From contig NC_083404.1 of NCBI RefSeq assembly GCF_020745735.1, positions 80,537,731 to 80,601,730 of the forward strand: a DNA stretch of 64,000 nucleotides. Direction: 5' to 3'. Source of the DNA: Hemiscyllium ocellatum. Lineage: Eukaryota. Positions 1 through 64,000 of this stretch are shown one piece after another. Made by a program: the position numbers and the translations under genes. Within the stretch, counting starts at the first letter, position 1. Every line of letters starts with the position of its first letter. The notes under the pieces are model-generated. The model saw nothing but the letters and a program-made list of their open reading frames with translations, was not told the DNA's origin and made no database searches.

Positions 1-39
1 CCTCATTCAACATTACAATGGAACCCAAACTATTTGGTC

Positions 40-195
40 ATTAAGACAGTGCTGTTTGTGGGAGTTTGCTGGGCCTAATTTGGTAATTCCACTTTATACA
101 AAAGTAACTATACTTCAAAAATATTTTATTGGTTGTAAAGCACTTTGAAATATCCAGAAGTTTAAAAAGAAGTGCTGTATAAATATAATTTTTTT
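40..195 (+). mobile_element. 3' fragment of a Deu-domain SINE (SacSINE/AmnSINE-like)
   Basis: gctgtttgtggga...cttcaaaa...attggttgtaaagcactttg...gctgtataaat resembles the recalled DeuSINE 3' region; degenerate. Confidence 0.45.
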
Positions 196-322
196 TTCAA
201 AGGTACTACTCTAAAATTAGCCTTTGATTAGACTTTTAAAATGTGCTTAAATTCTTAAAACTTAAAATTACTGATCCTGTAATGAAAATATCCAAACAAT
301 AAGCAGAAATTGTGCTCATTAC

Positions 323-564
323 CTGTAAGGCTTTTCTCGCAACCATTTTTTATAAATATCACTGTGAGAAGGTAGGTAGTCCAGACTCTCATGTAATGCT
401 AGGTTTTCTTGATCTTTCTGAGTGCACTTGACATTAGTTACGTTGTCCCCATTATTTCTATTTTGAACATGATGTTTACGTGTCACAGGTCTGCATTGTT
501 GCAACAAGGGATGCTCTTCAGAATCCTTCCATTTCCTGGTTCCCTTGAAGTGCAGTGATGTCAT
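323..564 (-). CDS. First coding exon of a probable CLC-family chloride channel/antiporter gene (ClC-6/7-related); the gene continues beyond the left edge
   Basis: ATG at 564 with an in-frame TAA directly upstream; acceptor tttctcAG at 588-595; donor AG|GTAATG at 323/322; the peptide ends ...HESLDYLPSHSDIYKKWLREKPYR, and ESLDY is the N-terminal motif of ClC-6/7-type proteins. Confidence 0.55.
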
Positions 565-2460
565 TTAGCTCCAGTAGCTTTCAGACCCTGAGAAATCAGT
601 GTCTCAAAAGTTAAAAAAGGAAGATTCTTGTTGGAAAAGCAAAGATCACTGACTGTTCAGTACCACGAAGATCCCAAAAGAGAAATGATTGTGGCTTTGG
701 TGGATTCTTGCGACAAAGAGAGCTAACTGGAGAATGCTTCCACTATCCTGTTTTATCCAGGTCTGTTTACTGTCAGGAGATGTTGAGTCAACAGAGATTC
801 AACCCAACTTAAGAGCAAAGATATTGGTAGATTTAAAAAAATCAGTTTTGTGCCTTATACCATCCATGATATGGAATTTTAGTAATTGATAAACCATAAT
901 CCATTTCAAACAATTATTCTACAACAACCCAAATATGACAATTTATAATGTAGGATCACCTCTCTATTAAGTTTTGAATACATTGTAATAACTGAGTTGT
1001 TTTACTCACTGTTGTTCGGTATTGCTGCAATAACTTATTGCCAAGCAGGAAGCCCAGATTTCTTTCATCTTCCATGCAATTTACTGTCCATTTAATATTC
1101 ACCTCATTATATTGTTAGGTGGCTATCAACAACACCTAAAATGACTACTCTAATATTGGTCGAATATCTTCCTAGATTCTGTGATGTACAGGACATTCAT
1201 CCCTGAAATATTCTCCTTCCTGGCTATGACAGGATATCTGGAATTGTTGGGTGGTTCAAAAAGCACAAAAGAACTGAGGAAAACCAAATTTCATGGGTGG
1301 AAATTGAATGGAAATAATTTTCACGTGGGTCTGCTGCAAAAAATATTCCTCACTTATCTATACACTGCCAATATACTGGAACCAATGAGGAAGTTGAACC
1401 TTTTTGTATTAATTAAGGTAAGTGGCAACACTTTATGGTGGGCAGTATAATTTTTGGTGCTGGTCATATGTGTATATATTTTAAGAAAATTTTTATTGAA
1501 ACAGCAAGATCCAAAATGGTAGCGCAGAAGTCAAAACTGTGTTAAAGACTGCCTGAAGTCACAATCTGTGCACTTTGCATTCTGAATCACATGAGGGATG
1601 CACACACCATTGCCTTCCACAACATATATTTGGCATCCGGAAAATAGACAGGAGTGGTGATCCTGGCTATTTCTTTCATGTCATACCATTTTTCGTTACT
1701 GCAGAACCTGTATCTATAGTCTATTATTTGTCATTTGTAGGAACCGTGGGAAAATCGGATTTCTTACAACAGTGATTGCATTTTATCAGTTGTAAAACAA
1801 TCTAAGATGTCCAGAGATTGAAAATGTATTATATAAACTAGTTTCTTCTTATGACTACAAGGAATACATTTTATGCAAATTTATATAGCAGAAAGAGTAA
1901 GGAAGTTTTTTCCTCATCATTCCAGCTGGATTCAAACTTAGCTTTAAAAGTTAGAAAATGTGTTAAGCTAGGGTACTTGGAGCAAATTTTGTCCCAGACA
2001 TCCCCTTTCCATTTGCAAAGAAGGATTATCCTGATGTCACACAACCCAACCAGGTGATGCAATGTTAGGACAAATTTATGCTTCACTTTTCAAACAGTAT
2101 TAAATTGCAAAATGGGTCCAACATTCCTTAAAGTGTTTGACATCAAATTACAGGTAAAGATTTTTAACCAATTTCTGCTATTGCAAAGTAGAACAATATC
2201 TGGGGTGTTTTTGGAAGTGTTGAGCAAATTTCTGAATGTGGGAGTGTCGTTACATCTTACAGAGAGGAACCTGGAAATAGGATTAGGCCACTCCATCTGC
2301 TTCATTAAAACCTTGAAAATTTTGCACAAGTTGCCCCTTAACATTTCTAAATTCCTTAAAGCATAATACTGATATACATAATCTTCCTTCACCTAAGTCA
2401 TCTCCAGCAAAATAATACCAGGAATAGCACTGTCTGGTAGATTGCCAAATAGGGTCACAG

Positions 2461-2960
2461 AATCTTAGAGATGTACAGCATGAAAACAGACCCTTCGGTC
2501 CAACTCGTACATGCCGACCACATAATCTAAATTAATCTAGTCCCATTTGCCAGTATCTGGCTCATATCCTTCTAAACTCTTCCTAATCATATATCCATTC
2601 ATGCCTTTTAAATTTTGTAATTGTACCAGCCTCCATCACTTCCTCTGGCAGCTCATTCCATACATGCATCACCCTCTGTATGAAAAGGTTGCCCCTTGGG
2701 TATCTTTGAAATCTTGCCTCTCTCACCTTAAACTTATGCCGTCTAGTTTTAGACTCTCCCACCCCAGGGAAAGGACATTGTCTATTTACCCTATCCATGC
2801 CCCTCATGATTTTATAAACCTCTATAAGGTCACCCACTTCAGGGAAAATAGCCCCAGCCAATTCAGCCTCTCCCGATAGTTCAAACTCTCCAATTCTGGC
2901 AACTTCCTTGTAAATCTTTTCTGAACCTTTCCAAGTTTCCCAACTTGATCCATCCTTTTC
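2461..2960 (-). mobile_element. CR1-type LINE 3' end
   Basis: ORF 2583..2966 contains GDLIEVYKIMRGMDRV...FIQRVMHVWNELPEEV (CR1 ORF2 C-terminus); 3' UTR shared with other copies in the window. Confidence 0.85.
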
Positions 2961-3009
2961 CTCCAAGCCTAGCTACAACCAACTTACACCTGGATAACTT
3001 GCCCAACAT

Positions 3010-4150
3010 ATCAATATGATTAGGGAAGTCATGTTGGGAAAGTTGATGGTACTAAAGGCTGATAAAATCCCAGGGCCTAATAACCTACATGTTTGCGTGT
3101 GGAAGTGGCCCTAAAAAAATAGTGGATGCACTGGCGGTCAATTTTCAAGAGTCTATAATCTCGGAAAGTTCCAATGGATTGGCAAGTTGCTAATGTTATT
3201 TCACTATTTTAAAAAAAGAGATTGAGAGCAAATAGGGAATTATAGAGTGGATAGCCTGACATCAGTATTGAGGGAAATGCAGAGTCCATGAGGAATGATT
3301 TAATAGCAGTGTTTGGAAAACAGTGACAGAATCAAACCGACTAAACATGAATCTACAAAAGGGAAATCATGCTTGACAAACCTTGAGGATGTGTCTAAGA
3401 GCTCACAGGGGGAGCTAGTGGATCTGGTTTACTTGGGCATTCGTATGGCTTTTGATAAGGTGCCATACAAGAGATTAGCATACAAAATTCAGGTATATGA
3501 TATTGGGTCGTTACTGACATGGATAGAGAACTGATTGACAGGCTGGAACAAAGAGCACTTTTTCTGAATGGCAGCTAGTGTCTAGTGGGGTACCACAGAA
3601 CTCAGTGCTTGGACCCCATCTATATATTTAAAATAGATATTTATGAATAATCTTTAATATCTCAATGATTTAAATCAGGGAACTCGATGTAATATCTTGA
3701 AGTTCGCAGATGACACAAAGTTGGCTGGGAGAATGAATTGTGGATATGCAGGGATGCTTCAGCCTGATGTAGACTAGTTCAGGGAGTGGGTAAATACAAA
3801 GAAGATGAAGTGTAATGTGGTGAGGTTATCAACTTTGGTAACAAAACAGGAAGGCAAATTATTAACTGAATGATGATAGATTGAGAAAGGAGGAGATAAA
3901 AAGAAACTGTGTGTCCTTTTACACTGATTGGTGAAAGTAAACATACAGGTACAGCAGGCAGTGAAGACAGCAAATTGTATGTTAGCCTTCATAGTGAAAG
4001 AATTAGAATACAAGAGCAGGAAGCTATGCAACAAATGCACAGGGCCTTGGTGAGACCATACCTGGAATATTAGATGATCAACTATATTAATATTGAATGG
4101 TGGAGCAGGTTCAAAGGGTCAAATAGCATACTCCTGTTTCCATTTTCTAA
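3010..4150 (+). mobile_element. Degenerate CR1 LINE RT fragment
   Basis: KGKSCLTNL...VDLVYL...AFDKVP, GVPQ-like and KFADDTK remnants with frameshifts. Confidence 0.8.
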
Positions 4151-4364
4151 GTTCTTATCCCAACTCTATGTTAGCCACCAAGATACATGCAGTGTATACA
4201 TCTGAGCTTATGACCGCTTGGGAAAAAAAAATCATTAACGAAGCTGTTGCACTCTCTTCCTCCTTGGTGTGATGCAGCAGGTAGTTAGCAGCTCTTAGCT
4301 CACTGAAAATAGGAAAACAGAAGGGGAAGTTTGGGTTGACGGTAATTGGGCAGAAATCTCTAAA

Positions 4365-4930
4365 GCTTCCATGTCCTTCCTATAATGAGGCAACTAGAAC
4401 TGAACACAATATTCCAAGTGTGGTCTAACCAAGGCTCTATAGAGCTGCAACATCAATCCCCCTGCTAATGAAAGCAAACACACTACAGTGTATATACTTC
4501 CTTAACAACCCTATCAACCTGGGTGGCAATTTTGAGGGATCTATGGACATGGACCCCAAGATTCCTCCGTTCCTCAACACTGCCAAGAATCCTGCCTTTA
4601 ACCTTGTATTCTGCAGTCAGATTTGACCTTCCAAAATGAATCACTTCACACTTTTCCAGGTTGAACTCCGTCTGCCACTTATCAGCCGGTTCTGTTTCCT
4701 GTCAAGATCTCGTTGCAACCTACAACAGCCTTCTACGCTATCTATGCTTCAATCTATACTGTACTTCTCTACTGCACGTCATTGGCAAGTTACTAACTCA
4801 CCAACTTCCTCATCCAAGTCATTTTTAAAAATCACAAAGAGCAGAGGACGCAGAACAGATCCCCGCAGAACACCACAGAACAGAACAATTCATGTACACC
4901 ACATCCACTGATGTATTTCATCAATGTGTT
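4365..4930 (-). mobile_element. CR1 LINE fragment
   Basis: Antisense similarity to the other CR1 RT copies in the window (VRPHLEY-like and WAEKWQ-like segments). Confidence 0.7.
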
Positions 4931-4959
4931 TTGTCACATTCATAACAATACTCATTGGT

Positions 4960-5650
4960 TTGGCTATGGATGATTGAGTGCTGCCATCATTTCCTCCAGA
5001 TATCACAACAGGGAAAATAATGCAGAGTCAGGATGGTGATGCCACCAGTTGTCCACTTGAAGTCAAAGGACTTAGTCAAGTTCCTCAACTTCACCACCAA
5101 TACTGAGCAGAGCTAGATACCAGTCAGCATTGTGGCTAATCCAACCCTCCACCTCACACCCCAAGGAAGATTCACTCACCATCATCACTCGATCTGAGAA
5201 GAGTAGACATCTCTTCAATGATGCTTATTTGCTTCTGTTGTGTGAGAAACTTAAACATCGATAAAATGAAATGCTATGCCCTCCAAGTGGATGGTAAGAC
5301 ATAAGAAATGGTTTAGCGCATGCTCCTCAATCTCAGAACTCTGGCTGAAAACATGTGGAAAGCAAGAAAGCCATCCCATCAGAATTTGAGTCAATATAAT
5401 GGTGTCCCTTCTGTGCCACTCCAGGAGCCATGTGACTTGGTTTCCTGAAATGGTGTGGGTTTCTTGCAGGAAACACACTGACTACTTCCCTTCTTTAAGG
5501 GGTAAAAAGTGCTGCAATCTATGCTGTCTGCTGCCATCGATGTTGAAATCGGTTATCATCAAGCCAGCAGGACTGTGCAGCCATCACCAACATCCTATCT
5601 TGCAGAGGGAGCAGGGGCATTCTTAATCTTAAATTGCTCAGGAGATCAGT
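4960..5650 (-). mobile_element. L1/Tx1-type LINE endonuclease N-terminal fragment
   Basis: ORF 5251..5478 begins CFLQETH...TWLLEW, matching the APE endonuclease LQETH motif. Confidence 0.65.
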
Positions 5651-6230
5651 GGAAGTATACCTCAAGTGCCTTCCCCAGCAGATAACTCACACCAATAGTA
5701 AGGTTATTTTTGAAGGCCATGGGCACTACCCACTCAGACTTCTGACATATACTCTTCCCATCCAGTTTAGAGATTGAGACAATGACCAAGAGCTGACAAC
5801 CTCCAACCATTACCTTCACACATAGGTCACTCTGTTTATTTCAGGATGTGCATTGCTCTTTACTCTATAGTTTTTGGTAATCAGCATGACAGGCAATAGG
5901 AAGCAACTACCGTTGTTTAGTTACTGCTAGGCCACACTATCATCTAATTTTGGAGGTATTATGGATCTCAGAGCCAGGATCAGCTTTTCAGTTTTTGAAG
6001 TTTTAAGTAACACACAGTGGAGATTGATAAATAGTGCAGGAATATCCCAATCAAATTTTGTTTTTACAATAAAATATAGGGAAAAGCAGAAAGGGTTAAG
6101 CCATAAAATAGGAGAAACAAAACGATGGATATTACAGGTTTGCTTCTTATCCAGGTATGAGAACAGGAGCTGCAATGGTAAATTATAACCAGAGGAGGGG
6201 GTATGGGAGAAAAGTGTGCTCTTCTTCCAC

Positions 6231-6305
6231 AGGAGCTGCACTCCGAAAGCTAGTGTGCTTCCAATTGTTGGGACTATAACCTGGTGTTGTGCGATTTCTA
6301 ACTTT
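6231..6305 (+). mobile_element. Penelope-like 3'-end fragment (family B), truncated inside the hammerhead motif
   Basis: aggagctgcactccGAAAGCTAgtgtgcttccaatt...ggactataacctggtgttgtgcgatt is near-identical to 26352-26430. Confidence 0.8.
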
Positions 6306-6499
6306 CTTCCATAGGGCAGCTCTATTTTCAGTCTTCATATTCTTCTCCTCCCAAATTATAGCACCCAGCACTTGAGGATTTCTTCCTACAATAGTCCTTA
6401 AGTTGTTGTATGATATTCCAATTTTCTTCTCAATGTGTTGGTAGTTTTGGCTTTCCTTATGCCAATGAATAGCAGTTCCCAATTCCCTCCTTCTCTCAA

Positions 6500-8030
6500 G
6501 TACAGAATTCAACAGGATGGACCGTGAAGTTTTTGAATAAATTGATATAAACGAGGAGGTATTGGAAGCTTTGGTTGATTTAAAAATGGACAAATACCTA
6601 GGTCTGCACAAATTGTATCCTAGGCTGTTATGGGGGACATGGCAAGAATTTCCAGGGGCCCTGCTCAATTTTTTTAATTATTCCTGGCTACAGAGAGGTG
6701 CCAGAGGATTGGAGAACAGCTAATATGGTTCCACTTTATAAGAAGTCTGATAGAGATAGACCAGTGTGTCTAACATCAATGGGAAGGAAATATTGGAGAA
6801 AATGGTGAAGGGAAAAAGTAATTGTCCTTTAGAGAGGCAAGATTTGATCAGAGAGACCTAGCATGGCTTTGTCAGAGGGAGGTCATACTTAACAAATCTG
6901 GTGGAATTTTTCAAAGAGGTGACTTAGTGCTTCAATGAAGGTAAGGCAACATGTAGTTAACATGTAGCAAGGTCTTTATCAGTTTCCCAAGTGGGAGTTT
7001 ATCAATGAAGGTAAAAGTTTTTTTTTGGTAACTTGGAAAGATAGATCCAAATTTGTCTAACTGAAATTAGAGGATGATGGTATAAATCTATTTGTGTGTT
7101 TGGAGCCTGGTGTACAGTGGCGTGACTTTTAACTTTGTACACCGGGATCAATGCTGGATCTCATTGTATATGATATTCATAAATATTTAGATGTGAATGT
7201 GGGAGGGATGGCAAGTAAACCTGCAATGACACAAAACTGGCTGGGAAATTGACAGTGAGGATGAAGATGCTAGGTCACAGAAAGACATAGATTGATTAGC
7301 TGAGTAAATGTAATTTAATTCTGATAAATGTAAGGTGATGCACTTTCTAAGAGAGAACAAGGCAAGGAAGTATTCAATGAATAGCAATACACACCAAAAC
7401 TCAGGAATAGAGGGATCTTGGGGTGCTTGTCCACAGATCCCTGAAGGTGTGGCAAGACATTTTAAGTTAGGAAGTTAAGGAGGCATCTGGGACACTTACC
7501 TTTATTAGTCATGGCACAGATTATAAGAGCAAGAAGGTCATGTTGGGGCTGTTTTGAACTTTGATTAGACTACAGCTGGAGTACTGCATGAAGTTCTGGT
7601 TACCACACTACAGGAAAGATGTGATTGGACTGGAAGGGGTGCAAAGAAGATTCACCAGGATGTTTCCTGGAATGGAGTATTTCCACTATGAAAAAAAGCT
7701 GGATAAGTTTGGGTTGTTTTCTTTGGATATGGGAAGATTGGGGAAGGGAGGTGGCACCCTTAGTTGAAGGGTTGATAAGAAGTGCAATTTTAAGAGGAAG
7801 GGCAGAGAGTTCAGATGGGATTTCATAAAAAAAAATTTTCATCCACAGAGCGATGGAGGTGGGGGTCAGGAACACACAGGTTTGTTAAGGTAGGCAACCT
7901 CTGCATATTTAAAAATTACTTGAATGAACACTTGAAGTGTCTTACCATCCAAGGCTATGGGCTATTGCAGAAAGTGGGGCTAGTGTAGGTAGTAGCATTT
8001 GGTGGTACAGACATGATGGGCCAAAGGTTG
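6500..8030 (+). mobile_element. Degenerate CR1 LINE (RT to 3' end)
   Basis: IRLQLEYCMKFWLPHYRKDVIGLEGVQRRFTRM (ORF 7561..7767) and upstream RT remnants. Confidence 0.85.
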
Positions 8031-10559
8031 TACAGTACTGTTTAATTCTTCAAATAGTAAAAGCTAAAGCAGCAAAAGACTGGTTTTCTGATAAGCTTCT
8101 CATTCTCCTTTCCTCTTTGTCTCCCAGCTGAAGTTTAATCAATCAGACCTTGCCAAATTGGGCAAATAAAGTCTGCTGCACTTACACAGAAATAGTCAAA
8201 AAACATTATGAGAGGTCTCGGCAAATACCTTTCAGTTTGTGGCTGTGGAAATCTTTTGTCAATATTCACACAGATGAAATCCTCCACTCCATGTAGATTT
8301 TAAGGTGATGACCATCAGCAGTAGACAGACAATGGACAGTCTCCACAAGAGGCACTGATCTTACATAACAAGAGGTAGTTTATTGCAGTATACGAAAAAG
8401 TACATATTTTGATTAATTGAGTATAATTGGATAAGACTACCAGGAGGTAGGTATGTTACTTCGGACCTTGAAATCACATACATGATCTGATTCGCCAAAG
8501 ACTGTGTCATCAGATTAGGTGAAGTTTATGCAACTTCATGCATCAACTCTTTCAGAACCATTTTGTTACACAATACAGAGCACATTGTTGTTTCTTGGGG
8601 TAGGGATCTGGAAACATGCCAATGAAAAGTTTGAACATTAGTGCTGCATGCTGAGATTTTTAAATTTTCTCCATCTTCAATATTCTATTACTGCTCCCAC
8701 AAAAATCTTCAATCCCTCAACTCCAATTTCAAAAACAAAATTAGACAACCACAATTTGAAAACTGGCAATTTTCAAAAACTCTCAAATGAAGAGCACACA
8801 AACACTGGTTTTCTTAGATAAAGTGCCATTGTATATTTTTAACAAGGGATTATTAATAATTTTATTTGTTGGCCATATTTGAAGTATTTTTAAGCAGTAG
8901 ACATACATAGAACTAAAATACAATTTGCATTCTCTTTCTCCAATTCTCTTCTGAATCCTGACACTCAAGAAAAACCAGATTAGTGTTTCTCACAAGCACT
9001 GGTCATTAATGATTATGGCATGATGAGAATTATTAAGGCTGAATCCCCAGAAAGGATGCATTTCCTTCAAAGCAACAAATGTCAGCTTGTTTCATCTTGT
9101 TCTTCCAGTTTTATATTTATCCCAAAACTGTGTAAACAGTTTTCAAAAGTGACAATGAAATAAAGACAAAGAATCTTGCATACGTCATTTCAGTAAACAC
9201 CAAAATTAGTGTCAGCTGAAATTGTATCTTTACAAATCAAATCTAAAAGTGTTAGTGAACACAAAAATGTTATTGAACCAAAATGTAATCTTACTTGTTA
9301 ATGACAACCAACTATGGTGTCTTACACTGACATTTAGCGATCTGGTTGTGCCTATTCTTAGCAATTTAACAAGTTGCATAAAAACTCGACAAGGAGTAGA
9401 GGCAGTAAATAAACAAAATGCTAAAAACTTGCCCCTTCTCTACTAAAGTAGTATTCAGTGTTTTGTACATCTGGGAATCAAGGGTAAATGGTCTCATTTT
9501 CCCCTTCTCGTGGCATAGCCAACATTCAGCCCCTAACACCACTAAGGCATGCTGTGCGCAATCTAAGGTCACTAGTAATTGTTTCTATGTTTCTAAAATA
9601 ATTCATTGACTATGAAATAGTTTAGGGTATCACAGGACATAAATCCAAGTCACACTTACCATCACCTGAGTGGGTCACAATTCAGCAAAGCTTCAGATTT
9701 ACAATTTTCATCCTGGTGTTCAATTCCTTCTTGACCTTACCTCAGTTTCCAACCTGCCACAACCCTGAAAAGTTTGCTTTTCTGGGCTATTGTGCATCAA
9801 TTTTCTTTTATCCATATTGATAGATGTGCCTTCAGCTGTACAGGTTCTAATGTCTGGAATTTTCTCCACACACCAAACCTCAAAACACCTCTCTGACAAG
9901 ACTTGGCTCACTTGGCCAAAGTCTCATGTGGCTTGCGGATTTGAAGAGATAATGCATTACAAGATGCCATGGAATATTTTAATACTTCAAAGGCATGATA
10001 AAATGCATGCTTGGTATACAGGTTTGGTACTCATCCTCCATCCAGATGAAGCTATATCATTTACCCTGCCAGTACCAAAATATGTCACAGAAAGCATGTT
10101 TACAGGGTGAAGTCACAGGATATTAAGCCAGAGACAACTAAACTGCAATTTTTAAAAATTTAGCTGCCACAGTCAAGGGTGATTTCCTGTAATGGTTAGA
10201 AACACTTTAGACAACATGCTAAATAAAGCAACAAGTTTTATCTTTAAATTACACATTGACCCAGTCCTGCAATTTCATCCTGCTCTACAACCATCCATAC
10301 CTAGTATACTAATTATACAGTATGAATCAGTATAGGAATGACAACACAAAGTGCAGAGCCATCTGAGGATACTCACACGATCAACTCCTCTCACATCTAT
10401 CCTTGGTATGATACACTTTGGTGAGAGGAAGAGGAAATTAAATTGCCAAGCATGGTAGATACACAAAACACTGAAGGTTGCAATGCCATAAAAAAAAATC
10501 ACTGACTTTAATTTTAACAGAATACAACCAAAACGCAGCTATTTAAACTTGTGCAGAAC

Positions 10560-11740
10560 ATCTTTGTGTGAAGGAAATAGTGTCTCACAAACTCAATTTT
10601 TTTTGAGGTAACAAAAAAAGATTGAGGACAGAACAGTAAATATTGCTTTCGTAGAATTTAGTAAAACCTTTGACAAGGTTCTGCATCATAGACTTTATGT
10701 TAGATCACAGATTCAAGGAGAGCTTGCCAATTGGATAAAGAATCGGCTTGATGGTAAGAGATACAGAGTGGTGGTGGCGGAGGGTTTTCTTTTCAGACTG
10801 GAGGCCTGTGACAAGCAGTATTTCACAAGGATCAGGACTGGGTCCATTTTTGTCACTTATATAAACAATTTGGATGAGAATTTAGGAGACAGTTAGGAGG
10901 TTTGTGGATTATATCAAAATGGCAGTATAGTGAACAGTGAGGTTGGTTAGCTAAGATTACAAAGAGACCTTGACTAATTGGGTCAATGGACTGAGAGTGG
11001 CAGATTGAGTATAATTTGGATAAATATAAGATATTGCATATTGGTAAAGCAAACAAAGGCAGAACCTATATAATTAATGGTAAGACCCTAGATAGTGCTG
11101 AAGAACAGGGAAACCAATGGTTCAGGTGCATAATTCTTTGAGATTTGCATCAGATAGGCAGTGGTTAAGGAGACATTTAGCACACATACCCCCATGGCTC
11201 GGACTGAGTATAGGAACTGGGATGGCATGTTGAGATTATACAATAAATTGGCGAGTCCTCTTCTGGAGTTCTGAATGTACAGTTCTGGTCATCTTGCTCT
11301 AGGAAGGATATTAAATTGGAGAGGGTTCGAGAAAAGATTTACCAGGATGCTGTCAGGAATGGAAGGTTTGAGTTATAAAGATAGGCTGGGTCTCTTTTTC
11401 ATTGGCATGTCAGAGGCTGAGGGGTGAGGTGCATGGATAAGGTGAATAGCAAAGGTCATTGCCCTAGGAGGCAAATTTTTTAAGGTTAGAAGAGAACTTT
11501 AAAAAGGACATGAGGGGTAACTTTTGTTTTTAAAAAGTGGTTTGTTTGTGGAATGAACTGTACAGGTAGTAGTGCATGCAGGTACAGTTACAACATTAAA
11601 AAGACATTTGGATAAGTACGAGTGGGAAAGGTTTAGAGGGATATGGGCCAATCACAAGTAAATGAAACTAGTGTAGCTCGGGGGAACTTGGCTGGCATGG
11701 ACAAATGATCTGTTTCTGTGTTGCATGACTGTACTCTGGT
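10560..11740 (+). mobile_element. Degenerate CR1 LINE (RT to 3' end)
   Basis: Collinear with the 42688-43927 copy; AFDKV-like and ERVQKRFTRM-like remnants; CR1 3' UTR. Confidence 0.85.
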
Positions 11741-12669
11741 GAACAGTTCTGGTCTTCATATTATTAAAAGAATAAGCAGGAGAATATACAAAAAACATTT
11801 CTTATACCAAAAACTGAGGTTGTACCCAATGGGAAAGACTGACCAGGAAACAGCTCTGAGAACAGAGCTTCTGTATGGGTGTCTCTGTTACCAAATGGGT
11901 CATTATGATTAGTAAAATGTTATACAGTAGACAAAATTGATATTGCAACTTGCAGCAAGGTTATAAGATGGGTTGTAAATAGGTCATAAATCTAGTAGGG
12001 ATTTTGGACAAATTCCTGAAGAGAATGCTTAGAATGTGCAAGCAAGAGAGAACCTGGGGAGATATGTAGGGAGATAAGGGATAAAAGGATATATTGATGA
12101 GGTTTAAAAGGGTGACAGAAAATCTATGCATAAAAAATAAAACCATACATGAATGAACACATTGGCCTGTTCACGTTCCATAAGTACTATACGACACTGC
12201 AAAGAAGTTGATCAAGAATTTTAGATGCATTATTGATCCTGATGTTGTTTGTGGATTCTGTGCTTCAGCTTTGGATATTTCAGAGTTTTTGAAAAAGTCT
12301 TCAATTGTAGCAAGTACACATTGCTAGTTAGGCCAGCACTTATTGTCCATCCCCAATTTCTCTCATGAAGATGGCTGTAGTTCAAGGTAATTCATTGTTG
12401 TAAAGCATTTTTGGGTATGGAGGGAATCTTATTTGGCTAATGATCATACCTAGATATACTGATTCAAACGGAGTACACTGTAATATTAGTTGGTTCATGC
12501 AGTGTATATACATTGTGACTCTGAGATGAGCTAGATAGAGAGACCAGAAAAGAAAGAAAGTGGAGGCCTGGAATACATTGCTTTTCCGTGGAAAGTTTAC
12601 ACTATTCTGGCAAAATCACCAAGGTTGGTAAAAAAAAAAATGGAAAGATGAGCAGGATTTTAAATTTTG

Positions 12670-12675
12670 TTTATT
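12670..12675 (-). promoter_or_regulatory. Candidate UBE2V2 polyadenylation signal (AATAAA); alternative at 13465-13470
   Basis: tttatt on the + strand, followed on the minus strand by a T-rich tract, ~1.1 kb after the stop codon. Confidence 0.35.
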
Positions 12676-13788
12676 AAATGAATACACCCACCTTAAGTTT
12701 TCTCACAAACTTGAATGGGAAACAGTCTTCTCAAATACAGCAAATTGATGAGATAACTCATATGAGAAAGTAAACTTCAGATAGTATACTCTACCTGATT
12801 ATTTTTCTGACACGATCATTAGCAGCTTTTAGTCTGAGAGAATTAACATTTTCCCATAAAATTCTAAAGGGAAAATCTGAGCCTAGCATATTAACTAGCC
12901 AGATCACTTTGCCCTCCAGAAGTAAGATAAGTTTGAAAGGCAAAGATGAATGTTTTCGCTTACACGTGCGAAATCAATAAGTTCGCAACCAGTAACCACT
13001 TGAAAGATTTTACCACTACCTTTTTTTAAAAATACATTTGGTCAAACAGTATCACCCAATTCAAAGGCTTAAATGAAAAGCATCTCACTGCACCTTATTC
13101 ACATCTTCAAGACTAGCTTTAATTTTAGGAAGTCCTAACTATACACCAATATTCTTTTCTCGCAAATTCAAATGCATGTTTTGGTAGAATCAGGCTGTAA
13201 ACAAACGTAATATTACTTGATACACAAGAGCTGCTTAACAGAAAGTCATTTTCATAAATACAAATATTAAAACATTCTCAACACACCGACATTACAATTA
13301 ATCTGCACCACAATGCAGCAAAATGATGAGCAAAAACTTCAACAACCCTTATCATATGAGTGTAGTTTGCATAACGTACACAACCTCAAATGTTTTTCAA
13401 TACAGCTCTCTTTTTTTAAATCGGAAGGTTCCAGAGCATGCCATTATATACACCAACTACTGCCTTTATTACCAATAATCTGTTTAACATATATATTTGC
13501 TATGATCAGGCAATAAGTGTCTTGATTTCACTCCTAATCTTCACCCCTCCCTCCCACAGAAGCCGAGATTCCAATGGCTTGTATATCATCGATATCATCA
13601 TTGCCTTGATAAGAGAAAATAAATTACTCTGCACCACTACTGAATTTATTTGCGGTTCAGAACATTATTGTGGACATACATTTCAAGATTGAGATCTTTT
13701 GTTGGCATTTAGTATTGCAGAGAATTGACAAGACATGAATAGGAAGTGAAGTTTTTGAGAGAGAGAGGTGGGTCTGGATCCATTAAAA

Positions 13789-13935
13789 TTAATTGTTGTA
13801 AGTCTGTCCTTCGGGAGGCTGTGAAATCTTCACATTCTCTTTGCAAGTCATCATACGCCGTAGATCTTGAAGTATAGCCTTAATACTATAGGAATTTTGC
13901 CACTTAGATAGAACTGGTATACTACGTGAATCCAC
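13789..13935 (-). CDS. UBE2V2: UBE2V2 exon 4 (last coding exon)
   Basis: ttttttccttgcAG|[48 protein letters not shown]; 147 nt. Confidence 0.96.
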
Positions 13936-14009
13936 CTGCAAGGAAAAAAAGTTTAGTAAAACATATGTTTTGTCAGCATAAATGTAAAATTTTACAGAAC
14001 CTTTATTTT

Positions 14010-14292
14010 GTTTGGGAGACTGTGTGTGGAGTTTGCACGTTCTCAGTGTCTGTGTGCGTTTAATTTGGGTGCTTCAGTGTCCTCCCACGGTCCAACGATG
14101 TGCATGTTAGATAGATTGGCCATGCTAAATTGCCCACATTCCAAAGATGTGCAGCTGAGGTGGATTAACCATGGGAAATGCAGGGTTACATGGATAGGGT
14201 GGAGGGGTGGGTTTGGGTTGGGATGCTCTTCGGAAGGTCAATGTAGACTTGACGGGCTGAATTGCCTGCATCCACACATAGGGATTCTATGA
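14010..14292 (+). mobile_element. 5'-truncated shark tRNA-derived SINE (HE1/V-SINE-like)
   Basis: tgtgtggagtttgcacgttctc...ggccatgctaaattgccc matches the full copy at 31151. Confidence 0.75.
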
Positions 14293-14801
14293 GGGTTAAT
14301 GTAACTCAAAGGCTTCCAATTTAGCACAGCTGCTATTTATTTTGGGAAGAGTTGCAGGGAAACATAAGAAATACAAGGAAACTAAAGAATAATGCAATGC
14401 TATCATGTAACATATGGGATCCATGGTGATAATAAACGTTATTCTACTCCATTAAAACTGCATCACTGAGTAGCGCCAAGACAAAATGCACTCTCCCAGA
14501 TTAATAACAAAAAAACACTAGAAGCAAGATGTCCTCATCTTCTCTTGTGAAATCCAAAGATCTGCCCTTAAAAACTGACAAAAACAATGCTGATCATTTA
14601 TATAGTTTCTTAATTAAGAATCTTGAGTCACATATAGAAATATGTAACAAAGAGAGAAAAATAAGATTTTGTTTTCTTACAGACAGAAGTCAGGAGAAAA
14701 TGAATAGAAAAAGTTAAAGGTTAAAAAGTAATGTATTTTAGATTGCAACATTATTTTCAGAACAGTTGTTTAGTGTAAAGATTAGATAATAATTGACTCA
14801 C

Positions 14802-14927
14802 CATTCCATTGGAATTATTTATTCCATTCATATTTATTTTCGTTACAAATCTAACAGTTGGAGCTACATCTGGATATTTACTCCCACACTCTATCTTCAG
14901 GCTGTATATTCTGTTTTCAAAACAAGT
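14802..14927 (-). CDS. UBE2V2: UBE2V2 exon 3
   Basis: ttttttttcAG|[42 protein letters not shown]|GTGAGT; 126 nt. Confidence 0.96.
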
Positions 14928-15720
14928 CTGAAAAAAAGAACACTAATACATGTAATATTTCATAGAACAAATGCAAAAACAATACAGCAGACATATCAAA
15001 AGTGATCCATAAGTCATTTGTAAAGTGCCTCACCAGACACTTACACTCGACTGCAACTGTCAAAGAGATGTCAGCTTTAACTGCATGTTTAGAAACTACT
15101 TCAAGCATTTTCATACACAAATGCTTCTATTTCCTTTCAGACAAAAAGATTAGCCAAGTACCAAGAATTTCAAATGTCCCTTCCTACTACTATTAGTTCT
15201 TTTGCTTCCTCTCCATAATGCATCAGCTCAGTGACACCAGTGGATTGCTCAGCATTGGTAAGGATCACATGATGAAAGGGTTTTACCAATCCAATGCTGG
15301 TCAAAATCATTGCCAGCACATACAAGAAAACTGCCTCAGGATAGTGTGCATGCCCTCCATTTAGCCCTCAATGCAACAGAATACTTATTGAAGGCAACTT
15401 GTCCACAAGGATAGGTACCCTCAGCAGGTCCTTGACTATATCGAGTTAACAGTATCTGAATTCCCAAACCTTCTGTACAACAGCAAAAGTCTACCTCTGA
15501 ACTTTCTACTCATCATCTTAAGCAATCAATACAGCACAAACATTAAAGGTATAACACAACGTGGTGGTAGATTACATCCATTCCGGAGTTCACAGGTATT
15601 TTGGCGCATATCAACCCTGACAGGAAAGTGGAAAACAGGAGTACAATTCTCAAAGGAACACAAGGAAAGAACATCTGCATGACGGTAATTTAACCCTATA
15701 TAGCATGTTAACATACTGAC

Positions 15721-15860
15721 CCTCGGTGGCCCAACAATCATTCCTGTCCATCGTGTGAGTGTCATGTCTTCATCATCTTCGAGCCCCCAGCTCACAGTTC
15801 CATCACCTACACCTTTCTGGCCTTCTTCAAGTTCTTCCAACAAACAAAAATTGCGAGGAA
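15721..15860 (-). CDS. UBE2V2: UBE2V2 exon 2
   Basis: ggacAG|(x)[46 protein letters not shown]|GTCAGT; 140 nt; ctaac branch-like motif upstream. Confidence 0.95.
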
Positions 15861-15956
15861 CTGTCCAACATGAAACAAAAAGTTAGTTAGTTGTCTAGGC
15901 TTAAGTCAAAGTCAAGATCTGCTAACCAAAAGAAAAATTTCATAAAATCAGAACTA

Positions 15957-16573
15957 CAGAGGAACCTCTATTATTTGAATATCAGATTATCCAAAGGTCC
16001 CACAAACACCTCACATCAAAGAAATACGTGCACTGTATTCGATTTACCTATACCGATGACGTGAAAACGCTGGCAAAAACAAAAACAGAAGCAACTCAAG
16101 CATCAGCAACTGGATTTTTTTTAGGTAAGGGTTGTTACATTGCCCTTTGCAGAAGTAAGCGCTTACAGTATCCCTGGCACTTTACTGGGCCGTTCATTCA
16201 AAAAAAGGCCAAGAACGTAAACGCATACGCAAGACAGGGCTTCTGTCTTTCTATCGCGAGACGGAAATCCCAGAAACGCATACTGGAAATAGTCTTGCAA
16301 TCGTAGAAGCAGTTCAGGACCTTGTTTAATGGTGGAATTTTATGGTAAGGGTTTAGTTCTTCTAATTTTAACCTGTAATTTGCAGACTACAAATATTAGT
16401 TTGTTTAAATGGCAGATTCACTAAAATTATAGATTTAGACAAATTCTCCAATAGAGCACAGCATTATATCAGTATGGGTTCCCCTGCTTTAAGCTAAAAT
16501 TGATTATCCGAATAATCAATTAATCGAACGAAATAGTGCCTGCCCATCTTATTTAATAACTGAGGTGTCTCCA
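15957..16573. mobile_element. Tigger/pogo-like non-autonomous DNA transposon (degenerate)
   Basis: TA + CAGAGGAACCTCtATTATttGAA at the left end; degenerate inverse (taataactgaggtgtctc) at the right; internal gattatccgaa subterminal repeats. Confidence 0.45.
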
Positions 16574-16704
16574 AGTGCTCTTTCAAAACACAACTGTACC
16601 TTACGTGTAAAGCAAGTTTTGTCTACAAATTCTAAGTTTGGACCTGAAAAGGTGTTTACAACTGGCTCAACAGAAATTGAATTTTAACTATAAACATGAA
16701 GGAG

Positions 16705-17075
16705 AAATGATGATAGTACTGGACTAGCAATTCAGACGTTCAAGCCAATGCCATGGGTTCATAGGTTCAAACCTGGCGATACAGGCACATGAAATCTGAA
16801 TTCAATTAACAAATCTGGAATATAAAGCTAGCCCTGATAATGGGGACCACAAAGTTATTTATTGCCTTGAAACCAACAGGATTTACAAATGTTCTTTAGG
16901 GGACAAATCTGCCATCCTTAACCTGATTTAACAACTTGACTGTACACCCTCCACAATGCAGGTGACTTTTTACTGCTCTCTGAAGTAGCCTAGCAAGCCG
17001 GTGGCTCCAAGGTCAATTAGAATGGGCAACAAATGCTGGCCTGGCCAGCAACGCTGTCATCCAATTAAGAAAACA
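16705..17075 (+). mobile_element. SINE-like repeat with tRNA-like head (second family; also at 17335-17640, 49330-49510 on -, and 62455-62795)
   Basis: Shared core ctgccatccttac...ggcctacatg..actccagaccc and 3' gggcaa.aaatgctggcctggccagc across copies. Confidence 0.65.
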
Positions 17076-17334
17076 GTAATTAGTCTTATGTTTAACACAT
17101 TGAAATTATTCCATAAAATAAGACATACACACAAGGTATTACTAGCAATACATAATTTAAAGATTGTTAGAAATCTTACACAGCTCCAAAATCTAGCAGC
17201 TTCTTAATCACATCCTGTTAATTCATATCAACAATGAGTTCATGTTTCAGTCTGTCAACTGCCTTACATCATATTCATTGACTCCTTGCAGACAAAAGTA
17301 ATTTTATTATGAATTTGACAATCTCAGATGGGAG

Positions 17335-18040
17335 GAAGCAATTGTAAAGTATTATGACTAGATTAGAATCCAGAGATTCAGGTAGTGGCCTGAATCCAAC
17401 CAAGCAGATGATGGAATTTAAGTTCAATTAAAAATAAAATCAGAGAATAAAGGTCTAATTATTACAACGACTGAATTCTGTATTGTCGGAAAGAGCTCCC
17501 TTGTTTACTAATACCCTTTGGGGACGACATCTGCCATCCTTACCTGATCTGGCCTACATGGAACTCCAGACCCACAGAAATGTGGTTGACTCTTAACTGT
17601 CCTCTGACATGATCTAGGAAGCCATTCAGTTGCATCAACTGCCAGAAAATCTCAAAATAGAATGAAACCTGATAGACCACCTGGCATCAAAGGCACCAGA
17701 AATGACAATCACAACCCTGCAAAGTCCTCCTCATATCTGAGGCCTAGTGTCAAAACAGAGAGCTGTACTATAATCAGTCAAGCAACAACTTGACATTGTT
17801 GTACACATGAAATCATACATTACTCACAACATCCCAGAAACCATCAGCATCCCTGGATATGCCCAGTCCTACCATAAAGACAGACCCACCAGAGATGGCG
17901 ATGCAGTCATATACAGTTAGGAGCACAATGCCTGGGAATACTCAACATTGATTATTAGGTATCACCTGCATTTCACTGATGAATCAATGCTTCTCCACAT
18001 TGAACACCACGTGGAGAAAGCACCCACAGAGGCACAGATC
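17335..18040 (+). mobile_element. Same SINE-like head continuing into LINE-like sequence
   Basis: Matches 62455-62730, then continues into degenerate endonuclease-like sequence (KQQLDIV...ESY...TISIPGY). Confidence 0.5.
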
Positions 18041-18647
18041 TGGATGGGATTTTTTTTTAAAAGATGATGCATTTTTGGCAATGACAGTCCTGAGAAATGT
18101 TAAAATTCAGATAAATAAAAGGTATCCTTGCACATGAATTATATGAAATAAGTGGGCAGGTACTGCAAGCAATTCAGTAGTTACATTCTCACTTGCATTT
18201 CCTCAAATCTTACAAAAGGAAATACTGAGATGAGGCAAGGTAAAATAGTATTTGTGCACACATATACAGTTATGCTTACTGTTGTGGTGGTTCTGTTTGC
18301 CGAGCTGGGAATTTGATTGACATCATGCCCATAAATATTTGCTTTCTCCACTGCCACTCAGTAACAGCAGTGTTGCTAAGGCTGCTCAGGAGATAACACC
18401 TTTCAAAGTCATGACCGCCAGCATCTAGAAAGACAAGTGCAGCAAATACATAGGAACACCACCATTTGCAAAACACCTTTTAAAGTCACTCAACATCCTG
18501 ACTTGGAAATATACTATGGTTCCTTAAGTGTTGTTGGCTTTGTTCTGTTACAATCTGAAGAACGTGAGAGCAATTCTGGACATGAGTTTCCTATCCAACT
18601 ATGAATAGACAGTGTAGTTTCATTTGATAAAGCCTAGTAAAAGAAGG

Positions 18648-18743
18648 GCAGTCCTGATGAAGGGCTTATGCCCGAAACGTCGAATTTCCTGTTCCTTGGA
18701 TGCTGCCTGACCTGCTGCACTTTTCCAGCAACACATTTTCAGC
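18648..18743 (+). mobile_element. 96-bp Penelope-derived mini-element (family A 3' end) with 15-bp TSD
   Basis: TSD cctagtaaaagaagg at 18633-18647 and 18744-18758; the empty site is present in the opposite arm (19604-19618). Confidence 0.92.
18650..18685 (+). ncRNA. Minimal type I hammerhead ribozyme motif (family A)
   Basis: aguc-CUGAUGA-a-gggc(uuau)gccc-GAAA-CG-UC-gaau; core intact, palindromic ACGU stem III, one mismatch in stem I. Confidence 0.75.
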
Positions 18744-19340
18744 CCTAGTAAAAGAAGGCTTGTTTATTTTCGGATAGGACTAGATTAAAAGAAAACTCAT
18801 TGAGTGTGAATAGTTAGTCCACTTGACACAGACAGTGTAGCATTTACATTATTGCAAGGAGATTTAATGACTTAAGTTGAAGTGAGATTTAAAGTAAGCA
18901 TAACTCAAAGTTTGTGAGAAGATTTGTAGCTCGGGTGCTCGTTGTTGTGGTTTTGTTCCCCGAGCTGGGAATTTGTGTTGCAGATGTTTCTCCCCCTGTC
19001 TAGGTGACATCCTCAGTGCTTGGGAGCCTCCTGTGAAGCGCTTCTGTGATGTTTCCTCCGGCATTTGTAGTAGTTTGAATCTGCCGTTTCCGGTTGTCAG
19101 TTCCAGCTGTCCGCTGCAGTGGTCGGTATATTGGGTCCAGGTCGATGTGCTTATTGATTGAATCTGTGGATGAGTGCCATGCCTCTAGGAATTCCCTGGC
19201 TGTTCTCTGTGAATTCCTGTGAACCCCAATATACTGACCACTGCAGCGGACAGCTGGAACTGACAACCCGAAGCGGCAGATTCAAACTACTACAAATGCC
19301 GGAGGAAACATCACAGAAGCGCTTCACAGGAGGCTCCCAA

Positions 19341-19380
19341 GCACTGAGGATGTCACCTAGACAGGGGGAGAAACATCTGC
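19341..19380 (+). ncRNA. Partly decayed hammerhead motif of the Poseidon-type PLE (mirror copy at 18980-19019 on -)
   Basis: gca-CUGAGGA-u-gucaccuagacaggggga-GAAA-CA-UC-ugc; stem I gca/ugc; stem III palindrome broken (ACAU). Confidence 0.55.
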
Positions 19381-20777
19381 AACACAAATTCCCAGCTTGG
19401 GGAACAGAACCACAACAACGAGCACCCGAGCTACAAATCTTCTCACAAACTTTGAGTTATGCTTACTTTAAATCTCACTTCAACTTAAGTCATTAAATCT
19501 CCTTGCAATAATGTAAATGCTACACTGTCTGTGTCAAGTGGACTAACTATTCACTCTCTCAATGAGTTTTCTTTTAATCTAGTCCTATCCGAAAATAAAC
19601 AAGCCTTCTTTTACTAGGCTTTATCACATGAAACTACACTGTCTATTCATAGTTGGATAGGAAACTCATGTCCAGAATTGCTCTCACGTTCTTCAGATTG
19701 TAACAGAACAAAGCCAACAACACTTAAGGAACCACAATATATTTCCAAGTCAGGATGTTGAGTGACTTTAAAAGGTGTTTTGCAAATGGTGGTGTTCCTA
19801 TGTATTTGCTGCACTTGTCTTTCTAGATGCTGGCGGTCATGACTTTGAAAGGTGTCATCGCCTGAGCAGCCTTAGCAACACTGCTGTTACTGAGTGGCAG
19901 TGGAGAAAGCAAATATTTATGGGCATGATGTCAATCAAGTAGGCTGCTCTGTCCAGGGAAGTGTCAAGTTTGAATGTTGTCAGAGCTTCATACTCCATCA
20001 TGCTCCTGATTCATACCTTGCACGTAGTGAACAGGCTTTGGGCAGTCAGGGTAAGAGTTACTGACTGCAGGATTCTTAGCTTCTCTTGTATCCACAGTAC
20101 TTGTATGGTATATTCAGTTCAGCTTCTCTTTAAAGGCAATCTCAAGGACAGTAATAGATGCATCTGCTTGATGAGTGTCAACATGAGAAATTTGCCTTTT
20201 AGAGAGCTACACATTTAGGATTATTCTAGATGATGTCCAAAATATAACATAAGCAGTGATTTCAGCTGTTAAACTTCCCTTCCTTCTGTCAGCTCTCTCT
20301 GCCTCTTTCCACTTAGAGCACTGATTTATCATGCTTAGTGCTCCTCCGAGAACAGGTTATTCTTAACTCATGTTTGTTGCTGAAACCCTCACCAGTAAGG
20401 GTTAAACATAGACTGTGAGATCTCTAATCTGATTACAGTTTACAGTAGGATTCAACCCAGGAAAACACTGGTTTACTTTCAATAAGGGCTTCACCACCGA
20501 CTGACTTCTGGTGGCAAGTGAACCTAGAGCCTTCTTGATTCCATTATATATGGCAAATAGATTTCCACTGCTGCAGACAGTATCTTTTTTTGACATTGGT
20601 AGATCCAATCCAAGCTGTATCACCCTGTCATTTTCACAACTACTTATTTACTTTCAAGGTATCCAGTGCTGAAACTATTTCGTTTATGTGGTGTGATAGG
20701 TGAGGTTTTGATTTAACAGGTTCACATGGGTCAAAAAGTCTTGCACTTCATTTACTATTCTGACATTAATCAAAGAG

Positions 20778-21771
20778 GAGAAAGTGAGGACTGTAGATGC
20801 TGGAGCTCAGAGTTGAGTGTGTGTTACTGGGAAAGCACAGCAGGTCAGGCAGCATCCAAGGAGGAGGATCAAGGTTTCAGGCATAAGCGCTTCATTGGGA
20901 AGGAGGCTTGTGGGCCAGGGCTGAGATAAATGGGAGGGAGGTAGCTGAGAAGGTGATAGGTGGATGAAGGTGAGGGAGAATGTGATAGGTCAGAGTGGGT
21001 AGTGGTGGACAGGTCCGGAGGGCGGTGCCAAGTTGGGATAATGTGGGGGGGATGGGAAATGTGGAAACATTTATCCCGTGTGGTCCCATGATGGAGTATG
21101 ATGTGTTCTTTCTCCAGTTGTTGGGTGGTAGTGGCTTGGTGGTGGAGGCGGCCCAGGAGCTGCAAGTCCTTGACTGCGTGGGAGGGGGAGCTGAAGTGTT
21201 CAGCCACAGGTCGGTGGGTACGGGTGTCCCAGAAGTGATCTCTGAAACGATCCACAGAAGGCGACCTGTCTTCCCAAAATAGATGTCATCTAATGCATCT
21301 GGTGTGGTCTCCTCTACGTCCCCTCCCCCTCTATCAAGGACATGCAGTTCCTGGGCATTCTCCACTGCCAAACCATTACCACCCGAGGCATGGAGAAAGA
21401 ACGCCTCATATTCTGCCTTGGAACCCTGCAACCACATGGGATAAATGTGGAGTTCAAAAAACTTATTTCCCATTCTCCCATTCCTCCCCACCCCTCCCAA
21501 ACCAACATTATCCCAGTTCCAAGCTGCCAACTCAGCACCACCCTGCGGACCGGTCCATCAGTCCCCTGTGACCTATCACCTTCTCCCTCACCTTCATCCA
21601 CTTATCACTTTCTCAGCTACCTTCCCCCAAACCCCACCCCACTCCCATTTATCTCTTGGCCCCAGCCCACAAGCTTCATTCCTGAAGGGCTTATGCCCAA
21701 AATGTTGATTCACCTGCTCCTCTGATGCTTCCTGACTGCTGTGCTTCCCCAGCAACACACTCTCCACTTTG
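20778..21771. mobile_element. Head-to-head inverted pair of Penelope-like (Neptune-type) GIY-YIG/3'-end fragments, family A
   Basis: IYFGKTGRLL / DRFRDH...PVAEHFSSPSH...(-) and MQFLGILHCQTITTRGMEKERLIFCLGTLQPHGINVEF (+); possible TSD at(c/t)aaagag at 20769-20777 and 21772-21780; both hammerheads decayed. Confidence 0.85.
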
Positions 21772-23599
21772 ATTAAAGAGTCTATCTACCTAATTCATAC
21801 TAAGTAAAATTGAAAAAACATTGATAGAGATAACAAATCTGCAACATATGAAAAGTGGCGTTTGCCTGGGGGAAGACTTAAGGCAAAAGCAAGTGAGAAC
21901 CTAACGATATAGGTTCCACGCTTCCCAATTTTTTGGAATTAAATGGAAGGATACGGTCGAAACGTGAAACAAGTGTACAATGTTGTCAACATTAAGACTT
22001 TATTAGCTTTGACTAGCATTTTTAAAAACAAGTTGACTGTACTTCAAATTAGCTCGTTATTCTTTCCAAGACTGGATAGATCCTGCGAAATGATTTTTGA
22101 CACAAACCTGCCAAAGTTTAAGATTCTCCAGTTTGGCACCATTTAGCCATGTCAGACAAAAAATAGGAAAGATGTCCCAATGAAAACAGGCATATGGAGG
22201 AGAGAACAGGCATAAGCCCTTCACTGCAATATATTGCTTTGGCTTACACTAATAATGTTAACTTATGCTGGGTACAGCAAGCAAACAACATCTAAACAGC
22301 CAACATTGAGGGGTGGGGAAAATAATCTTCTACATTTGGTTAGCTTTCAGTATCAAGCATTCCCAATTAGAAGAGTGAAAATAGAAAAATAAATCAATTT
22401 GTTTTATGTTACAAAGTCACCATGGAACAAGTTACAAGACATTTTGCTACACAGATGTTACAAATTGGATACAATAAAAATACTAAGGGAGCTTGAAAAT
22501 TGTTCAAAATAAGCTCTCTCTCCAGACAAGAAAGTGTATCGACTGACAGCTTCCTATATAAGCCATTTATAGAGTCTCAGCATAAACTTACATGAAAACA
22601 CAATTGACAGCAAGAGACAGCTTCTTTTCAATTGTAAATTCTTAACATCAATTGCCTGATCTATAGAGTTGCTGACTAATGTAGCAAAATAGTATTTTGC
22701 TACTCTCATTCCTCTAATAATAAAAAAGAGCATCACCCACAGAAGTTTACATTGCATACTGACCGAGAGTATACAAGCTAGCAAAACAAAATAAATGCTG
22801 CCACATCAATAACCTTCCAGATGTCATATCATCTGCATACCAAAACTATTCATATTTCCAGCAATGCTGCAATCAGTTACAAACTATATGCTATTTCAGC
22901 ATATTACTTGAAACAACTTGAAGTGATGACAAACATATCTATCTGAATAACCCAAGCTTGCACTTGATTCTGAGGCATTTGAGACACCCTAAATTTCCAC
23001 ATTAGCATAATCAGGTAATGGTCATTTTATTATTTCACCACACAGTAGTTTAACTAGTATGTTTAAAATTCTTTAGTATCACATTTGCAAAATACGCTAA
23101 TTCTTTCACATAACACTTTTCACAAAACATTTTCAAAATTGCTCTGGAGAGGAGAAAGTAAGTTGGCAGAAAAGGACAGAGTGAAAACATTATTCCTATG
23201 CCTATCAAGAAAGTTCCCAAAATGCCTCTTGAAGTTGAGAAAGCATTGGTGAAATAGAAGCTTAGCAGAATTTCAGATGTTTTATTCATTCCAGTTTCTT
23301 GCACTTTAGCTTTGAAAATAGTAGTCTTTGATTGGTGCAGCATGGATTAAGATCCATTTTCAAATGCAGAACCTATGTTTCATCTCTGATTGAGACCTCA
23401 ACACGGAGAAAATTTAATTACACTTTACAAGGTAAGTTTATGTCCCAATTCTCTGTCAATTCTCTGGAGATTCTTCTTATAAATTAAGTTAGTAATTTTT
23501 TAAAAAAAGTAATATAACCAAAGTTCACAAAATTTCACATTCTTATTGGCACTTTTTAGCTTACTGCCACCTACTGGACTTCTATTGATTTTACTTAAC

Positions 23600-23870
23600 T
23601 CTGCCTACTGCTAATGGTTTTTAAACATTGTAACTATACCCGTATTCACCACTTCCTCTGGAAGTTCATTCCACACATGAACCACTGTGTAAAACAAAAA
23701 TTGTCTCACATATCTTTAAATCTTTCTCCTTTCCACCTTAAAAATGCTTGAAATCCCCAGTCCTAGGAAAAAGATCTCTGCCATTCACTTTATCTATACC
23801 CCTCAATATTTTATAAATCTCTATAAGGTCACCTCTCAACCAAGTCTGTTCACATTATTCCTACATTCAC
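23600..23870 (-). mobile_element. CR1 LINE 3' fragment
   Basis: ttcaccacttcctctgg...ttttataaatctctataaggtcacc, shared with the other CR1 copies. Confidence 0.75.
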
Positions 23871-25773
23871 ATAGGCTGATGGACCTCAATACCTGGACAG
23901 CCAAAAGGTTGTCTACTTTAAATATATTCAAAGGAGCATCCAGAACCCAAGCAAAGGATTCCAAAAATACACAACCACTTGACTGAAAACAGTTCTCAGA
24001 CCTATGGTCGATCACCTATCCAGAGGCTTAGGTTCTAGATTTTAGTATTTTAGATTCCAAAATCATGTTAAATGTCTCAGCATGCATCGTCAAGCCCCTT
24101 CAAAGCTTTGTATGTTTCAAAAAGATCACTTTTCGTCCCTCTAAATTCTATAGTGTTGGCCCAATTGCCCAGTATTTTAGAAAAGCCCTCTTATCCCATG
24201 AACTAAAAAGTAAGTGAGGTCATAACTTTCCAATAATTAGTCATATAACTTCAGGCTAACCAATGTAAGAATGCTTTGTAGTGCACGGCTTTCATCCTAT
24301 GACAACTGTTTTAAAACCCGTGTGTTAGAATCTAATGTGCACAAGTCTATGATCAGTTTGAGCTTTAATTTATTTTAGGTAAAGAATTATTGCGGAATCT
24401 CACAGTTCTTGAGGTAAGGAAAATGATTTTTTTGAATTCTTAGATATATCAGTTGGGCTGATAGCTTATCACTAGGAGGTAAACAACATATTCTAAGCAG
24501 AGACATTATTTGCCTTTTGGAGCCATCTTGACTTGGCAAAGATCTACTGGATTAGTCTTATACATTGGACAGTCTAAAAATAAATGGTGTGCAAGTGTGA
24601 ATAAGGACAGATAAGAAGTGATGTCACTACACTGACCATAACTTTTCAAGGAATCAATCTGGAATTAGGCAGACTACCTCTCCAATCCAAGACTGCCCAT
24701 GAATGATTTAAGTTCTCAAACAGCCAATTAGAGCTCACTTGTCTTTGATCAAGCTGAAGCTGTAGTGGTTCAGTAATGGTTAATCAGGCTTCAGTTATAA
24801 TAGTTTGATGCACAAGGAGAAAGACCAAAGGCCGAAGAACTGCAGTTATTGGAACAGAACAAGAGATTGATACTTTGTCAACCAGTGTCTCAAGCTAGCA
24901 TCCCAGTGGATCAACTATATTAAATACCGTTTTTTTGGTTTAAAAAAACCCAAAATTCTTGAAACATTTAGACCTGGAATGAGTCTTGCAACTAATCAAG
25001 ACTGGTAAACTTTAGACTGAGCTTAAGAAAGTCAATCTGTAATTGTAACTGAGAACTTTGTGGTGCAATGATAGTATCCCTACCTCTAGCCAGGAGTCCT
25101 GGGTTCAAGTCCCATCTGCTCAAACAGTGCTTAATAACTTCAATGACATTTTCTAATCACTGTTCAATGATTGTAATTTATCAAAACAGGTTGGTTAAAA
25201 ATAACTTACAATTGTAATCAACCTAAGTATTAAAAATAAAGTGAAAGCACACCTTAATCTTACACTTCAAGAAGGGAGGAAGTAGGCAAAAAACAGGAAA
25301 TTACAGAAACTGTAGTTTGCTTGATGCTTACGATGGAGGTAGATATTAGAATCATTGAGATGGTTACAGTTGAGTATTTTTAAAAATCTCATTATCAGAA
25401 AGCATCAACATGGTTTTGAGAAAAGAAAATCATGTTTAACATTTAAAAAAAAGTTTCTGAAGTAGTAACTTGCTGTGCATAATGGGAGCCATAGACATAT
25501 GGTGATGAGTTTCCAGAAGGCATTGACAAGGTATTCTACATAAAAGGTTATTATGCAAAACAGGAGATCATGGTGTAGGGGGTAATATATTAGTGTGGAC
25601 AAACGATGGGTCAGCAGGCAGAAAACAGTTTATGCATAAATAGTTAGCATAATGCAGATGACAAAGATAGGTTGGAAAGTATCTGAAAAGCACAGGTGAT
25701 GGTTGTAGACTGATAAGTTGAACAAGTGGGTAAAAATCTGGCATGAGCATAACGTGGTGAAAAAGATAGTAGT

Positions 25774-26432
25774 CATGATTTGGAGATGCTGGTGTTGGAC
25801 TGGGGTGGACAAAGTTAAAAATCCACAACACCAGATTATAGTCCAACAGGTTTAATTGGAAGCACACTAGCTTTTGGAGCGACGCTCCTTCATCAGGTGA
25901 TTGCGGAGGGCTCGATCGTAACAGAATTTATAGCAAAAATTTGCAGTGTGATGTAACTGAAATTATACATTGAAAAATTGATTGTCTGTTAAGCCTTTCA
26001 TCTGTTAGAATACAGTGATAGTTTCATTTCTTTCATGCGTAAATCACAAAACCCTTCTTTTTAAAGTTGCATTCTTGGGTTAGCTGCTAACAATGGTGAT
26101 AGCTAGACAATATGTTGAAGCGAGACAACATGTTGTCTAGCTATCACCATTGTTAGCAGCTAACCCAAAAATGCAACTTTAAAAAGGGTTTTGTGATTTA
26201 CACATGAAAGAAATGAAACAATCACTGTATTCTAACAGATGAAACACTTAAAGACAATCAATTTTTCAATGTATAATTTCAGTTACATCACACTGCAAAT
26301 TTTTGCTATAAATTCTGTGTTACGATCGAGCCCTCCAATATCACCTGATGAAGGAGCGTCTCTCCGAAAGCTAGTGTGCTTCCAATTAAACCTGTTGGAC
26401 TATAACCTGGTGTTGTGTGATTTTTAACTTTG
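25774..26432. mobile_element. Inverted pair of Penelope-like 3' ends (family B): arms 25810-26117 and 26126-26432, plus a 36-nt tail at 25774-25809
   Basis: ~307-bp reverse-complementary arms with an 8-nt spacer; each arm contains a hammerhead motif. Confidence 0.92.
26342..26376 (+). ncRNA. Intact minimal type I hammerhead ribozyme motif (family B)
   Basis: cac-CUGAUGA-a-ggag(cgucu)cucc-GAAA-GC-UA-gug; stems I and II pair, palindromic AGCU stem III. The mirror copy at 25865-25899(-) has GAAA>AAAA. Confidence 0.8.
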
Positions 26433-26439
26433 GAGAAAG

Positions 26440-26772
26440 AGAGGTAGGGACAATGAAAAAGCTGGGTATTACTTGTACAGAGAACTACTGCAGAAAACAT
26501 GCAAAGACATGCCAGAGGATGCCTGGAGGCCTGGCACTCCAACCACAATGCCGTGAACAAACACATAGATCTAGATGCTATCTATCAACCCCTCAAAACA
26601 AACAGGAAATGATATCACCACAAACCCCAGGAACCCCATCCAGGAGAAAGATAGAAATAGAAAGCAGGAGCCAACAGTTTCGCTTCACTTGGAAGTTGCC
26701 ACTGATGTTACCTAGCCAGGTAATGAAACGTCTGGATATCAAACCTACAGGTCAGCGGGCAAACCTACACAC
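26440..26772 (+). mobile_element. Penelope-like (Poseidon-type) GIY-YIG C-terminus and 3' end with decayed hammerhead (26699-26735)
   Basis: Frame reads RHARGCLEAWHSNHNAVNKHIDLDAIYQPL; cca-CUGAUG[-]-uuacc(uagcca)gguaa-u-GAAA-CG-UC-ugg. Confidence 0.8.
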
Positions 26773-27758
26773 TACTGCAGAATTCAGGGGTGTAGATTAA
26801 CCTATGTTGTTTATATTAACTAGAAACATTTGATGAAGTCTTACATACAAAACTGTTAATAGTTAGAAGGCCACAAATTGAGGGCAAATTACTGACGTGG
26901 CCACAAATTTGGTTACGTGATAGGCGAACAAAGTAGGTATACTGTGTAGGTACTCGAATTGATAGATCCCAAAGGGACAGGGCCTATTATTCATATTATT
27001 CATTAGCTACCTGTAAAATGGCAGAACGCGCCATATGTCCAAATTGGGTGATGACACAAAGTTAGGGTGAATTGTTGACAGTACAGAGGTTAGCATAAAG
27101 TTAAAGAGATATTAATACACTAAATAAATGGGCAAAACATAGCAGATGTAATCAAGTATGAGGTTTTCCATTTTAGACTGAAAAAAATAGATCAGGTACT
27201 TTCTAGATGATATGAATTTAAATACACAAAGCCCAAAGAAATTTGGGGATTCAGTTGCATAGATATTTAAAATGTTACAAACAGGTACAGAAGATAAGGA
27301 GGCTAATGGAATGTCTGCCTTTCCACCTAAGGTACTGGAGGATGCAGAAATTATACAAAACTCTGGTTTGATCCCACTTGGAGCACTGAGCGCACATTTA
27401 GGAGTCATATAACACAGAACCAGACCCTTCGGTCTAACTCGCCCTTGCCAACCAAGTTTCCGAAACTAAACTCGTCCCTTTTTCCTGCATTTGACCCATA
27501 CCCCTCCTCTAAACTGTCGGATTCATGTACCTATCCAAACACCTTTTAAATATTGTAACTGTATTTGCATCTACCACTTCTGACAGTTCATTCCAGATGT
27601 GAACCATCCTGCAAGGGAAAAAGGTTGCCCCTCTGGTTCCTTTTAAATCTCTCCTCTCACCTTAAAAATATGCTCCCTAGTTTGGAGCTGCCCTATCCAA
27701 GGGAAAAGGCCTTTGCTATTTACCTTATACATGTCCATCATTTTATAAACCTCTAAGG

Positions 27759-28314
27759 TGCAATGATGCTGTCACTTTAACAAGATTATTTTGTCCTTGG
27801 GTTTTTTCTTAAAAAGAGACACCGTAAAGGCAGAAGTGTTGAGGAAGAACCTAATTTAACGATGGCAGGGGAGTGCCAATTTCTCCCAGTCCAGGTTTTT
27901 TTCTAGTCTGGCTTAGTTGTGTCAGTCACAAGATGCTGGAGTCCAGGAAGATTGCAAACTTCAGCAGATGATTCCTGACTGACTTTGCTCTCTGAAGTCT
28001 CTTTGGATATTGTTTCCTCCTATCTGCAACAATCTGTGTTTCAATGCACCTTTTTGCCATGGTCTGTGTTTATGGGATATTACTGGATTGGAACGGTTCC
28101 TGAGTTAAGTTGCTGTATTAGGGTGGTTAAGTTATTCTAAATTCGGTTTTCTTTTGTGTTTCAACTGTGGTGTTTAAATAAATTGTTTTGCATAAAGCGG
28201 AGTGATTTAGCCATCATACCCGAGATATCCACTTCACATCTGCCTTTAAAATAAGAAAAAGAAAGAGTCTAGGCTACCTTAAAATATTGACGGCATTTGG
28301 CCTGGTCCATTACA
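27759..28314. mobile_element. Solo LTR (Gypsy-like), 556 bp
   Basis: TGCAATG...CATTACA inverted termini, 4-bp TSD AAGG (27755-27758 and 28315-28318), internal AATAAA at 28177. Confidence 0.75.
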
Positions 28315-28461
28315 AAGGTCACCTTTCCACCACTGTGAAAGAAGTCTCAGCCTACCCTTATAACTCAAACCATCTGTCTCGGCAATATTCTGGTAAATAT
28401 TTTTGAACCCTCTTGAATTAAATAATATCCTTCCTATAGCAGGGTGACTAGAACTGTACAG

Positions 28462-29462
28462 TCTTTAGCACTGGCACTCCCTCGCACACAAGAATTACTC
28501 TCTTCCACACTCAAGGTAAGGCCAGTGGTGACTGTATAGTCCAACGCAGCTTCTGCAGACTTTGTCACACCTAGGGAAAAAAATGGTCATGGAATATTGG
28601 TATGGTAGCACATTCCTTACTGTTTTTGAATGGCTTCTGCTTGCTCTCTTGATGGCAAATCTTGAGGCATTTGACACCTTTCTGGATGCTCCTCCTCCAC
28701 TTTGGATGGTCTGGGCTAATGATTACCAGGTGCCAGTGGGAATTTTGTATTTTGTCAGCGAGGCCTTGGGGGTATCCCTGAAGTGTTTCCTCTGACACCT
28801 GGGGCTGGGAGCAGAGTGCCTGTTAAGGGGGTCTCATGTCGGTCATTGGATGCCATGTCCAACCCATCGTCACTGATCAAGGGTGATCAGTGCATCGATG
28901 CTGGGGTCATTGACCTGGTCAAGGACATTGGTGCTGGTGGGTCTGTCTTCTCAGCAGATTTGCAGGATCTTGCTCAGGCAGTATTTGTGATGCTGCCCCA
29001 GTGCATTGTGATGTCTGCTATAAACAATTTACGTCTCAGAGCAACATAGGAGGATGGTTGCCACCATGAGCTTGGTGTCAGATCAGATGTTGTCCTCGAA
29101 CACCCTTTTCCTCAGGTAGCTAAAGGTTGCGCTGGCACACCGGAAGTGGCACTGCATCCCTTTCATCAATATCTGCTTGGATCTACCGGACACTCCTGAG
29201 ATTTTGGAAGTGTGTCTGTCTAACTATGGACCCCAATGATCAGGGATTTGCTCCGTAATGCTAAGCAGGGTTGGTGATGACCTTTGTCCTGCAGACATTC
29301 AAGACAAGACCCATCTCTCTCATGCCTCTGTAAAAATGTTGACAATGGTCTGTCGTTCATCCTGAGTTTGCACAAATGCAAGTTTCATCCACATACTGCA
29401 GCTCGATGATTTTGGTTTTGACTTGGAAGTGGTGGAGGTTGAATAATTTTCCACTGGTTCTG
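28462..29462 (-). mobile_element. RTE-clade (BovB-like) LINE 3' fragment
   Basis: YRTSGKLFNLHHFQVKTK..ELQYVD and DHPKWRRSIQKGV peptides typical of RTE ORF2. Confidence 0.75.
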
Positions 29463-29759
29463 TACACAGTACTTAAAGTGGCCTCACCAACATCCTGTAC
29501 AATCTCAACATGACCTTCTATACTCATTGGTTTGAGCAATGAAGGCAAGCATACTAAACACCTTCTTCACCACCATCTACCAGTGATTCAACTTTCAAAA
29601 AACAATGTATCTGAACCTTGAGGACTCTCTGTTCAATGACAATACCCCTGCCTGACCATTAACTGTATAAATCCTGCCCTTGTTTGTTTTACCAAAAAAC
29701 AATACCATGCATTTATCCACATTAAACTCCATTTGCTACTTCTCAGCCCATTGGCCTTT

Positions 29760-31070
29760 TAGGGAGTACGACATATATTTACAAGAATGATACCTGAACT
29801 TTAAGGGTTAAGTCGGAGAAGAGACAAAAGAAATGAGGCCATTTTTTCCAGAATTTAGAATATTAAGGGGCATTCTGAATAAACTTTCAAGTTATCAATG
29901 GGAAATGATAGGCCAGATAAGGATGAACTATTTCCACTGTGTGGATTCCAGAACTAGGGTCAGATGTTCAGGAGAGATGTTAAGAAGCATTTTTATACAC
30001 AAAGGATGATAGATGATTGAAACTTTCTTTCAAAGGCAGCACTGGATGCTAGATCAGTTGTTAATTTTAACAAAAATTGGTCTAATTCTGACTTAAGCAA
30101 AGGTATTAAGGGATATAGGACAAAGCCAGGTACATGCAGGTAGGCTTCAGATCAGCCATCATCATGGTGAGTCCTGAGGGTTTGAATGGCCTACTCATCT
30201 TTTTGTGCTCCAAGTGCATGTGCCACAAAATTTAATATGCACATACAGCAAAGTAGTCAAGACTAATCAAATGTTATTCTTTATTTGAAAGAAGAATGTT
30301 TGTTTCAGTTATGTAGGACACTGGTGAGACCAGATCTTGAATACTGACCAAAAAAAAACCCATGCTGCAAATCTGAAACAAAAACAAATTGCAAGAGAAA
30401 CTCAACAGGTATGGCAGCACCTGTAGAGAGAAAGTGGAGTTAATGGATTGGGTTCAGTGCCCCTTCGTCAGAACAGGACGTGTGTCACTGGACAGCAAAC
30501 ATTAACTGTTTTATCTCCAAATGGTACCAGACCTACTGAGCTTTCCCAGCAATTTCAGTTTTTATTCCTGAATACTGAGAGCAGTTTAGTCTCTTAAAGA
30601 ATGGTGTAAATGCATTGGAAACAGTTCAGACATGGCTTACTAGATTGGTACCTGGAATGAATGAGTTGTATGAGGAAAGGTTAGGCAGATGGAGCTGGTT
30701 TCAACTGAAGTTCAGAAGAGCAAAGGGTGACTTACTGAAATAGACAAGATCCTGAATGGCCTTTATGAGATAGATATGGTAGGTATGTTACCTGTTCTAA
30801 TGAGCCCAAAACTAGGAAGTACTACTTAAAAAAGTGAGCAGTCAGCCTTTTAGGACAGATGAACGCACTTTTTTTTTAAATTGCGCAAATGTAGAGCTAC
30901 CTTCTTCGGAAGGTGATGGAGTCTAGATTATTGAATAATTTTAAGGCAGATGTTAATTCATTTACTTTACAAGAATCTAAGATTGTGAATAAAATGTGGA
31001 AATTGAAATCAACAGATTAGCCATAATTTTATGGCAGCGTGCGCGCTCAAGGGAGCTAAATGGTACTAAT
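29760..31070 (+). mobile_element. Two degenerate CR1 3' fragments; the second is interrupted by a PLE insertion
   Basis: RTLVRPDLEY-like and ETVQTWLTRL-like remnants and CR1 3' UTR motifs. Confidence 0.65.
30348..30568. mobile_element. Inverted pair of Penelope-like 3' ends (family C) with 10-bp TSD
   Basis: TSD tgaatactga at 30338-30347 and 30569-30578; degenerate arms; decayed hammerhead guu-CUGACGA-agggg...ccc...uuaac on -. Confidence 0.7.
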
Positions 31071-31150
31071 CCATATTTCATGAGTAACCTTTTCAACCTA
31101 GGAATCGATCCAATCAATCTGTTCTGAATTACCTTCAACATAGGTATGGT

Positions 31151-31460
31151 GGACAGCACGGTGGCTCAGTGGTTAGCACTGCAGCCTCACAGTGCCAGGG
31201 ACCTCGGGTTCAATTCCAGCCTCTGGCAACTGTGTGCGGAGTTTGCACATTCTCCCTGTGTCTGCATTAGTTTCCTCTGGGTGCTCAGGTTTCCTTCCAC
31301 AATCCAAAGATGTGCAGGTCAGGTGAATTGGCCATGCTAAATTGACTATAGCGTAAGGTGCATTAGTCAGGGGAAATGTAGAGAAATAAGGGAATGTCTG
31401 GGTGGGTTACTTTTCGAGCGTTGGCGTGGACTTGCTGGGCCGAAGGGCCTGTTTCCACAT
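31151..31460 (+). mobile_element. Full-length shark tRNA-derived SINE (HE1/V-SINE-like)
   Basis: A box TGGCTCAGTGG, B box GGTTCAATTCC, V-domain-like core, and 3' tail matching the CR1 3' UTR (gggccgaagggcctgtttcc). Confidence 0.85.
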
Positions 31461-31544
31461 GATAAAGGTTCAAAGGAAGTGTATGCTTCCATTAACAAAC
31501 TGTGTGCAATATCCTTGGTGAGATCTCATCAATCCCTGTACGAA

Positions 31545-32510
31545 TAGAGTCACAGATGTATAGCACGGAAACAGACCCTTCAGTCTAACTCGTCCATGTC
31601 AACCAGATATCCCAACGTAATCTAGTCCCATGTGCCAGCAGCTGGCCCATAACCCTCCAAACCCTTCCTACTTGTATACCCACCCAGATGCCTTTTAAAT
31701 GTTGCAGTTGTACTAGCTTTCACCCTTCCTTTGGCAGCTCATTCCATACACGTACCACCCACTGCGTGATAAAATCACTCCTTAGGTGTCTCGCCCTAAA
31801 CCTAGGCCCTCTAATTCTGAACTCCCACACACCAGGGAAAATACCTCATCAATTTACTCTATCCATTCCCTTATGATTTTAACACCCTCTATTAGGTCAC
31901 CCCTCAGCCTTTGACGCGCCAGGGAAAACAGCCCCAGTTTATACAAACCTCTCCCTATAGCTCAAATCCTCCAACCCAGGCAACATTCTTGTAAATCTTT
32001 TCTTGTAAATCCTTTCAAATTTCACAACATCCTTCTGATAGGAAGGAGACCAGAATTGCATGCAATATTCCAACAGTGGCCGAACCAATGTCCTGTACAG
32101 CCGCACATGACCTCCCAATTCCTATACTCAATACTCCGACCAATAAAGGAAAGCATACAAACGCCTTCTTCACTATCCTATCTACTTGTGATTCCACTTT
32201 CAAGGAGCTATGAACCTGCACTCCAAGGTCTCTTTATTCAGCAACACTCCCTCAGACCTTACCATGAAGTGTACAAGTCCTGCTAAGTTTGCTTTCCCAA
32301 AATGTAGCACCCCGCATTTATCTAAATTAAACTCCATCTGCCATTTCTCATCCCATTGGCCCATCTGGTCCAAATCCTGTTGTGATCTGAGGTAACCTTC
32401 TTCTCTGTCCACTACACCTCTAATTTTGGTGTCGTCTGCAAACATATTAATATGCTCACATCCATATCATTTATGTAAATGTAAAGCAGTGGATCTAGCA
32501 CTGATCCTTT
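31545..32510 (-). mobile_element. CR1 LINE (RT C-terminal part to 3' end)
   Basis: FADDTKIRGVVDREEGYLR...WQMEFN (ORF 32200..32445). Confidence 0.9.
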
Positions 32511-32979
32511 TGACACGAGCTTTCAACTTCATATTCCACTCATTTTACAATCATGTCAAACATTTGAATTGTACCTTTTGGAAAATACTTTATAGTTTTC
32601 TATTCTTTATTTGCCATCATGCTACCCACACAATCCACATTTCTTTACACCCTCTTTGTATCCATTCCCATTTATATCTGCCCTGTCAACAATCTTAAAT
32701 ATATTACACTCAGTCTCATCTAAATCATTAACTTAGATGGTAAGCAGCTGAGGACTTTGCACAGACACTTGTGGTATACCAGTTAGTCTGCTAACTTGAA
32801 AACCCTGTTTCTCCTAATGTCATACTTCCTACCCATTAACCAACTCATCAACCATGCTTATGTATTGCCCCCAGCTCCAAGAGACCTTACCCTTCCATTT
32901 TTTGTACAACAGTTTATCAATTTGTTCTTTGTCATTGACTCCCATTTACATTTTTCTCTACCATCTATCACGTTTCTTG

Positions 32980-34290
32980 TGTGACGAGATGCCACACAAC
33001 AGACTGCTGCATAAGGTATGGATGCATGGCGTTACGGGTAAAGAGTTAGCATGGATAGAGGACTGGTTGACTAACAGGAAGCAAACATGTGCTATTCTGG
33101 CTGGCAATGACGAGTGGTGTATCACAGGGATCAGTGTTGGGACCACAATTACTCATAATTTATATAGATGATTTGGAGTTGGGGACCACGTGTGCTGTGT
33201 CAAAGTTTGCAGATGACACTAAAATGAGTGGCAGAGCAAAGTGTGCAGAAGACTGGAAAACTTTGCAGAGGAATATAGATACTTTGAATGAGTAGGCAAA
33301 GGTCTGGCAGATGGAATACAATGTTAATAAGTGTGAAGTCATCTATTTTGGTAGGAGTAACAGTAAAAAGGATTACTACTTGAATGGTAAAAAGTTGCCG
33401 CATGCTACAATGCAGAGGGGTGTCCTTGTGCATGAATCACATAGGGTAAAAAATGAGATCTGCAGATGCTGGAGATCACAGCTGAAAATGTGTTGCTGGT
33501 TAAAGCACAGCAGGAAGGGCTTATGCCCGAAACGTTGAATTTCCTATTCCTTGGATGCTGCCTAACCTGCTGTGCTTTAACCAGCAACACATTTTCAGCA
33601 TGAATCACATAGGGTTGGTCTGCAGATACAACAAGTAACTAGGAAGGCAAATGGAATTTTGTCTTTTTTTGCTAAAGGGATTGAGTTTAAAAGTAGAGAG
33701 GTTATATTGCAGTTGTACAGTGTGCTGGTGAGGCCACATCTGGAGTACTGTGTGCAGGTTTGGTCTCTTTACTTGAGAAAGGATGTACTGGGACTGGAGG
33801 AGTTACACACGAGATTCACTGGAGAATCAAAGGTTGATTCCAGAGTTGAGGAGGTTGACTAGTGAAAAAAGCCTGAGTAGACTAAGATACCATTCATTGG
33901 AATTCTGATTGGGGGGGGGGGGGGGGTTGGTATCTTATAGAAATAAAAGAAATTATGAAGGGAATAGGTAAGATAGAAGTGGAGAGGATGTTTCCACCGG
34001 CAGGTGAAACTAGGACAAGATGGCATAGCCTCAAAATTGGAGGGAGCAGATTATGGACTGTATTGAGAAGGAACTTCTTCACCCAGAGGGTTGTAACTCT
34101 ATGGAACTGCTTGCCCAGTGAAGTAGTTGATGCTACTTCAGTGAACGTTTTCGAAGTAAAGATAGATTTTTTTTAAAACAATAAAGGAATTCAGGGATTA
34201 GTAAGTGGTTCTGAGCCCACGAAAAGATCAGCCATGATCTTATTGAATGGTGAAGCAGGCTGGAAGGTAGCCTACTCCTAGTTCTTATCC
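32980..34290 (+). mobile_element. CR1 LINE interrupted by a PLE insertion; G16 run at 33911-33926
   Basis: TSGVSQGSVLGPQL...KFADDTK and LVRPHLEYCVQVW. Confidence 0.9.
33448..33597. mobile_element. Short inverted Penelope-like insertion (family A) with 16-18-bp TSD
   Basis: TSD (gc)atgaatcacatagggt at 33430-33447 and 33598-33615; a tailed copy on - followed by a tail-less copy on + that starts at hammerhead stem II. Confidence 0.9.
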
Positions 34291-35039
34291 TGAACTCAAA
34301 TCAACAGTGTACGACATTCTTTCCCAGTTCTATGAATTCGTTAGTTACATATACAACGCCTCATTTAGCAAAATGTTTGAATCCTGAACATTTTGGCGGG
34401 CGCCAGAAATAGAAACGTTTGAATCTGCTGAAAAGGTGCCGCTACAGATCTAGCCCAAGCAAATCACACACCAGATATAAAATTGTTAAAAAGACGAAAC
34501 CAAAGTTCACGTTTCGTGCTGCTGAAAGTTGACTAGAGATAGACCATTTTTTTCCAATCTGTATGAATGATGCTTACGTCAAAAATCCCAAAACTCATAA
34601 CAAAACGCCCCATAACAAATAGAGAAAAAATACGACTAAACCATAGTCAAATATTCGCTCGCAATCCCGAAACTCCGTCAATCTAAAAAAATCAGACGCA
34701 GCAACTTTTTTTTCAATTGATTAATACCGTTACTTCCCCTTTGTCACAGCTGCATTTGTGAATTACGCATCACAGTCACAGGATTTTGTAAATAAACTCA
34801 ATATCTAAAACACCTTAAGGAGAAAAAAAAACTGCCCTATCACAAATACTCTACAATACAACTAAACAACGCGAAAAAACATTTTCTCCAGATGTGTGCG
34901 GTTCGAAAAAAAACACCTACGTTAAAAAAAAAGACTTTCGTATAAATAACACCGGGTCATACAGGTTACTGTGTGTATTACCAACACATGGAGCAAGAAA
35001 CCCCCCGCCCGCTCCCCTCTGAACACCCCAACAATACAC

Positions 35040-35470
35040 ACATTTTCAGCTCATGTACAAAGTCTCCGCCACACCAACAGCCCAACAGGCGGAAACAAAA
35101 CCAACTTCCGTTCCGAGGGACTGGGGACGGCGCAAACTGGAGGCCGCCCAGGGACAGTTCCTCGGGCCGGCACGCATCCTCGGAAAGTGCTACCCCACCT
35201 CCCATTGGAGTTGGGCCGCGGCTTTCGGGTCTTGGCCCGGACTAAGAGCCAGGCCGACATCCGGCCGCGCTCCCCGCCTGCTCCCGCTCACTCCGACCTC
35301 GCCAGCCCCGCTCCCCTCCTGGTTTCCCCCCCTCCGGCTCACTCGGACCTCGGCAGCCTGTCATCTTGCTCCGACCCAGGGAACCGGCGCCGACTCGGCC
35401 GCTCGCTCGTCACTTCCGGTCTGTCGTGCCCACCATGCGCGCATGTGCATCTGCTTACCGTTTGGGTCAT
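35040..35470. promoter_or_regulatory. CpG island / UBE2V2 promoter with ETS-half-CRE motif (CCGGAAGTGACG, 35408-35419) and NRF1-like GCGCATGTGCA (~35439-35449)
   Basis: Sharp local rise in GC and CpG; the motifs lie just upstream of the ATG on the minus strand. Confidence 0.75.
35349..35364 (-). CDS. UBE2V2: UBE2V2 exon 1 coding part (MTGCR + G; donor choice ambiguous)
   Basis: caagATG in the CpG island; 16-nt phase-1 exon like mammalian MAVST(G); alternative phase-1 donors would end the exon at 35343, 35298 or 35292. Confidence 0.6.
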
Positions 35471-36059
35471 GGGCAGTGGGTGATCCCTGCACCTGGAGTA
35501 TGTATACTCACCTCCTACTTTTCATCGTCTCTCACTGCGGCACTCACACCTTCATAAAGTCTGCACAACTCCATTGTCAAGTGCCCTACAATCTAACCTT
35601 TCAGGATGGCCTGCAGTCTCCAGTAATTGAAAACCAATCTTCAGAACACCGCTGTGCTCAAACTTGGGAGAAAAATCATGATGGGAAATAATTTTTTGTT
35701 GTTTTCATGTAATCTTTATCCATAGCAGGCGCAAAAGATACTTAAAATACGGAGAGGGAGAACGCTTGTCAAATATAATCCAATTTCGTAACGATACTTT
35801 GCTTTTCAATTGTCATAGCAAGACATTACCACAAAAGGATAGATGCATAGGCTAATTAATAAGACCATAAGAAGCGGAAGCAGAATTGTCCATTTGGTCC
35901 ATCTAAACTGCTCCACCATCTAGTGAGACCATGATTGATCTGATAATACCACTTTCCTGCTTTATCCCAATAAGTGTTGAGTTCTTTACTGATTCAATGT
36001 CTATCTCAGCTTTTGAATACACCAGCTTCAACAGCACTCGATGGTAAATTATTGCACAG

Positions 36060-37130
36060 AACAAGGAGGAAAAACATACTCGACAGGACCCTCACCAATC
36101 TACTTGCAACAGATGTATTTTTCTATGACAGTATCATTACACAGTCCTTGAGATGAATGCCTAACTTCACATTGAGAATAACTTAGTACAACCATTCTAA
36201 ATGGAAAGACTTTGAATGTATCTCTATGTGGTGGGCCATCAGCAGCAACAAAGTCATTCTCCAACATAATCTGCAATTTGTCAAATGCCCCCACTCAATC
36301 ATTCAAATGAAGGAATCAATCCTAGTTCAATGAAGAATGTATGCTAAATCACTAGGCATACTTGAAAAAGAAGTGTCAACTGGTGAAGCCTTATGAAGAC
36401 TACTTATACATCAAACAGAATAAATGGCAAGTGATAGACACAGTTAATTGATTCCACAACACCAGATCAGATTTAAGCTTTTAGTCCTGCCAAATACAGT
36501 TGTCAAAGGTGGTAGAACATTAACTCATTGGAAAGGAGGCTCTACAAATATCCCCCTTCACAATAATGGGACAGCCCAATATATCAGGCAAAAGACAAGG
36601 CTGAGGTATTCACAACAATCTTCAGCCAGAAGTGGATGATACATGTCGGCCTCTTCCAGTGCTTTCTAGTATAACAGACATTACGCTTCAGACAATTTGA
36701 TTCACTCCACATGAAGTGAAGAAAGAAGTGAGGAACAACTGATTTAGATTTAACAACACTCCAGCAATAGTACTAAAAATTTGTACTCGAGAACTTATGA
36801 CAAGCTATTACAGTATAGCTACAACATTGGATCTACCCATAATGTGGAAAATTACCCAGGTACATCTTGTACACAAAAAGCAGGGCATGTTAACTTGGCC
36901 AATTACTGCCCTATCTCTATTCTTGATCCTCAACAGTGGTATCATAGAATCTGCTTAGCAACAATCTGCTCACTTGCTCCCATTTTGGGTGACTCAGCTT
37001 ATTACAGTCTTGATTTGTACATGGACAAAAGAAATGAATTCCAGAGATGAGGTGAGGTGAGAGGAGAGTGTCTTTGAGATCAGGGCCACTTTTGACTGAT
37101 GTGGTGTAAAGGACAAAACCGAAGTCATGG
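36060..37130 (+). mobile_element. Degenerate LINE fragment (second CR1/L2-like family; related piece at 48220-49070)
   Basis: TRRKNILD..LTNL, ANYCPIS and AFDRLWHQG / VPQRNLLG remnants. Confidence 0.6.
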
Positions 37131-38154
37131 ACATGGGCAAAAAAATGCAATAAAAGAGGCAAACAAAAACGATTTGAGACAAGGTGGAGGGCTGGAGAGA
37201 TCAAATGACAAAGATGATTCACGGTCCAAAGCAAAAGTAGTGGCAATGGGACAAGTTTAGAAACAACTTGCATACAATTATCATTCATTAGAGCAAATTT
37301 CCAGTAGTATCTAAAATTCTATCACCATTTACATAAGAATATAGTTACTAGAAAAGGTGAATATCAGTTTTCCAATAGCAAAACTGAGTTGTATCTACCA
37401 GGAAAGACAGAATAGTCTGGGTCTCCTTTCTCTGGAAAACAGAAAGCTGAGGGTTGACCCGCTAGAGGTCTTTAATAAAATTACAAAGGATTTAATATAG
37501 ATTGGAGAATATATTGCCATTTGTGGGAGGTTTAAAACCAGTGGTCATAAAACAAGATGGTTTCTAACTGCGAGTTGCAGTTGAGAATTGAACTTTGAAC
37601 ACTACTTTTAAAAACAAGCAGAGAACAAAAGACCAAAGCTTGCTGTTGGAACTGCTTGGAAAGATAATGCAAGTTAATTACAGCTCTAAGAAAACTGCAG
37701 ACGATTTGGCACCAAGCTGTTGCCAAGTTCAGAGATTGGCAGCTAGTTGGATGTTGAATTGGTCAATCAAGAGAACTAAGGCTGACTAGCCAACCACAGA
37801 AATCAAAGAATTAACTGATTCGGCCTGAGTTTTGGGCAAGAGGCAGTCTTGTTTTAGAAGCTTCTGGACGGGAACTGTTTTTGTTCTCTATTCTTATTCT
37901 CCAGTTATTAATTTGTTGTAAGTTCTAAGAGAAAAATCCCACTCTAAGAAATGACTCTCCAGTAGCTCTTCAGAATTCAAATAAGATGTGCAGTATCTGT
38001 AATAGAACCCATCATCATGAAGTGCATGAGAAGCTGAATAAGTTCTTGTTTCTATGGTAGGGGAGTCCAAAACTACAGGGCATACGTTTAAGGTGATAGA
38101 TTTAAAAGGCACCTGAGGAGCAACACTTTCAGGCAGAGGATAGTGCATGCATGT

Positions 38155-38357
38155 CACTTCTTTTGATGAGGGGGCAGTGCTTCGAAAGCTTGTGATTCCA
38201 AAAAAATGTTGTGTTTCAACAAATAAGGTTCCTGATGAAGAGCTTATGCTTGAAACATTGACTCTCCTGCTCCTTGGATGCTGCCTGACTGGCTGTGCTC
38301 TTTCAGCACCACACTCGTCGACTTTGATCTGCAGCATCTGCAGTCCTCACTTTCTCC
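38155..38357 (+). mobile_element. Two adjacent PLE 3'-end fragments (family B-like, then family A), each with a decayed hammerhead
   Basis: uUGAUGA-g-ggggc(agu)gcuuc-GAAAGCUU-guga at ~38163-38195; CUGAUGA-a-gagc(uuau)gcuu-GAAACAUU at 38232-38259; family A tail ends at 38357. Confidence 0.75.
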
Positions 38358-39132
38358 TTCGAACTATGTTACCATTCTGTCACTGTCACTGGACCAAAGT
38401 CATGGAACTCCATTCCATTTGAGTCACTCTAAAACTTGAAAACTTTGAATTTAGATTTTCAGGTTCTAAATTTTACTAATTTCTAATGCAGCAGAGTTCA
38501 TACTGGCCCCAGTCCATTTTACACATTTCTGCCTACAACAAATTTTGCAGCATTTATCAACAGCCAAATGCCAAGTTTAATGCCATTTCTGTTCTCAAAT
38601 TTATTAGGTGGAAAGAACATCAAATTTACAGTGCACAATAATAATGATTTAAGAATGTGAATATTTTATCTTATTTATTTGGCACAAATTAAAATCTAGC
38701 ATCAGTATAAATCTAAGTTTCCTAGTAGATCTGTATCAATCTTACAGTCATGAAGTGGGTAGCTTCCATCATGTCAAACGTATCAGGAAAAAAAAGTGAG
38801 GAAAGTTTTATTGTCAGTACAAATCAAATATTTTCACTACTTCATTAACATTGTCATCTGAATTATTTCATTTTTTGAGTCTCTAAAATGGCACAATGCA
38901 TGAAAAGTGTAAAATTGTAACCTGATATTTACATCCCTGGCAGTGTATTATTAGCTGATTGCTTTAGTTTTGGACACACTATTAAAGACATGAAGCTTGG
39001 CATTACAAAAAAGAAAAACAGCTTAGAATGGGATCAGATATTTAAACAAAATGATGTGAAGTACATCTGATTGGTATATTGCTTCAGTAAAAATAAGTAA
39101 GCATTGTCTGATAAATTTCTTGCAACAGACTA

Positions 39133-39234
<102 letters not shown>

Positions 39235-39633
39235 TTAAAACAATTCTAATCAGAACTCAAGCCACAAACACAGATGAACAGTAGTGAATCTTTTGTTGTA
39301 AAACCAACTGGTTTGTTGCTGTAGTCAAATTATGCTTTCAAGTCTCAGAATAACAATAATTCTTTCCCCCTGCATTGTTGTTTGTTCCTGTCCTGCAATA
39401 TGGTAGACCTAAAAGTCTACAACTGTTGCTACTGTTACCCCCACCTACATGACAATATGATCCAAATGGAACTATTAGAACATAATACAAACAGAGACTA
39501 TGTTTTCTATGGTTGCAGAGTATAGAATCAATGGCACATCTCAGGATATTGGGATAAGGATTCCTTTACTCAAAGGGTAGTGAACCTGTGGAGGCCTATT
39601 CCACAGAAGACTGTGAAAGCCAAGTCGGTGAAC

Positions 39634-39639
39634 ATATAC

Positions 39640-39684
<45 letters not shown>
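39634..39684. repeat. Compound (TA)n(CA)n microsatellite
   Basis: Directly visible in the sequence. Confidence 0.95.
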
Positions 39685-40233
39685 TACTCAAGAAAAAGAT
39701 AGATACATTTTAAGATTTCATAGGCATCAAAGACTATGGGGAGAAAGTAAGATAATGACACTGAGATACAAGAGAGCTAAGGTCATGCAGAATGGTGGAA
39801 CAGGCTTGAAGGACCAAACGGCCTACTTTTGCTACTAGTTTCCATGTTTAACGGACAAAAACTATGTTGGTGTGGACTTTATATAAATATTAGCAAATGC
39901 AAAACATTGCTATTCTTTAAAGTATTAGTAGAGTTGGGCCATACAGTAAGGTTAGAACTATATTCAAATAACCCAGCCATTTTTGCTCTACAATGTTAGA
40001 CAATACGAGACCTTGATCAGGACTTTTGACTTCCTACAAATTTCACAATCCATAATAGAAATCCACAGGTTTAACACCATAAAAACAATGATACAATAAC
40101 ATCAGAAGAGTAGAAAGATAGAAAACTGAAACAAAAGAAACGAAACTGCTAAAAATAAGACCTCCAAAGCTTCCACTTCAAGCACAAAGATATTCTAAAA
40201 TATCCTATCTTTCTATTCCATATAAAAACTTAC

Positions 40234-40367
40234 AACATCAGATTGAGATCGCAGATCATCAAACAGTTGCTGATATTTCATAGCTGGAGTTTTGCCTTTA
40301 GATTGAATGAACTGCTTTAAGGCTTGAGCTAACTCCTCCTTGCGTTTACGTGCAGTGGCACTCATTC
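40234..40367 (-). CDS. MCM4: MCM4 coding exon 15
   Basis: [18 protein letters not shown]...LRSQSDV|GTAAGT; 134 nt. Confidence 0.97.
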
Positions 40368-40759
40368 CTGAAACAAAATTGAAGCATGGGTTTACCACGG
40401 TATCAACTGTTTGATATTGTAATAATCTTTAAAAGTGATCATATGTCTAGATCTGTGAAGTTGGTGTGCAAAATGTGAATATAAATGAATGGAATGTTTC
40501 CATAATTCTGAAGGTTCAGTGTAGCACAATTAGGTGAACAAATTTCTTCATTATCTAACAACAGTGCACAAAAGCCTTAATCTCAGAGAAAAAAACGATC
40601 AAGGCAATACTTCAGTTTTACATGCCTAACATCATCATAGCTTTTCCAATTGATACTGTCAATTTAGGGCTAAACTTTCAAGTATTGTACTTTGTACTTG
40701 ACCATGAGGAACTGGTGAGTCTACCCTAACCTATCAGTTCAAAAGTGAAAACGCAGTAA

Positions 40760-40870
40760 GAAGTACCATCTTTCAAAAAGATGTTAAACCATGGCCCCAT
40801 CTGCCTCTCGAGTGGGTTTGTAAGATCCATGGGATTATTAGTTTGATGAATTGCAGAGAAATTCCCTAAG
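40760..40870 (+). mobile_element. Deu-domain SINE fragment
   Basis: gatgttaaaccatggccccatctgcctctc..gtgg...aagatccatgg resembles the recalled Deu domain. Confidence 0.5.
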
Positions 40871-41097
40871 ACTAGATTCAAATGAGATATTAAACAATGG
40901 ACAGCACTATGCTATCCAAATTACATATCATGTCCCTTCAGTTTTGAAAAATAACATTCTACCACAAATACATTTTCAGTAAATTGTGGAATCTAGTCAT
41001 GAACACAACTGTAGGACTAAAACTTCCATTTTCTTTCATGTATTATATATACTGTCCCAACTTCCTAAACATGACTTCCAAAATGAAAAATTATTAC

Positions 41098-41326
41098 CTG
41101 TAGTAAGAATAGATATATCTACAATTCCAGTTCTTGGGTCAGTCGCAGACTGTTTCAGAGCTTCCCGGTGAAGGCGTTTTGCCTCTTCTACATCAATATT
41201 TTCCACTTTTTCAGAAAACCGCACTTTGGCATAAGCTTCTGCCAGACGTATCAGTGACTCCAATTGTCGGGGATATGCTGAGACCATACCTCTACCGCTG
41301 CCAACTTTCCTCATGTCCACGTAAGC
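41098..41326 (-). CDS. MCM4: MCM4 coding exon 14
   Basis: [31 protein letters not shown]...DISILTT; 229 nt. Confidence 0.97.
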
Positions 41327-41423
41327 CTTGAACATTAAAGCAAGCAATAGCACAGAAAGCACTAGATGAAACGACCCATTTTGAAATAAATATTTAGTAG
41401 CAAAGCAAGAACAAAGTTCTTAC

Positions 41424-41631
41424 CTCAATCAGCGATTGACTGGCTTCCTCACTAAGTTTAGGGTGAATATAAGTGCGGCCATAGGCAATATAATCTCTGA
41501 GCATTGCCATATCCAGGTATTCTTCTTTCATTTCCTCTTCGCTTTGATAGTAAAGGGAAACCAAGTGATGGGCAAGACGTCGATCATAAGCTTCATCTTG
41601 TGGGTCCAACATAAGGAAGATCAAGTCAAAT
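41424..41631 (-). CDS. MCM4: MCM4 coding exon 13
   Basis: [24 protein letters not shown]...SLIE; 208 nt. Confidence 0.97.
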
Positions 41632-41852
41632 CTAGAAGTATAACCAACATGCTTACAACATTGTTACCAGCACAAAATAGATTTGATAATTCCAGGTAGA
41701 ACATGGGAACTAGCAATTGATAGGATTTAGATCTTGACTACAGAAATATTTTAGTTTTATAGTCGAGAGCAATCATTGCAAAAATTCAATAGGTGAGACA
41801 GCAACTGAAAAACATGGTTAATCATTTTAAGTCTATGACTTAATTTATCCTA

Positions 41853-41981
<129 letters not shown>

Positions 41982-42231
41982 CTAAAAAGGTACAGTTTGA
42001 AGGATTTAATTTAGAAGAAAGCATTTCAGAACCGCCCAAATATCAAGAAGGCAATTTGTACAGAGTAGTTTTATTTCATTTCCGCACAAACTTGCAAAAA
42101 CAGTCACCAAAACAGAGGGAAAAAAACTGATTTATAACTTAACAGAAGCAAGAACCATACAATGTAGAAAGATAGAACCATGTCTATTCATTGAACTCAC
42201 ATTTTCACATGCTGGTTGCATATTTATTTCA

Positions 42232-43927
<1,696 letters not shown>

Positions 43928-45432
43928 TACATGAAGTTATCATTAGATGCACAACACTATGTACAAGGATGAAATAACTGACCTAAGAAATGTTGGTATT
44001 TTATTCAAAGAAAGCAGGGTAGACATAAACTATAACCAAGTTGTGGGGTGATTCTGGAAACTCAAATATCTAGTGCCATGACATAATGGGAAACATACAA
44101 GACACCATGACAATTTTCTAAGTTCACACTTTACTGGCAGAAATGGAGTGGAGATTTTGACTATTGCATTGGATTAAAAAAAACTTTACAAAATAAAACT
44201 AACCCAGAGTTGATGTTTGCCAATATTTATAGCTCCTAGAGTAGTTGAATGCTGAACGTGTGGAAAAAGGAAAGGTAGGGAGTAAGGAGAATGGAAATGT
44301 AGCACAGATGTACTTTCAAATTTATTCACAACATAAATAAACAAAGAGTAAGTAGTGATGATTCCCACTTGCTGACTGTGGGAACCTGTTATGTGATTAT
44401 GAGGATTTTAAAAGTACTCAGTTGGCTGTATTGCAGTATAAGATGCCTACAGAATGTTCAAAGAACTGCATGAATTCAGTTTGTAGATCCCAGCAGCAAT
44501 GGGAAAAATGCTCTGCCAGTTTGAGCACAAAACCAGTAATTGTTTTACTGTAGTAAGCACATACATACAAGTAACCTTTGAAAGGCAACGCATGAGAAAG
44601 TTCGACAATAAGAAGGACACATGGGTCCAGAAGTTCTAGTCAGGTGTGAAAATATCATTTCTGACCTTGACTAGATTAAAAAAATATGCATTTATATTTT
44701 AATCATTTCTTTGCTGCAGACAGGGGCCAATTATAAATCTGACCAGGAATCCTTGAATCTAGCAGTGAAGAGGATCATTATAGAAAACCACATCGCTTTC
44801 TACAGCACTGAGAGCTATATTATGAAATTTAAATGTCCAGCAGACACTATGAAAGCTGCAATGAACGGGTCAGAATGAAAGTTGTGTGGGAACAGGGTAA
44901 GGGGGACCTGGGAGTAGAAAGGCAAGTACATGAGGGGTTAGGTTAGGGGAGTTAAATGAATGATTACTTAGTATAGATCAGGTGGTTGAGAGAATTCAGA
45001 TGGGTTGTAGAGAGATGTCACACTGAGGGTTTGTGGGGTAGGGGTTGGGGGTAGAGAAGCTGCTTGTCAATAGCGAGTCGAGTTTCACTTCAACAATTAA
45101 CTGAGTTGGAATAGGTTTTTAAGCCTCTAACTGTTCCTTGGTTACTATTAATCTTGAAGTGAGTTGGAACTTCTGAATTCTCACATTTTAAAGGGGCTTT
45201 TTTGAAGGATTCCAGATGTAGTGGAATTGTGTGACAGAACTTTCAATTTCCCAGTTAATTCCCAGAGTTAGTTGCATTGAGGTATCTGAATGGTCCAAAG
45301 GCACAGCCGCCTCAAAGCATGAAGAAATGATTACTTGGGTCATTGAAACGTCTTGGCCATGTTGCTTTATAATTGTTATGAATGTCATAAAATAGGACAT
45401 TATAAAGATATGTTCAAAGAGCTACAGTATAC

Positions 45433-45692
45433 CTTTTTGATATCTTCATGCTCATAAATACTAGGAGCCAAAGCAGCTGAAAGTCGTTCATAGATGTCGG
45501 GCTTTTTAGAAAGCTCTTTCAGCATTTCAGTACGCTCCTCTGTGAACAGTTTCTGTTCCTTTTCTTCTTCAAGTCCATGAAGTCGTTTCTCATCAGTTTT
45601 GTGAAAGTGAATAACGTCAATATGAGTCTTATACACTGATTTCACATTGCTAACTCTGGGATTCACACGGATAGGTACAGCTCTGTAGATAC
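45433..45692 (-). CDS. MCM4: MCM4 coding exon 10
   Basis: [30 protein letters not shown]...[12 protein letters not shown]; 260 nt. Confidence 0.97.
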
Positions 45693-45859
45693 CTGGATAA
45701 AGCAAAAAAAAATTCACACGTAAAGTACTCCAGATCTTCTTAAAATGTAAATCATCAGCTACCCATTGAATGCGTTTGAAAACGCAAGGTTTAATTTTAT
45801 ATCTCGAAATTAAGTTACATTTGTTGTTTTAACCCCTTAAAATAAAGTCCATCAGATTA

Positions 45860-46036
<177 letters not shown>

Positions 46037-46396
46037 TTAGTTTATTAACCCAGCAATGGCAGCTGCACAGTTGTATTTCTGAAGTAAACACAGCTGGTAT
46101 ATCTGAAGGAATCATCTTTTGTTTTACTTGATCTGAAGTTCCTCTACTCTATATGTTATGCTACAACCTGCCCCGAAATCCCCTTCAACCTTGAATCAGT
46201 TATTATGTATATCATTAGTAGACCTAGATGATTAGTTCTACAGGAAAGTATGCAGCCTATTGTTCAACATCTCGTTGATTGCAGTCAAGTGTGCAAAATT
46301 ATCATGTGGGCTTAATTTGTACCACAGAATAATGAAAATAAGAGTTGAGTTAATTCCATGATATTGTCTCGACTATCATCAACTGTCCAATACTTA

Positions 46397-46700
46397 AGAG
46401 TCGTAGAGCTGTACAGCACGGAAACAGACCCTTTGGTCCAACCTGACCAGGTATCCTAAACTGATCTCATCTCATCTGCCAGTATTTGGCTCATATCCCT
46501 CTAAACCTTGCCTATTCATATATCAATGCAGGTGCCTTTTAAATGTTGTAATTGTACCATCCCCTCACTACTTCCTGGGGCAGCTCATTGCATATACGCA
46601 CTACCCTTGCGTGAAAAAGTTACCCTTAGGTCCCTTTTAAATCTTTGCCCTCAAGTTTTGGACTCCACTACCCTAGGGAAAAAGACATTGGCTGTTCACC
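46397..46700 (-). mobile_element. CR1 LINE 3' end
   Basis: Same 3' UTR as the 42688 copy. Confidence 0.85.
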
Positions 46701-46824
46701 CCATGATTGATGATTGGAAGTACTGCTTTGCACTTAGGAGAAAAGATTCAGTTGCAACCCAATTACTTAGCAGTAATTGTACACCTGCATTAAAGGATGC
46801 TTGTATTTCTGAAGAATAACATAC

Positions 46825-47045
46825 CATCTGTTTATCTGAAAATACAGAACGGTTGTGGATCAGAGCCATACTGTGTGTGGTGTTGCAGTTCTTGCACACA
46901 GATGGTTCAGCAATCCGTCCACGATCAACTTCCACCCTTGTGCAAAAAGCACACACTTGACAGCTGAAGAATGCTTCTTGCATCTCAGGAATCAGTTGAG
47001 AAGTTCTGATCACCATGCCACTGACTGTAATTAATTGATCAATAT
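46825..47045 (-). CDS. MCM4: MCM4 coding exon 8 (zinc finger)
   Basis: [31 protein letters not shown]...CKNC...SDKQM; 221 nt. Confidence 0.97.
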
Positions 47046-47237
47046 CTGCAAGGAAAAGACCAAACAATATTTTGCATTATTTTAAACTTAGACCAGGACG
47101 AAAAATTCTGATTTTCAAAAATTTCTTGCAGATGCCTTTCAAAAAATTTTAAATTGTTCAAATGAACATTAACATAAAATAAAAGAGAGATTTACAAACT
47201 AAATCCAGTTTGCTTTTAGCTTAGCAGCAAAACTTAC

Positions 47238-47376
47238 CTTCTGGATTCAGACTTCTCATATTTTTGGTTCTCAAAGCATTGTATGGTCGCACTTGGATTT
47301 GATGCTCCAGTAGAGAATCAGGGAATCGCTCAAAGAAAAGCTCATTGACAGCCATATCAAAAGTGGGAATCACTTC
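47238..47376 (-). CDS. MCM4: MCM4 coding exon 7
   Basis: [46 protein letters not shown]; 139 nt. Confidence 0.97.
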
Positions 47377-47491
47377 CTAAATATTTTAAAGATATTAATT
47401 AGCTTCAAAGCACCAATTAACATATTTTAAAGTTTTAACTTTTTAAAACCGATGATTCTGAAGTAATTACTTTCCATATAATGTACATTAC

Positions 47492-47587
47492 CTGTGGATA
47501 ACAAATCAGCTGCCTGTATAATTCAGGATCAAATGTTCTCAAATGAGAAGAGTTCACATTCAGAAATGGCTCTCCCACCAAGTTCAT
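47492..47587 (-). CDS. MCM4: MCM4 coding exon 6
   Basis: [32 protein letters not shown]; 96 nt. Confidence 0.96.
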
Positions 47588-47691
47588 CTACAATAAAAGC
47601 ACAAAGTCAAATCTTGTAGCACTGCATGAAATTATGTTGGGGAAAAAAAAGTAATAGGTAAATTAGCAAGTGTGGTAAAGATATACAATAC

Positions 47692-47787
47692 CTCTGCAAG
47701 TCGTTGCATGTAAAGTGGTTCATTTATGTCTATGCCTACAGCTTCCTCTTCTTTAGCAGAAGGATCAATAAACCGCTGAAGGAACCT
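47692..47787 (-). CDS. MCM4: MCM4 coding exon 5
   Basis: [32 protein letters not shown]; 96 nt. Confidence 0.96.
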
Positions 47788-49118
47788 CTGAAAAACAGTA
47801 CAAGGATTACTTTATCATTTGGATTATTATGGAAACAACACATCTCAACACTCATTTAATTCTGCCACCTTATCAATCTAAACTGAACAATTGCTGACTG
47901 ATCATTTTACTCTTCACCAATTACTTCTTTACTCTTCAATTACTAGGGGTCACGCATTCAAGGGGAGGAGGGGAGAAATTTCAGGGAGATATTTACACAG
48001 AGGATGGTGGGTGCCTGGAACATATTGCAAGTGGAGGTGGTAGGGGTCGGCACGATAGTGTCATTTAAGATGTATCTAGGCAGATACATGAATGAGCAGG
48101 GAGCAGAAGGATACCGATCCCTCTGTACTAGATAGAGGATCTGGATTGGCGCAGGCTTGGAGGGCCGAAGGACCCGTTCCTGTGATATAATTTTATTTGT
48201 TCTTGTTCTTTGTGCCATCAGCAAAATCGTAGAAGGAACTGCCATCAGGTCTATCAAGCAGTATTTATATAGCAGGATCCACTAGATTTCTGATCTCATG
48301 ACTGCCTTGGTCCAAACATGCTCAACAAAAGCTGAATTTCAGAGGTGAGGCACGAGTGACTGTTCTTGACAGCAAAGTTGCATTTGACCGATTATGGCAT
48401 CAAGGAGCCCAAGCTGAACTAGACTCAATGGGAATCGGGGGAACCTCTACTGTTGGAGCCGTACCTACTCAAAGGAAAATGGTTGCAATTGTTGCATCTC
48501 AGCTTCAGGACATCTCTGCAGCAGTTCCTCAACGTAATCTCTTAGGCGCAACCATCTTCTGCTGCTTCATCAACCATCTTCAATCCATCTGAAGGTTAGA
48601 GGTGGGGATTTTCGCTGATGTTTGCACAATGTTCAGCATGATTCATGATTCCTCAAATACTGAAACAGTCCAGGACTATATGCAGCAAGACTTGAACAAT
48701 ATCCAGGCTTGAGTTGGTAAGTGTCAGTAACACCTGTGCTACACAATTGCAAGTAAGAGGGAACCTAGTTGTCATCCTTGACATTCAATGGTATTAACAC
48801 CTCTCAAAATTCCATTATCAATATTCTGGAGGTTCCAGAGACCAGAAATTGAACTGGACCAGTAGTTTAAATACTGAGGCTGCAAAACCAAGTCAGAGGC
48901 TGTCGCAAATATCGTAGAAGGAACTGTCATCTTCTAATTTCCCAAAGTCTATCCTATAATCTACAAGGCACAAGGAATACTTTCACTGCCTAAAGAAAAT
49001 TCAGCTCCAACATTTGAGAGAAAGCAACCGACTTGATTAGGTTCCTATCTGTCATCTTGCATATTCACCATGCACCCATTGTCAATAAAACACACTGCTT
49101 CACTAATTTTCTTTTCAC

Positions 49119-49330
49119 TAGATTAGATTCCCTACACTGGGGAAACAGGACATTTGGCCCAAAAAGTCCACACCAACCCTCCAAAGATTAACTCACCCAG
49201 GCCCATTACCCTACTCCCTACTAATGCACCTACCACTACGGGCAATTTAGCCTGGCCAATTCACCTGACCCGCACATCTTTGGACTGTGGGAGGAAACCG
49301 GAGCACCCAGAGGAAACCCACGCAGACAGT
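49119..49330 (-). mobile_element. tRNA-derived SINE fragment (HE1-like)
   Basis: Reverse complement of the 3' half of 31151-31460. Confidence 0.8.
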
Positions 49331-49834
49331 CGGCTGAGGCTGGAATTTTGGGGAGGGAAATCTGTTGTCTTCACCTGGTGTCGCCTTATTCGACTCCAGA
49401 TCCACAGCAACGTAGTTGACTCTGAAGTGACCTCTGAAATGGTCGAGAGAGCCAATGATTTCAAGAGCAATGAAAGCTGGGAGCTCTCATCCCGTACAAG
49501 AATAAAGAGTAAAGGAAAATTAAAAAAATCAAGTGCTTTATTTTGTCACAAAAGGCCAGATGTGCTCCATATATTCTTGACATTTATCTTGGTTTAAGGA
49601 AATTATTGAATTCTCAGTCTGAATGGCAAGCTTAGAGACCTGTGTGTGCGTGCATGGTTTATCTAAAGGTTGTTGATTCAATTCAATAATGCCATTTTGC
49701 AACAAGCTGAGGATAATGAAGCATTGTCTCCAAATGAGTTCAGAAGAAGAACAGCTATTTTAAGAATAAATGCAAACAGCGTGTTTGCAAAGTGTGTCAG
49801 CAAAAATAAACCAATAATTTTTTTTGAAACTGAC

Positions 49835-49936
49835 CTGGAACTTTTCTTTGCATGCAGTTACATTGACGTCTGTTCCCCAGATTACTAATTTCTGACCAAG
49901 GGATTGCTCACTGGTCACAACATCATCTGCTGAAGG
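49835..49936 (-). CDS. MCM4: MCM4 coding exon 4
   Basis: [34 protein letters not shown]; 102 nt. Confidence 0.96.
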
Positions 49937-50056
49937 CTGTAAATAAGAGATCAAACGTTTAAGGACAACTGTTAACAATAAATTTACTTATTAAAAATAA
50001 AATACATATATATAAATGAATTCACAGATAACTGATGAATCTGCTTAACTTCCTAC

Positions 50057-50217
50057 CTGGTCTGCATGCAAATCAACCTGACGGACCTTACGTGCAGACC
50101 CAAGATCAGGACGCTGGCGTATAGGTGTCCCCCGTACACCACTGCGGGGTGTGCCTTCAACTCTCGAGCTCGGCGTGCCATAGGTCAAAGGTGAGCTTAT
50201 GTCAAAATCACTGGCAG
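50057..50217 (-). CDS. MCM4: MCM4 coding exon 3
   Basis: [53 protein letters not shown]; 161 nt. Confidence 0.95.
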
Positions 50218-50623
50218 CTGGGGGACAACAAAATATTTTGACAGGTATTCCAAGAAAGTGACTAAATACACAAGCAAACATGTACATTTTTTTAAAACAT
50301 TCTGGTATAGACCAGGTTAAAATGCATCAAATGCACCAACTCCATTTTCAAACAATAATACACCAAAAGCTAGAGTCAATGCAATAAGATTAGCATTCAG
50401 CCTCACAAAACAGAATTTATCAGAGAGAGAGATTGAATGCAAAACGTACAGATGCTTAAAGTAAAACTGATACTTATTTGGTGGTACATTCACATCATCC
50501 TCTGTTCTGAGTGGGTAACAAAACAAGACCACAATATCTACTACAACTGTTGAAGACATAGTCCACACTCTTGTTAAGTATTTGAATTGTTGGCAAGTTT
50601 ACACTACATGAAAAACAACAAAC

Positions 50624-50791
50624 CTGAATGGCGTGACCGTGCTGGGCTAGATAAGAAGGATGATTCCTGCACACGTAGGCTCTGAGCATCTGCTGCTGGA
50701 GAGGTTGGCATTGGCTGCAGATCCCCAGTGGATGTAGACTCATCCAATCGTTGTCTTTGTGATGGTGGAGACTGTACTCCATCACTACGAG
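50624..50791 (-). CDS. MCM4: MCM4 coding exon 2
   Basis: RSDGVQSPPSQRQRLDESTSTGDLQPMPTSPAADAQ...SSPARSRHS; 168 nt, phase 1/1. Confidence 0.92.
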
Positions 50792-51380
50792 CTGATTAAA
50801 AGTTGCCATTAATATCAAATCATTTTAGCATTCTCCATAACACTTTATCGAAAATACAAGTAACATAATTCGAGTTCCCGTATGACATAAACAATAAAAA
50901 AAGGCAAGGTTTTCAGAGTTCAAATCAGGAGTACCATAACTTGGTGTTTGCTTAGACATTAAATATTTTACAGAACTGTAATGTAATACAAGATTGACAG
51001 TTTATCATGATGAACCTCTAATATGTTCAAGATATCAAGTTATTAGAAATAAATAATTCTTGCCTCTTATCCAGCTAGTAACCATCATTAACATAATATC
51101 TGTATATCAGTGTTCCATGAAACATTATCTTGAAATAAATGCGGATGTGGTAAACTAGCTAATTTGCTGTTTTACATATTTTAATGAAATTGACATCTCA
51201 ATGTTCACATGTTTATCTAATCTGAACTAAAATATTTAAACTATTTTTGTTCAAAAACAATAACTAAAACTGTGGATGTATCAGTAGGCTATTTTGTACC
51301 CAATAAAATAGAATGGCTTGGAGGAAATTTGCCATAGCTTGAATAGATCCTAATTTACATTTATGCTTCAGTGAACTTAC

Positions 51381-51450
51381 ATGTGGGGGGATTATTGCCC
51401 CTCCCACGCTTCCCCCCTTTACGACTTGGTGTCGATGTTGGTGAAGACAT
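51381..51450 (-). CDS. MCM4: MCM4 coding exon 1 (exon starts at 51458)
   Basis: ttcttAG|tgataacgATG, MSSPTSTPSRKGGKRGRGNNPPT|GTAAGT; the summed CDS is 2592 nt = 863 aa. Confidence 0.95.
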
Positions 51451-54400
51451 CGTTATCACTAAGAACAGAAAAAAATACACAAACATTTACTGCTGAATTC
51501 AACATAAACATGTTTATGACAGAAATTATCAAAATACTTATGCCATCTTATGAATACTCTTAACACAAATTCTATGTTAACATAATGAATTTGTCATCCA
51601 TGAGACATTCCATTTCTCAATTCTTCCAAGAGAAGAAAAATGAAAAACAATGTTACTTGCTGTTTATTGAACATACTCACCATTCTGTTCTCTAAGACTA
51701 CCAAGCTATAACAGCAGGCCTCTTGATTTTTTTTAAACAGCCCTCAGATTTTATTAGAGGAACATTTATGCTTAGAGATTTGCAGGCTACTTAAATAACT
51801 TGATGCCATACAGAAGTACAACATATAACCTCTCAGTACAGCTTATACATTATGTGAAATTGTGAATGTAATGTTAAAAAGCTAATGTGATCATTCTCTT
51901 CAGCTGCTTGAGAAACAAGGACATTGAAACATTGGAAAGTAGCTCCACTAAAAGTATTTCCACAGCTGAAATTATGAAGAGTTGAGAAATATGGAGGCTT
52001 GAGAATGCAAGTGTAGCAACTGTACAGTGATCTAACACCAGTATGCAAGCTAGCTGACAACATAGAAAAGGTTCACCGTAAATACTCATTTAAATTAAAC
52101 TATGACAATAATCTAAGCTCAAGCTAGTAAAAAGGGAACATGAGGGCTTTTCCCAGGAGATTCCTTAAACAAAAATTCATCAACTTGTGCAAGGGATTTA
52201 TGGTCAGTGAAGTGGAAGAACAACACCATAAAATGGAGGCAAAGAGGTCAATCATTCAGCTCATTGAACCTCTAGAGCACTCTTCAGTAAAGAATTCCAG
52301 ATTCACTACCTGCTGGAAGAAGAAAATCCTTCTCTGTACCCTAATTGAGTAACCCCTTATTCTAACATTATTGCCCCTGGTCTTCGACTACAGAAATAAA
52401 GAGATTAAGTGCTCGGCACAAGTGTGCTAAGACTGTGAATTTGTGAAAGGGAGAATGATTTAAGGTTTAACCTTGCCAAAAATAGCTTGCCAGCACTCTA
52501 GCATTTTACTTATTGCTTATGCTGTGGAGCAGGTGAGCATTTCTACTATGTATTTTTAAAAGTAAAAATTGGTCTTTAGATTGTGAGTGTTTAGATTGGA
52601 AGGAATAAGGCAAGGTACAGAGTATGTATTTAATATCCTTTGACCCAGAGAAAATGAGCATAAAGACAGCAATCTAAGGACAAGTCATGATAAGGTGGGA
52701 TGTTCCTCCTGTGCCATGTGCAACATCAGGGACACTTCCAGTGTGCAGGGTGACCATGTGTAGGTTGTGTATCCAGCTGCAGCCAGTAGAAATTTGTGGT
52801 TTGGATCTGGAGCAACACCTTGGGTATCTGAAAAGCTGAGATATAGTGGTAACACATACAATGAGGTGGTCACACCTTGTGTAAAGAGTGCAGAGGCAGA
52901 AAATAAATGTGAGATCACCACTCAGACTAAAAAACACCATGCAGTTTATGTCAGAGGACCTTGAGACTACTTCTGTCGAACAAATTGCGGATATTGTTGG
53001 GGGAAGAAAGATTTTCAGTGGAATGCAGTGACATCTAAGTCAATGACACCAGAATTGGGTAAAAAAAACAAGGAAATGACAGATCAATTGAACAACTATT
53101 TTAATTGCATTTGCACAGAAGACAACACAAATAATGATCCAGAAATTGGATGCAGTGCATTTCAATATTCCTATATAAAAGGCTGATGTATGTAATCAAA
53201 GTACATGAGGTTTGTGGTAATATACTGAAGTGGAATTAGAGTTGGTTAGCATGCAGGAAACAGTAGGAATAAATGGGTTGGTTTTGGAGAGAAAGGCAGT
53301 GACAAAAGAAGATACCACAGTTATCAATGTTGGGCCTTAACTATGCAAGACATGTATCAACAATTTGGGTGAAAGAATCATGTTGTGGCTGTACAAGACA
53401 TTGGTTAGGCCACCTTTGGAATATTGTATGCAATTCTAGTCTCCCTCGAATAGGAAGAATGTTGTGAAACTTGAAAGGGTTCAGAAAAAATTTAGTAATG
53501 TTGCCAGGGTTGGAGGGTTTGAGCTGTAGGGAGAGGCTGAAAGGTCTGGGGCTGTTTTCTCTGGAACGTCAGAGGCTGAGGGGTGACCTTTTAGAGATTT
53601 ATAAAATCATGAGGGGTATGGATAGCATAAAATGACAAAGTCTCTTCCCTAGGTTGGGGGAGCCGAGAACATGGGCTTAAGTTTAGGATGAGGGGGAAAG
53701 ATTTAAGAATCAAAGGGACAACTTTGTCACGCAAAGATTGGTGTGTGTAGGGAATGAGCTGCCAGAGGAAGTGGAGGAGGCTGGTACAATTACAGCATTT
53801 AAAAGTCACCTGGATGGGTAGGTGAGTAGGGAAAGTTTACCGGGATATGGGCCAAGTGCTGGCAAATGGGACTGGATTAATTTAGGAGATCTGGTCGGCA
53901 TGGACAAGTTGGACTGAACGGTCTGTTTCCATGCTGTACATCTCTATGACTAATATAGCCTAGTTTACTGACAACGTAAAACTAGGTGAGATTACAAGTG
54001 CTAAGGTCGATGGATACAGGCTTCAGAGCAATTTAGACAAGTTGAGCGAATGGGCAAATGCATGAATGAGTGTGAAGTTGTCCACTTTTGTCACAAAAAC
54101 AATTGAAAATATTATTTAAATGATACATGAGGAAGAGCTAACATAAAAAGGGATCTTGGTATCCTTGTTCATTGGCGATTCAGGTCAGCAAACAGTTACA
54201 AAGGTGAACATGATGTTGGTGTTACTGCGAGATGATGAGCATCTAGGAGCAAGGAAGTGTAACTGTAGCTGTACAAGGCCTCAGTGAGCCCAGTTGGATT
54301 AGCTGCGCAATTTTAGTCTCTGTGCCTAAGAATATAATTGCCTGGGAGAATACAGTTAAGGTTCACCAGTTTGATTTCCTGCCAGGACAGGTATGTTGTA

Positions 54401-54543
54401 TGATGAGAGTATGGGGGTCAGGTGGGTCCATATTTATTAGAGTTCAAAAGAAATGAGAGGGGTACAAATTTCACATGGGACTAAATAGATCAGATGCAAG
54501 AATGACATTTCCCCAGACCAGGGTATTCGGAACAAAAAGGTCA

Positions 54544-54668
54544 AAACAATGACTGCAGATGCTGGAAACCAGATTCTGGATCAGTGGTGCTGGAAGAGCA
54601 CAGCAGTTCAGGCAGCATCCAAAGTGCAGCGAAATTGACGTTTCGGGCAAAAGCCCTTCATCAGGAAT
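54544..54668 (-). mobile_element. PLE 3'-end mini-insertion (family A variant) beginning at its hammerhead
   Basis: Hammerhead, then ggatgctgcctga..tgctgtgctcttccagca body, then ccagcatctgcagtc tail. Confidence 0.8.
54633..54668 (-). ncRNA. Minimal hammerhead motif, core intact, stem I weakened
   Basis: auuc-CUGAUGA-a-gggc(uuuu)gccc-GAAA-CG-UC-aauu. Confidence 0.65.
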
Positions 54669-55458
54669 CAATAAGTCAGTTTCACGGTAGTGTGTGGGGG
54701 AAGTTTGCACTGATAGGAGGAGAAATTTCTTTATTCAGAGCTCTACCATAGACAATGGAAACCAAGTCACTTAATAAGTTTTAAGAAATAGATTTCCTAG
54801 GAGGTTAAAAGTATCGGGGGTACAGGGAAAGAGGAAAAGTATGACTGACAGCATTAGTGATGGTCATTTTGAAAAGTATAAACGGGTTTGACGGGCTGAA
54901 TAAGGTATTTCAGTTCGTATTTTCTCAGCTTGTTTAGTAAAATAATTAGTTGCATACCTGGATAGTTTGATGATAGCTAAAGTAACGTTCGCCTTATGAT
55001 CATAGGAACAATCGGTTTTCGCTTTCAGAGTTTGATCGGAGCGAACAAGGAAACTAAGATCTTCTGGACGCAATAAGTCGATCAAAAACACGATCTCAAA
55101 TAATCTCTAGGTACCTTTAAAACATTATTTAAGTAATATCGTTTTTGCTACTTGCGATACTGTCCTTTACTCTTGCACCGAAAATGTTGCTGGAAATAAA
55201 GCATCAGATGCGAAATTGGAGTTTTTAAAAAATTAAGTTAAATCCGTCCATGCGGATGCAATACCAACCGGCTGGCCTGAGAGGAGGCTGTACAAGGTTC
55301 ACTGAGCACGTATAACTAATTTATCCGGCAGGCTTAAAATTTAAAATTTCAATTTATTTTCACGGTCGAGCACAAAGACAATACGGCAACACAACAAAGC
55401 CTCATAATATTATCAACATTTTAGAATGTGAGTTATTTGCTAACACACTGAATCCCAC

Positions 55459-55490
55459 CTGAAAGTTCTTCCTCTTCACTCTGCACACAA
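55459..55490 (-). other. MCM4: Probable non-coding exon 1 of MCM4 (5' end uncertain)
   Basis: CAG|GTGGGA donor just downstream of the E2F site; the ATG exon has its own acceptor, so an upstream exon is required. Confidence 0.55.
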
Positions 55491-55819
55491 CTTTTCCCGC
55501 CAAGGCTGTCAGCTGACCACCAATCCGCGCGCTTCGCCCGATTCGGAAGGATCTACCCCAAAAGAATTATGGGGGTGGAAGAAAGAATAAGGAAGGGGGA
55601 AAAAAAAGCTGGGAATGCAAGTTTAGAAATCGTATTGCAGGAAGGGTTTTACATCACATATATAATCATACACTAAATGTTTATTGTGTGTGAACTGCTT
55701 GGAATCATTTTGAGAATTGTTGATGAATGTTTAGTGTCTCCAACCTCCCCCCCCACCCCAGCGGGGCGGTGGAGAGGGCGGGTTTAGAACGCTGTGCCGG
55801 CAGGGTTCGCACTGGCACA
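55490..55819. promoter_or_regulatory. Bidirectional MCM4/PRKDC promoter: E2F site TTTCCCGC (55493-55500), CCAAT box (55520-55524), GC boxes (55763-55782)
   Basis: The motifs lie between divergent first exons, with local CpG enrichment. Confidence 0.75.
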
Positions 55820-55997
55820 ATGGCTGCTGGAATGCGGAGATATGGAGCTGGTGTGGGGCTCGAGGTGGAGAGACGGCTGCAGCAACTCGAGCAGCTGCTG
55901 TCAGCCCAAGACAGCAGGAGTGCAGCAGTGGAGTCACACAGTATAGTCGCCAACCTGACCCATGACCTTCTGCACAACACTCATGAAAGCCGGCTGG
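55820..55997 (+). CDS. PRKDC: PRKDC (DNA-PKcs) exon 1
   Basis: MAAGMRRYGAGVGLEVERRLQQLEQLLSAQDSRSAAVESHSIVANL aligns with mammalian [38 protein letters not shown]; phase-1 donor G|GTGGGT; head-to-head with MCM4. Confidence 0.85.
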
Positions 55998-57683
55998 GTG
56001 GGTAGAGACAGGCCGCTGGTTGAGGCGCTTAAGGTTTGCAAAAGTTTTTCTCCCCTCCCCCGGCCATTTTGGAGGACGCTTGCATCCCTAGAGCAACTGA
56101 CCAGGACAAGGAGGAGTTAAAAACCGCTGGTTCTTTGTACGTTCCCCCAGCGCCACCTTCAATTTGTTCCTTCATCACCGGGATACCGTTTATGGTCTTC
56201 CGGCAATAAACCGAGTTGGCAGCCCACTGGCGAAGTACAGACTTAGCTATTATATACTTGTAAAAAAAGGTGCTTACACTCCCAATTAGTTATGGGAGAT
56301 GTAGACATAGATTTTTCCCAAGGCCAGATTAATATCGTTGCTGAAGCATAGATGAGAATTGCTTGTTGATGAGACCCTGCGAAATTCCCTGCAGGAGATC
56401 CAACCAATTTCCTGGAAAAAAGATTCTGCTCAGTAATTCACGCCCACTTGGAAACTTCTGCAAATATAAGTTTTAATTAGAGGGTTCCGATTTCGTTACG
56501 TTAATAGCTGTCGAACAAAAGATACGCTAGTAAAACCTATTTAACATCTCGCTATTCAGCTTACTCCACACTGTCCTCGAAAATCCCCATCATACCTCTT
56601 GCAATCCCTCCCTTCCCCACCGTGAGACCTTACACCCTGTCCTTAAACAGTGTCCCTTACTGTCAAAGAGGTTGCATGTGATGTTTAACATGGAACTTTC
56701 AGAATATGGCTGCTGGATGCACTTAAAATGTGGACATGGATGGCTTCCTTGAACTGTTCTGCACAACTAGAGTGGCAGAACGGTTCCACGTTTCTGAACT
56801 CTGATCGGAAACTGCTGTCAGAAATGCAGAGCTTTCGCTGCGTAAACAAGGAGCAGTGCAATAACAATGCGTGTGAGATTGCCACTCCCCAGAAGATTAG
56901 CCACAGTTGACAGTACAATTAAAGACAATGATTGTTTCATCACCAGATTCAGGCTTTCAAATTGCGCATGGGTGTATTTAGATTTATTTCATTTTATTAT
57001 CCTAAAATTACTTCTGTTTATGGCAGAAAAGTGGAAAAAGTTAGTTTTTAAAATTTGCATTTGTCTCAGTTGTAGGAGTGAAACAAAAAGGGCCAAAACA
57101 AGTTTATAATTCGTTAGATAACTGGCTTCCAAGTCTTTTTGTCAATATGTTATGAAAGGTATAAGTGGTTATGGTGTTTTGTTTGATGTATTTTCTGAGT
57201 CAGCTTCAAAGTAACTTTATGGATATTGACCTTTGTTTACCATGTTTGTCAGATTCTGGAATTGTAATGCATTGAGGTAACAAAAAAGCCAGCAATTATT
57301 TTAATAATATTTAAATTGTCTGTCTATTGAATGATCAAAATACCAGTGAACTGAGGACTTGGTGCTAAATACATGAATTACACCGGTCTGAATTGAGTAG
57401 ATTATAGTTGTCAACGTTGCGAAGATAGTTTTTCATCAATTGTCTGATATATGTTTAGGAGGTTGGTATTCCCAGAAGTTGATCATGTCGTATTGAATTA
57501 GTTTCTATCATGTGTTAACCAAGGCAGAGATGCTACACCGAAATAGTAAATGTTATTCTTTCTTGTCAAAAATTAAGTGGTAGTATATTATTTCATAGAA
57601 TCCTGACAGTGTGCAATTTAGCCCATTGAGTCCACACTGACCCTCCAAAGAGCATTCCACCCAGATCCATGTCTACCTTTATC

Positions 57684-57858
57684 ATGATGTGGAGGAGCCA
57701 GTGTTGGACTAGGGTGGACAAAGTTAAAAATCACAAAACCAGGTTATAGTCCAACAGGCTTAGTTGGAACCATTTGCTTTTGGAGCACCAGTCCTCCGAA
57801 AGCTAGTGCTTCCAAATAAACCTGTTAGACTATAACCTGGTGTCATGATTTTTGACTT
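57684..57858. mobile_element. Short inverted PLE insertion (family B) inside an HE1-like SINE (57595-58020, -)
   Basis: Near-perfect TSD tctacctt(t)atc at 57672-57683 and 57858-57868; tailed copy on -, tail-less copy on +, inversion point in hammerhead stem II. Confidence 0.85.
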
Positions 57859-59879
57859 CTACCTTATCTCTATAACCGTACATTTCTGATGGCTAATTCC
57901 CCTAGCCTTCTCGTCCTGGGTAACTTAGTGTAGCTAATCCACCTAAGCTCCAAATCTTTGGGCTATTTGAGGAAACTAGAGCCCTGGAAGAAACCTATGC
58001 AGTTAAGGGTAGAATGTAAGTCCCTTCTGTGAAATAATTCTGTGAAATAATGTGCCTTCTGAAAGAACATTTCAATATAAAAGGTTTGTGTAGTCTGTTG
58101 CGATGTGTAAAGTTTTCATGTTGGCTCATCTTGATTTACTGATGGAGAGGGTACTAAATTAAAGCCAGCACATCCACAAAGTGGAGGTTGAAAATCCAAG
58201 GCCCCTTGTCCCCAGACTACATTCATGTTCCCATTGATGTTATGCTCATGATAATATGAGGGGTCTGGAAGTGAGTGACATGCAGGTTTAAAGGCTGAAT
58301 AGTGGAACTGAGCAAAATTTCAGGTTAAGACGAGGTTGTCAAATGAGAAATCTGGCAGAAAAAAATGAAGTTGAAATTTTCATTTCAATTTTGAAATAAA
58401 GAATTATAAAAGAAGAAACAACTTATTGTGTCCAACTCTTGTTCTTTGTTAATTCATTGCATAATTTAAAAAAAACCTGGTCCTTCTGTTTTCCAATTAT
58501 TGACAATGCTTCCCTACACTGAGCTTCCTAGCCAACACTTTGTCCAGCCACGTTTCTACCCCAAGCTACCTTACTCCTCCAGGTACTTTGTGTGGGAATT
58601 GTTATTGTGGCCCTGCTGTCACTATATACTAAGTCTAGTTGTTAATTCTCATTCTGTGGACTTCCTTTGCACCATGATTTCCACGGTCTATTGATAGCTT
58701 TGTTCCACAGCATAGTTTACATTTCCTGGGGATCTAAAAAGACACAGGCTTGACTGTACTGAGGTATAGCTAGTCATTGGCAGTGTTTTGACTTTCAAGA
58801 TACCACATCTCCCTTTCCATAGGGATCATTCTTTGTCAATGAGGATGAAATAAATCCCAGACTAAATTACCACCTCCCAAATCATCCTATTTAACTCCCT
58901 TATTCTGATGTTCAATATGTTATAGGAGGAGGTTACAGACTTAATTTCAAGATAAAAATTGTACACTCAGCTGGCTCAGCCACTAAGCCTTCCTTTTTCA
59001 GTCTTGATTCTTCAGTGTTTTATCTAAGTTCAGAATTTTGAGGCAAGGTTTTGTTTTGTGGGTCATTGTCCATGCACTGTGATGGAAGCAGTAACTTGAT
59101 GTGGATTGGCTACATTAGCTCAGTTGTGACCAAAGTACATGTAGAATTATGTATTGCAGGCCCATCAGCACACAAGATCCTGTAGTCCACTTGATGGATA
59201 CATGGAGTACCTCCGTTGGTATAGCTAAATCAACTTTGAGAGAAAAAAATAAAAGGTTGCAGCTACTGGATCATAAGTTTGGAGTATATAAAGTATCCTT
59301 CTATAAGGTGATATGTTGCTGTAGCTATGGCCAGGTGGGCAGTAGAGAGGTCTACCCTCAAAAGTCTCTCAGGAATGGTGACCCCTGGTCTGCCACTGGG
59401 AGGCTATTTCCAGGTAGCTAATGTGCTTCGGTTGCTGTCAGAGTCCTGAGGCTGACTGAATATTTCTGCCTCCTTTTCCTTTCCTTCTACCTGAACTGGC
59501 CTCTGGCAAAATGGCTGAATCTAGCAAATAGGCTTGCCAAGTAATGATGGGTATTACAACGTACCTCCCTCTGCCAGTCTGTTTGCGTTCTCATATCAGG
59601 CTGAAATCCCTGTCCATATCGCTAAATAGCATTTCCACATCTTATGTTTATCTCAAAGATACAATTCTTTGTCCCTTGATCCAGTCATCACTCAATTGTC
59701 ACCACTGAATGACCCTACCTCCTCATAATTGTCAGAACTACTGTAAGTAGCTCCTTTGATATGGACACAATTCCCCTCCTTTTTTAAAGTCTAATCACTT
59801 ATCTCTTCAAAGAGTCCTCTTGATTGTTCCATCGTAAATTATTTAAACAGACGGTTGAAAATTTGTAGTAAAGAAGATG

Positions 59880-60690
59880 ATTAGAATGCAGAAGGATATA
59901 TGTAGTTGAGTGAGTGGGTAAAATTATGACAGATGGCATGTGATGTGTGAAAATGTCAAGTTGTTCACTTTTTAGCAGGAAGAATTAAAAAAAACTATTA
60001 TTTAGATGGAGAATGATGGCAGAAATCAGAGGTGCAGGGGGATTCATGTCTTTAAGTAGATCAATTGCAAACGGCTGTTATGCTAGTGCAACATATAATT
60101 GAGACGGCTAAATGGATGTCATGTGAGGACTAGAGAGCAAATGTGAAGATGTGACACTTTATACAGGACATTGAGATGATTTTTCGCTTTTGTTTAATTT
60201 AGTCTTGTTTAAAGAAGGATGAAATACATTGGAAACTTCACAGGAAGTTTACAATGGTGCATTTGTAGTTTTCAATATTGATATTTAGAATCAGTGAACA
60301 GTAGGTTGGACAGTCTGAGCTTGTTTCCACTAGAATTTGGAAGCATGAGAAGTGACTATCTTAAAATCCTGAATGGTCTTGACAAGGTGGGTGTGAAAAA
60401 AGATATTTACTTTTGTGGATGAATCCAGAATTGGAGGCAGTATTTTAAAATTAGAGGGCATCCTTTTGCAAAGAGATGCAAAGAACTTTTATGGGTGAGG
60501 TTGTGACTTTGAAATGCAGACTCAGAAGGCAATAGAAATGAAGTAATTGAATAAAGGCAGTGATTGATTCCCCTCTGTAACAAGAATCTAAGAGTAGATG
60601 GGACTATGGAATTCAATACACAAATAGGCTATCTTATTGAATCAGCCCGAGGACTGAGTAGTCTCCTGCTATTTCCTATGTTTATGTGAC
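59880..60690 (+). mobile_element. Old CR1 LINE 3' fragment
   Basis: Degenerate WQM/KCQVVHF and 3' UTR similarity. Confidence 0.6.
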
Positions 60691-61224
60691 TTGTTACCCC
60701 TCGAGTTCTCTATTTGAATTCCTTCATTCAGGCTTTCACGGTGCTCAAAACTGAGATTATGTTGATCTGTGACACCAATCACCCTTGTAGTTTGTCACTA
60801 TAGTTAACTCTAAATTTGTACATTATTTGGTTTTGTTAACTGCTCCATTCTCATCCATGGTCCACTACCACAACCAGACTCACTTGTTCACTTCTTATCC
60901 TGCTCTAATGCAAGCAGCATTTTCCAGCAGTATCTTTTTCCCTCTTCCTCCTTGGACATTATCATCTCTGAAATAATCTATGTTTGATCATTGGTTCCTT
61001 CCTTTTCTCAGTTCCTGCATGTATGCTACTCAGTCAAAATCTTCTATGCTGTTCTCTTTTTCTATCATTGCAGTGATTGGTTATGGACATTGAATTATGG
61101 ATGCCAGTTTCAGAGGAGGGGGTGTGCTGTGTTTGACAGGGTTGATTGTTAAGAGGTTGTTTCCTCTTGTTGGAGCATCTAAGACGAGAGACCACAATCT
61201 CAGAGTAAAGGGTTGCCCTTTAGT

Positions 61225-62400
61225 TCATAGATGGTCATGCAGCATGGGAACAGAGCCTTTGGTTCAACTAGTCTACGTGAGCCATGTTCCCAAACTAAAT
61301 TAGTCCCACTTGCCTGCATTTGGCCCATATCCCTCCAAACCTTTCCTATTTGTGTAGTCATCCAAATGTCTTTTAAATGTAACTGTACCTGCATTCACCA
61401 CTTCCTCTGATAGTTCATTTCACACAGGTCACTACTGTCTTATCAAAAAAAAGTTGCTCCTCGTCCTTTTTTAAAACATTCTCATCCCACCTTAAAAATA
61501 TGCCGTTTAGTCTAGAACTCTCCCATCCTATGAAAAAGACCCTTTCTATTCACCTTACAAACCTCTGAGGTCTCCCCTCAATCTCTTATGCTCTGGTGGG
61601 AAAAAAAGTCTCAGCCTGTTTTTTATCTCAAATACTCCACTCCTGGCAACATCCTGGTAAATCTTTTCTGAACCCTCTCAAAGTTAATAATATGGCAGGG
61701 CAAACCATATACACAGTACTCCAGAAGAGGCTTCACCAGTGTCCTGTACAATCTCAACATGACATCCCAACTCCTATGCTCAAAAGATATGAACAATGAA
61801 GGCATGTGTGCTAAATGCCGCCTTAACCGCTCTGTCTACCTGTGATGCAACTTTCAAAGAACTACGAATCTGAATCTTTAGGTCTCTCTGTTTGACAATA
61901 TTACCAGGGATCTACCGTTAAAACAAGGGCAGGGCTTATGTAATTACCAAACTGCAATACCTCACATTTACCCAAATTGAACTCCATCTGCCACTCCTTT
62001 GCCCATTATTCCAATGATTAAGATCTCTTTGTAATCTTAGATAAGCCTTCTTTCCTGTCACTTTGGTAAAACAAGGGTGGGGCTGTAACGAGGAGGGGAA
62101 AGTTTTAGTGTCATTTGTAAACTTACTGTGATTTCTATATTCTCATCCAAATCACATACAAATGGCAACCAAAGTGGACCCAGTACCAATCCCTATGGAA
62201 CATCACTGGTTACAAGGCTCCAGTTCGAAAAACAGTTCTCCATCATGGCCCTCTGTCTCCTATCATCAAGCCAATTTTATGTCCTGTTGGCAATCTCACC
62301 CTGAATCCAATGTGATCTAACTTTACTAATTAGTTTACCATACACAACCTTGTCAAAAATGTTACTGAAGTTCATGTAAACCACATCAACTACTTGCCCA
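61225..62400 (-). mobile_element. CR1 LINE (RT to 3' end)
   Basis: RSWDVMLRLYRTLVKPLLEYCV...ERVQKRFTRMLPG (ORF 61623..61805). Confidence 0.85.
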
Positions 62401-62454
62401 ATTTTGTCTCTGAGGGTAGTGAATCTGTGGAATTCTTTACAGCAAGTGGAGGCT

Positions 62455-62795
62455 ATGGCCTAGTTGCATTATTGCTGGACTGTTAACCCAGAGGCCCAGG
62501 TGATGGTCAGGGGATGTGGGTTCGACTCCTGTCGCAACAGATGGAAGAATTTGAATTCAATAAAAATTTGGAATTAAGAGTCTAATGATAACTATGAATC
62601 CATTTTTGATTGTTGGGAAAATCCATCCTGTTTACTAATACCCTTTAGAGAAGGAAACTGCCATCCTTACTTGGTCTGGTCTACATGTGACTCCAGACCC
62701 GTAGCAATGTGATTGGCTCTTAACTGTCCTCTGGGCAATTAGGGATGGGCAATAAATGCTGCCTGACCAGCGATGCCCTCAACGAATTAAAAAAG
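62455..62795 (+). mobile_element. Full-length SINE of the second family
   Basis: tRNA-like head (tggcctagt...gggttcgactcc), shared core, A-rich end. Confidence 0.7.
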
Positions 62796-63739
62796 AAGGG
62801 GTTGTAAAGGTTAGATCATTAAGTATATTTGAGGCCAGGATTGAAAATCTATCCACAATGGAGTCAAGGTTTATAGGGAAATGGCAGGAGAATTTTGAAG
62901 ATTTACACATCTATAATCTCATTGAATTGTGGAACAGACTCAATAGGCTGAATGGCCTACTTCTGAATCTTTGTTCTGTAGTTCTATTAGCCAGCCTTGT
63001 ATCCAATATAATAGTGTGACAACAAAGTAGATCTCTTTGGCGCCATCAAAAACTATCCACTGAGATAACCCTGTCCTTCACAGTTACTCACTCCTTTGGT
63101 GGTGGTAAAGCCAGCAATTGTTTCAGTCTTGTCCTGCGGGCCACACTCAGTCAACTTTTTTTTCTCTTGTACTTCTCTGCTATTTTCCTAATTCTTCCTT
63201 TTGTCATATATCTAATCACCTTTACTATGACCAGGGCCAGTATGATATCTTGTAAAACACCATTAAAGGATCCACTGCAGTTTTTCACTGGTTTCATATC
63301 CGTCTTGCTCTGCAAGAGGCCACTGGGAAATGTGAGAGTGGCATAAAATGGAAGAATGAGATTTCCCCTTTCTGCTGGGAAAGTGCTACCATATTCCATT
63401 CACTGTCTGCAGTCAAAATGAGAGTCTGGGAACCTGGATTCTAATCCATGTTATTTCATTATGTGGCAGAGGCTAATGATTCAGTTTTGGTGTGACATTT
63501 CAGCTTTTGTGGCTGTACTGAATTTGGTAAACTCATTTCATTCACGCTTTGAAATGTATCAACAGCTGTTTTTTTATAAATGTATCTATGCAATTCTTGT
63601 TGAGGTGAGGAAACAATGGACAGGTTGAGACATTTGATGTGATGTTTATGGATAGAAGAGTAGTGAGGCTCGGAATTGACAGCAGACAATCTGGTTCGGT
63701 TGTTTTCCATTGCTAGTTTTGATTTAAATTGGCTCCAAG

Positions 63740-64000
63740 AGATGTTGTGAAACTTGAAAGGGTTCAGAAAAGATTTACAAGGATGTTGCCAGGGTTGGAG
63801 GATTTGAGCTATAGGGAGAGGCTGAACAGGCTGGTGTTGATTTCCCTGGAGCGTTGGAAGCTCGGGGGTGACCTTATAGAGGTTTACAAAATTATGAGGG
63901 GCATGGATAGGGTAAATAGCAAAGTCTTTTCCCTGAGGTCAGGGAGTCCAGAACTAGAGGGCATAGGTTTCGGGTGAGAGGGGAAAGATATAAAAGAGAC
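63740..64000 (+). mobile_element. Young CR1 LINE fragment running off the window edge
   Basis: DVVKLERVQKRFTRMLPGLEDLSYRERLNRL...GDLIEVYKIMRGMDRVN. Confidence 0.92.

Follow-up and report, generated by a model that had tools for sequence, protein, structure and literature searches.

How did 484 bp of shark DNA come to lie, inverted, inside a retroelement insertion whose right flank is the original of the same stretch? The question is raised by positions 18268-19938 of a 64-kb window (the whole 64,000-nucleotide stretch of Hemiscyllium ocellatum DNA that was analysed). A preliminary description, made from the letters alone, read the locus as a Penelope-like element (PLE) insertion in which an ordinary inverted pair of copies later seeded a replication template switch; capture of the flank during reverse transcription was named as the alternative. 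The parts of the locus are as follows.

18268-18280, plus strand: left target-site duplication, 13 bp, AGTTATGCTTACT, identical to 19455-19467
18281-18315, minus strand: outer 35-nt tail-less element end, matching the arms
18313-18315, no strand: TTG microhomology junction between outer piece and inverted flank
18316-18892, minus strand: host flank 19468-19935 copied in inverted orientation, split by a later 96-nt repeat
18633-18758, plus strand: 96-nt dispersed mini-element (18648-18743) with its 15-bp target duplication, CCTAGTAAAAGAAGG
18893-18905, minus strand: third copy of the target-site duplication, inverted, AGTAAGCATAACT, the reverse complement of AGTTATGCTTACT
18906-19210, minus strand: left element copy, 305 nt, sense on the minus strand, 35-nt tail at 18906-18940
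19211-19224, no strand: 14-nt filler where the two copies meet head to head, nearly repeating 19189-19198 (GAATTCC(C)TG)
19225-19454, plus strand: right element copy, 230 nt, 35-nt tail at 19420-19454
19455-19467, plus strand: right target-site duplication, 13 bp, AGTTATGCTTACT
19468-19938, plus strand: source host flank that was copied, running on into 19939 as in species B and C

The letters bear out most of this anatomy as it was first described. The 13-bp target duplications are present letter for letter, the tail-less outer PLE end measures 35 nt rather than 34, and the TTG at 18313-18315 is common to the element (…AATTTG) and to the end of the inverted flank, where it is the reverse complement of 19936-19938. 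The inverted host copy with its third target duplication was likewise found: 18316-18905 is the reverse complement of 19455-19935 apart from six mismatches and a single indel of 2 bp over about 480 nt, and the inverted copy is 98.2-98.5% identical to the right flank. The arms of the inverted duplication thus delimited span 18316-19135 and 19225-19935, with the element pair as their hinge. Overall they differ by 11 substitutions, one indel and the 96-nt insertion, which has a target duplication of its own. The DNA fold of the central 641 nt has z = -100.

Within the hinge, the element parts of the arms (18906-19135 and, as reverse complement, 19225-19454) differ at 5 of 230 positions (97.8% identity). 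The 89-nt spacer that had been placed between an inverted PLE and a tailed forward PLE did not survive as such. Both arms are tailed. The spacer is mostly open reading frame (19136-19210), followed by the filler. Because 19136-19210 is the coding continuation of the left arm, the left copy is 305 nt long and the right copy 230 nt. Other copies of the family part from the window sequence beyond 19210, and no homology to the filler was seen in the contig ends of family copies. The window holds no second copy of this element's family; a different PLE fragment lies at 26487-26597 (tblastn).

The 96-nt repeat dates one step in the history of the locus. The right arm is its empty site, at 19604-19618, and since the repeat is in the left arm only, it was inserted after the duplication. 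Five related copies of the repeat (family D4) occur within the window, and its k-mer depth is very high in all three species. Target duplications were looked for at the other repeats of this type in the window, with no clean reading.

We identify the insertion, on sequence homology, as an endonuclease-positive PLE of the type with a C-terminal GIY-YIG domain. The last 69 codons of the open reading frame are present on the minus strand (19209-19003), with 79-89% identity to P0001-P0003, and the stop codon occupies 19000-19002, after an ORF C-terminus at 19003-19209. A phmmer comparison of the former spacer plus the left arm with P0001 gave E = 5e-31; by tblastn, the protein match of the left copy covers 19209-18952 and P0002 matches the right copy at 19226-19357. 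The relative P0011 carries RVT_1 and GIY-YIG, and the fragment at the locus aligns downstream of GIY-YIG in it, as it does downstream of the GIY-YIG motif in P0013. Pfam gave no match on the local ORFs because the fragments are too short; no match was found in a word-indexed protein search with the frame of the untranslated region or in a metagenome pattern scan, both aimed at other copies of the family. PLE insertions are characterized by a 30-40-bp "tail" at one reverse transcription start site only and by an adjacent inverted 5'-truncated copy (PMC8557442), and a PLE has been seen to cleave and extend both target strands from two such start sites (PMC11167929). The same combination is found here: relatives with a PLE-type reverse transcriptase and GIY-YIG, a 35-nt tail on one side only, an inverted 5'-truncated copy, and a target duplication checked against empty sites. 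The claim that this is a PLE insertion is thus upheld.

Like the canonical endonuclease-positive PLEs (Poseidon/Neptune type, and PAc of Anolis; PMC8557442, PMC11167929), the element has an ORF that ends in the GIY-YIG region, and the 5'-truncated inverted copy stands beside a forward copy within one target duplication, with the tail at one start site and an AC-rich reverse transcription start region. The cut on each target strand follows a short A-Y-T motif, which is ACT here and ATT in PAc. A string CUGAGGAUG…GAAAC(G/A)UC lies just past the end of the ORF, as in the PAc template RNA. By eye, a hammerhead-like core in the right copy at 19344-19377, CTGAGGATG…(19 nt)…GAAACATC, parallels cugaggAUG…(20 nt)…gaaacguc of PAc (PMC11167929). 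Its helix II pairs poorly and looks decayed, and the cleavage triplet is AUC in both arms. Unlike in canonical PLEs, no hammerhead was detected with Rfam in the region, the whole window or an 831-nt sub-region, whether the gathering threshold was applied or hits with E up to 10 were admitted.

Is the structure real? An assembly artefact could have arisen from a long read that was chimeric or folded back on itself, or from the other haplotype being built in as an inverted copy. Complex PLE structures do trouble whole-genome shotgun assemblies, short-read ones especially (PMC8557442), and no single short-read contig spans the whole structure. However, short-read contigs of the same species from two independent studies end at 18315 and start at 18313, exactly at the junction, and carry the left-arm variants without differences. 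Contigs covering 18313-18508 and 18744-18930 show zero differences to the left arm at about twice the flank depth (in X1, 90 in the arms and 45 in the flank). A junction 60-mer, represented by two sampled words, occurs only in runs of this species, in S1, which may be the source sample, and in four samples of the second study (S13-S16), which makes at least five samples. The evidence here is that of short-read contigs, among which, as listed, the 57-nt junction unitig itself is absent. The arms are moreover separated by their 11 substitutions, indel and 96-nt insertion with its target duplication. We regard an artefact as extremely unlikely.

Contigs of the related species B and C pass straight from 18267 to 19455 and have the target duplication once, which is a precise empty site. 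The structure is a derived state, and the inverted copy of the flank is a genuine duplication with the inverted PLE arms as its hinge. The other state to be sought in relatives, a simple inverted pair, did not turn up: the contigs examined showed no allele or ortholog that has the inverted repeat but lacks the duplication (sequence running from 18250 through 18315 into TGTTGCAG), both related species being empty at this site.

The 35-nt tail of the arms ends exactly where the outer piece begins, giving the latter a tail-less start. The outer piece is identical at 31 of 35 positions to each of the corresponding arm segments (18941-18975 and 19385-19419), from both of which it is set apart by three common differences, whereas arm and arm differ at 2 of 35. 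The arm states in question lie at 18946 (T) and 18958-18959 (CC). Both arms also read GAAACATC, with its A; the outer piece has an Ala codon, as in the P0001 read-through IPSSANRTTTT. The earlier observation that arms of about 98% identity share states foreign to the outer fragment is thereby confirmed. Instead of copying, these common states could reflect a different source RNA. The outer piece itself is probably the remnant of a cDNA primed from the left, top-strand cut.

The reading that best fits these features, to which we give a probability of roughly 0.7, is that a strand switch between the arms of a double-primed PLE pair copied the flank and returned via TTG. The PLE would have integrated in the lineage of the source species with the usual double-primed architecture. 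A bottom-strand cut would have primed the tailed cDNA that is today's right copy (230 nt), and a top-strand cut 13 bp away a tail-less cDNA comprising the outer 35 nt and the inner left copy up to 19210, the two joining head to head at the 14-nt templated filler. A nascent DNA strand may then have switched between the homologous inverted arms in a fold-back or U-turn, copied the last part of the right arm with its 35-nt tail and, beyond it, the target duplication plus 471 bp of the flank on the right, halted at a site resembling the element's own cut site, and returned through the TTG microhomology to the final 35 nt of the tail-less arm. The product would be a palindrome of about 715 bp per arm whose left arm is a chimera, its outer part copied from the right arm and its inner part the original left cDNA. 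Afterwards, the 96-nt repeat entered the left arm, and the arms drifted to about 1.5% divergence. The expected signature of a fold-back inverted duplication is present: an inverted segment next to its source, an inverted-repeat hinge, and microhomology at the second junction.

The orientation of the centre carries much of the argument. An arm-to-arm switch fits because the longer copy is contiguous with the duplicated side. The alternative first offered, capture of the flank during reverse transcription, is contradicted in its simplest form, in which the longer copy should not lie on the duplicated side, away from the true flank. A simple snap-back of flank-primed cDNA was also considered and excluded: the loop, 19136-19210, is continuous with the left copy and lies on the duplicated side. 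A more elaborate version has the right-flank-primed cDNA snap back and copy itself, the target duplication and resected flank, or else form a hairpin-capped end opened off-centre at the third cut site, with TTG joining this product to a left end that carries a 35-nt abortive cDNA; the arms would have been identical at birth. Precedents exist in R2 cDNA snap-back that runs into target DNA (PMC11371274) and in L1 hairpin and hyper-resection fold-backs (PMC11702581), and self-copying would place the tail and target duplication on both arms, as seen. Simple snap-back predicts the longer copy and the loop beside the true flank, the reverse of what is observed, so that either a later flip of the centre or an extra off-centre nick has to be assumed. 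A second, different RNA is still required for the outer 35 nt.

Divergence along the arms bears on the same choice. Had the arms been identical at birth, element and flank parts should have diverged alike, and indeed 5/230 and 6/482 are not significantly different (Fisher P = 0.35, a comparison of low power). Against self-copying, the innermost 49 nt of the arms are more divergent than the remainder and hold 3 of the 11 mismatches (P = 0.034), a value that rests on only three mismatches in a partition picked post hoc and a region that is also CpG-richer. At the informative sites 19091 and 19125, comparison with the Chiloscyllium homologues P0001-P0003 shows derived inner-region states private to the right arm. 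Recombination between the arms may have inverted the centre at some point after the structure arose, which would weaken the geometric arguments. On balance, self-copying of a whole arm seems to us unlikely.

There is a hint of a third endonuclease-like site at the outer breakpoint. At 19935-19939 the bottom strand reads GCCTACT^TG, sharing 8 of 11 positions with GCTTACT^TT at the top-strand target cut; a match this good is met at about 0.002 per site in the window, or about 0.02 after multiplicity, for a resemblance spotted post hoc. Self-copying would make use of such a resemblance, and a further explanation gives the third cut a role of its own. In it, both right ends of sister chromatids or homologues are cut, their tailed cDNAs (305 nt and 230 nt) join head to head, and the sister, after a break at 484 bp, is fused to the left end. 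Inverted L1 bridges between sister chromatids are documented (PMC7058536; PMC11702581, model 2), and bridging would account for two tailed arms, each with a target duplication, and for the orientation of the centre. It requires at least three breaks on two chromatids and the rescue of leftover fragments, and both arm cDNAs must share three states absent from the left-end cDNA. We consider it highly improbable. A broader proposal, that PLE integration regularly yields fold-back intermediates which copy tens to hundreds of base pairs of flank and are ended by a third ACT^T-type endonuclease cut, is speculative and in our judgement doubtful.

The preliminary description placed the template switch at a separate, later replication step. 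The arm switch and the return through TTG fit the geometry; the later timing is not established, and a switch while the insertion was being completed fits equally. We put even odds on completion of the insertion, by second-strand synthesis or gap repair, with a later replication or repair event somewhat less probable and only a small chance of anything else.

Beyond the canonical PLE features, the locus departs from known PLE insertions in that the tail-less end is separated from the remainder of the left copy by a tail, a target duplication and 471 bp of flank, all inverted. We found no description in the PLE literature of an inverted flank copy inside an insertion. The closest likenesses lie elsewhere. 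In LINE-1 fold-back junctions and in flank inversions or templated flank insertions at new LINE-1 insertions, cDNA is likewise found at the hinge of an inverted host duplication with microhomology junctions, and models for them invoke cDNA self-annealing, 5' resection and endonuclease sites at breakpoints (PMC7058536; PMC11702581). The L1 cases are somatic or experimental, and most of them span kilobases to megabases and end in dicentric chromosomes or terminal deletions; here, in contrast, a 484-bp interstitial germline duplication, seemingly common throughout the species, has two inverted cDNA copies at its hinge instead of one.

Template switching at inverted repeats (DUP-TRP/INV-DUP; PMC4352052, PMC11293582, PMC10766186) also leaves one junction hidden in the repeats and the other at microhomology. 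Those events involve kilobase-long repeats and segments of 10 kb to megabases, whereas the arms here are 195 bp and the duplication 0.5 kb, and the inverted repeats were made by the retroelement insertion itself. The "snap-back" 5' junctions of R2 in PRINT experiments resemble the locus in having antisense element sequence fused upstream, the 3' end of the cDNA priming synthesis for which the cDNA and, in some cases, target DNA close by serve as the DNA template (PMC11371274). Unlike in simple snap-back, which puts the loop beside the priming flank, the loop here belongs to the copy on the duplicated side.

Empty sites have been verified for this locus, which also shows two independent cDNA ends, a templated filler, a junction at microhomology and a copy of the flank. 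To our knowledge, PLEs are the least understood class of retrotransposons, and we know of only one in vitro study of PLE cutting and extension of both target strands. At nucleotide resolution, this natural insertion records what can go wrong after double priming. It connects PLEs with outcomes that have recently been demonstrated for LINE-1 and R2, fold-backs and inverted duplications, and shows that such events can pass through the germline and persist. If the regular fold-back reading were true, the locus would be a preserved snapshot of an integration intermediate, and small palindromes of host DNA would arise systematically in shark genomes through element-encoded activity of PLEs. If events of this kind recur, PLE pairs would keep supplying PLE-rich genomes with small palindromes and local duplications, and would be a known hazard for assemblies as well.

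The insertion, at 18268-19938, consists of a Penelope-like element (PLE) pair together with an inverted copy of its right host flank. A reading of 17900-20300 and a repeat search bore out the anatomy given in the preliminary description, with the following parts.

Features of the locus (window positions)
18268-18280 and 19455-19467: target duplication, the 13-mer AGTTATGCTTACT, with its reverse complement at 18893-18905
18281-18315: outer piece, 35 nt, directly after the left 13-mer; 31/35 identical to 18941-18975 and to 19385-19419
18316-18905: inverted flank and target duplication, reverse complement of 19455-19935 with 6 substitutions and one 2-bp indel
18906-19210, minus-strand sense: left element copy, 305 nt
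19211-19224: filler, 14 nt, a near-repeat of 19189-19198
19225-19454: right element copy, 230 nt
18906-19135 and 19225-19454: element arms, with mismatches at 5 of 230 positions
18648-18743 (18633-18758 with its 15-bp target duplication): 96-nt dispersed repeat, or mini-element, confined to the left flank copy and not listed in the preliminary description

The outer piece starts exactly 35 nt inside the outer ends of the arms and is thus a tail-less end, and the 35-nt tails of both arms are identical. Its last three bases, TTG, also occur in the reverse complement of 19936-19938, and the sequences diverge upstream of TTG. Folded as single-stranded DNA, the centre of the locus reaches -362 kcal/mol (z = -100).

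We searched the minus-strand ORF 19266-19000 against 1.8 billion representative proteins. Residues 17-88, which cover the 'spacer' and the left arm, match three brownbanded bamboo shark proteins with 79-89% identity (E down to 5e-31). Remoter matches include the database proteins P0011, with RVT_1 followed by GIY-YIG, and P0013, with GIY-YIG; the aligned segment lies immediately downstream of the GIY-YIG motif and spans …QRTAREFLEAWHSSTDSINKHIDLDPIY…. Judged by these matches the insertion is a Penelope-like element, and the 89-nt spacer of the preliminary description is mostly element coding sequence continuous with the left arm. Other family copies, found as contigs, part from the window sequence past 19210, and their continuation encodes …DNTTIIGQAK, the residues ahead of QRTAREF in the homologues; the left copy therefore runs to 19210. 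PLE insertions are known to carry an inverted 5'-truncated copy and a 30-40-bp tail at one end (PMC8557442), both strands being cut and extended from two RT start sites with the tail between (PMC11167929). The layout of the locus agrees with this architecture (PMC8557442, PMC11167929), and the insertion signature itself is already described.

No hammerhead was found in the studied element by Rfam search. The string CTGAGGATG…GAAACATC at 19344-19377 parallels cugaggAUG…gaaacguc of the template RNA of PAc, an Anolis PLE (PMC11167929), and the putative ribozyme has probably decayed. Host positions 18257-18267 (CACACATATAC), left of the target duplication, and the tail end at 19444-19454 (CACAAACTTTG) are alike at 6 of 11 positions, the first four included, which may reflect chance or weak pairing of the RNA end with the target.

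Related sequences occur elsewhere in the window. A second palindrome at 25810-26432 has arms of ~305 nt around a centre of 8 nt; each arm terminates in …AACTTTG, as does the studied element's tail, and has a CUGAUGA…GAAAGC motif ~85 nt from its end. No inverted flank copy was seen there, and the palindrome probably represents another ribozyme-bearing element in a tail-out inverted pair. At 26487-26780 (plus strand) another PLE family is represented by a 3' fragment, whose ORF end (…CLEAWHSNHNAVNKHIDLDAIYQPL…) is 59% identical to P0001, a Chiloscyllium homologue. About 100 nt downstream of the ORF end, CUGAUGUUACCUAGCCAGGUAAUGAAACGUC can be aligned to the hammerhead-like string at 19344-19377, and its 6-bp helix II is intact. 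Six loci (2727-2834, 23747-23833, 27661-27795, 42998-43138, 53510-53707, and 63795-63971) match residues 117-176 of P0017, a database protein with a PLE-endonuclease-like N-terminus, and look like another dispersed repeat family.

Contigs of four public runs were placed on 17000-21200, the window's species being represented by short-read runs X1 and X19 from two studies.

Contigs of the window's species
17580-18315: zero differences; stops exactly at TTG
18313-18508: zero differences; left-arm variants 18391 and 18395 present
18744-18930: inverted flank, then inverted target duplication, then inverted tail
19909-20801

The contig ends at 18315 and 18313 are expected of a de Bruijn graph if further copies of the 30-mer 18286-18315 exist as element sequence at other places in the genome; they also require two left neighbours for the 30-mer 18313-18342, and hence two arms. 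Arm contigs are ~2x as deep as flank contigs in X1 (90 vs 45) and 1.4-1.7x in X19, and the junction 60-mer 18285-18344 (two words sampled) occurs in runs of the window's species only, in the sample that may be the window's source and in four of a second study. Very high-copy repeats lie on both sides of the locus, at 17423-17704 and 20666-20947 (k-mer depth 10^5-10^6 in all three species), and cause many spurious 'joints' in the contig layout.

In species B, one of two related species, a single 988-nt contig joins 17582-18267 directly to 19455-19755, and a single 959-nt contig makes the same join in the other, species C. The empty site that the preliminary description proposed seeking in relatives is therefore present in precise form in both, with one 13-mer each. 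Given these empty sites, and an arm-arm divergence of 1.5% (11/709) against flank divergence to B and C of ~4-5%, insertion and duplication both belong to this lineage and postdate the split; clock-based dating would place the duplication roughly a third of the time back to that split. The locus is a real structural variant in the derived state.

The right flank provides the empty site for the 96-nt repeat at 19604-19618, so that filled and empty sites stand within one locus and the flank duplication must be older than the 96-nt insertion. The mini-element has a canonical-looking hammerhead core (CUGAUGA-A-GGGC-UUAU-GCCC-GAAAC-GUC), with no Rfam detection of the ribozyme, and reaches k-mer depths in the millions in each of the three species. 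Related copies lie near 20820-20895, 21683-21759, 33514-33599, 38230-38313, and 54584-54666; these other window copies are parts of longer SINE-like units that share the core.

Tail, target duplication, and flank are found on both arms, and the centre belongs to the left arm. This arrangement bears on the capture of flank during reverse transcription raised in the preliminary description, which in its plainest form is a cDNA snap-back from the right flank like that known for R2 (PMC11371274). A snap-back predicts that the longer copy and loop adjoin the true flank, but both are on the duplicated side, and the model holds only if arm-arm recombination later flipped the centre. The geometry instead fits a double-primed pair followed by an arm-to-arm strand switch. 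The starting point would be an ordinary pair, whose left cDNA (~270 nt) lacks the tail and whose right cDNA (230 nt) has it. A nascent strand would then switch from one arm to the other, copy the right arm's end, tail, target duplication, and 471 bp of flank, and come back at TTG onto the left cDNA, at its final 35 nt. The switch could occur as a replication U-turn, by fold-back priming and microhomology end joining after the left copy broke, or during completion of the insertion's second strand; all three routes checked give the observed order and orientation. Off-centre opening of a hairpin-capped end and a bridge between sister chromatids, as in L1 models (PMC11702581, PMC7058536), also fit, but each requires more steps.

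At three positions the two arms agree with each other and differ from the outer 35 nt; the arms differ from each other at two. One adjacent pair of positions in the outer piece has the P0001 state (Ala in 'IPSSANRTTTT'). The outer left arm thus does not continue the outer piece, and appears to have been copied from the right arm. Because the insertion is younger than the ~4.5% split, in-place mutation is unlikely to account for three changes in 35 nt (0.02-0.1 by our Poisson estimate), and two distinct template RNAs are the likelier source. Relative to the homologues, the right arm is derived at 19091 and 19125 (R -> P; R -> stop), and the innermost 49 nt, a CpG-rich region, hold 3 of the 11 arm mismatches (P = 0.034, the partition having been picked post hoc). 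A chimeric left arm, with the original left cDNA as its inner part, would suit this pattern, and is expected whether the flank was copied at insertion or later. Mismatches also form tight doublets (18391/18395, 18514/18516, 19087/19091; also 18953/18962), with three pairs ≤4 nt apart among the 11 (P = 0.016, simulation); these may stem from error-prone synthesis at formation, or from patchy conversion or mismatch repair between arms. The divergence-based dating suggested in the preliminary description proved powerless at this locus, with no difference between element and flank parts (P = 0.35).

The target duplication reads AGT…ACT, so both target cuts fall after ACT; PAc cleaves after ATT (PMC11167929). 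On the bottom strand, the outer breakpoint (GCCTACT^TG) matches the top-strand target cut (GCTTACT^TT) at 8 of 11 positions. The likeness was noticed post hoc; matches this good have a frequency of 0.002 per window site, which rises to ~0.02 once cut positions and comparisons are allowed for. A third endonuclease nick here would stop fold-back copying by run-off and, as a post hoc hint only, would argue for an insertion-time event.

We put the probability that the flank was copied at insertion time at about one half. The cut-site likeness counts in its favour, as do the flank inversions, snap-backs, and fold-backs which, along with templated flank sequence, are seen in new L1 (PMC11702581) and R2 (PMC11371274) insertions. 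A later event is quite possible, at somewhat under even odds, and is favoured by the well-documented template switching between inverted repeats (PMC4352052, PMC11293582); any other explanation of the timing is improbable. The simple pair, without flank duplication, was not seen, species B and C both being empty.

Retroelement-hinged fold-backs of somatic or experimental origin are known for L1, and rearrangements joining an inverted-repeat junction to a microhomology junction are known from human disease. Our literature searches turned up no account of a PLE pair that bears its own tail, target duplication, and ~0.5 kb of host flank as an inverted copy, in a locus shared by several individuals of a species and with empty-site orthologs. 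The locus is an instructive structural variant.
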